DNA of 37,980 nt. It comes from Myxococcales bacterium (GTDB lineage: Bacteria > Myxococcota_A > UBA9042 > JAGQJP01). Every line of letters begins with the position of its first letter. Positions within the stretch are counted from its first letter, which is position 1. This document shows, in pieces, positions 1-37,980 of this stretch. The translations under genes were made by a program, and so were the position numbers. The stretch covers positions 1 to 37,980 of the forward strand of contig JAGQJP010000468.1 in assembly GCA_020430585.1 (NCBI GenBank), read 5' to 3'. The notes beneath the pieces are model-generated. The model saw only the letters and a list, made by a program, of their open reading frames with translations. It did not search any database and was not told the origin of the DNA.

Positions 1-41
1 CGATCGTCGAGTTCTCGGGAACGCCGCTCGGGCGTTGAGGC

Positions 42-833
42 TCAGTTCGACTCCGCCATCTCGAAATCGACGAGGAGCTCTCGGGCGATCAAGCGTGGCA
101 AGCTCGCCAGCGTGTCGACGGCGGTGTCGGGATCCAAGGGCTCGCTGATCTGCGCCATCGTGCGGTGTCGCCCGATGCCCTGCATCAATCGCCACTCGTC
201 CGCATTCAGGCGGTCGATGTGCAGCGCGTCGTTGCGCCAGACGACCATTCGAACGGGCTCGCCCTCGGTCGCCGCGAGCCTGGGAACGGGGCGTTGCGCG
301 AGAAAGGCGGCGAAGATCGTGTCGACGGAATAGGGCGAGAGCAACAGCCCGACCGACGAGCGAAAGCTGAAGCGCAGCCGGCCGCGGCGCTCGAAGTCGA
401 TGTGGAGCAGCTCGTCGAGGGTCAGCGGATCGTCTTCGGCGGCGTTCGCGGCGCGGTGCCAGAGCCATTCGAGGCGCGCCAGGTCCGGGAGATAAGGCAT
501 CGACTCGATGCTCGGAAGCATCTCGAGGTGGTCGGCGAAGCGGTCTCCGTAGTCGTTGCGCTCGGCGGACACCGCTGGAGTGCCGAAGGCGTATCGGCGC
601 GCTGCTGACGAGAAGTACTCCGCCTCGACGAGGGCCCGACAGGCGGGGTAGACACGTTCGAGCGCGTCGGTCAACGTCGCGATCACCGCGCGTCGACAGA
701 GCCGCAGCCGCTCGTGTGGCGCTGGGCGGTCGGTGCTCTCGACGAAGGCGCAGAGCGCGTGGTCGAGGCCGAGCTTCTGCCGCGAGTCGAGTAGCGCCTC
801 GGCGACGCTCAGCTGCAGCTCACGCAAGTTCAC
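42..833 (-). CDS. DUF2063-family protein (BufC-like partner of DUF692 proteins)
   Basis: C-terminal 263 aa of ORF 42..1109. The GTG at 833 has GGAGG 6 nt upstream and gives MNLRELQLS.., a typical DUF2063 N-terminus. Family-like stretches include ERVYPACRALVE and PYLPDLARLEWLWH. It overlaps the DUF692 stop by 14 nt. The extra about 90 N-terminal aa in the ORF track are Arg/Ser-rich read-through inside the neighbouring gene. An alternative GTG start lies at 848. Confidence 0.75.
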   Translation of the reverse strand: MNLRELQLSVAEALLDSRQKLGLDHALCAFVESTDRPAPHERLRLCRRAVIATLTDALERVYPACRALVEAEYFSSAARRYAFGTPAVSAERNDYGDRFADHLEMLPSIESMPYLPDLARLEWLWHRAANAAEDDPLTLDELLHIDFERRGRLRFSFRSSVGLLLSPYSVDTIFAAFLAQRPVPRLAATEGEPVRMVVWRNDALHIDRLNADEWRLMQGIGRHRTMAQISEPLDPDTAVDTLASLPRLIARELLVDFEMAESN

Positions 834-1638
834 CGCGCGCCTCCACACGTGCCCCGAGTCGCTCGATGCGGCTTCGCAGGCGATCGAGACCTCCGCGTCG
901 CCGATCCCAATCGAGCGCCGTCGGCTGCGGTCCAAATCGGCCGATCGCCTCGTCGAAGAGCTCCTCGACGAGCGCGTCGAGCTCGCCCTGATCGGGCGGG
1001 GGCCAGAGTCCATCACGGGTCGCGTAGCGGCTGATCCGTAGCTGCGAGACCCGCTCGAGGGGCAGCGCCGCGAGATATTCGCCCGGGTCGAAGCCGAGGC
1101 TCCGGGCATTCAGGGCCAGCGCCGACAGGTCGAGGGCGAGGTAGCACTCGGCCTCGTCGAGGACGGCGCAGACGAACTGGCACTCGCTCAGGGTCGACTG
1201 GGCGAAACGAAAGAAGATCGGCGGGTTTCGCACCAACAGCGGTCGCTCGAAGCGATACTGCACCTCGCGGATTCGCGCGGCGACGTGCCCAACGGCTTCG
1301 TCGGTGTAGGGCAGCGGTAGGGAGTGGTGCAGATAGCGATGGTTGACCGAGCGCCAACCGAGGTCGTCGACGAGCGTCTCAGGGTCGACCCGCTCGACGA
1401 GCGCGACGAGGCGTTCGATGAAGGAGTCGTTGAGTGGATCGGTCGAACCGAGGGAGAGGCCATCGCAAAAAAAGGCGAGCGGGTAGCGCTCGCGCAGCTC
1501 GAGAAGCGCACGAAAGTTGGCGCCGCCGAGGCCGAGGTGTGGGCCGGCTTCTACGGCGAACCAAGGAAGCGAAGGCTGCTCGTCGAGGATCAGGGGGATC
1601 TGTTCGGGCTCGAGGCCGGCTCCGACGCCGTAGAGCAT
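820..1638 (-). CDS. DUF692 / MbnB-BufB-like TIM-barrel protein, apparently ligand-depleted
   Basis: 272-aa ORF with DUF692 landmarks (GVG..., LSLGS, SLPLPYTDEA, LGFDP, PTALDWD). Its ATG lies 1 nt after the stop of the upstream gene. The positions I remember as Fe ligands read F, D, R, A and R instead of H, H, E, N and H (see finding). Confidence 0.8.
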   Translation of the reverse strand: MLYGVGAGLEPEQIPLILDEQPSLPWFAVEAGPHLGLGGANFRALLELRERYPLAFFCDGLSLGSTDPLNDSFIERLVALVERVDPETLVDDLGWRSVNHRYLHHSLPLPYTDEAVGHVAARIREVQYRFERPLLVRNPPIFFRFAQSTLSECQFVCAVLDEAECYLALDLSALALNARSLGFDPGEYLAALPLERVSQLRISRYATRDGLWPPPDQGELDALVEELFDEAIGRFGPQPTALDWDRRRGGLDRLRSRIERLGARVEARGELA

Positions 1639-1639
1639 C

Positions 1640-2923
1640 TCAGAACGAGAACTTCGGCTTGAGCTTGGCCTCTTTGTCGATCGTCTTCTGCAGCGAGTCG
1701 AAGTAGACGCGCCCGGCGATATTGTCGATCGCCAGCAATCGAGAGTGGTACGTCTTCAGCAGCACCTTGTCGTCGTGGGAGAGCAGCTCGTGGGCGCGCA
1801 GCAGGACGAGCTCTTTGGCGGGGACCTTCTCGATGAAGCGGCTGCCGAGCGGCTTGACTTTGACGAGCAGCTTCTCGACTTCGACCTCGATCGGCTCACC
1901 CTTTTTGTCCTTGATGATCTTGCCCTTTTCGTCGCGCTTCTTCTCTTTGACCTTCTCTTTGAGCACGTTTGAGCGGATCTCGACCACTTTTCCGACAGCC
2001 GGACCCTTGTCGTTTGCCTTGAACTGCACCGCGTAGCCGATCTTCTTCACCGTATTCTCGCGCAGCGCCTGGTAGGACTTCGAGTTGTCGGAGACGAGCT
2101 TGGCATAGAACAGCATCGTGTTCGCCGCATAGATGAAGGAGTAGACCTCGGCGACGAGCTTGCTGTTCCAGACGCCGTTCCCCTTGACGATCACCCCCGG
2201 GACGAGGGGCTTGTAGCCTGCGAACTCTTTGCAAGCCTTGAGGAACTTGGGATGGGGCACCCAGCTGCGGCCGAGGACTTTGTTGACGCGGGCGAGCTCG
2301 ATCTTCGAGGCCTCTTTGAACTCGCCGACGACGGTGATGAAGCGCTGGAAGCCCTCGGTCTTGACGGAACGCTGGATCTGTTTCGCCTGGAAGATTCGCT
2401 TGTTGTACTCATCGCGGATGCTGAAGCCCTTGCCGAGGTAGAAGGCGAAGGCCATCAAACCAAATGCAGCGGCGGCCGCCACCCCGATGAAGACCATCGT
2501 CTTGACGGGATTCTTCTCTTTGTACGGCACCGAGCCCTTGATGCTGTCGTCCTCCATCGGCTCGAGCCCGATCGGCGGAAGCGGCACCTGGGGCTTGTAC
2601 ATTTGCTGCTGCATCTGCAGCGCACTGGGCTGGGCGACGACCGTGTCGACAGCCTGGAAGGGATTTTCCGGTTCCGGCTCAGGCTTCGGGGGCTCCTTGG
2701 GTTTGCTAATATCTTCTTGAATTTCCTGAAGAAATTTGTCCGATACGCTGCGCCCCTGCGGTTTCGGTGCGAGCCCCAATTTGGCACGGAGGTCCTGGAT
2801 GTTCGGCGCCACACCCGGCTTTCGGTCTTTGATCGACGGCACTTTCGGCGCCGCGCTCGGCTTCTCTGTTGGAGCAGCGGGTGCTGGCGGGGTGCTGGCA
2901 CCTTGCTTCTGGTCGGTCGTCAA
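1640..2923 (-). CDS. bitopic membrane protein: Pro-rich N-terminus, one TM helix, Lys-rich C-terminal domain; function unknown
   Basis: 427-aa ORF with a TTG start at 2923 and AGGAGG 7 nt upstream. It has a single hydrophobic segment (MVFIGVAAAAAFGLMAFAFYL) and high GC3. I recognise no family. Only one Cys is present. Confidence 0.8.
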   Translation of the reverse strand: MTTDQKQGASTPPAPAAPTEKPSAAPKVPSIKDRKPGVAPNIQDLRAKLGLAPKPQGRSVSDKFLQEIQEDISKPKEPPKPEPEPENPFQAVDTVVAQPSALQMQQQMYKPQVPLPPIGLEPMEDDSIKGSVPYKEKNPVKTMVFIGVAAAAAFGLMAFAFYLGKGFSIRDEYNKRIFQAKQIQRSVKTEGFQRFITVVGEFKEASKIELARVNKVLGRSWVPHPKFLKACKEFAGYKPLVPGVIVKGNGVWNSKLVAEVYSFIYAANTMLFYAKLVSDNSKSYQALRENTVKKIGYAVQFKANDKGPAVGKVVEIRSNVLKEKVKEKKRDEKGKIIKDKKGEPIEVEVEKLLVKVKPLGSRFIEKVPAKELVLLRAHELLSHDDKVLLKTYHSRLLAIDNIAGRVYFDSLQKTIDKEAKLKPKFSF

Positions 2924-2963
2924 CCGCGCCTCCTTCGAATGTATGGAAAACTCACGTCGAATC

Positions 2964-2993
2964 GATATATCTCTGCCGCTTACGTGCCTTCAA
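2964..2993 (-). promoter_or_regulatory. candidate sigma70-type promoter for the 1640..2923 operon (TTGAAG-18-TATATC on the minus strand)
   Basis: Read by eye in the locally AT-richer divergent intergenic region, about 45 nt upstream of the TTG start. Confidence 0.3.
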
Positions 2994-3064
2994 GGGTACA
3001 TAACAATTGGCGATCAAGTCAAGCAACGCGACGCGTCGGGGTCTCAATCTGGCGAGGCGCGCGC

Positions 3065-3094
3065 TTGACAATTTGCCGATGGATATTCGAGAAT
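3065..3094 (+). promoter_or_regulatory. candidate sigma70-type promoter for the BMC-P operon (TTGACA-18-GAGAAT)
   Basis: Perfect -35 hexamer at 3065..3070 and a 4/6 -10 at 3089..3094. An AGGAG RBS sits 8 nt before the ATG at 3125. Confidence 0.3.
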
Positions 3095-3124
3095 AGCGAC
3101 GACTCGATCACCAGGAGAACGCCG

Positions 3125-3493
3125 ATGTATTTGGGCCGCGTTATCGGCTCTGTCGTTTGCTCGCAGAAAGTCAGCGGCCTCGAGGGAGTGAAGCTTCTCC
3201 TCGTCGAGAGGCTCGACCACACGGGAGCGCGTGTAGGGCGACCCCACGTCGCCGCAGACGTCGTGCAGGCGGGCCCGGGTGATTTCGTGCACCTCGTGTC
3301 GAGTCGCGAGGCGGCGTTGGCGATGGAGGAGACCTTCGTCCCAGTCGACGCGGCGATCGTCGGTATCGTCGATCAGCTCGACGTGGTGGGGCCCGCTGCC
3401 GGTGACGCCGCCGCGGCGTCTGGGTCGGCCAGCGCCGGCCGTTCCGCTCCCAAAGCGGCAAAGGCGCGTCCCACGAAGAAGGGGCGCACGTGA
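3125..3493 (+). CDS. BMC vertex protein (BMC-P; EutN/CcmL/PduN family) with a C-terminal Ala/Lys/Arg-rich extension
   Basis: An internal ATG of ORF 2252..3493 gives MYLGRVIGSVVCSQK...VAADVVQAGPGD...VDAAIVGIVDQL, a classic EutN/CcmL signature. About 35 extra residues follow the fold. Confidence 0.9.
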   Translation: MYLGRVIGSVVCSQKVSGLEGVKLLLVERLDHTGARVGRPHVAADVVQAGPGDFVHLVSSREAALAMEETFVPVDAAIVGIVDQLDVVGPAAGDAAAASGSASAGRSAPKAAKARPTKKGRT

Positions 3494-3765
3494 TCGTCGC
3501 ACGCGTCATCGGGACGGTGGTCTCGACCGTCAAACATCCGACCTACCACGGGCGCAAGCTGATGGTCTGCCAACAGATCGACGAAGACCAGCGCGACGTC
3601 GGCACGTCGTTTCTCGCCGTCGACAACGTTCAGGCTGGCGTCGGAGACACGGTCCTCGTGCTGCGCGAGGGCAATGGAATTCGCCAGCTCCTCGGCCAGG
3701 CCGTGCTGCCGATCCGCGCGCTGATCGTCGGGATCGTCGACGAGGTGCACGTTGACCGCGGCTGA
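3490..3765 (+). CDS. BMC vertex protein (BMC-P; EutN/CcmL/PduN family), second paralog
   Basis: MIVARVIGTVVSTVKH...LAVDNVQAGVGDTVLV...ALIVGIVDEV. The GTG start overlaps the upstream stop (GTGA). Confidence 0.9.
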   Translation: MIVARVIGTVVSTVKHPTYHGRKLMVCQQIDEDQRDVGTSFLAVDNVQAGVGDTVLVLREGNGIRQLLGQAVLPIRALIVGIVDEVHVDRG

Positions 3766-4504
3766 TCGCAAGAAACTGCTGCTGCACTATACCCACCGCG
3801 TGGCCCGTAATGGCTGGGTCGCGAACCACGATGGCAACCTCTCGCTGCGCCTAGACGGCGATCTGCTGTTGTCGACCCCGACGGCGATGGCCAAAGAGGA
3901 CGTGCGCAGCGATGACCTGCTCGTGATCGACGGGCAGGGCGCGGTCGTCAGTGGGAAGCGGCGCGTCTTCTCCGAGATCAATCTGCACCTGGCGGCGTAC
4001 GGCGCTCGCTCCGACGTCAACGCGGTGGTGCATGCCCATCCGCCGCGGGCGACGGCGCTCTCCGTCGCTGGCGTGACGATCGAGAAGCCGATCATCGCCG
4101 AAGCGGTGGTCTCGATCGGCGATCGGATTCCCCTCGTGCCGTACGCCATGCCAGGCACGCCCGAGTCGGCGCGGCTCGTCGAAGAGCATCTGCAGCTCTC
4201 GAGCGTGCTGATCTTGCAGAATCACGGGGTGTTGACGGTCGGGGCCGATCTCGAGCAAGCGTACCTGCGGATGGAGCTCGTCGAGCACCTGGCGACGATC
4301 TACCTCCACGCGCTATCGGCGGGCCGCGTGAACCCGATCCCCGCGACAGACGTCGACGAGCTGCTGCAACGCCATCGCAAGGCGGGTCTCGCAGCGCCGC
4401 TCGCCGGGCTGCAAGAAGCGGCCGAGCGCGCCTCACCCGCAGCCGATGGCGAGCTGATCGACCTCGTAACGCGGGAAGTGATGCGCGTGCTCGCCGAAAA
4501 GTAG
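3752..4504 (+). CDS. class II aldolase/adducin-family protein with a C-terminal encapsulation-peptide-like helix
   Basis: Motifs HDGNLSLR, VVHAHPP and LQNHGVLTVG (metal-binding His pattern of class II aldolases). The TTG start at 3752 overlaps the BMC-P stop by 14 nt, so the start is uncertain. Confidence 0.85.
   Translation: MTAADRKKLLLHYTHRVARNGWVANHDGNLSLRLDGDLLLSTPTAMAKEDVRSDDLLVIDGQGAVVSGKRRVFSEINLHLAAYGARSDVNAVVHAHPPRATALSVAGVTIEKPIIAEAVVSIGDRIPLVPYAMPGTPESARLVEEHLQLSSVLILQNHGVLTVGADLEQAYLRMELVEHLATIYLHALSAGRVNPIPATDVDELLQRHRKAGLAAPLAGLQEAAERASPAADGELIDLVTREVMRVLAEK
4448..4501 (+). other. putative BMC encapsulation peptide (amphipathic helix GELIDLVTREVMRVLAEK) after an Ala/Pro/Gly-rich linker
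   Basis: This is the terminal 18 aa of the aldolase, beyond the end of the catalytic fold. It follows a low-complexity linker (LAAPLAGLQEAAERASPAAD) and has alternating hydrophobic and charged residues. Confidence 0.5.
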
Positions 4505-4508
4505 GCGC

Positions 4509-5873
4509 ATGCAGTTCGATCTCTTCGACAGTGAGAAGGCCCTCAGCGTCAGCGAGCTGACCGCTCAGATCAAGACCGCCCTCGAACGCCGTTTTGCCAC
4601 GGTCTGCGTGGAAGGTGAGGTCTGGCAGCCCAGCGTCCATCGCGCCAGCGGGCACATCTACTTCTCGTTGAAAGACTCGGCGGCTGTGCTGCGCTGCGTC
4701 ATGTTCCGCAAGCGGGTTCAACGACTTCGCGAGCCCCTCGAGGCGGGCTTGAAGGTGCGCTGCTTCGGCACCTTGAACGTCTATCCGCCCCAGGGTCAGT
4801 ACCAGCTGGTGGTCGATCGGGTCGAGACGAGCGGGGTCGGCGCGCTGCTGGTCGCCTTCGAACGCCTCAAGAAGAAGCTCCAAGGCGAAGGCCTCTTCGA
4901 CGCCGAGCGCAAACGGCCCCTGCCGCGTTTTCCGAGGCGGATCGCGATCGTCACGTCGCTGCACGGCGCGGCGTTGCGGGACATCGTACGAACGATCTTC
5001 GCCCGTTACCCAGCCAGGCTATTGGTGCTGCCCGTTCGCGTCCAGGGTGAAGGCGCCGCCGCCGAGATCGCAAGGGCGATCGAGCGCGCCCAACGAATTC
5101 CTTCGATCGATGTGCTCGTCATCGGGCGCGGAGGCGGGTCCCTCGAGGATCTCTGGGCCTTCAACGAAGAGATCGTCGTGCGTGCCCTCGCTCGCAGCGC
5201 GATTCCGACGGTCAGCGCCGTCGGCCACGAGGTCGACTGGGCGCTAACCGATTTCGTCGCCGACGTGCGTGCCGCGACGCCCACGGCGGCGGGCGAGCTG
5301 GTCGTGCCGGCTTTCGAGGACCTGATGATGACGTTCGACGACGCCGCTCAGCGCCTCGAGGCGGGCTTGCGGCGACGACTCGCGCATCAGCGGCTTCGCC
5401 TGGGCGCAGTCCGCGGTCGTCTCCTCGATCCGAGAACGCTCACCTCGTCGTATCGCTTGCAGCTCTCGCACCACCTTCAGCGCTTGCGTCTCACGATCGG
5501 TGGCACCGTCGAACGTCGTCGTCGCGCGCTGCAGAACCTCGAGCGCGCCCTCGGCGTCTTCGACCCCAAGCGCCGCATCACCAATGAGCGAGCTGCGCTC
5601 GAGCGGTTGACCTCGAACCTCGTACGGGCGATACGTCAGCGACAAATCGAGGCGCGGCGCTCGGTGGCCGAGGTCGAAAAAAGCCTCCGCACCTTGAGCC
5701 CTCTTGCGGTATTATCGCGGGGGTACGCGATCGTCACCGAGAGTAGCGAGGGCCGGGCGCTTCGGGATGTGAGCGAGCTCGAGGCTGGGCAGGACGTCGA
5801 GATACGGCTGCACCGAGGTGGGGCGACCGCGCGGATCGAGGCGATCCGTGGGGCGCTCGAGGATGAGGAGTGA
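4509..5873 (+). CDS. xseA: exodeoxyribonuclease VII large subunit
   Basis: N-terminal OB-fold signature (LSVSELTAQIKTALE..VCVEGEV...GHIYFSLKD) and central GRGGGS.EDLWAFNEE. The ATG lies 4 nt after the aldolase stop. Confidence 0.9.
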   Translation: MQFDLFDSEKALSVSELTAQIKTALERRFATVCVEGEVWQPSVHRASGHIYFSLKDSAAVLRCVMFRKRVQRLREPLEAGLKVRCFGTLNVYPPQGQYQLVVDRVETSGVGALLVAFERLKKKLQGEGLFDAERKRPLPRFPRRIAIVTSLHGAALRDIVRTIFARYPARLLVLPVRVQGEGAAAEIARAIERAQRIPSIDVLVIGRGGGSLEDLWAFNEEIVVRALARSAIPTVSAVGHEVDWALTDFVADVRAATPTAAGELVVPAFEDLMMTFDDAAQRLEAGLRRRLAHQRLRLGAVRGRLLDPRTLTSSYRLQLSHHLQRLRLTIGGTVERRRRALQNLERALGVFDPKRRITNERAALERLTSNLVRAIRQRQIEARRSVAEVEKSLRTLSPLAVLSRGYAIVTESSEGRALRDVSELEAGQDVEIRLHRGGATARIEAIRGALEDEE

Positions 5874-5876
5874 CCG

Positions 5877-7265
<1,389 letters not shown>

Positions 7266-7328
7266 AGACGGTCGGCGCGCCGCCGCGCGTGGTCCGATTC
7301 GGTCGAAGGGTGGAATGGAGCTCTGGCG

Positions 7329-7727
7329 ATGGGAATCTCGATGACGACGTGGTATTCGCTCTGTTTGTCCGACCGCACTCCTCTTCTGGCGTGGGATCCG
7401 ATGCTGCGCATCGATCTCGACGACGCGACGATGCGTCTGGACCTGACCGTCGACGGCGACAGCATGGAGCAGATCGCCTCCGAGCTCTTCATCCCCGAGC
7501 TCGACCCGGGTGAGGCGGCGCTGCATCGTATCTTCCGCGTGACCCTGACCGCCAAGCCGTGGGTCGTGATGCACTGCCGTCCGCGCCTGCGGGAGTCCGA
7601 GAATCCGCTGCGCGAGGTGCTCGGCTCGTCTTTCGAGAACGATGATTCCCTCTCGCGACTCCACGATCTCGGAAGCTTCGAGCTCGCCGAGTGGCTCGAG
7701 CTGCGCACGGGAGTCGGCGACGCCTGA
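7329..7727 (+). CDS. hypothetical protein
   Basis: 132-aa ORF that fills an otherwise 480-bp gap. GGAG lies 8 nt upstream of the ATG. GC3 is high and the composition is not Arg-biased. I recognise no family. Confidence 0.5.
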   Translation: MGISMTTWYSLCLSDRTPLLAWDPMLRIDLDDATMRLDLTVDGDSMEQIASELFIPELDPGEAALHRIFRVTLTAKPWVVMHCRPRLRESENPLREVLGSSFENDDSLSRLHDLGSFELAEWLELRTGVGDA

Positions 7728-7747
7728 CCCTGCTGCGCGCTGGTCCC

Positions 7748-9439
7748 TCAGCCTCCGTAGCGGCCGGGGGCGAGGATGCCGTTCGGATCGAGGGCCCGTT
7801 TGATCGCCCGCAACGCCTCGTGATACCCTGGCGCGTCGTCGAAGATCACCTCGTGTAGCGAATGTCCCGTGCGGTACTGCGGGTATCCCGCGCGCTGGCA
7901 AGCCTCGAAGAGGGCGCGCTGCAGGTCGAGGGCGCGCTTCACCTCATCGCCATCGTCGGGTCGGTAGAAGATCGGCATCAACGACATCGTCGTCCGCGCG
8001 TTGATCGAGATGAAGGTGTTCGTGTAGTCCAAGCCGTGGGCGCGAAACAGCGGACGGGCGAGGTCGATCACCGCGCGCATGTCTTGGCCTCGAAGGGGAA
8101 GCATGCAGGGAGCCCAGATCATCCCCGCTCCGTCGCGCGCCGGGTCGAGGTCCACCGTGGGGCGCGGTTTTCTCGCTTTGAAGTAGGCGAAACCGAGCAC
8201 CGTTTCGCTGGGGACGCCGCGGAGTAGGTCGAAGACCCGTGAGGTCGCCCGCAGCTTGGCTGGCGATGCACCCGTCGCTTTGCGCAGGGCGCGGTCCGGC
8301 GCGCTACCGGGCGTCAATCGCTCCCAGGTATCGATAATCGGGGGAAGAAGCGAGGCGAGGCGCTCGCTGACGAAGGTTAGCTTGCCGTGAGGCGCCAGTC
8401 GCTCTTTCAACTGTCGACGTTGCTCGGCAACTTGGGTGCGGGTGCCGTAGAGGCCACCCGTCAGGCTGAGCGGCGCGATATTATAGCGCTCGCGCAGCGT
8501 TGCGCGCTCGGCGTCACCGAGGAAGGTCTGACCCGCCCGCAACAGATCATCGGGATAGGGGCCCAGAATCGCGGCGAAGAGCACGTCGTTGACCGTGTGA
8601 ATGTTGGCCCGCAGCATGCCCTGCAGCGTCAGCTCGCGAATCGTATCGATGATCGCGGGTAGGCGCGCCTCGTCGGCGAATTCGAGGAGAAAGAGCCCAT
8701 GCGCTTCGGGCTTCGGCATCAGCCAGATGCCCGCTTTCGTCACGACACCCAGGTTCGATTGGCCGAAGAGCCCCTCGATGCTCGCGCCGGTTCCCCAACG
8801 GTGGGTGTGCCAGGTCTTCGAGGCCTCGTTCCCGCCGCCGCTGCGGATCACGGTCCCGTCGGCGAGCACCGCTTCGATCCCGCAGAGCGCGCCGAAGTGG
8901 TCGCAGAGAGGCGTGTAGCCGACGCCGTGTTCGAGGGCGTTGCCGATCACGCTGCCCTTCGGCGTCGAGTCGGTGCAATCGGTCCAGAGGCCGGTTTGCT
9001 CGGCGTCCAGGTGGGCCCGCAGCTGAGCCTGGGTCACGCCGGGCTCGATCACGGCGTAGGCCAGCTCGCGGTTGACCTCGACGATCCGGTTCATTCGCCG
9101 CAGGAGTAGGATCAGCGCGCCGTCGCGCAACCCCATCGCCGCTCCGTAGCCCCAGTTCCAGCCGCCGCTGAAGGTCCAGACCGGCAGCTTCTCGCGATTG
9201 GCGAGGCGGAGAATCGAGGCCACCTCGTCGGTGGTCGCGGGTGAAACGACCGCCACGCCCCGCGTTCGCCACGGCCCGATATCGCGGCTGTTCTCGTCGA
9301 TCGTCGTCTCGTCGATCTGCACGTGAGCTCCGCCGACGATCGCGCTGAGCTCGTCGAATACCGACTTGGAAATTCCTTTCAATGGACGCCCCCGGTTCTG
9401 TTTTCGTTCGCGCCATCTGCGCGATCGAGACAGTACCAC
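7748..9439 (-). CDS. FAD-binding oxidoreductase (PCMH/VAO-type FAD-linked oxidase)
   Basis: FAD-binding N-terminal region (VVSPATTDEVASILRLANREKLPVWTFSGGWNWGYG) and a VAO-like C-terminus (ALDPNGILAPGRYG). The start is uncertain: GTG at 9439, or TTG at 9382. Confidence 0.85.
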   Translation of the reverse strand: MVLSRSRRWRERKQNRGRPLKGISKSVFDELSAIVGGAHVQIDETTIDENSRDIGPWRTRGVAVVSPATTDEVASILRLANREKLPVWTFSGGWNWGYGAAMGLRDGALILLLRRMNRIVEVNRELAYAVIEPGVTQAQLRAHLDAEQTGLWTDCTDSTPKGSVIGNALEHGVGYTPLCDHFGALCGIEAVLADGTVIRSGGGNEASKTWHTHRWGTGASIEGLFGQSNLGVVTKAGIWLMPKPEAHGLFLLEFADEARLPAIIDTIRELTLQGMLRANIHTVNDVLFAAILGPYPDDLLRAGQTFLGDAERATLRERYNIAPLSLTGGLYGTRTQVAEQRRQLKERLAPHGKLTFVSERLASLLPPIIDTWERLTPGSAPDRALRKATGASPAKLRATSRVFDLLRGVPSETVLGFAYFKARKPRPTVDLDPARDGAGMIWAPCMLPLRGQDMRAVIDLARPLFRAHGLDYTNTFISINARTTMSLMPIFYRPDDGDEVKRALDLQRALFEACQRAGYPQYRTGHSLHEVIFDDAPGYHEALRAIKRALDPNGILAPGRYGG

Positions 9440-9514
9440 AGCCCCGTCGCGATTCGAACCCCGTTCACGAAATTGCGGATGGCGATTGGTCTGTCGTGGC
9501 GGAGAGGACGAGCG

Positions 9515-9763
9515 TCAGAAGCGCGCCAGCTTCTTGATCAGTCGGCGGATCCACGACGGCTTTTGCGAGCCGATCGCGGAACGAGGCTTTTGCGCCCGAT
9601 TCCAGGCGCGCATCATTCGCACGCGCTCTCCCGTGGCCCAGATCAGGAACACTCCCGCTCCGCCGACCAGGTATCCGCTGATGCTGCCGAAGTTTTGAAT
9701 CGACATGAGAATCACGCCACCGATCAGGCAAAGCAATCCGAACCCATTGAGCAGCAGGAACAT
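9515..9763 (-). CDS. small two-TM membrane protein with a basic C-terminal tail
   Basis: An internal ATG at 9763 has AGGAGG 7 nt upstream. MFLLLNGFGLLCLIGGVILM and LVGGAGVFLIWA are hydrophobic helices. The upstream part of ORF 9515..9919 looks non-coding. Confidence 0.65.
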   Translation of the reverse strand: MFLLLNGFGLLCLIGGVILMSIQNFGSISGYLVGGAGVFLIWATGERVRMMRAWNRAQKPRSAIGSQKPSWIRRLIKKLARF

Positions 9764-9902
9764 CTGCGACCTCCTTTGTGTCGCCGGCGCCTGCTGTCGA
9801 ACGAAGCAACATCCAGGCCAACGCCCGAGACCACGCTCTAGGCCCGTTGTCTCGCTTCGATCGTCGGCCCCCTCGTGCACGTTGTGCGGGAATCGACGAA
9901 TG

Positions 9903-9918
9903 TGTCCGATTTCGGACA
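9903..9918. promoter_or_regulatory. perfect 7-2-7 inverted repeat TGTCCGA-TT-TCGGACA (TGT-N10-ACA form), candidate enhancer/UAS
   Basis: Read directly. It lies about 150 bp upstream of the sigma54 promoter at 10062, a typical EBP binding distance. Confidence 0.4.
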
Positions 9919-9932
9919 AAAAGGGTCAGGCG

Positions 9933-9946
9933 TCGATCGCGATCGA
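9933..9946. promoter_or_regulatory. 14-nt perfect palindrome TCGATCGCGATCGA
   Basis: Read directly, in the same intergenic region about 120 bp upstream of the sigma54 promoter. CG-rich palindromes are commoner in this composition, so the support is weaker. Confidence 0.25.
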
Positions 9947-10061
9947 ACGCGGGAGCCTGGGCCGCGAAGCGCCGGCCGTCTAGAGTGAAATACATTGCAA
10001 TCCCAGCGCTTGGACGACAACTCCGGATGGCCAACGGGGGTCTCTCCCCGCGCGGCGCCGT

Positions 10062-10076
10062 TGGCACAGCGATTGC
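10062..10076 (+). promoter_or_regulatory. sigma54 (RpoN) promoter TGGCAC-AGCGA-TTGC
   Basis: Exact match to the -24/-12 consensus TGGCAC-N5-TTGC with correct GG-N10-GC spacing. It is intergenic, about 50 nt upstream of the hydrolase start codon. Confidence 0.7.
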
Positions 10077-10129
10077 GAAGGTGCAGCGTGACGTGTGTTC
10101 GTGGACGAATTCGCAAACAGGAGATGGAA

Positions 10130-11218
10130 ATGGTTCGCATGATGTTGGTCCTCTCGCTGCTGGGCTTTCTCTCGGAAGCCACGGCCAAGGAGCTCGCTTT
10201 CCACTACAAGACGGCTGAGGGATTGACCCTGGCCGGGAAGCTGGCGACACCCGACGGCGCGTCCTACGACGCCGTACCCCGCGTCGTCATATTGATCCAC
10301 GGTTCTGGCCCGAACGACATGGACTCGTCGATGCGGGCGATGGACGGCAAGACCAGGCTGCGCTATTTCAAGACCCTCAGTGACGCCCTGGTCGAGAAGG
10401 GCTTTGCCGTCGTTCGCTACAACAAGCGAACCTACGAGCTCAAACAGCTCGGTCTCAAGGACCGTTCGGTGTTCAAGAGCCCGCTGATGCGGCGTCTGAC
10501 CAAGACCGGCTGGCTCAAGGGATTCGTCGACGACGTCGAGGGCGTCGCGCGCTGGGCGACGGGCAAGCTGCCCAAGGCCAAGCTCTATCTCTTGGGCGTC
10601 AGCCAAGGGACGCACATCGCGCTGATCGTCGCCCATCGGCTGAAACAGGTCGCCGGAGTGGCGTTGATCGGCTTCTACTCGACGTCGCTCCACGTTCAGA
10701 TGTTCGAACAGATCGTCTATCGACCGCAGTCCTGGTTCGTCCGCGCCGACACGAACGGTGACGGGAAGCTGAGCCGAGCGGAGCTTCTCCTCGCGGGAAA
10801 AGCGGGGATCGCCATCGCCCTCCATCTCTCGGTGTTCGACGTCGACGGCGACGGGATGGTCAGCTACCCCGAGATTCAGGCGGCCAACATCATCAACCTC
10901 TACCGTCTCGGCACCGACTTGCGATACCAGCGCCAGGAGCTGAGCTATCCGCCGATTCCGAGCCTCGTCAAGCACTCGCGAGCGCCCGTGCTCTTCTTCC
11001 AGGGGATGTGGGACAACCAGACACCAGCGTACCAGGCGATGTCGATGCGCTTCCTCGCCAAGAACGTCTGGAAGAAGGGCAACCTCCGCTTTCACTTCTT
11101 TCCGAAGCTCGGGCATCTCCTCGATCCGCGCGACCGCTACGACAGCGTCGAGTATCGCCCGATGGATCGCGCGGCGCAGACCAAATTGCTCGACGAGATA
11201 AACCGCACGTTCAAATAG
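10130..11218 (+). CDS. secreted alpha/beta-hydrolase with an inserted EF-hand pair
   Basis: Signal peptide MVRMMLVLSLLGFLSEATA, nucleophile elbow GVSQG, and a late His (KLGHLL). Two canonical Ca-binding loops are present: DTNGDGKLSRAE and DVDGDGMVSYPE. GGAG lies 6 nt before the ATG at 10130; an alternative ATG is at 10124. The upstream part of ORF 9995.. is non-coding. Confidence 0.85.
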   Translation: MVRMMLVLSLLGFLSEATAKELAFHYKTAEGLTLAGKLATPDGASYDAVPRVVILIHGSGPNDMDSSMRAMDGKTRLRYFKTLSDALVEKGFAVVRYNKRTYELKQLGLKDRSVFKSPLMRRLTKTGWLKGFVDDVEGVARWATGKLPKAKLYLLGVSQGTHIALIVAHRLKQVAGVALIGFYSTSLHVQMFEQIVYRPQSWFVRADTNGDGKLSRAELLLAGKAGIAIALHLSVFDVDGDGMVSYPEIQAANIINLYRLGTDLRYQRQELSYPPIPSLVKHSRAPVLFFQGMWDNQTPAYQAMSMRFLAKNVWKKGNLRFHFFPKLGHLLDPRDRYDSVEYRPMDRAAQTKLLDEINRTFK

Positions 11219-11277
11219 GCAGGTCGTCCAGACGTCGGTGTTGGTCGAGGCTGCGTCGAGCGTCGGGCCGAGCGTCG

Positions 11278-12474
11278 TCAGTCGAGGCTGTCGAAGGCTT
11301 GGCGAATGCGGGTCAGACCCTTCTCGATCTGGGCCATCGAGGTCGCGTAGCTCAGGCGCATCGAGCTCGGCGCGCCGAAGGCGACGCCCGGCACCACCGC
11401 GACATTGGCGTGCTCGAGCAGGTAGTCGGCGATCGCCAGGTCGCTGTCGAGCACGCGCCCTTGAAAACGCCGCCCAACCACGCCGGCGATATCGGGAAAG
11501 ACGTAGAACGCGCCATCTGGACGGTTGCAGCGCACGCCCTCGATCGCATTGAGGGCCTCGACGATGTAGGTCCGTCGACGGGAGAACTCGCGAAGCCAGC
11601 CGTCGAGGAAGTCGTCCCCGTGGGTCATCGCGACGACCGCCGCGCTCTGGGCGAAACTGGCGATGTTCGACGTCGATTGGCTCTGGAGTGCCGTCATCGC
11701 GCCGACGAAGGCCTTGTCCCCCGCCGTGAAGCCGATTCGCCACCCCGTCATCGAGTAGGTCTTGGAGAGCCCGTTGACGAGCAGCGTGCGCTGCTTCAAG
11801 TCCTCGCCGCAGGCTGCGATCGAGCGAAACTCGAAGCCGTCGTACGTCAGCTTGTGGTAGATGTCGTCCGAGATGATCACCACCTCGGGGTGGCGGCGCA
11901 GCACTGCGGCCAGAGAATCGATCTCGGCGGGAGAATAGCCCGCGCCCGTGGGATTGGAGGGGCTATTGAGCACGAACGCCCGCGTCTTCTCGTTGATCGC
12001 CGCTTCGAGCTGCTCGGGCGTAATCTTGAAACCCTGATCTGCGGTCGTCGAAATCACGTGGGTCGAACCACCCGCGAGCTGCACCATCACGGGGTATGAG
12101 ACCCAGTACGGCGCGGGGATAACCACCTCGTCGCCCGGCTCGAGCAGGCAGGCGAAAACGTTGTAGAGCGAGTGCTTCCCTCCGCAGGAGAAGATGATCT
12201 CGTCGGGGTGGTAGCGCAGCCCGAGATAGGTCTCGAGGTAGGCCGCCGCTGCCGCCCGCAGCTCTGGCGTTCCCTGAACGGGTGTGTAGCGCGTGACACC
12301 CTGGTCCAGCGCGTCTTTGGCCGCTTGTTTGATGAAATCGGGCGTATCGAAGTCGGGCTCGCCCGCACCGAAGCTGACCACGTCGACGCCAGCCTTCGCC
12401 AGCGCCTTGGCTTTGGCGGTGATCGCCAGAGTCGGTGACGGCGGGATCGCGGCCATTCGTCGTGCGATATGCAT
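11278..12474 (-). CDS. pyridoxal-phosphate aminotransferase, class I (aspartate aminotransferase-like)
   Basis: The internal ATG at 12474 gives MHIARRMAAIPPSPTLAITAKAKALAKAGVDVVSFGAGEPDFDTP. The PLP-Lys motif is LSKTYSMTGWRIGF. The longer ORF 11278..12963 runs through coaD in another frame. Confidence 0.92.
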   Translation of the reverse strand: MHIARRMAAIPPSPTLAITAKAKALAKAGVDVVSFGAGEPDFDTPDFIKQAAKDALDQGVTRYTPVQGTPELRAAAAAYLETYLGLRYHPDEIIFSCGGKHSLYNVFACLLEPGDEVVIPAPYWVSYPVMVQLAGGSTHVISTTADQGFKITPEQLEAAINEKTRAFVLNSPSNPTGAGYSPAEIDSLAAVLRRHPEVVIISDDIYHKLTYDGFEFRSIAACGEDLKQRTLLVNGLSKTYSMTGWRIGFTAGDKAFVGAMTALQSQSTSNIASFAQSAAVVAMTHGDDFLDGWLREFSRRRTYIVEALNAIEGVRCNRPDGAFYVFPDIAGVVGRRFQGRVLDSDLAIADYLLEHANVAVVPGVAFGAPSSMRLSYATSMAQIEKGLTRIRQAFDSLD

Positions 12475-12950
12475 CAGAACTTCTCCTTGACGGCTTTTTC
12501 CACAACCGTGGGGACGATCATGCTGATCTCCCCGCCGAAGCGTGCGATCTCTTTTACGGTATTCGAGCGCAGAAAGAAATAGCTCTCCGAGGTCATCATG
12601 AAGAAGGTTTCGATTTTCGGATAGAGTTTCTTGTTCATGTTCGCCATCAGCAGCTCGTACTCGAAATCGGAGACCGCTCGCAGCCCGCGGATCACGATAT
12701 TGGAGCCCTTCTTCTTCGCGTAGTCGACCAAGAGCCCTTCGAACGAGTCGATCGTCACGCGCGGATCGTTGATCGTCTTCTGCAGCAAGGCTTTGCGCTC
12801 TTCCAGGCTGAAGAGATACGTTTTCGAGACGTTGTGCGCCACGGCGACGATCAATCGGTCGAAGACTTCGAGCCCGCGCCAGATCAGATCGAGGTGGCCA
12901 TTGTGGACGGGATCGAAGGATCCGGGAAAGATCGCGACACTTTGCTTCAT
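12474..12950 (-). CDS. coaD: phosphopantetheine adenylyltransferase
   Basis: AIFPGSFDPVHNGHLD (nucleotidyltransferase H.GH motif), 158 aa. A TGATG junction links it to the downstream aminotransferase. Confidence 0.95.
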   Translation of the reverse strand: MKQSVAIFPGSFDPVHNGHLDLIWRGLEVFDRLIVAVAHNVSKTYLFSLEERKALLQKTINDPRVTIDSFEGLLVDYAKKKGSNIVIRGLRAVSDFEYELLMANMNKKLYPKIETFFMMTSESYFFLRSNTVKEIARFGGEISMIVPTVVEKAVKEKF

Positions 12951-13507
12951 GCGGGTACCTCACGGCGGTAGAAGGTGTAGCTCGAGTTTCCGTAGCGCCG
13001 CACCTCGAAGCGCCGCAAGGAGCCCACCGTCTCGGCGAGATGAACGCGCGAGGCGTGCTGCACGACGATCAGCCCCTCGTCGTCATCGAGGCGCAGCTCC
13101 GAGAGCGAGGCGAGAGTCGTCTCGACGGCGTCGGCACCATATGGCGGGTCCAGAAACACGAGCGTATAGCGCTCTCTCTTGTTCGCGAGTCGCCCGAGGG
13201 CGCGCTCGACTGGGAGGGCGACGACCTCGACGGCCTCGCCAGCCCCCAGATGAAGAATATTCGCACGTATCACGTCTAGAGCGGCGCGATCCGACTCGAC
13301 CAGCGTCACGCTCTCACTGCCGCGGCTCCAGGCATCGAGCCCGACGGCACCGCTGCCAGCGTAGAGGTCCAAGAATCGAGCGATCGGGGCCCTCGTCTCC
13401 AGCAGATTGAAGAGGGTCTCGCGCATGAAATCGGTGGTCGGCCGGGTCGTGTCGCCTTTCGGGGTCGCGATGCGGCGACGCACCGCTCGTCCGCCCGTAA
13501 TCCGCAT
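12947..13507 (-). CDS. rsmD: 16S rRNA (guanine966-N2)-methyltransferase
   Basis: MRITGGRAVRRRIATPKGDTTRPTTD..., SAM motif LDLYAGSGAVG, and catalytic DPPY. It overlaps coaD by ATGA, the conserved rsmD-coaD order. Confidence 0.9.
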   Translation of the reverse strand: MRITGGRAVRRRIATPKGDTTRPTTDFMRETLFNLLETRAPIARFLDLYAGSGAVGLDAWSRGSESVTLVESDRAALDVIRANILHLGAGEAVEVVALPVERALGRLANKRERYTLVFLDPPYGADAVETTLASLSELRLDDDEGLIVVQHASRVHLAETVGSLRRFEVRRYGNSSYTFYRREVPA

Positions 13508-13557
13508 CTCGCTCCTTCGGTCTGGCAGCCGCGCGATTTCTCGCTGTTCCCCGTTAG

Positions 13558-13585
13558 TTACTACGATCCGATAGGGCTTTGTCAA
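13558..13585 (-). promoter_or_regulatory. candidate sigma70 promoter for rsmD-coaD (TTGACA-16-TAGTAA on the minus strand)
   Basis: By eye in the divergent region: perfect -35, weak -10. Confidence 0.3.
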
Positions 13586-13619
13586 GGAGAAGCCTCCGGC
13601 GCTCCCGGGCGAATGGGGG

Positions 13620-13648
13620 TTGCTGTCACGCCGCGCGGGACGTAGAAT
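13620..13648 (+). promoter_or_regulatory. candidate sigma70 promoter for ribF-aroE (TTGCTG-17-TAGAAT)
   Basis: By eye. The -10 lies 30 nt upstream of the ATG at 13678. Confidence 0.35.
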
Positions 13649-13677
13649 CGAGGCTCGGCTGGGAGAGCGAAGACGCG

Positions 13678-14601
13678 ATGCAGATTCTGCGCAACTTGAC
13701 CACGACGCCGCCCGATGCTCGCTCATCGGTCGTGGCGATCGGAAATTTCGACGGGGTTCATCTCGGGCACCATCAGATCTTCGAGACCGTCCGTTCGCTG
13801 GCGCAGACCTTCCGCACCCGAAGCGTCGTGGTCACCTTCGAACCGCATCCGCTCAAGGTGCTGCGCCCCGACAAGGCTCCGCCGCTGATCTGCACCTACG
13901 AGCAGAAGCTCGAGCTGATCGCCGCCTGCGGCATCGATTTCGCGGTAATTCTGCATTTCGATCTCGCCTTCAGCCAGACGCCGTACCGAGAATTCGTCGA
14001 GCACTACCTTGTCGACGCGCTCGCCGTCAAACACGTGGTGATGGGGTACCTCGCTCGCTTCGGGAAGGATCGCCAAGGCGACGCTCGAGCGCTGGCGACC
14101 ATCGCGCCGCGCTATGGGTTCGGCGTCACCGAGGTCGGGCTGTTCGAGGCCGACGGGCGCAACGTCTCGAGCTCGGCGATCCGTCGCGCGCTGCAAGATG
14201 GCGACGTGCGCGCCGCTCGCGTGATGCTCGGGCGCTGCTACTCGCTGGGCGGAACCGTGGTGACCGGGGATGGGCGGGGGCGGCAGATCGGCATACCGAC
14301 GGCCAACCTGCGTTGCGACAACGAGCTGATCCCGCGGCTCGGTGTCTATGCGGCGTGGACAACCGTCGGTGAGATTCGGACGCGAGCGGTGATCAACGTC
14401 GGACGCCGACCGACCTTCGATGGTCTGACGATCACCGTCGAGGCGCACCTCCTCGATTTCCACGGCGACCTCTATGGGCAACGGCTCGAGATCGCATTCG
14501 TCGACCGTTTGCGCGACGAAGAGAAGTTCGACTCCGTCGAGAGCCTCGTCTCGCAGATTCGTCGCGACATCCAACGGGCGCAAATGGTGGACTGGTCATG
14601 A
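13678..14601 (+). CDS. ribF: bifunctional riboflavin kinase / FMN adenylyltransferase
   Basis: The internal ATG gives MQILRN...VVAIGNFDGVHLGHHQI, and the C-terminal kinase domain contains GRQIGIPTANL. The upstream part of ORF 13579.. is Arg-rich noise. Confidence 0.9.
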   Translation: MQILRNLTTTPPDARSSVVAIGNFDGVHLGHHQIFETVRSLAQTFRTRSVVVTFEPHPLKVLRPDKAPPLICTYEQKLELIAACGIDFAVILHFDLAFSQTPYREFVEHYLVDALAVKHVVMGYLARFGKDRQGDARALATIAPRYGFGVTEVGLFEADGRNVSSSAIRRALQDGDVRAARVMLGRCYSLGGTVVTGDGRGRQIGIPTANLRCDNELIPRLGVYAAWTTVGEIRTRAVINVGRRPTFDGLTITVEAHLLDFHGDLYGQRLEIAFVDRLRDEEKFDSVESLVSQIRRDIQRAQMVDWS

Positions 14602-15491
14602 AATTAAGCGCGAAGACTCAACTCTGCTGCCTGATCGGGCATCCCGTATCGCACAGCCTCTCGCCGACGATGCACAACGCGGCGTTCGAAGCCCTCGGCC
14701 TCGATATTTGCTATCTCGCCTTCGACGTGCCGCCAGCGAGCCTCTCTCTCGCAATGGAAGGATTGCGGGCCCTGGGCGCGATCGGGATGAGCGTAACGAT
14801 TCCCCACAAGCAGTCGGTGCGCAACTTCATCGACGAGCTCGACGGCGACGCGCTCCTCGTCGGCGCAGTGAACTGCCTGGCGAAGCGGGGGCCCGGATGG
14901 GTCGGCTACAACACGGATGTGCGCGGCTTCCTCGTCGCGCTCGAAGAGGTGCTCGAGACGTCGATCAGCGGAATGTCGGCGGTCGTCCTCGGTGCGGGCG
15001 GCGCGGCGCGCGCCGTCGCCGTCTCCCTCGGCCGCGCTGGGGCGAGCCGCGTTTCGGTGATCAATCGCGCAGGAGAGCGCGCCAAGCTACTCGTCGATGG
15101 GCTGCAGCCGCACCTCGAGGGCACGACGTTTCAAGCCTTCGCCTGGGATCAAGCCGAGTGCGGCGACGCGCTGGCGACGGCGGATCTCTTGATCAACGCG
15201 ACGCCGCTCGGGATGTCGGCGGTCGCGGGCAGCGAAGCTTGGACCGAGTCGCTCTTGACCTTCCAGAAGCTGGCGTTGACACGCCTTCCCGCGCACACGG
15301 TGTTCTACGATCTGATCTACGCGCCCGAGCGCACGCCGTTCATGGAGCTCGCCCTCGCCTCGGGCCACTCGGCGCACAACGGGCTCGGCATGTTGCTCCA
15401 TCAGGGAGCTGAATCGTTTCGCCTCTGGACGAGACGTGACGCGCCGATCTCGATCATGCGAGCGGCGATGGCCTCGGACGGAACCAGCTGA
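14598..15491 (+). CDS. aroE: shikimate dehydrogenase
   Basis: LIGHPVSHSLSPTMHNAAF and VTIPHK, plus the GAGGAARA Rossmann motif. It overlaps ribF by ATGA. Confidence 0.92.
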   Translation: MKLSAKTQLCCLIGHPVSHSLSPTMHNAAFEALGLDICYLAFDVPPASLSLAMEGLRALGAIGMSVTIPHKQSVRNFIDELDGDALLVGAVNCLAKRGPGWVGYNTDVRGFLVALEEVLETSISGMSAVVLGAGGAARAVAVSLGRAGASRVSVINRAGERAKLLVDGLQPHLEGTTFQAFAWDQAECGDALATADLLINATPLGMSAVAGSEAWTESLLTFQKLALTRLPAHTVFYDLIYAPERTPFMELALASGHSAHNGLGMLLHQGAESFRLWTRRDAPISIMRAAMASDGTS

Positions 15492-15505
15492 TCGAAGGGG
15501 TTCGC

Positions 15506-15525
15506 AGGGCGAAGGCTTCCGCCCT
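15506..15525. terminator. weak hairpin between convergent aroE and the pabB-like gene (AGGGCG-8nt-CGCCCT)
   Basis: 6-bp GC stem with no U-tract. Confidence 0.2.
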
Positions 15526-16898
15526 CAGTCACAACCGGGTAGACAGCGCCACGACTCGGCCTTGGTCAACGTCTCGGCGAGCTCGCGTTCGGGGAGCGAG
15601 TCGGCGACGATGCCACCGCCGACCTGCAGATAGAGCGCGCCGCGATGGATGATCGCCGTGCGGATCGCGATGTTGAAGTCGAACCCCAGATCCCAGTCGA
15701 AGTAGCCGATCGATCCCGTGTAGAGCCCGCGCCGTATGGGCTCCAGCGCTTCGATGATCTGCATCGCTCGAATCTTCGGGGCGCCCGTGATCGAGCCGCC
15801 GGGAAAGGTGGCGCGTAGAATCGCCCCGACGCCGACCGATGGGCGCACGGTCCCCTCCACGGTGGAGACCAGGTGGTAGAGCGTCGAGTAGCGCTCGAGG
15901 CGGCAGAAATCGCTGACCCGCACGCTGCCATAGCGGCAGACGCGGCCGAGATCGTTGCGTTCGAGATCGACGATCATCACGTGCTCGGCTCGCTCCTTGG
16001 CGTCCCGCAGGAACGTGTCGATCCGCTGGGCCTCGTCCGCCGAGGGCTCCTGGTCTCGGCCGCGGGGATCGTCCTCGCGGTCTCGGCGCCGCAGAGTGCC
16101 TTTGATCGGCATCGTCTCGATCCGCCGTGACAGGGCGTCGAAACGCGCGAAGCGCTCGGGGGATCCAGAGAGGATCGTGTGCCCGCCCCAGGGCAGATAG
16201 GCGCCGAATGCCGTCGGGTGAGCCCGCCGCCCAATGACGTAGCGGTGGTACGGATCGAACTGCGCGCCGAGGGGAGCCGAGAACCGCTGCGAGAGGTTGA
16301 CCTGATAGATGTCGCCGTCGCGGATCCATTCCAGGGCGCGACAGACCGAGTCGAGATAGCGCTCTCGAGAGATCGCAGGGACGAGGGCCCCGATCCGTGC
16401 CCGCTCCCGGTCGGGCTGGAACGGTCGTTGGGTTGCGCCCGCGATCAATCGGTGGGCGAGCGTTCGTGCCTCGACCTCTCGTTCGGCGAAGCAAGTCAAC
16501 GTTCCGCGCTCGAGGTCGATCGTGGCGCTCGCGCTATAGGCGGCAAATGCCAGAAGCGGCATGCCCAGGTCGTCGGCGGCGTGGCGGGGAATCCTCTCGA
16601 GGGTGGCGCCGACGTCGTAGCTCAGGTATCCGACGATCCGCGCTGCCGGGATGCCGGCCTCGCTACGGCCCGTCGAACCCGCGGGGCGATGCGCGGTGAC
16701 GAACCGCTCGAGCTCAGCGATCGGATCGGCACAATCGTCGAGCACCAACTCGGCGATCGGCCGAGAGCCGCAGAGGGCGAAGCGCTCCCCGTCGAGGAGA
16801 AAGGGCTGTCGGTCGTCGAGAAGGGGCGCGAAGAGCGAATAGGGATCGAGACAGTCGCGAGGCAGCGGGATACAGACCGAGCGCAGCGAGGGGGTCAC
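15525..16898 (-). CDS. pabB: chorismate-utilising enzyme, aminodeoxychorismate synthase component I-like
   Basis: C-terminal chorismate-binding signature (FPGGSITGAPKIRAMQIIEALE..RGLYTGSIGY, GGGIVADS). The 457-aa size fits PabB better than TrpE. The GTG start overlaps the upstream stop (GTGA). Confidence 0.8.
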   Translation of the reverse strand: MTPSLRSVCIPLPRDCLDPYSLFAPLLDDRQPFLLDGERFALCGSRPIAELVLDDCADPIAELERFVTAHRPAGSTGRSEAGIPAARIVGYLSYDVGATLERIPRHAADDLGMPLLAFAAYSASATIDLERGTLTCFAEREVEARTLAHRLIAGATQRPFQPDRERARIGALVPAISRERYLDSVCRALEWIRDGDIYQVNLSQRFSAPLGAQFDPYHRYVIGRRAHPTAFGAYLPWGGHTILSGSPERFARFDALSRRIETMPIKGTLRRRDREDDPRGRDQEPSADEAQRIDTFLRDAKERAEHVMIVDLERNDLGRVCRYGSVRVSDFCRLERYSTLYHLVSTVEGTVRPSVGVGAILRATFPGGSITGAPKIRAMQIIEALEPIRRGLYTGSIGYFDWDLGFDFNIAIRTAIIHRGALYLQVGGGIVADSLPERELAETLTKAESWRCLPGCD

Positions 16899-17329
16899 GT
16901 CGGATGGCTCATGTCGATCAGCTCGATCTCGAGCCGTTGGGCGAACTCGAAGATCCGCTCGTCGCGGTAGAACTCACCGAAGTAGATGCGGTGAATCCCG
17001 CTGTTGGCGATCAGCTTGAAGCAAGGCCAGCATGGGCTCGCGGTGGTGTAGATGTCGGCGCCGTCGATACAGACGCCGTTCTTCGCCGCCTGGATGATCG
17101 CGTTGGCCTCAGCATGAACCGTGGCGACGCAGTGGCCGTTCTCCATCATGTGCCCGACTTCGTCGCAGTGCGGTAGATTGCGGATGCTGCCGTTGTACCC
17201 CGTCGAGAGGATCGTCTTGTCGCGCACGATCACGGCGCCGACGTTCTTGCGGTCACACGTCGAGCGGGTCGCCACCTCGACCGCGATGTTCATGAAGTAG
17301 CGGTCCCAACTGACTCGATCTCGCCCCAT
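16895..17329 (-). CDS. dCMP deaminase (ComEB/deoxycytidylate deaminase family)
   Basis: Zinc motifs HAEANAI and PCWPC; 144 aa. Confidence 0.9.
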   Translation of the reverse strand: MGRDRVSWDRYFMNIAVEVATRSTCDRKNVGAVIVRDKTILSTGYNGSIRNLPHCDEVGHMMENGHCVATVHAEANAIIQAAKNGVCIDGADIYTTASPCWPCFKLIANSGIHRIYFGEFYRDERIFEFAQRLEIELIDMSHPT

Positions 17330-17363
17330 CAGGCACTCCTGGCGCTTCGGCTCCGCCTCGCCC

Positions 17364-18137
17364 TCAGCTGTCGACGGTCACTTTCGCCGGATCGCTGACG
17401 TGGATGTTGACGTTGACCGTCGAATCGCCTTCGAGCAGCAGGTCTTTCTTCGACGGCGCGGGCAACATTCCCATCTTGCGCTTGAGGTCGGCCAGCGCGT
17501 CGTCTTGGTCGGCGCCTTGTTGCTCGAGCTGCTTGAACTGTTGATCGAGCGTATCGCCAGAGAGCTCGCCCGCGAGCTCGGCAGAGGCCTCCGCTTCGGC
17601 TTCCATCTGTTGAACCTTGTCGGACATCCGGTCGAAGGCGTCGAAGGCCGAGGAGTCGGAGAGCCCGCTCATCGTATTCTGAATCGTCTTCTGCGCTTCG
17701 GCGCGCTTTTGACGGGCGATCAGAATGTTCTTCTTGCGCGAGGCCTCTTCGATCTTCGCCGCGAGTTGCTGCAGCGCCATCCGCAAGCTATCGGTCGCCT
17801 GCTTCTGCGCCATCCACTGCTCTTGGAACTGGTTGGCGATATTCTCGTGCTCGCCCTTGCGGCTGAGCGCCTGCTTGGCCAGGCTGTCATTCCCGGCGCG
17901 CACGGCGAGCATCGCTTTGCGCTCCCACTCTTGCGACTTGTTGAACTCTTCTTCCATCTGCTTGTGCAGACGCTTCTCGTCGGCGATCGCGACGGCGACC
18001 TGCTTCTTGGCCTCGATCAGCTGCTCTTTCATGTCGACGATCAGCTGATTGAGGATCTTCTCGGGATCCTCGGCCTTGGAGATCATATCGTTGATGTTCG
18101 CTTTGATCAGCGTGGATAAACGTGCCCAAATGCCCAT
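17364..18137 (-). CDS. pspA: PspA/IM30 (Vipp1) family membrane-stress protein
   Basis: MGIWARLSTLIKANINDMISKAEDPEKILNQLIVDM, a hallmark N-terminus, followed by long coiled-coil heptads. Confidence 0.92.
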   Translation of the reverse strand: MGIWARLSTLIKANINDMISKAEDPEKILNQLIVDMKEQLIEAKKQVAVAIADEKRLHKQMEEEFNKSQEWERKAMLAVRAGNDSLAKQALSRKGEHENIANQFQEQWMAQKQATDSLRMALQQLAAKIEEASRKKNILIARQKRAEAQKTIQNTMSGLSDSSAFDAFDRMSDKVQQMEAEAEASAELAGELSGDTLDQQFKQLEQQGADQDDALADLKRKMGMLPAPSKKDLLLEGDSTVNVNIHVSDPAKVTVDS

Positions 18138-18164
18138 GGGTCTTCCTCCCTCGTTCGCTCGTGT

Positions 18165-18542
18165 TCAGTTGCGAAAATCTTTCAGGACCGGATAGTGCGT
18201 GCTCAGAGCCATCGTGATCGAGTCGATCGCCGCCTGGAACTCGTTGTAGTCCAGGTTCTCGACCTCGAGCGCGGCAGTGATCACCACCGAGCCGTCCTCC
18301 ACGCCGTACGAGCCGTGGATCATCTCGGTCGCGTTGAGTCGTAAGAGCTTCTCGAACAGAGCGGGGCTCGACACGTCGGGCAGCTCCATCATCTTCACCC
18401 GGAAGAGCAACACGGAATCCGCCCGCTTGACCACGATGTTCGACACCGTGTCGTCATGGATCACCCACATCCCGTCGCTGACGGTGTCGTACACGAGACC
18501 CATATTCAGCATGTAGCTCTCGATGTTGTCGTTCGTAACCAT
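18165..18542 (-). CDS. YbjN-like / type III secretion chaperone-like small protein
   Basis: 125 aa. The pattern of an N-terminal helix, a beta-meander (WVIHDD..IVVKRADSVLLFRV) and a C-terminal helix resembles the YbjN domain. The call is from memory. Confidence 0.65.
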   Translation of the reverse strand: MVTNDNIESYMLNMGLVYDTVSDGMWVIHDDTVSNIVVKRADSVLLFRVKMMELPDVSSPALFEKLLRLNATEMIHGSYGVEDGSVVITAALEVENLDYNEFQAAIDSITMALSTHYPVLKDFRN

Positions 18543-18617
18543 TCAGAACCTCCAATCGCTTACCGCCCCGGCCGAGATAAGCCGGTGACATGAAAGACGT
18601 TTTCGCGTGTCGGTTGA

Positions 18618-18632
18618 GCTCGCTGGATGCCA
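18618..18632 (-). promoter_or_regulatory. weak sigma54-like element TGGCAT-CCAGC-GAGC (minus strand) upstream of ybjN-like/pspA
   Basis: GG-N10-GC spacing is correct, but the -12 reads GAGC rather than TTGC. Confidence 0.25.
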
Positions 18633-18647
18633 GAAAAATCGCGATCG

Positions 18648-18675
18648 ACATTATCAATTCTGGTGCAATTGTCAA
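18648..18675 (-). promoter_or_regulatory. candidate sigma70 promoter TTGACA-16-TAATGT (minus strand) upstream of ybjN-like/pspA
   Basis: By eye: perfect -35, 3/6 -10. Confidence 0.3.
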
Positions 18676-18763
18676 GGGCGGTTCGGCGCGGAAGCGGTTG
18701 ACGTCGTCCGACAAAGTTGGTAACCGATAAGCCCGTACCGTTCGCGAATCGAGGAGGTGTCGA

Positions 18764-21112
18764 TTGAGCTGGTCCCGTCGTTTTCTCGTGTTGGTCGTCC
18801 TCTCGTCCGTCGTCACGCCGGGTTGCAACGGCAAGAAGAAGGGGCCCTCCACGGGCACCCCTCCGCCAACGGAATCGAAGACGACGGGTAAACCCAGGCC
18901 GGGCGAGACGACGAATTCGAACAACCAGCGCCCCAAGAAGGGATCCGATCGCGGAAAGACGCCGACGCGGCGCACCGCGGACTACTCGGTCGTCGACACC
19001 CAGCGTTCGATCCGTGTCTTCGATCTGTTGACGAACTCACACCTGGCCCATAGCCAACGCGACGGTCTCTTCATCTCGACGGCGGAGATCGGCTTCTACA
19101 AGTACACGCACGGCCGCTGGAAGTCGAGCTTCGTCTTCAACGCAAAGGTCGGAGACGCCAAGGTCGCGCTCGTCGACGGCAAGCAGGCGCTCCTGCGCTT
19201 CCCCCTCGCGAGCGCCACCGGCACCGGCAGCTGCGCACTGCGGCTCGGGTTCAAGCCCGCCACCAGCGGCCAGCGCGTCAGCGTCTTCGTCAACGGCAAG
19301 GAGATCACCACCTACTCGTTTCGCGGCACGGCGAGAGAAGACGTCCTCGTCGCCCTCAAGCCCGGGCTGCTCAAGCGCGGCGAGAACAAGCTGCGCCTCT
19401 ATTTTCGCTCGAGTGGCACGCTCGCTGGCCACCGAACCGCGGGCGCCCTCTACTACGTCGCGGTTTCGCAGCACAAGGGGGGCGGCTTCCACCCCGAGGG
19501 AAAACGTCCGTCCCTCGTAGTTGGTTCGCCGAACGGACGCTCCCTCAGCGACCAGTTCTCGCGCTACGACTGGTACGTTCAGATCCCGAAGAGCGCGCGC
19601 CTCGTCTGCCCAGCCCGCGTCGTCGGTGGCTCCGCCGAGCTCGAGGCGCTCGTGCAGACGGATGGAAGCCCCGAGGTGATCGTCTTCCGACACTCGCGTC
19701 CCGCTGGATTGCATCGCCAAGGTGCCGATCTCGCGCGCTTCGGAGGACAGGTCGTCCGCCTCTCGCTGCGTGTCAAGGCCCCTGCGGGTACGACGGTGAG
19801 TTGGCTCGACGGCTGCGGGTTCTACGTGCCCAAGGTGGCGCCCTTCGCCGCCCCGAAGACGCCCGCGCGCCACGTCTTCATCTGGATGGTCGACACCCTC
19901 CGCTCGGATCGCCTGCGGGTCTATAATCCGAAGACCCGCGTCAAGACGCCGAATTTCGACGCCTTCGTCAAGACCGGCGTGACCTTTCTGCACTCGATGA
20001 TGCAGGGGGCGCACTCGATTCCGTCGCACGCCAGCGTCCTGACGGGCCTCTACCCGGGCAAACACGGGATGTACAACGACGACAACAAGCAGCCCTCGCG
20101 CTCGACGCTGCTCTCCGAGGTGTTCCAGCGCGCGGGATTTACCACCGCCGCCTTCCTCTCGAACGGCTACGTCTCGTCCGCCTGGGGCTACAAGCAGGGG
20201 TGGAGCTACTACAAGAACTTCATCCGTGACCGTGAGCCGTCCCATACGGGCTACGTGATGCCGCGCTTGACGAAATGGCTCGAGAAGAACAAGACCAAGC
20301 GCCTCTTCATGTACATCGCGACGATCGATCCCCACGTCGCCTATCGCTATCGCGAGGAGTACACCAAGCAATACGACGGGAAAGAGCCCTATAGCGGGCG
20401 CTTCAAGAAGTACTGCAACGGCTTCGACCTGGACAAGATCCGCAGCGGCAAATACAAGCTCAGCGCGCGTGACAAGCAGCGGATCAAGGCGCTCTACGAC
20501 GGCGAGGTGACCTTCAACGACCACTACTTCGGCGTCTTCGTCCAGAAGCTCAAGGAGCTCGGCCTCTACGACAACGCGGTGATCGTCGTGATCAGCGACC
20601 ACGGCGACGAGTTCTGGGAGCACGGCTCGGTGGGGCACGGCCAGTCGCTCCATGGCGAGCTGGTCGACGTGCCCTTCATCGTGCGCGCCCCGGGTCTGAG
20701 CGGCGGGCGAACGCTGGACGAGATGGCCGAGGGCGTCGATCTCTTCCCGACCGTGCTGAACCTGGCGGGGGTGAAGATTCCCGAGCTCGTTCAGGGCGGG
20801 AGCCTGCTGTCCCAGCTTCTGCGCAAGTCCTCACACATGCCCTGGCCCGGATTCGCCTCGCGCCCGCGAATCGAGCGCCCGATGCGGACCGGCGACTCGA
20901 AATACCTCGTCCGCGATCCCGACACCGATTCCCTCTACGATCGCCGCACGGATCCGCTGGAATTGCGCAATGTTCGCGACGACAAACCGATTGCGTATCG
21001 CCACATGCGTGATGTAATCTCGTTCTACTTGGCGTTCGAGAAACGCTGGCGCAAATCGGAGTGGGGCGTGCCCAACAACGTCACCCCCGCGTTCCACAAG
21101 GAGGCTCGATGA
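18764..21112 (+). CDS. sulfatase-like (alkaline-phosphatase superfamily) protein, probably a lipoprotein, with an about 340-aa N-terminal domain of unknown function
   Basis: The TTG start has GAGGAGG 7 nt upstream. The signal/lipobox-like N-terminus is LVVLSSVVTPGC. The AP-superfamily core shows FIWMVDTLRSDRL, SIPSHASVLTGLYPGKHG and ISDHGDEFWEHG. Confidence 0.85.
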   Translation: MSWSRRFLVLVVLSSVVTPGCNGKKKGPSTGTPPPTESKTTGKPRPGETTNSNNQRPKKGSDRGKTPTRRTADYSVVDTQRSIRVFDLLTNSHLAHSQRDGLFISTAEIGFYKYTHGRWKSSFVFNAKVGDAKVALVDGKQALLRFPLASATGTGSCALRLGFKPATSGQRVSVFVNGKEITTYSFRGTAREDVLVALKPGLLKRGENKLRLYFRSSGTLAGHRTAGALYYVAVSQHKGGGFHPEGKRPSLVVGSPNGRSLSDQFSRYDWYVQIPKSARLVCPARVVGGSAELEALVQTDGSPEVIVFRHSRPAGLHRQGADLARFGGQVVRLSLRVKAPAGTTVSWLDGCGFYVPKVAPFAAPKTPARHVFIWMVDTLRSDRLRVYNPKTRVKTPNFDAFVKTGVTFLHSMMQGAHSIPSHASVLTGLYPGKHGMYNDDNKQPSRSTLLSEVFQRAGFTTAAFLSNGYVSSAWGYKQGWSYYKNFIRDREPSHTGYVMPRLTKWLEKNKTKRLFMYIATIDPHVAYRYREEYTKQYDGKEPYSGRFKKYCNGFDLDKIRSGKYKLSARDKQRIKALYDGEVTFNDHYFGVFVQKLKELGLYDNAVIVVISDHGDEFWEHGSVGHGQSLHGELVDVPFIVRAPGLSGGRTLDEMAEGVDLFPTVLNLAGVKIPELVQGGSLLSQLLRKSSHMPWPGFASRPRIERPMRTGDSKYLVRDPDTDSLYDRRTDPLELRNVRDDKPIAYRHMRDVISFYLAFEKRWRKSEWGVPNNVTPAFHKEAR

Positions 21113-21585
21113 GCTTTTTCTCGCGTGTGATGCTGTGCGCCGTGGCACTGCTCGCCCTTTCCGGCGTGCAGTGCGGCCGTCGTCTGCACATCAAGAACAG
21201 CGTGCCACGCGTGGCGACGGTCGGTCCCGTGACCGATCTCGGTGGCGATCGCGTCGAGATCCGCTTCTCGCTGCAGGACCACGAGAGCGATCCGATCGAC
21301 GTCGATCTGAGCGTCGTGGACGAGCAGGGCACCGAGGTCGCTCTCGTGCCGGGCATCGGCGGCCACGGAACCAACGGGCTCTCGTCCAAGCCGACGGTCG
21401 AGGGCGCCGATCACATCTTCATCTGGGACATCAGCGAGTTGACCCTCAGCGGTCCTCTCCGCCTACGGATCGTGCCGCGGGATCAAGATGTCGAGGGGCT
21501 CGCGTATCTCAGTGAGCCGTTCACGATCGAGACGGGAATTCCCGAGCGGATCGTACTCCCCATCGAGTTGCCGCTGCTCGACTAA
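21109..21585 (+). CDS. secreted small protein (signal peptide, beta-rich)
   Basis: The internal ATG overlaps the upstream stop (ATGA). The N-terminus MSFFSRVMLCAVALLALSGVQC is hydrophobic. Confidence 0.7.
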   Translation: MSFFSRVMLCAVALLALSGVQCGRRLHIKNSVPRVATVGPVTDLGGDRVEIRFSLQDHESDPIDVDLSVVDEQGTEVALVPGIGGHGTNGLSSKPTVEGADHIFIWDISELTLSGPLRLRIVPRDQDVEGLAYLSEPFTIETGIPERIVLPIELPLLD

Positions 21586-21655
21586 GCCACCCAATCGAGG
21601 TCGTCGACTGGCGGCAAACGTCGGGCCAGCGCCGCCTCGGGTTCGATGCGCCGCC

Positions 21656-22522
21656 TCAGCTCAGATCGTGGAGACTGCGGGCGAGCAGCAAATTCACGCC
21701 GTTCCAGCAGACATGGAAGATCACCGGGCCCCAGATCGAGCGAGTGCGCTCGTAGACCCAGGCCATCACCACGCCGAGAAGCCCCGTGACGGGGATCAGC
21801 AGCGGAAGGCCGTGGGCCAGACCGAAGATCATCGCGCTGGTCACCGCGGCGACGGGGAAGTCGACGTGCTTGCGCAGCGTGCCGAAGATCAGATAGCGAA
21901 AGAAGAACTCCTCGTAGATCGGGGCGAGGACGGCCACGCAGAAGGGTAGAATCGCGAGGGCGATGCGATCCCGTTCGAGGAGCTCGACGATCTCTTGGGT
22001 ATTGCTCTGGCTCTCGATGCCGATGAACTTGAAGGCGAGCGAAACCAGCGCCGCGATGAAGAAGATCGGTAGAAAACCGAGGAGCAGGGCGGACGCGCCG
22101 AAGAATCCCGGGCCGTGGAACGACCGATCCTCGTCTACCGCCGAGCGCCAGAGAAAGAAGGCGGGCAGCCCCATCACCAGCGCTTTGCCGAGGATCTCGA
22201 GGGCGATCAGCTCCGTCGAGGAGAGACTCGAGCGCAGGCCGCTGATCAGCGCAATCGATCCCGCCTGAGCGATGAGATAGAGCGCCAGGGCGATCTTCAG
22301 CCGCCCGAGCTCGGGACGTCGCAACACGACCGCGGCGAGGATCACGCAGAGCAGCAGGTTCGGTAGAAAGAGGTTCAGCAACAGCGTGTTCGGCGTCGAA
22401 AGCTTGCCCAACAGGCCGATCGCGATGCTGATCAAGAGCAGGGGGATCAGCCCGACGAGCGCTGAGCTCAAGTCTCGGATCTGAAACGGAAATTCGGTCG
22501 GTTCGGGATTTGGTGTCGTCAA
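21656..22522 (-). CDS. CPBP (CAAX/Abi) family intramembrane metalloprotease
   Basis: Multi-TM protein with motifs EEFFFR, FGLAH and HVCWN. TTG start, 9 nt after the stop of the upstream gene. Confidence 0.88.
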   Translation of the reverse strand: MTTPNPEPTEFPFQIRDLSSALVGLIPLLLISIAIGLLGKLSTPNTLLLNLFLPNLLLCVILAAVVLRRPELGRLKIALALYLIAQAGSIALISGLRSSLSSTELIALEILGKALVMGLPAFFLWRSAVDEDRSFHGPGFFGASALLLGFLPIFFIAALVSLAFKFIGIESQSNTQEIVELLERDRIALAILPFCVAVLAPIYEEFFFRYLIFGTLRKHVDFPVAAVTSAMIFGLAHGLPLLIPVTGLLGVVMAWVYERTRSIWGPVIFHVCWNGVNLLLARSLHDLS

Positions 22523-22531
22523 TGCGCCGCT

Positions 22532-23599
22532 TTAGTTGGGGAAGAAGTTCACGTGTACCAACTGTTCGTTGTACACCAACGCGCTGCCCATCACGAACTT
22601 GTTTTCGAAGCGCAGGTCGTCTCCGTCGCCGACCGATACGTAGGTCTGCACGTCGACGTCGCCGAGGGCCTGGGCCACGGGCTTCTCGCTCTCACGAATC
22701 GAGTGACCCGCGATGCGATGCGACGGGCGCTGCCGTCGGAAGAGGCGCTCGAACCAGCTCGGCTTCCCGTTGGTCGGAGAGCTCCCGCGCTTGGGAGAGG
22801 TGGGCACGTAGATGTTGAAGTCTTCGTTGCGGTCGACGGCGTCGAGGGCGTACGAGCGCAAAAGCTTCGGAAACAGGCGCCCCAGCGTCGCGGGCTTGGC
22901 GAACGAGTCGAATACGATGAACTCGCCGTTGACGTAGACCAGGTTGCCGACCTGATCGCGGTGCGGGCGGAAGCGACGGAAATAGCTCTCGACCTCTTCC
23001 TCGCGGCGGCGGTAGAAGTCGTTGAAGGCGGCGGTTTGACTCAGCGTGCCGCTACCCATCAGGTAGTCGGTCACGGTGTCCCAGATCTCGCCTTGGTCGG
23101 CGAGGAAGCCATTCTTCAGGCGCAGGCTGACCGTCGTGCTCTTGCACTTTTGGCGCCGCGCTCGGGCGGTGTAGATCAGCTTCGAGGTGGTGAACTTCTC
23201 GCCCGACTCGTATTTCCAGCGCCCCTGTTCGACGCAGCTCACGGGAACGACGAGCTGGCGCTCGGGGGGGATCAGGAACGAGGCGTTGACGATCCGGTTC
23301 TGTTTGGCGCCCAGGAGCTCCTCGCCGTCGACCATCAAGACGTGGCGATCGCCCTTGTTGTGGACCCGCAGCTCGGGGATCGATCCCTGTTCGGAGATCT
23401 CGGTGATATCGACGCTCTCCTGCGCCAGGGCCTCGTCCAGCACGCGATACTCGAGCTTGGCTCCATTGCGATAGAAGACGGGATAGATCGCCAGATTCTT
23501 GTACGATTGGCATCGTCCGACGTCGATCTGCGACACGAATTGCTGTAGCACAGTTTCCACGCGAAACCTACCTGCGCTCCAGTCACGGCGACGGCGCAC
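22532..23599 (-). CDS. uncharacterized conserved protein (motifs NLAIYPV, LLGAKQNR, VPVSCVEQGRW)
   Basis: 355-aa ORF. I recall these motifs from a widespread DUF family (possibly DUF6569, annotated ARPP-1-like) but cannot verify this. The GTG at 23599 lacks an SD. The GTG at 23560 (VETVLQQ) has GGTAGG upstream and may be the true start. Confidence 0.8.
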   Translation of the reverse strand: MRRRRDWSAGRFRVETVLQQFVSQIDVGRCQSYKNLAIYPVFYRNGAKLEYRVLDEALAQESVDITEISEQGSIPELRVHNKGDRHVLMVDGEELLGAKQNRIVNASFLIPPERQLVVPVSCVEQGRWKYESGEKFTTSKLIYTARARRQKCKSTTVSLRLKNGFLADQGEIWDTVTDYLMGSGTLSQTAAFNDFYRRREEEVESYFRRFRPHRDQVGNLVYVNGEFIVFDSFAKPATLGRLFPKLLRSYALDAVDRNEDFNIYVPTSPKRGSSPTNGKPSWFERLFRRQRPSHRIAGHSIRESEKPVAQALGDVDVQTYVSVGDGDDLRFENKFVMGSALVYNEQLVHVNFFPN

Positions 23600-23694
23600 C
23601 GCGGTTGTTTTACCCGAGTTCGGCGTCGAGGTCGTTGATAATACTTTTTTATCGTACCGCAGGAACCCGCGCGGGGCAATGGAATTGTGTGCAG

Positions 23695-24546
23695 CTAGAG
23701 CCGCGTGACGAGAGAATCCGTGAGAGCGCGGTAGTTTTGTGCGCCCGTGGACTCGGGCTCGTAGCCGAAGATCGACTGTCCAGCGAGTTGTGCTTTGTTC
23801 AACGAGGTGTTGACCGAGATCTGCTCGTCAAAGAGCATCTCGCCGTAGCGTGACTCGAGGGTCTCGAGAATCGTCTGGTTCATCGTCACGTTGCGCCGAT
23901 CGACGCGGGTGATCACGATCCCGGCGACGCGGACGTAGTGGCCGAGTGTGTCTCCGATCGTTTCGACCGTCGAGAAGATGTCGTCGACCCCCTCGAGGGA
24001 GAGCATCGAGAGATCGCAGGGGATCAACAGTGAATCCGCCGCGAGCAGCGCATTGAGCGTCAGATTGCCCATGTTTGGAGGGCAGTCGATCACGATCACG
24101 TCGAAGTGGGTCCGCGCCACACGCAGCGCGTTGCGCAAGACGAACTCTTTGCCGATCCGCGACGAGAGTTGGATCTCGGTGTCGTTGAGCTGCTTGTCCG
24201 GCGGAACGACGTAGAGATTTTGCACCTTGGTCGGCACGACGATCTCGAAGACGTCGCGCTTCTTCGCCAGGATCACCTGCGAGAGCCGCTCGGACCCGAG
24301 ATAGCCGATCTCGTTGCGCAGCGATGTGTAGACGTGGCCCTGCGAGTCGATGTCGATCAACAGCACCTTCTTGTGGTGGTGCAGCGCCAGCGCGCAGGCG
24401 ACATTGACCGCCGTCGTCGTTTTGCCGACGCCGCCTTTCTGGGCGCAGACCGTCAACACACGGGCGCGTCGCCCGCCGAGATTCGGCTGCACATCATTCG
24501 AAACCAGGCGACGAAGGCCCCCACTGAGCAATCGAGCGACGTCCAT
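23695..24546 (-). CDS. ParA/MinD-family P-loop ATPase (orphan; no ParB nearby)
   Basis: Deviant Walker A (CAQKGGVGKTTTAVN) with DIDSQG and IDCPP motifs, and an about 27-aa N-terminal extension. AGGAGG lies upstream of the ATG. Confidence 0.9.
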   Translation of the reverse strand: MDVARLLSGGLRRLVSNDVQPNLGGRRARVLTVCAQKGGVGKTTTAVNVACALALHHHKKVLLIDIDSQGHVYTSLRNEIGYLGSERLSQVILAKKRDVFEIVVPTKVQNLYVVPPDKQLNDTEIQLSSRIGKEFVLRNALRVARTHFDVIVIDCPPNMGNLTLNALLAADSLLIPCDLSMLSLEGVDDIFSTVETIGDTLGHYVRVAGIVITRVDRRNVTMNQTILETLESRYGEMLFDEQISVNTSLNKAQLAGQSIFGYEPESTGAQNYRALTDSLVTRL

Positions 24547-24612
24547 CTCTCACCTCCTGCCGATCCGTCGGCGTTCTCTGCGCGCCCCCCCGGGTGCTTC
24601 CCGCGTTCGATT

Positions 24613-24627
24613 GGGCAACGGGTTTGC
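24613..24627 (+). promoter_or_regulatory. sigma54-like element GGGCAA-CGGGT-TTGC, also a 5-5-5 inverted repeat (GGCAA..TTGCC)
   Basis: GG-N10-GC spacing and the TTGC -12 are correct, but the -24 is imperfect. It sits 340 nt upstream of the L,D-transpeptidase start and 70 nt upstream (opposite strand) of the parA-like start, so its role is ambiguous. Confidence 0.25.
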
Positions 24628-24828
24628 CGATCTGTCAAGAAATCGCGTCCGCCGACGATCCTCGATCGCCTCGGATCTGGGCCTCGAAAATCATCTTCGA
24701 TCGCGAGAGTCCTGGAGTTTTCTCACGATGGCGACGAACGCTGGAATGATAACTTGCGTTCGCGCCAATCCCGTCTATGATAGTACACACTCGGCGTGTC
24801 GCCTTTGACACGATCGCGAGGCGCCGAG

Positions 24829-24882
24829 CGAGGATCGGCGCGCTTTCGATGGCTTTTCGCGCCGCCCGCGAGCCGATCCTCG
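24829..24882 (+). other. long hairpin: perfect 11-bp stem CGAGGATCGGC ... GCCGATCCTCG enclosing 32 nt that contain an inner GC stem
   Basis: Read directly, in the 423-bp intergenic region upstream of the L,D-transpeptidase gene. Confidence 0.4.
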
Positions 24883-24969
24883 CCGATGGTACGGTTGTTG
24901 CTCACTCGTCCTAAGGAAAGAGACGAAGCCAGGCGACCACCTTCTCAACCGATTTCTAGGATCAACGAC

Positions 24970-27000
24970 ATGTTTCGATACAAGACGCTCCTACCTCTGA
25001 TCACCATCGCGTTTCTCCTCGGAGGCTGCAAGGCTCCGACCTCGTCTCCGAACGAGACGCCGTCCACCGAGACGAAGGCGCCGACGCAGAACAAACCCGG
25101 CTCCGATCCGAAGAGCCAGACCGGTGGCGATCGGCGCGAGACGCCACTCGTCGTCAGCCCGCTGGACCCCGATCGCAAGCTCAAGCTCGCCATCGGCGAC
25201 TACTTCAGCTGGTACGGTGAGCAAGCCCGCGGGTTCATCAACCGCCATCGCTTGATGGTTGCCGCGGCGATCAACAAGAGCAATCGCTTTCGCGGTGCTC
25301 TGCGCGTCGTCTACAAGCAGAGCAACTACGGCTTTCACTTCTTCGACGCCAAGGGGGCGACCGAGCGCGCGACGATTCTGCAACAGTTCGTCGCCGATCT
25401 TCCGAGCCACGCGCTGGACAACGAGCTCTACTTCACCAAGACCCTGATTCCCGAGCTCGCCGCCGAGAAGAGATTGGCCGCCGAGTATCAGGCGCTCAAG
25501 GACCAACCCTTCAGCAATCCCAAGAGCGCCGCGCTCTGGGCGATCCTACGCAACCCGAAGCGTCCGACCGGTGACGCGCTCAAGCCGCTCTTCACGAAGG
25601 CGAATCTGACCGAGAGCGACGCGGCTCTCGTCGCCGAGCTGAAGAAGCGCACGCTCCAACTCTTCGCGCTGCGCGAGAAGCTGAACCGAGCGCAGATCGG
25701 GCTCGACATCAAGTTGATGCGCAACTTCTTCGTCTACAGCCTGAGCTTCAAGAACGTCTGGCTCTACGAGATCCTCAAGGAGAACAAGCTCAACCACAAA
25801 TACCAGAAGCTGGCGACGGCCGCGTTGATGGCGAGCTGGGCCGAGGTGACCAAAGCCAAGAGCTTCGCCGACGGTCTGCGTCGGATGTGGCCGCAAGATC
25901 CGCAGTACGAGCGCTTGCGCAAGGCGCTGGCGACCTATCGCGCCCTCTCCAAGGGGCCGCAACCGAAGAAGCTGAAGATCGGCCGCAAGACGATCTACAA
26001 AAAGGGCCAGAGTCACGAGCTGATCCGCGAGGTCAAGGCGCGCTTGGCCCTCGAGGGCTTTTACAAGGGCCCCAAACCCTACACGCGCAAGTTCGACACC
26101 GCACTGGTCGAGGCGGTCACGACGTATCAGGCCTCCCACGCGCAGCTCGAAGACGGCAAGATCTCGAAGTACATCCTGCGCTCGTTGAACATCCCCTTCG
26201 AGCACCGCGCAAAGGTGATCGCGATCAACCTCGAGCGCTGGCGCAAGTCGCGCGTCGTCTCGAGCGATCCGCGCTTCTTCCGCGTCAACTTGGCGGCGCA
26301 GCGCGTCCACCTGTACAAGGACGGCAAGGTGATCGAGACCCATCGGGTGATCGTCGGTTCGAACCGCAAAGACACCGACGCAACGGGGAAGACCGACCAC
26401 ATCAACCGCACGGCGATGTTCTCGCGACCGATGACGATGGTCGTCCTCAACCCGTATTGGCGCGTTCCTCCGCGGATCAAGAAGCTCGAGCTCGACAAGG
26501 AGCTCGAGCGCGAGCCGGACTACTACGAGAAGAACAAGTTCACCATCACGACCAAGCCCGACGGCACCGAAGTGGTCTATCAGAATCCCGGTCCACTGAA
26601 CGCTCTGGGCCAGGTCAAGTTTCTCTTCCCGAACCCGCATATGATCTACATGCACGATACGCCGAAGCGGCATCTCTTCAAGTTGCCCTATCGCGCCTTC
26701 AGCCACGGCTGCATCCGCGTGGACAAACCCGTCGATCTGGCGCGCACGCTGTTCAAGCTCGACAATCTGTTGACCGAGGAGCAGCTGAAGAAGATCCTCA
26801 AGAGCGAAAAAGAGACGGTGATCAAGCTCAAGACGAAGATCCCCGTCCACATCGAGTACTACACCGCCTCGGTGGCGGACGATGGGACGGTCGAATTCCA
26901 CAACGACATCTACTACTACGATCGTGACTGGTTCAGAGAACAACGAAAAAAAGCTCGCCTCCGCACCCAAAACGGCGTCCAGCTCAGCAACAAACCTTGA
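24970..27000 (+). CDS. L,D-transpeptidase lipoprotein (YcbB/LdtD-like: PG-binding domain + YkuD domain)
   Basis: The internal ATG gives MFRYKTLLPLITIAFLLGGC (lipobox). There is a PG_binding-like repeat (VKARLALEGFYKG...TYQASHAQLEDGKI). The YkuD catalytic region shows MHDTP....FSHGCIRV. Confidence 0.9.
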   Translation: MFRYKTLLPLITIAFLLGGCKAPTSSPNETPSTETKAPTQNKPGSDPKSQTGGDRRETPLVVSPLDPDRKLKLAIGDYFSWYGEQARGFINRHRLMVAAAINKSNRFRGALRVVYKQSNYGFHFFDAKGATERATILQQFVADLPSHALDNELYFTKTLIPELAAEKRLAAEYQALKDQPFSNPKSAALWAILRNPKRPTGDALKPLFTKANLTESDAALVAELKKRTLQLFALREKLNRAQIGLDIKLMRNFFVYSLSFKNVWLYEILKENKLNHKYQKLATAALMASWAEVTKAKSFADGLRRMWPQDPQYERLRKALATYRALSKGPQPKKLKIGRKTIYKKGQSHELIREVKARLALEGFYKGPKPYTRKFDTALVEAVTTYQASHAQLEDGKISKYILRSLNIPFEHRAKVIAINLERWRKSRVVSSDPRFFRVNLAAQRVHLYKDGKVIETHRVIVGSNRKDTDATGKTDHINRTAMFSRPMTMVVLNPYWRVPPRIKKLELDKELEREPDYYEKNKFTITTKPDGTEVVYQNPGPLNALGQVKFLFPNPHMIYMHDTPKRHLFKLPYRAFSHGCIRVDKPVDLARTLFKLDNLLTEEQLKKILKSEKETVIKLKTKIPVHIEYYTASVADDGTVEFHNDIYYYDRDWFREQRKKARLRTQNGVQLSNKP

Positions 27001-27013
27001 GCTCTCGCTCGAT

Positions 27014-27127
27014 GTGCTGATCACGCCCGAGGGCGAGGTGATCTTTCCCGACCTGCCGCGTGAGATGCTCGAGGTCGCCGTCGAGCTCGATCCCGACGAC
27101 GAAGAGCTGCGCCGACGCCGCCGATGA
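27014..27127 (+). CDS. possible small acidic protein with a poly-Arg tail (VLITPEGEVIFPDLPREMLEVAVELDPDDEELRRRRR)
   Basis: GC3 is high across the 37 codons in an otherwise intergenic gap. The start would be GTG with no clear SD, or an upstream start overlapping the end of the ldt gene. No family recognised. Confidence 0.25.
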   Translation: MLITPEGEVIFPDLPREMLEVAVELDPDDEELRRRRR

Positions 27128-27145
27128 CGTCGCGCGCGGACCCGG

Positions 27146-27174
27146 TTGTCTTGGCCGCGTCTCTGTGGAATACT
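27146..27174 (+). promoter_or_regulatory. candidate sigma70 promoter TTGTCT-17-AATACT (with TGg extended -10) for the NTPase-TPR regulator
   Basis: By eye, about 47 nt upstream of the ATG at 27221, which has a GAGGAGG RBS. Confidence 0.3.
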
Positions 27175-27220
27175 ACCTTGACGTAACGCCGAACCGATTT
27201 CTAGACAGAGGAGGAAGCGG

Positions 27221-30200
27221 ATGTCTCAAGCGATCGAGGCGCAGGTGCAGGCTCTCGTAGGCCGCGATGGCGAACGGCACGATGCGCGCAAGGCGCTCGG
27301 CACGGTCCCGGTGCTGGCGGTCGAGGGCCCCGCGGGGATCGGCAAGACCGCGCTGGTACGCGATTTGGCGCAGCAGCTGGCGGCCGAGGATTCGAAGCGC
27401 GTGGTCCACTGGGTCGACGCGCCCGAGACGGGAGATTTTCGACTGCTGCTCTATGCCATCGGACGCGCCCTCTCGGGCCCGGGCCTCGCCCTGCGCGAGC
27501 GCACCCTCGCCGACTTGCGGTACTGGGTCACGGCGCTCGTCAACGACAGCGACGCAGTGGTGATCGTCGAGGACCTGCATCGGATTCGCGACGCCGAGCT
27601 CGACGTCTTCCTGCGTTCGGTCTCGTCGCAGTTGGGGCGCGGGCGCCTGCTCGTCACCTCGCGCGAGTCGCTGAACCTGCCGATGCGCACCTCGGGGGCG
27701 CTGCCCTGGATCACCCTGGCACCCCTCGACGGCGACAGTGTCTATCGGATGGTCCAAGACGGGTACCGCGCCGCCGAGATCGATCCGCCGTCCCGCGACG
27801 AGGTCGACCGGGCGGGCGAGTTCCTCGAGGGGATTCCGGATCGCGTGCGCACGGCCTGCACGATGTCCGCCTGGGCGCGTCTGCCGTTCCACGAAGCGGC
27901 GATGCAGGCCAAGGGCGGCGACGTCCTGGACATGTTGGTGATCCAGATCGGCGCCGACCAACAGAAGGCGATGGGGACCCTCGCCTTGACGGGCTATCCG
28001 ATGCCCGAGGCGGTGCTCAAGCGCTTCGTCGACGCCGAGATCGACGTCACCGGCTACGCCTGGCAACTACTCGTCGAGCGGCGTCCCGATGGGCTCTGGC
28101 TGCCGTATCGCTATCGTCAAGCCGTCCGTCACTGCTTACGCGTCGGCCAGCGTCTGAAGGTTCACGACCAGCTCAACGACTACTACTGGGACGCCTTCAA
28201 GGACAGCGGCGACGTCGAGCTTGCCCTGCGCTCGATCGAGCACGCCCTCGAGGCCGGGCGCCCTGGCGACGCCGCCGACCGTTTCGAGCGGGTGTTGCCG
28301 ACCGCGCGACTCGAAGGGTTGCACGCCCGCGTGCTCGAGGCATCGCGGCGAATCCCCGAGCGGATGCGCGCCTCACGCCCGAAGATCACGGGCGGGATCT
28401 ACTTCTGCCGCGCCTTCCTCGGCGACAAGATGGCGCTCAAACGGCTCGAGGACGCCCTCGAGCAGGCCACGAGCGACGAGCGGGAAGGTCTGCTCGCCGA
28501 TCTCGCCTGGCTACATCGCGAGCTCGGCGATATCCAGCGCTCGATCTACTATCGGACGCGGGCGGTCGACGAGGCGCGCAAGCTCGACGAGCAGCGCAAG
28601 CTGTTGGCCCACCAGATGGAGCTCGCCGACCTGCATCTGGTGATCCGCGACTACGAGATGACGCGACGAATTCTGCGCGAGAGCCGCGAGCTCTTGATGG
28701 AGCTCGAGCAGGACATGCCTGCGATCGAGGGCAAGTACTTCCTCTGTCGCGGGATGCTGAGCCTGATCGACGGCGATCTGCGATCCGCCGAGAAGGATCT
28801 GGGGCGGGCGAAGCTGACCCTCAGCGAGGCGATGGCGTTTCGCGACGTCGGGCAGGTCGACCGTCGCGTCGGCCGCTACTACGCCGCACTCGGGAACTGG
28901 GAGAAGGCGATCGAGTCCTACCAAGAGGCGCAAGAGACGCTGCGCCGGTCGGGCGATCTGCTCGACGCGGCCGAGGTCGAGCTGATCCTCGCCGAGCTTC
29001 ACCTCTATCGCGGCGACAAAGCGCGGGCGACGGCGCTGATCGCCTCGGCCAACGAGGTGATGCGCGAAGAGTCCGAAGAGTACGCCCGCCCGCTCGAGGG
29101 GCCGATGAAGCTCTGCCGCTCGCGTCTGGCGCTGTTCGACGGTGCCCTCGTGGATGCCCGCGAGCGATTGGAAGAGGCGCTGCGCGTGATGGGCGAGACG
29201 CTCGAGCCGGATCGTCACGCCGAGCTCTCTCGTCAACTGGTCGAGCTCTATTCGGCCGATGGTAACTTCTTCCGCGCTCGCGACGTGCTCAAGCGGATGG
29301 GCGAGCTCGAGAAGGGCGATGCGATGGCGAAGGGAGCTCAGCAAGAGCGGCATCTAGCCGAAGCGTGGTATGCGCTCTACCGCGGCGAGCACGAGCGCGC
29401 CCGAACGCACGCGCAGCAGGCGCGAGAGGCGGCGCAGGGGTCACACGCCTATCTGCGCATCATGGAGTCGCTGAAGATCCTCGCGCTGGCGGCGCTCGAC
29501 GAGCACGACTTCGATCGTCTCGAGGAGGTGCTGCGCTCCCTCGAGCGGATCAAGGTCAAGTCCGACCGCGTCACCCCGCTCTACGCGCAGCTCTTCGTCG
29601 CTCGCCGAGAGGCCGAGCGCGAGCGCTGGGACGAGCTTGGGCCTGCCCTCGAGGCGCTCAAACGGGCGACACACGAGGCGGAGTTCGAGACCTTCAACGC
29701 CTGGATCGCCTTTCTCGAAGCGCGCCTCGCCGACGCCCAGGGCCGCGATCGCGAGGGCTCGGAGATCGGTGCCGAAGCGTACGAGAAAGCGAAGGCCGGC
29801 CTCTCGCTGCTGGCGGCGGAGATCGGTTTTTTCACCTCCGGCGTCGATCGACGTCGTGGAATTCCCGGCGCCGGCGATCACTATCGCCGCGAGGCGCGGC
29901 TGGTGATGGCGCATCGACCGGACCTGAAGCTGCTCGGCCTGAAGGTCGAAGAGGCGGTGCGTGCGCATCGCTTCAAGGCTGGCGATCGCACCAAAGTGCG
30001 CGAGACCGCACTCGAGCTGGATGAGGCGAGCCTCAAGCGCGCCTGGGCGAAGGCGAAGTCGCTCCATCTGCTTTCGCGGGGGACCTGCACGATGGTCAGC
30101 GCCACGGGCTCACGCGAGGTCGAGGCGGACTACCGTGATTTCGTGCCAGCCAGCGAGGCCGAGCTGATCATCGACGCCGCCGACTACACGACGTTTCGCG

Positions 30201-30514
30201 GCCGCGAGGTGATCTCCCTCGACGACAAGCGTCTGGTCCACAATCTGCTCTGCCATCTGGCACGCACCGCCAACAACCCCCAAGAGAGCTCCGAGGTCTT
30301 CACCGCGGTCTGGGCCGAGCGCTACGAGGGCGCGGAGAGCGAGTCTCGGCTCGAGACCTCGATGCGGCGCCTGCGGCAAGCTCTCGGCGGTCCCGAAGGT
30401 TCGGGGCGGTTGCTGATCACCTACTCGAGCGGCAAGCTCGGCCTCGACACGAACGCGACCTGGCTGCTCTTCGAAGAACCGCAGAAGAAGCGCTACGGAA
30501 TGCCCGACGAGTAG
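27221..30514 (+). CDS. large STAND/MalT-like NTPase - TPR - C-terminal OmpR/SARP-type winged-helix regulator
   Basis: Walker A (VEGPAGIGKTALV), Walker B (AVVIVEDLH), and about 700 aa of TPR-like helical repeats. The last about 100 aa match the Trans_reg_C pattern (LVHNLLCHLA...VFTAVWAERYEG...LETSMRRLRQALG...GKLGLD). Confidence 0.88.
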   Translation: MSQAIEAQVQALVGRDGERHDARKALGTVPVLAVEGPAGIGKTALVRDLAQQLAAEDSKRVVHWVDAPETGDFRLLLYAIGRALSGPGLALRERTLADLRYWVTALVNDSDAVVIVEDLHRIRDAELDVFLRSVSSQLGRGRLLVTSRESLNLPMRTSGALPWITLAPLDGDSVYRMVQDGYRAAEIDPPSRDEVDRAGEFLEGIPDRVRTACTMSAWARLPFHEAAMQAKGGDVLDMLVIQIGADQQKAMGTLALTGYPMPEAVLKRFVDAEIDVTGYAWQLLVERRPDGLWLPYRYRQAVRHCLRVGQRLKVHDQLNDYYWDAFKDSGDVELALRSIEHALEAGRPGDAADRFERVLPTARLEGLHARVLEASRRIPERMRASRPKITGGIYFCRAFLGDKMALKRLEDALEQATSDEREGLLADLAWLHRELGDIQRSIYYRTRAVDEARKLDEQRKLLAHQMELADLHLVIRDYEMTRRILRESRELLMELEQDMPAIEGKYFLCRGMLSLIDGDLRSAEKDLGRAKLTLSEAMAFRDVGQVDRRVGRYYAALGNWEKAIESYQEAQETLRRSGDLLDAAEVELILAELHLYRGDKARATALIASANEVMREESEEYARPLEGPMKLCRSRLALFDGALVDARERLEEALRVMGETLEPDRHAELSRQLVELYSADGNFFRARDVLKRMGELEKGDAMAKGAQQERHLAEAWYALYRGEHERARTHAQQAREAAQGSHAYLRIMESLKILALAALDEHDFDRLEEVLRSLERIKVKSDRVTPLYAQLFVARREAERERWDELGPALEALKRATHEAEFETFNAWIAFLEARLADAQGRDREGSEIGAEAYEKAKAGLSLLAAEIGFFTSGVDRRRGIPGAGDHYRREARLVMAHRPDLKLLGLKVEEAVRAHRFKAGDRTKVRETALELDEASLKRAWAKAKSLHLLSRGTCTMVSATGSREVEADYRDFVPASEAELIIDAADYTTFRGREVISLDDKRLVHNLLCHLARTANNPQESSEVFTAVWAERYEGAESESRLETSMRRLRQALGGPEGSGRLLITYSSGKLGLDTNATWLLFEEPQKKRYGMPDE

Positions 30515-30522
30515 TCGTCGTC

Positions 30523-30545
30523 GCCGGCGCGAGACGCGGACCGGC
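30523..30545. terminator. weak bidirectional hairpin between convergent genes (GCCGG..CCGGC with an inner 4-bp stem)
   Basis: By eye; no U-tract. Confidence 0.2.
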
Positions 30546-30562
30546 TAGATCCAAGATGTTGA

Positions 30563-31720
30563 CTACGGCGCCTCGGCGACGGCGGGTTGTCGCTCTGGCT
30601 CGCGTGCGACGAAGAGGTGCGCGCGGAACTGATCGAGCGTGGTGATGTCGTGGATATCATGGTCGAAGATCGGTACGATTCGAACCTGGTCGGTCTGGCA
30701 GCTCTGCTCGAGGTCGCGCACGCGGCTTCGATCGAGCTCGGAGAGGACCTCGTAGTCCTTGTAGATACGCAGCATCTTCTCGACGAAGAGCGCACCGTTC
30801 TTGCCATCGCGGATCCGTTCGAGGAGCTGCCCTTCGAGCGTCGCGTCGGCGACGGGCCAGTCGTGGGCCCGATTGACGATGAAACAGCCAAAGGGCATCC
30901 GCTCGCGTCGTAGGAGCTGGTGAAAGTAGATCCCGTCGTTGATCGACGCGGGATCGGGCGCGCAGACGACGACGAACGCGGCGCGCTCCGAGCCCAGAAG
31001 ACGTTTGACCGCCGCCGCTCGCCCTTGAAATCCGTCGTACATCGCGTTGAAGCTGTCCAGGAACGTCAGCAGATCGAGGAGGAAGTCGAAGCCGATGAAC
31101 TTGCTGATCCCTTTGAGGACGTATGAGTTGCGGTTGAAGACCCGAAATCCGACGCGGCCGAGGGTTCGCGAATAGTCCATCATCGTGCGGAACGAGCGAT
31201 TGTCGAGCAGGCGAATCAGCTTCGACGGGGCCTGGAGAAAGTCGAGGGCGTGGGCTGTCGGTGGCGTATCGAGCACGACCAGGTCGAAGCGTTTCGCCTG
31301 GTGCACTTCGTAGAGCTTCTCCATCGCCATGAATTCGTGGGTGCCGGCGAGGGCGGTCGACGCCTTTTCGTAGAACACGCTGCCGAGCAGTCGGTCTCGT
31401 GACTCTGGGTCGGGTGCGTGGGCGCGGATCAAGCCGTCGAAGGTCTCCTTGGTGTCGAGCATCAACGCCCAGAGCTCGCCGCCGGGTTTGCACCCAACCC
31501 GCTCGAGAAGGTCCGGGTCGATCCGCGTCGGTTGGCTCGGAAGCGAGCCGAGACCGAGAGAATTCGCCAATCGCTTCGCGGGATCGACGGTGAGGACCAA
31601 CACCTTCTTGCCCTCGACGGCGGCGTGCAGCGCGATCGACGCGGATGTGGTCGTTTTTCCGACTCCACCGCTGCCGACACAGAGAATGACCTCTTTCGAC
31701 GAGACCAGGTGATTCAGCAT
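30563..31720 (-). CDS. ArsA/GET3-family P-loop ATPase (single domain)
   Basis: VGSGGVGKTTTSASIAL and TVDPAKRLANSLG, plus DLVVLDTPPTAHALDFL. The ATG lies 6 nt after the pssA stop. Confidence 0.88.
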   Translation of the reverse strand: MLNHLVSSKEVILCVGSGGVGKTTTSASIALHAAVEGKKVLVLTVDPAKRLANSLGLGSLPSQPTRIDPDLLERVGCKPGGELWALMLDTKETFDGLIRAHAPDPESRDRLLGSVFYEKASTALAGTHEFMAMEKLYEVHQAKRFDLVVLDTPPTAHALDFLQAPSKLIRLLDNRSFRTMMDYSRTLGRVGFRVFNRNSYVLKGISKFIGFDFLLDLLTFLDSFNAMYDGFQGRAAAVKRLLGSERAAFVVVCAPDPASINDGIYFHQLLRRERMPFGCFIVNRAHDWPVADATLEGQLLERIRDGKNGALFVEKMLRIYKDYEVLSELDRSRVRDLEQSCQTDQVRIVPIFDHDIHDITTLDQFRAHLFVAREPERQPAVAEAP

Positions 31721-31726
31721 CTGGCG

Positions 31727-32542
31727 TTATTTCTGGGGTTCGTTGGCTTGATTCGCTTCGGGCTCGATCTCGTCGGCGGCATGATGGCGGTGCGCCCAGA
31801 GGGCTCGGCCTCCCTGGAAGAGGTTCTCCGCGAGGCCGACGACGACATAGCTCGAAAAGAGCACAACCAGCGCGAACGACGGGCGCACCTGCATCGAGAC
31901 GATCGTCGCCGCGCCAGCCAGCGCGAGCAGCACCGCCAGGGTACGCGGGTTCTTGAGCTTGAGCTTCTTGAAGGCGCGGTATCGAACCCGGCTGACCATC
32001 AGGTAGCTCAGGGCGATCACGACGAATAGCACCGAGAGCTGGCCTTGAACTTCGGTGGCGCCGCTCTGCACGTGCGCCAGGACGAGTGAGGTCAGCATTC
32101 CCGCGGCGAGGGGAATCGGCAGACCGACGAAGTCGCCCGAAGAGCTCTCGCGATTGCGGGTCGCCAGCACATTGAAACGGGCCAGTCGCCCCGCGCCGCA
32201 AGCGACGAAGAGGAAGGCGGCGAAGAAGCCGAGGTCAATACCCCACAGGTTGAGGTTCATCAGACCCCAGCGATAGACCAGAATCGCTGGGGCGACCCCG
32301 AAGGAGATCATGTCCGCCAGCGAATCGAGCTGCAGCCCGAAGTCCGACTGGGTTCGCGTCATTCGTGCGACGCGGCCGTCGACCATATCGAAGAACATCG
32401 CGAAGACAATCGCCAATGCCGCCGCCAGGAAGTCTTGCGGCGCCGTCCCGCGAAAGCTGTTCACGATCGAGTAGAGACCGCAGAAGACGCTCGACATCGT
32501 GAAGAGGTTTGGAAGAATAAACAGGGTTTTTCGCAGTTTCAT
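31727..32542 (-). CDS. pssA: CDP-diacylglycerol--serine O-phosphatidyltransferase
   Basis: The internal ATG gives MKLRKTLFILPNLFT. The CDP-alcohol phosphotransferase motif is DMVDGRVAR...G...DSLAD. Multi-TM. Confidence 0.9.
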   Translation of the reverse strand: MKLRKTLFILPNLFTMSSVFCGLYSIVNSFRGTAPQDFLAAALAIVFAMFFDMVDGRVARMTRTQSDFGLQLDSLADMISFGVAPAILVYRWGLMNLNLWGIDLGFFAAFLFVACGAGRLARFNVLATRNRESSSGDFVGLPIPLAAGMLTSLVLAHVQSGATEVQGQLSVLFVVIALSYLMVSRVRYRAFKKLKLKNPRTLAVLLALAGAATIVSMQVRPSFALVVLFSSYVVVGLAENLFQGGRALWAHRHHAADEIEPEANQANEPQK

Positions 32543-32671
32543 CGTTCCCCTCGCGGGCCAACCGCCGTCGGCGCGATTGAGAAGCAAGGATCGTACCAGC
32601 GAGCCCCAGTTCTCGCGCTCGCGCACCGCGTCGTGATCGGCGACCCACCGACTCGGCGTCTGCGTAGGTTC

Positions 32672-32689
32672 GTTCGCACGAATGCGAAC
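32672..32689. other. 7-bp stem / 4-nt loop hairpin GTTCGCA-CGAA-TGCGAAC in the truA-pssA spacer
   Basis: Read directly; no U-tract on either strand. Confidence 0.25.
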
Positions 32690-32808
32690 CGCCGCTCACA
32701 ACGCTTCAGATATAGCCTCATCCGCGCAGGACGTCAAGGAAAGCTGGTGGAGGTTCTTGAGGCTTGGCCAGCCTGCGGGCCCGATGAAGGGGTGATGTGG
32801 CCTTCGGC

Positions 32809-32830
32809 GAGCCATTTCAGCCCATGGCTC
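32809..32830 (-). terminator. hairpin GAGCCAT-8nt-ATGGCTC overlapping the truA stop codon
   Basis: 7-bp perfect stem. A 286-bp gap before pssA suggests a transcription-unit boundary here. No clear U-tract. Confidence 0.25.
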
Positions 32831-33602
32831 ACTTGGGAAACTCCGTCGGCTCGCGAAAATCTTCGAGATACTCGACGTGCTCGAGGACCAGACCTCGGGC
32901 CGGTGCGGTGGGACCTGCCAGCGTTCGGTCGCGGGCCTCGAGGAGCTCGCCGATCCACCCGGGTGGCCGACGCGATCGGCCAACCTCGACCAGCGAGCCG
33001 ACGAGATTGCGCACCATCTGGCGCAAGAAGGCGTTGCCCTTGATCTCGAAGCAGAGCAGCTCACCCCGCGGCTCGATCCGCACGTGATGGATGAAGCGAA
33101 TCGGTGAGCGCGCATCGCAGCCAGCGGCGCGAAACGAGGTGAAGTCGTGCTCTCCGCAGAGCGCGCGTGCCGCCTCACGCATCGGCTGGGCCTCGACGGG
33201 AAGGGGGATGTGCCAGCTGAAGCGATGCAGCAACGGCGCGCGGACGGGCGCGTTGTAGATCTGGTAGCGATAGATCTTGAAGACCGAGCAGCGCTTGGCC
33301 GAGAAATCCGCGGGTACGGGTTCGACGTGTCGAACCACGATCCCGCTCGGCAAGAGGCTGTTCAAGCCCCGCAAGAGACCGTGATATGGAATCGATCGCG
33401 GCGCATGGAAATGGCTGACGTGCGCCTCGGCGTGTACCCCCGCGTCGGTGCGGCTGCAGCCGTAGCTCGTGAGCGGCTCGCCATACAGCGTCCCCAGCGC
33501 TCGCTCCAGCTCGCCTTGCACCGTCGGGAGCGTCGCTTGGCGCTGCCAGCCGTAGAAGTCGGTGCCGTCGAACTGGAGCGTGAGCTTGATCGTCTCTTTC
33601 AA
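32829..33602 (-). CDS. truA: tRNA pseudouridine(38-40) synthase
   Basis: IKLTLQFDGTDFYGWQRQ, with the catalytic region GCSRTDAGVHA. The only plausible start is the TTG at 33602, which overlaps the OMP stop (TTGA) and has no SD. The rest of ORF 32829..33869 is read-through. Confidence 0.85.
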   Translation of the reverse strand: MKETIKLTLQFDGTDFYGWQRQATLPTVQGELERALGTLYGEPLTSYGCSRTDAGVHAEAHVSHFHAPRSIPYHGLLRGLNSLLPSGIVVRHVEPVPADFSAKRCSVFKIYRYQIYNAPVRAPLLHRFSWHIPLPVEAQPMREAARALCGEHDFTSFRAAGCDARSPIRFIHHVRIEPRGELLCFEIKGNAFLRQMVRNLVGSLVEVGRSRRPPGWIGELLEARDRTLAGPTAPARGLVLEHVEYLEDFREPTEFPK

Positions 33603-34306
33603 AACTCGAATGCGAGGCCGACCGTGAACGTCAGATCCGAGAGGTCGATCGAGCGCGAGCGGAAGAAGTTGTTCACCTTGGCGTAAAACAGCTCGGCGAA
33701 GAGGTAGCTGTGGTTCACGCCGACTTCGGCATCGAAGGATTTCGCTGTCCCGGGGGAGAAGAAGTCGAGCAGGAACGCGAGCCCGGCGTTGACGTGGAAG
33801 CCCCAGGTGCCGCCGTAGCCCTTCTTGCCGTCGACGACCGGAATCTTGCCCGTCGCCGTGCGCGTCCACCAGATGTAATAGTCGAAGCCGAACTTGACGT
33901 AGGGCACGAGCGGCACGTTGAACCGCTTGGCGACGTAGTCGAAGCGATAGACCAACATGATCGCCAGGGGCAGAATGTGGAACTCCGCCTTGTCGGCGCT
34001 CTTGTCCGTCCCATCGGCCGTCAGCGCCTTACCCTTGTCTCGACCGTACCCCAGCGTAAACCCGAGGCCGAAGCTCCCGACTTTCCGCCAGAACTGCCAG
34101 TCGAACTCGATCTGCGTAAAGAAGAATGGATTCGACCCGAAGATATCTTTGTAGGGCGTGCCATTCTTCACGCTCGAGTCGACCTGGGGCTTGTAGGGGC
34201 CGAACTTGAGCTCGAAGGCGAAGTTCTGAGGCGACTCCGCGCGAAGGGGCAGGGCACAGAGGCCGACCACGGCGAACGTGAACCAGGCGACAACTCGGGA
34301 TAGCAT
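33599..34306 (-). CDS. outer-membrane beta-barrel protein (myxobacterial-type small OMP)
   Basis: The internal ATG at 34306 gives the signal peptide MLSRVVAWFTFAVVGLCALPLRA. The sequence has alternating aromatic/aliphatic beta-strand periodicity and a C-terminal ..GLAFEF (terminal Phe). A TGATG junction links it to the upstream gene. Confidence 0.8.
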   Translation of the reverse strand: MLSRVVAWFTFAVVGLCALPLRAESPQNFAFELKFGPYKPQVDSSVKNGTPYKDIFGSNPFFFTQIEFDWQFWRKVGSFGLGFTLGYGRDKGKALTADGTDKSADKAEFHILPLAIMLVYRFDYVAKRFNVPLVPYVKFGFDYYIWWTRTATGKIPVVDGKKGYGGTWGFHVNAGLAFLLDFFSPGTAKSFDAEVGVNHSYLFAELFYAKVNNFFRSRSIDLSDLTFTVGLAFEF

Positions 34307-35523
34307 CAATTTCCGCCCTCCGAAGATACGAGAGTCCGCTGTAGAATGTGGCGCCGCCGTCGACGCCAGTAGACCGTGGCGCCCGCCGAAGAGAGAACCA
34401 GGAGCCAGAAGAGCCAGGCGCTTGCGCCGTAGAGCTCGATGAGCATCGCGATCGGCCAGAGGACGGCGCCGACGACGTACCGGGCGTATCGATTCTCGGC
34501 GATCGCGCTGGCCCAGATCGGGCCGTAGCTGTAGTAGGCGGCGATCAGCGATCGCCCGACGTTCGAGGTCGCGAGCACCGTGTCCCGGAAGTGGCGCAAC
34601 GAGACGACCCGCCGATCGTCGTAGCTGCCGAAGGTCGCCGTAGCGACAAAACAGAACCCGCCGTCGTCCGCGTCTTCGCCCGCGGTCTTGACATAGTGTT
34701 CGTAGAAGCCCTGGGTCTGCTCGGGCACGACGCTGACGAAGTTGGCGAAGGCACTCTCGTTGCCGTTTTCGTCGACGGCGGCGACGGTTACGTAGTAGGT
34801 GCGGCCGTTCTCGATGCTGCCCGTGAGCTGGACGCTCGTCGAGGAGGCGCTCTTCGAGTCGACGCTGTCGCGCTCCTCGAAGGTGAACTCTTTGTCCGAA
34901 TAGTAGACGCGATAGCTGTCGGCGCCCTCCACCGAGCTCCACGAGACGTTGATGTTGTTGCTGCCACCCGACGCCTCGACTCCCGAGGGGGCCGAGGGCG
35001 GCGTGAAGTCGAGCCGGACGCGCAGCTCGAGCTTCGGTTTGGCGGTCTCTTCTCCCGTGAAGCTGGCATCGGTGACGATGATCAGCATTTCCCGCTGCTT
35101 GTCCGCCGTCGTGTCGCAGTCGATGTCGATCAGCTGCTCGAATGGCACGGTGTAGCTGTAACGCGTGACCGTCGTCTGCAACGATCGGCTTCCGTCCTCG
35201 ACCAGCTTGCACTCGTCGGTCGCCGACGGCTCGTTCGAGCAGTCGTTACCGACCTCCACCGACCAGGTCCCCCCCGTCGGCGCCGGCGAGACGTCGAACG
35301 TGACCTTCAACCCGCGTCCCTGCTGCTTGTATTCAACACAGTCGTCGTGGTTGATCACGTACTCGACTTTGTTCGTCGAAATCTGTCCGAGCCGATCGTC
35401 GAGCTCGAAGGAGCTGTCGCTCGGCTCATAGGAGAACAGGGTGATCGTCGAGACCTGGGCTCGCGATACCGAGCTGAGTGGGCCCAGCAGAATCAATAGC
35501 GAAAGAATCGATGCAACGCGCAT
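34306..35523 (-). CDS. secreted FN3-domain surface protein with a C-terminal GGFCFVATATFGS...LRHFRD module and two TM helices
   Basis: The ATG at 35523 has GGGAG 6 nt upstream. Signal peptide MRVASILSLLILLGPLSSVSRAQ. FN3 signature (PSAPSGVEA..NVSWSSVEGADSYRVYYS..YYVTVAAVDENGNES). The C-terminal Cys-Phe-x-Ala-Thr-Ala box is followed by hydrophobic helices and RRRRR. Confidence 0.8.
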   Translation of the reverse strand: MRVASILSLLILLGPLSSVSRAQVSTITLFSYEPSDSSFELDDRLGQISTNKVEYVINHDDCVEYKQQGRGLKVTFDVSPAPTGGTWSVEVGNDCSNEPSATDECKLVEDGSRSLQTTVTRYSYTVPFEQLIDIDCDTTADKQREMLIIVTDASFTGEETAKPKLELRVRLDFTPPSAPSGVEASGGSNNINVSWSSVEGADSYRVYYSDKEFTFEERDSVDSKSASSTSVQLTGSIENGRTYYVTVAAVDENGNESAFANFVSVVPEQTQGFYEHYVKTAGEDADDGGFCFVATATFGSYDDRRVVSLRHFRDTVLATSNVGRSLIAAYYSYGPIWASAIAENRYARYVVGAVLWPIAMLIELYGASAWLFWLLVLSSAGATVYWRRRRRHILQRTLVSSEGGN

Positions 35524-35620
35524 ACTCGCTCCCGAGGCTGTTGCACGCCGACACTTCACGAAGCGTGCCAATCGGAAAACCCTGATATCCGAAGGATTTC
35601 AAAGGGCTGTCAGCGGTGCG

Positions 35621-35639
35621 GATTGCCAGATTGGCAATC
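35621..35639. other. perfect 8-3-8 palindrome GATTGCCA-GAT-TGGCAATC between asd and the FN3 gene
   Basis: Read directly, 35 nt downstream of the asd stop and about 100 nt upstream of the FN3 gene start. It could be a terminator stem or an operator. Confidence 0.35.
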
Positions 35640-35673
35640 GGGGACGAATTATACTCAAGTTCGTGACATTTTG

Positions 35674-36690
35674 TCAGAGGTTATTTTCCCGCACGAGCAG
35701 CTCGGCGATCTGAACGGCATTCAGCGCGGCGCCCTTGCGCAGGTTGTCGGAGACGACCCAGAGGTTGATCACGTTTGCCCGCGTGGGATCGCGACGGATC
35801 CGCCCAACGAACACGTCGTCGGTCGAGGGGCATTCGATCGGCACGGGGTACCCATTCTCTTTTGGATCGTCGACGAGCACCACACCTGGGGCCGCCCGCA
35901 GCAGCTCCCGCACTTGATTGACGGTCAGCGGCTTTTCCAGATCGAGGTTGACCGCCTCCGAGTGCCCGCAGAATACGGGAACGCGCACCGCCGTCGGGCT
36001 CACCTCGATCGTATCGTCGCCCATGATCTTACGCGTCTCGTGGACGAGCTTCATCTCTTCGTCGGTGTAGCCGTTGTCGAGGAAGCTGCCGATGTGGGGC
36101 ACGCAGTTGAAGGCGAGCTGCTTGTGGTGCACCTTGATCTCGAAGGGCTTCTGGTTCAGGATCGCCACGGTCTGGTCGGCGAGCTCGTCCATCCCCTTTT
36201 TGCCCGCGCCTGACGCGCTCTGGTACGTCGAGACGACGATGCGCCTGATCCGCGCCGCCTTGTGAATCGGCGCGAGGGCGACGACCATCTGGATCGTCGA
36301 GCAATTCGGGTTGGCAATGATCCCTTTGTGGGTCAACGCCGCCTCTGGATTCACTTCGGGAACCAGCAGGGGGACCGAATCGTCCATCCGCCAAGCGCTC
36401 GAGTTGTCGATCACCACGGCGCCCGCCTTGGCAGCGATCGGGGCGAACTGACGCGACGTGGAGCCGCCCGCCGAAAAGAGGGCGATCTCGACGCCCTCGA
36501 AAGAGTCGGCGGTCAACTGTTTGATCGTGTAGGGCGCGTCGCGAAACGTCAGCTTCTCTCCCGCGCTCCGCTCGGAGGCGAGCAGGGTCAGCTGGCCGAC
36601 AGGAAAATCGCGCTGCTCGAGGGTCTCGAGCATTTCGCGACCCACAGCGCCCGAGGCGCCGACAACCGCAACATGGAAGGTTCTGGTCAT
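35674..36690 (-). CDS. asd: aspartate-semialdehyde dehydrogenase
   Basis: VAVVGASGAVGREM, the active-site context NPNCSTI, and SGAGKKGMDEL; 338 aa. Confidence 0.95.
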   Translation of the reverse strand: MTRTFHVAVVGASGAVGREMLETLEQRDFPVGQLTLLASERSAGEKLTFRDAPYTIKQLTADSFEGVEIALFSAGGSTSRQFAPIAAKAGAVVIDNSSAWRMDDSVPLLVPEVNPEAALTHKGIIANPNCSTIQMVVALAPIHKAARIRRIVVSTYQSASGAGKKGMDELADQTVAILNQKPFEIKVHHKQLAFNCVPHIGSFLDNGYTDEEMKLVHETRKIMGDDTIEVSPTAVRVPVFCGHSEAVNLDLEKPLTVNQVRELLRAAPGVVLVDDPKENGYPVPIECPSTDDVFVGRIRRDPTRANVINLWVVSDNLRKGAALNAVQIAELLVRENNL

Positions 36691-36731
36691 AATAGAGCTC
36701 CGCGTCTCATGGTCCGTAGACAGACTGACAA

Positions 36732-36761
36732 ATCTTAGAGGCAGAACCTCAACGCTGTCAA
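36732..36761 (-). promoter_or_regulatory. candidate sigma70 promoter for asd (TTGACA-18-TAAGAT on the minus strand)
   Basis: Perfect -35 and 4/6 -10, about 40 nt upstream of the ATG. GGAG RBS present. Confidence 0.4.
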
Positions 36762-36864
36762 CGTCCTTGAAACGTGGCTCTTGGAGCTGAGCCCCTCTTT
36801 CTGCTAGGATGAGAGACAGAGCCGCGAGCAGCTCACCCTTCGCGCCTCGGATGGAGCCGATTCG

Positions 36865-37824
36865 ATGCGACTTTCAAGCGTCAGACGCGTTGTTGTGCGC
36901 TCGCTCTTAGCGCTGGGCCGGCTTGCGCCCGCCGCAGCGCCTGCGCTGACGCTTCGCTGCGCCGAGATCTATCGCAACGACGGCTCCCTCGGCGCCGCCT
37001 ACGCGCTCTATCAAGAATATTTTCGCAGCGGCGCCATCGATGCGCGGGCGTATCTCGGCGTTGGTCGACTCTGGCTCGAAAAGGGCCAGCTCGCTCCTGC
37101 CCTCAGCGCGTTGACTCGGGCGCGGCAGCTCGATCCAGCGAACGCCGATACCCTCTTCTCGCTCGGCAACCTCTACTTCGAGCTCCAGCGTTACGACGAC
37201 GCGATCCGCAGCTATCGCGTCGCGCTCGCCTGCGATCCCCGTGACATTCGTGTGATCTACAATTTGGGGCACGCGTTGAGCCGCGCCGAGCGCACAGACG
37301 ATGCCCTCGAGGCCTTTCGGCGCGTGATCGCCGAGAGCCCGAAGTACTACAAAGCGCACTTCATGGTCGGCTATCTCCTCGCGCGCAGCGGGGACGTGGA
37401 GCAGGCGATCGAGGCCTACCTCGACACCCTGCGGATTCGCCCCGATTACGAGCGGGCACACTACAACCTCGGGAACTGCCAGGTCAAGCTCGGACGCGTC
37501 GACAAGGCGATGAAGGCCTATCTTCGCACGATCGATCTGAACCCGGGCTACGGCAAAGCCTATCTTGCGCTCGGACAGCTCTACCTGATGCAAGGCGACA
37601 CGCAGGGGGCGATCTCGGCGTTCGTCAGCGCGATGTACTGCTCGCCGATGTTGACCGAAACCCACTTCCATCTGGCCCAGGCCTATGAGCGCATCGGTCG
37701 CTATCGCGACGCGATCAAAGAGTACGAAGCGTTCTTGCGAGCCAACCGCGTCTCGGAGATTATCGCCCACGTCCGGGCTCGCATCGAGGAGATCGCGATG
37801 AAGCTCAGCCCCAGTCCGATTTGA
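36865..37824 (+). CDS. tetratricopeptide (TPR) repeat protein
   Basis: Repeated 34-aa units of A..Y..AL..DP....A...LG pattern (for example DAIRSYRVALACDPRDIRVIYNLGHAL). 319 aa. Confidence 0.85.
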   Translation: MRLSSVRRVVVRSLLALGRLAPAAAPALTLRCAEIYRNDGSLGAAYALYQEYFRSGAIDARAYLGVGRLWLEKGQLAPALSALTRARQLDPANADTLFSLGNLYFELQRYDDAIRSYRVALACDPRDIRVIYNLGHALSRAERTDDALEAFRRVIAESPKYYKAHFMVGYLLARSGDVEQAIEAYLDTLRIRPDYERAHYNLGNCQVKLGRVDKAMKAYLRTIDLNPGYGKAYLALGQLYLMQGDTQGAISAFVSAMYCSPMLTETHFHLAQAYERIGRYRDAIKEYEAFLRANRVSEIIAHVRARIEEIAMKLSPSPI

Positions 37825-37838
37825 AGGAACCGATCGAG

Positions 37839-37980
37839 ATGGCCAACCGCATGTTGCGCGCCGTGGCGCTTGGTGTTCTTCTGCTGGCGCTGCAGGTCGG
37901 CGGTTGCGCCTCGTCGTCGACAGCCTCGGAGGCGGGCGACACGACGGCCGCGAGCGACACGACGGCCGCGAGCGACACGA
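37839..37980 (+). CDS. lipoprotein, 5' fragment (continues beyond the window)
   Basis: MANRMLRAVALGVLLLALQVGGC (lipobox), followed by a Ser/Thr/Ala/Asp-rich repeat linker. Confidence 0.6.
   Translation, partial: MANRMLRAVALGVLLLALQVGGCASSSTASEAGDTTAASDTTAASDT
37938..37980 (+). repeat. 18-bp in-frame tandem repeat GACACGACGGCCGCGAGC (2 full copies + 7 nt), encoding DTTAAS
   Basis: Read directly at the window edge; the copy number beyond the window is unknown. Confidence 0.85.

Follow-up and report, generated by a model that had tools for sequence, protein, structure and literature searches.

The window, i.e., the whole stretch of 37,980 nucleotides that was analysed, carries close to its first position three genes on the minus strand (Table 1). 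These encode, in the order of transcription, an orphan membrane protein of 427 aa, a DUF692 protein and a DUF2063 protein. The tight packing proposed by an earlier, sequence-only reading was verified at the level of ORF coordinates: the membrane-protein and DUF692 genes meet at TGA-G-ATG, with a gap of 1 nt, and the DUF692 and DUF2063 genes overlap by 14 nt. Identical spacings were found in contig L001. Both hexamers of the promoter-like element 5' of the unit, TTGACT and TACCCT, are kept in all three loci compared (the window, L001 and the locus L002), across which AGGAGGCGCGG(G)TTG is also invariant. A sigma-54 promoter candidate 5' of the membrane-protein gene was discarded because its motif, GGCACG-N-GC, is not conserved in L002; a sigma-54 activator is encoded nearby, which had made that reading plausible. 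A hairpin followed by T7 inside the DUF692 ORF (1493..1466), considered as an intrinsic terminator, was taken to be incidental because it is not conserved in L001 (z = -0.5). The DUF692/DUF2063 pair is predicted to be co-transcribed behind the orphan membrane-protein gene. Two EutN/CcmL genes (PF03319) are transcribed divergently from the unit, as had been read from the sequence, and their arrangement with a class II aldolase gene recurs in both L001 and L002.

Table 1. Genes and signals at the three-gene unit and its divergent neighbours
Feature	Position	Strand	Remarks
427-aa orphan bitopic membrane protein	1640..2923	-	TTG start; first gene of the transcription unit
DUF692/MNIO-fold protein, 272 aa, without the multinuclear-iron ligand set (pseudo-BufB)	820..1638	-	ATG start; PF05114
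DUF2063 (BufC/HvfC-like) partner, 263 aa	42..833	-	GTG start; PF09836
Shine-Dalgarno AAGGAGG	2929..2935	-	5 nt 5' of the membrane-protein gene (TTG start)
Promoter-like TTGACT-N18-TACCCT	2993..3022	-	5' of the three-gene unit; consensus resemblance only
EutN/CcmL (BMC-P vertex) gene 1	3125..3493	+	PF03319, E 2.9e-26
EutN/CcmL (BMC-P vertex) gene 2	3490..3765	+	PF03319, E 1.4e-26
Class II aldolase	3752..4504		After the EutN/CcmL pair; PF00596, E 3e-46

The product of the middle gene matched PF05114 (MbnB_TglH_ChrH) with 174.5 bits against a cut-off of 25 (E 3.4e-51), over profile positions 1-257 of 263. The best NCBIfam model was MNIO_BufB (NF050167), with 179.7 bits, under its cut-off of 310; the HvfB model NF003818 gave 127.3 bits, under a cut-off of 360. 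The AF2 model of the protein had a pLDDT of 91.3 and a pTM of 0.89. Using Foldseek, the best structural match was 3BWW (E 2.8e-19, TM 0.77/0.82), which was also the best sequence match by phmmer (E 7.9e-21). TglH (8hi7) aligned with a TM of 0.79 and MbnB (7dz9) with 0.74/0.77, the range over the MbnB structures 7DZ9, 7FC0 and 7TCR being 0.66-0.77. As modelled, the DUF692 protein has the same fold as MbnB and TglH and keeps an intact TIM barrel of the MNIO type.

Ligand identities are available from the MbnBC structure, and the single replacement of His54, His90, Glu133, Asp163, His192 or Glu239 in MbnB cuts both Fe content and activity (PMC9060507). The columns of the MbnB ligands H54, H90, E133, D163, N166, H192, D208, H210 and E239 are occupied in the window protein by F57, D92, R137, D170, A173, R201, P214, D216 and D243, respectively. 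Eight of the nine iron-ligand positions are therefore replaced, with D170, the equivalent of Asp163, as the sole survivor. In 81 canonical homologues the same columns are 99-100% conserved. In the second ligand-less DUF692 protein (P0002), the first six columns hold A, A, R, D, A and R, no His follows and the last is T, i.e., seven or eight positions are replaced. The register was checked by phmmer against 3BWW and by MAFFT alignments of 12 and 83 sequences, all of which agreed, with the flanking motifs GLSLGS and LPLPYT, the N of VRN and LD aligning exactly; misalignment of the ligand columns is thus ruled out. The by-eye placement of the lost ligands in the sequence-only reading (F, D, R, S/A, R) proved correct against the homologues, 3BWW and the MbnB ligand set. 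These results effectively refute an ordinary active bufferin maturase with its precursor elsewhere and a ligand loss that is an alignment artefact. Stand-alone bufferin precursors and MNIO clusters without an identified precursor are known (PMC12452194), but the three independent alignments share one register and the BufB score is far under its cut-off.

To our knowledge, all characterised MNIOs (MbnB, TglH, ChrH, ApyH, HvfB, BufB) need a conserved two- or three-iron site. Because the multinuclear iron site has been lost, the barrel would be unable to carry out MNIO oxidative chemistry. The changes extend beyond the site, as roughly half of the non-ligand columns that the family conserves are also altered in the ligand-less proteins, and identity to canonical members averages 33-37% compared with 52% among canonical members, indicating accelerated evolution on a long branch. 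The window copy has additionally lost family-invariant residues (E28, E32) that are still present in P0002, and this could be a sign of ongoing decay.

The third gene encodes a protein that matched PF09836 with 51.2 bits (cut-off 27.2) and, weakly, the NCBIfam model RiPP_RRE_HvfC (32.8 bits, under a cut-off of 142); a sequence search yielded no PDB relatives. It had been described as a retained partner and looks intact: the family motif PDLARLEW is kept, and the protein is 75% identical to its L001 orthologue, the called gene of which starts at the equivalent codon. The closest canonical relatives of both the DUF692 and the DUF2063 protein sit in bufA1-bufB-bufC-doxX operons. By tblastn, neither a BufA1 homologue (three BufA1 sequences; best E 0.15) nor a DoxX (BufD) homologue was found in the window, L001 or L002. 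A DoxX gene is frequent, though not essential, in bufferin BGCs. The slot 5' of the DUF692 gene, where a small Sec-signal Cys-rich gene would be expected, holds the one-Cys membrane protein, and in L001 the DUF2063 gene is followed by a convergent ABC/MlaE gene rather than by a precursor. The claim that the locus has no Cys-rich precursor thus stands over a genome scope of 38 kb. As in a bufferin BGC, the DUF2063 gene lies directly 3' of the MNIO gene, but the adjacent Sec-signal, Cys-containing precursor of such clusters (DUF2282/BufA1, Buf2 or EGKCG type) and the DoxX gene are lacking. Contig L006, from the same organism, was considered as an extension beyond position 1 of the window and rejected, as the final 217 nt of this contig show no relationship and are probably chimeric, so that the locus was not extended. 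A precursor or client may be encoded elsewhere in these incomplete genomes. Judged by homology, the pair is a lineage-restricted, non-catalytic derivative of the bufferin maturase module.

L001 was the only close relative found, and it is there alone that the three-gene layout recurs. Its DUF692 protein is 55% identical to that of the window and shows the same ligand loss. The window protein and P0002 share the derived states E10, Q13, C58, R137, S172, A173 and R201; as the loss common to both members includes Glu→Arg and His→Arg changes, it predates their split. Both proteins are 272 aa long and the gaps between them are in-frame only. NG86 omega between the window and L001 was 0.37 (CI 0.26-0.51) for DUF692 and 0.22 (0.15-0.30) for DUF2063, at a pairwise dS of ~0.8-1.1, near saturation; each estimate is a single pairwise comparison because only two independent lineages carry the pair. 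Omega for the 427-aa membrane protein was 0.15. The DUF692 gene is the fastest-evolving of the neighbourhood, with 55% identity as opposed to 75-96% and an omega of 0.37 as opposed to 0.05-0.22, and its omega could be a mix of early constraint and late relaxation. In simulated neutral drift at 0.45 substitutions per site, the probability of no in-frame stop was ~0.007 (i.e., ~0.7%), frameshifts not counted. A second assembly of the same organism differs by two SNPs, both synonymous.

These data bear on whether the pair is a slowly decaying relic, i.e., a functionless bufferin-operon remnant that hitch-hikes on the membrane-protein transcript and is eventually lost, perhaps already so in the L002 lineage. 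We consider this unlikely. Several findings would suit a relic: the destroyed catalytic site, the absence of precursor and doxX, the fastest evolution in DUF692, a related locus (L002) that lacks the pair, and the extreme rarity of the clade, for which 5.8e9 proteins yielded two uncultivated Myxococcota lineages. The ligand loss is, however, older than a divergence of dS ~1, and yet the ORFs are intact, of equal length and joined by the same gap and overlap; the upper confidence bound of omega is well under 1; an open frame is improbable under the neutral simulation; and the DUF2063 protein retains its family motif and is 75% identical between the two carriers. Since both ORFs are intact and both omega values are low, the DUF692 protein is better described as a retained pseudo-enzyme than as a plain pseudogene: its fold is kept, its cofactor residues are lost and, in the one pairwise comparison, it is under purifying selection. 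The earlier proposal of a pseudo-enzyme gains strength from the derived substitutions that both members share, from their intact ORFs and from an omega under 1. DNA-pattern scans of genome and metagenome contigs for R-P-L-L-V-R-N-x4-F-R-F returned only chance matches and no further ligand-less DUF692, and no precedent for a ligand-less or pseudo-enzyme MNIO was found in the literature searched.

The membrane protein was bitopic and rich in Pro and Lys, as first described, with a disordered Pro-rich N-tail (residues 1-141; 18.4% Pro), one hydrophobic segment at 143-165 taken as the TM and a basic Lys-rich C-domain (13.6% Lys overall); C231 is its single Cys. No family was assigned by Pfam, NCBIfam or PADLOC, and PHROGs gave only weak sub-threshold matches. 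Searches with PDB sequences, PDB profiles and Foldseek likewise returned nothing significant; the AF2 model had a pLDDT of 53.5 and no Foldseek match better than E 0.04. A weak chromo-barrel-like match to its beta insert (E 0.04) and a Pfam motB match under the cut-off were set aside. A search of 1.84e9 representatives yielded only three members of the family, an exhaustive HMMER search returned P0123 alone, and scans of genome and metagenome contigs added none. The N-tails encoded in the window and in L001 are nearly identical even though synonymous changes have accumulated, and the third, more distant orthologue in L002 carries the same conserved tail motif (40-74).

In L002, this orthologue is again flanked by the EutN pair and the ABC/MlaE gene, DUF692 and DUF2063 are both absent, and tblastn detected no remnants of the pair there. 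Across L002 and L003 the orthologue occupies the same slot with no pair, and the three genes do not obligately co-occur. The idea of a new membrane partner is weakened accordingly, because the L002 orthologue sits pairless in the same syntenic slot. From this synteny, the membrane-protein gene is the conserved resident of the slot, occurs there independently of the pair and is probably the older of the two, and the pair represents a lineage-specific gain or loss and is no obligate partner. The adjacency to BMC genes is a feature of the membrane-protein gene and of general synteny rather than of the pair. An obligate three-component system, in which the dead MNIO/DUF2063 complex would be a dedicated cytoplasmic partner of the 427-aa protein, e.g., binding its N-tail as BufC or MbnC binds a leader, is accordingly quite improbable in our view. 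It could draw on the tight translational coupling kept in both carriers, on the one conserved promoter-like element with no conserved internal terminator found, on the near-identity of the tail and on peptide binding by DUF2063 partners (PMC8888699, PMC11626156). Against it are the L002 orthologue, which has the same tail motif and no pair, and the charges of the protein itself, those flanking the TM being ambiguous as to topology and the C-domain having a net charge of +24.

We also considered whether the barrel has been re-purposed as a catalyst, with a new active site, either independent of iron or with a different metallation, that still modifies some substrate. The fold is fully preserved in a protein under selection, the shared replacements lining the former pocket (E137R, H201R, R10E, H13Q, G58C) are non-random, and acidic residues stand at four of the former ligand positions in the window protein (D92, D170, D216, D243). 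This acidic set is nevertheless not kept in P0002 (A92, T243), so that only D170 is common and no alternative catalytic set is conserved. The widespread change at conserved non-ligand columns, the lack of a candidate substrate gene by tblastn in the window, L001 and L002, and the lack of a precedent for such a member in the literature searched also speak against it, and we regard a re-purposed catalyst as very unlikely.

The explanation that we favour, and consider somewhat probable, is that the pair descends from a bufferin module and, having lost the iron site, is retained as a non-catalytic binding module. The two genes would derive from BufB, the MNIO oxidase, and BufC, the DUF2063 peptide-recognition partner; together these two proteins are both necessary and sufficient to modify bufferins, and the C-domain of BufC is RRE-like (PMC11626156). 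The ancestral module would have shed its bufA precursor and doxX genes and the barrel its multinuclear iron site, with inactivation predating the divergence of the two known carrier lineages. From that point on, the ORFs would have stayed intact and translationally coupled, under purifying selection that was relaxed on the barrel and fairly stringent on DUF2063. By analogy, the pair may still form a BufB/BufC-like heterodimer in which the DUF2063 subunit supplies peptide recognition and the dead barrel serves as a scaffold, with Arg137 and Arg201 predicted by homology to fill the former metal pocket beside the surviving Asp170. A peptide- or protein-binding module is, on these analogies, its most likely role. 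MbnC binds the leader peptide (PMC8888699). A more specific version, which we put forward as a long shot, is that the iron-less barrel and the RRE-bearing DUF2063 protein might recognise a client that mimics a leader peptide, either the conserved, disordered cytoplasmic tail of the membrane protein or some other one, regulating or chaperoning it without modifying it.

Among known systems, BufB/BufC, e.g., of Caulobacter vibrioides buf1ABCD (PMC11626156), is similar in the order of the two genes (MNIO first, DUF2063 second, stop and start overlapping), in its best-matching NCBIfam model, in the TIM barrel and DUF2063 motif, and in having the nearest homologues. The present pair differs from it in having no BufA or DoxX, eight of nine ligands replaced, scores under both the BufB and HvfC equivalog cut-offs, a position behind a 427-aa membrane-protein gene and a long branch. 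MbnB/MbnC (7DZ9, 7FC0, 7TCR; PMC9060507, PMC8888699) shares the fold and the logic of a barrel with a leader-binding partner; here, in contrast, only the Asp163 equivalent is kept, the partner is of the DUF2063 and not the MbnC type, and there is no MbnA-like gene. HvfB/HvfC of Haemophilus is linked to the pair by the H. somnus DUF692 structure, 3BWW, and by the weak RiPP_RRE_HvfC match, but HvfB of the oxazolin system keeps all iron ligands (PMC11252979), whereas the present barrel has lost all but one and has no EGKCG-type precursor. In the adjamnio-II/III clusters, which have no identifiable precursor (PMC12452194), the MNIO is likewise preceded by a protein of medium size that is improbable as a RiPP precursor; those preceding genes are, however, predicted to encode enzymes (peptidyl-tRNA hydrolase-like, HExxH), and the clusters are not reported to have lost ligands, as opposed to the orphan membrane protein and ligand-less MNIO found here.

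Genome-mining pipelines call any PF05114 and DUF2063 gene pair a RiPP biosynthetic cluster. The present locus indicates that such a match can be a ligand-less, precursor-less derivative that is still held by selection, and caution in automated annotation is warranted because NCBI names the DUF692 protein just "DUF692 family protein". The practical impact is limited, the clade being tiny and confined to two uncultivated Myxococcota lineages. If true, the leader-mimic reading would make this the first "pseudo-MNIO" and the first case of RiPP leader recognition re-used in protein regulation. The locus is, in any case, a natural experiment on the role of the MNIO/partner scaffold without its chemistry.

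The unit at the left end of the 37,980-bp window encodes, in transcription order, a membrane protein, a DUF692/MNIO barrel and a DUF2063 protein. The first junction reads TGA-G-ATG, the membrane-protein stop being separated from the DUF692 start by a single nucleotide, while the DUF692 and DUF2063 genes overlap by 14 nt. GC3 is 0.79-0.85 in all three genes and resembles that of the remaining contig, so no recent import is apparent for any of them. By Pfam, the barrel was assigned to PF05114 (MbnB_TglH_ChrH; E 3.4e-51) and its partner to PF09836 (DUF2063), with no match above threshold for the membrane protein. The top NCBIfam model for the barrel was MNIO_BufB, at 179.7 bits and thus far under the equivalog cut-off of 310, and the DUF2063 protein was weakly matched by HvfC (32.8 bits; cut-off 142). 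The latter protein retains the PDLARLEW family motif as well as other invariant positions.

Features of the window and of the related loci L001 and L002, with identity and omega (NG86, bootstrap 95% CI) for window versus L001
Feature	Locus	Position	Strand	Remarks	Identity	Omega (95% CI)
DUF2063 gene, 263 aa	window	42..833	-	GTG start	75%	0.22 (0.15-0.30)
DUF692/MNIO gene, 272 aa	window	820..1638	-	ORF at left end of window	55%	0.37 (0.26-0.51)
Terminator-like hairpin	window	1466..1493	-	7-bp GC stem + T7 run
Membrane-protein gene, 427 aa	window	1640..2923	-	TTG start, AAGGAGG in front	82%	0.15 (0.11-0.21)
Membrane-protein gene	L001	1137..2426
Membrane-protein gene	L002	10001..11395
Divergent intergenic region	window	2924..3124
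Promoter-like TTGACT-N17/18-TACCCT	window	3022..2993	-	towards membrane gene; kept in all three loci
Promoter-like TTGACA-N18-GAGAAT	window	3065..3094	+	towards EutN genes; kept in all three loci
First EutN/BMC-P gene	window	3125..3493	+		75%
Second EutN gene	window	3490..3765			96%	0.04 (0.00-0.11)
Class II aldolase gene	window				87%	0.09 (0.04-0.17)
Fused ABC-ATPase/MlaE permease gene + gene for 411-419-aa protein	L001	4077..7071
Same two genes	L002	11400..14239

The sequence-only reading had observed that the barrel lacks its iron ligands, and this proved correct. A phmmer search of the PDB matched 3BWW, the DUF692 structure from H. somnus, over query residues 37-204 (E 7.9e-21). The query shows F, D, R, S/A and R where the 3BWW motifs HGLSLSLG, SDHL, VEN, LDVNN and HIAG carry H, H, E, N/N and H, and MAFFT alignments of 12 and of 83 sequences gave the identical register. 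In the MbnBC crystal structure, Fe1 is bound by His54, His90 and the bridging Glu133, Fe2 by Glu133, Asp163, His192 and Glu239, and Fe3 by Asn166, Asp208 and His210; single replacements of His54, His90, Glu133, Asp163, His192 or Glu239 in MbnB reduce iron content and activity (PMC9060507). These columns are 99-100% conserved across 81 canonical homologues. The query carries F57, D92, R137, D170, A173, R201, P214, D216 and D243 at the nine positions, such that the Asp163 equivalent is the sole ligand kept. Further family-invariant positions of the pocket area are also altered, i.e., R10, H13, E28, E32, N33, G58, V59, S90, N172, N180 and G204. Retained landmarks comprise GLSLGS, LPLPYTDEA, Q127, R132, N138, E152, F155, C165 and FGPQPT. 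When the query was considered together with P0002, its homologue from a close relative, both proteins had kept one of nine ligand columns, compared with 34 of the 67 conserved columns outside the ligand set (Fisher p = 0.03). The AF2 model of the barrel was confident (pLDDT 91.3), with 3BWW, TglH and MbnB as its best structural matches (TM 0.74-0.82). The MNIO fold is whole in this protein, and the site for the cofactor is missing.

An apparent charge swap was seen in both ligand-less proteins, Arg10 (94% in the family) being replaced by Glu and the invariant bridging Glu (MbnB Glu133) by Arg137. In the window, the terminator-like hairpin within the DUF692 ORF falls exactly on the codons for Ala-Phe-Phe-Cys, the residues found in place of the His54-equivalent ligand, and T7 runs are rare at 65% GC. 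This hairpin is probably incidental, given its lack of conservation in L001 and its fold z-score of only -0.5.

The closest canonical barrels (P0006 and P0013) and the closest DUF2063 relative (P0127) are all encoded in bufA1-bufB-bufC-doxX operons, the same layout as the bufferin operon of Caulobacter, in which BufB and BufC, the latter bearing an RRE-like C-domain, are necessary and sufficient to form the thiooxazole (PMC11626156). The pair in the window and in L001, the contig encoding P0002, differs from this module in that it is without iron site, precursor or DoxX. Three BufA1 and two DoxX sequences used as tblastn queries gave no match in the window, L001 or L002 (a PWKZ01 Myxococcota locus), no ORF is present in the 200 bp upstream of the membrane-protein gene, and in L001 only 62 nt lie between the DUF2063 stop and a convergent ABC gene. 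MNIO clusters without recognisable precursors have been described (PMC12452194). Characterised MNIO members are reported to keep their iron ligands (PMC11252979), and our literature search found no report of a ligand-less one.

Amongst 5.8 billion clustered proteins, P0002 was the only close homologue of the barrel (55% identity), all others being canonical and at most 40% identical. Its 7.2-kb contig carries two EutN genes divergent to a 429-aa membrane-protein gene, followed by DUF692, DUF2063 and a convergent ABC/MlaE gene, with the 1-nt gap and 14-nt overlap of the window. P0002 is likewise ligand-less and shares the derived residues E10, Q13, C58, R137, S172, A173 and R201 with the query, which places the apparent inactivation of the barrel before the split of the two lineages, in the common ancestor of both carriers. 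The ligand-less clade forms a long branch, with a mean identity of 33-37% to canonical members versus 52% among the latter. Having the lowest identity and the highest omega, the barrel appears to be the fastest evolving of the genes compared, yet its confidence interval indicates that it is clearly constrained. In neutral simulations at the observed divergence, the DUF692 ORF remained stop-free in ~0.7% of trials, frameshifts being ignored. Plain decay of the pair is therefore disfavoured, both by omega and by the intact ORFs; the pair has been kept as two coupled reading frames, both intact. With the fold preserved, the ligands replaced and the ORFs constrained, there is good support for the pseudo-enzyme reading. 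The window's organism is also represented in a second assembly (L006; ENA k141_541128), a 1.6-kb contig that is 99.86% identical to window 387..1804 and whose two SNPs are both synonymous. Its positions 1419..1635 (217 nt) have no match in the window and cut the DUF2063 ORF to 211 aa, which most likely marks the contig as a chimeric product of short-read assembly and not as a true variant.

The membrane protein has one hydrophobic segment (143-165); its 141 N-terminal residues are Pro-rich and disordered, and its C-domain is basic (pI 9.9). A word-indexed search found only the L001 orthologue, and exhaustive HMMER against 1.84 billion representatives added one relative, P0123 of L002 (39% identity), giving a family of three; scans of genome_contigs and metagenome_contigs yielded no more. 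The AF2 model was weak (pLDDT 53.5) and had no significant Foldseek match. It is an orphan bitopic family, whose members at the three loci share a tail motif (residues 40-74), the single Cys (C231) and a TTG start with a strong Shine-Dalgarno sequence. P0123 occupies an identical slot on a 357-kb contig, in the order sigma-54 regulator, xseA, aldolase, EutN, EutN, divergent membrane gene and convergent ABC/MlaE. DUF692 and DUF2063 are absent from this locus, the last two genes being 4 nt apart, so the membrane-protein gene is a neighbourhood resident and the pair a lineage-specific addition or loss. The three-gene layout was thus found again in L001 and not in L002, the proposed coupling between the pair and the membrane protein has not been established, and the case for an obligate partnership between them is weakened.

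On the divergent side of the unit, the window carries two EutN/CcmL genes, xseA and genes for a class II aldolase and a sigma-54 response regulator. The membrane gene is divergent to EutN-EutN-class II aldolase, a BMC satellite-like arrangement, in all three loci, and the intergenic region is ~80% conserved with L001. The BMC vertex adjacency, noted earlier for the three-gene operon, appears to go with the membrane-protein gene and general housekeeping synteny; nothing ties it to the pair. The first EutN protein has an Ala/Lys/Gly-rich, poorly conserved C-terminal extension of ~38 residues past the EutN domain, which accounts for its lower identity to L001 than that of the second. Downstream of the locus, the ABC-ATPase/MlaE proteins of L001 and L002 are 54% identical and the 411-419-aa proteins, which match no Pfam family, 40%; the window ends short of the equivalent region.

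A re-purposed catalyst would be a further reading of the barrel, against which no alternative residue set is conserved. We rather propose that DUF692 and DUF2063 persist as a non-catalytic heterodimer, in which the barrel would serve as a scaffold and the useful property may be binding via the still-conserved DUF2063 subunit. Beside Asp170, the place of the metal ions is plausibly taken by Arg137 and Arg201. The ligand-less MNIO/DUF2063 pair represents a variant of the known bufferin system that is confined to two uncultivated lineages.
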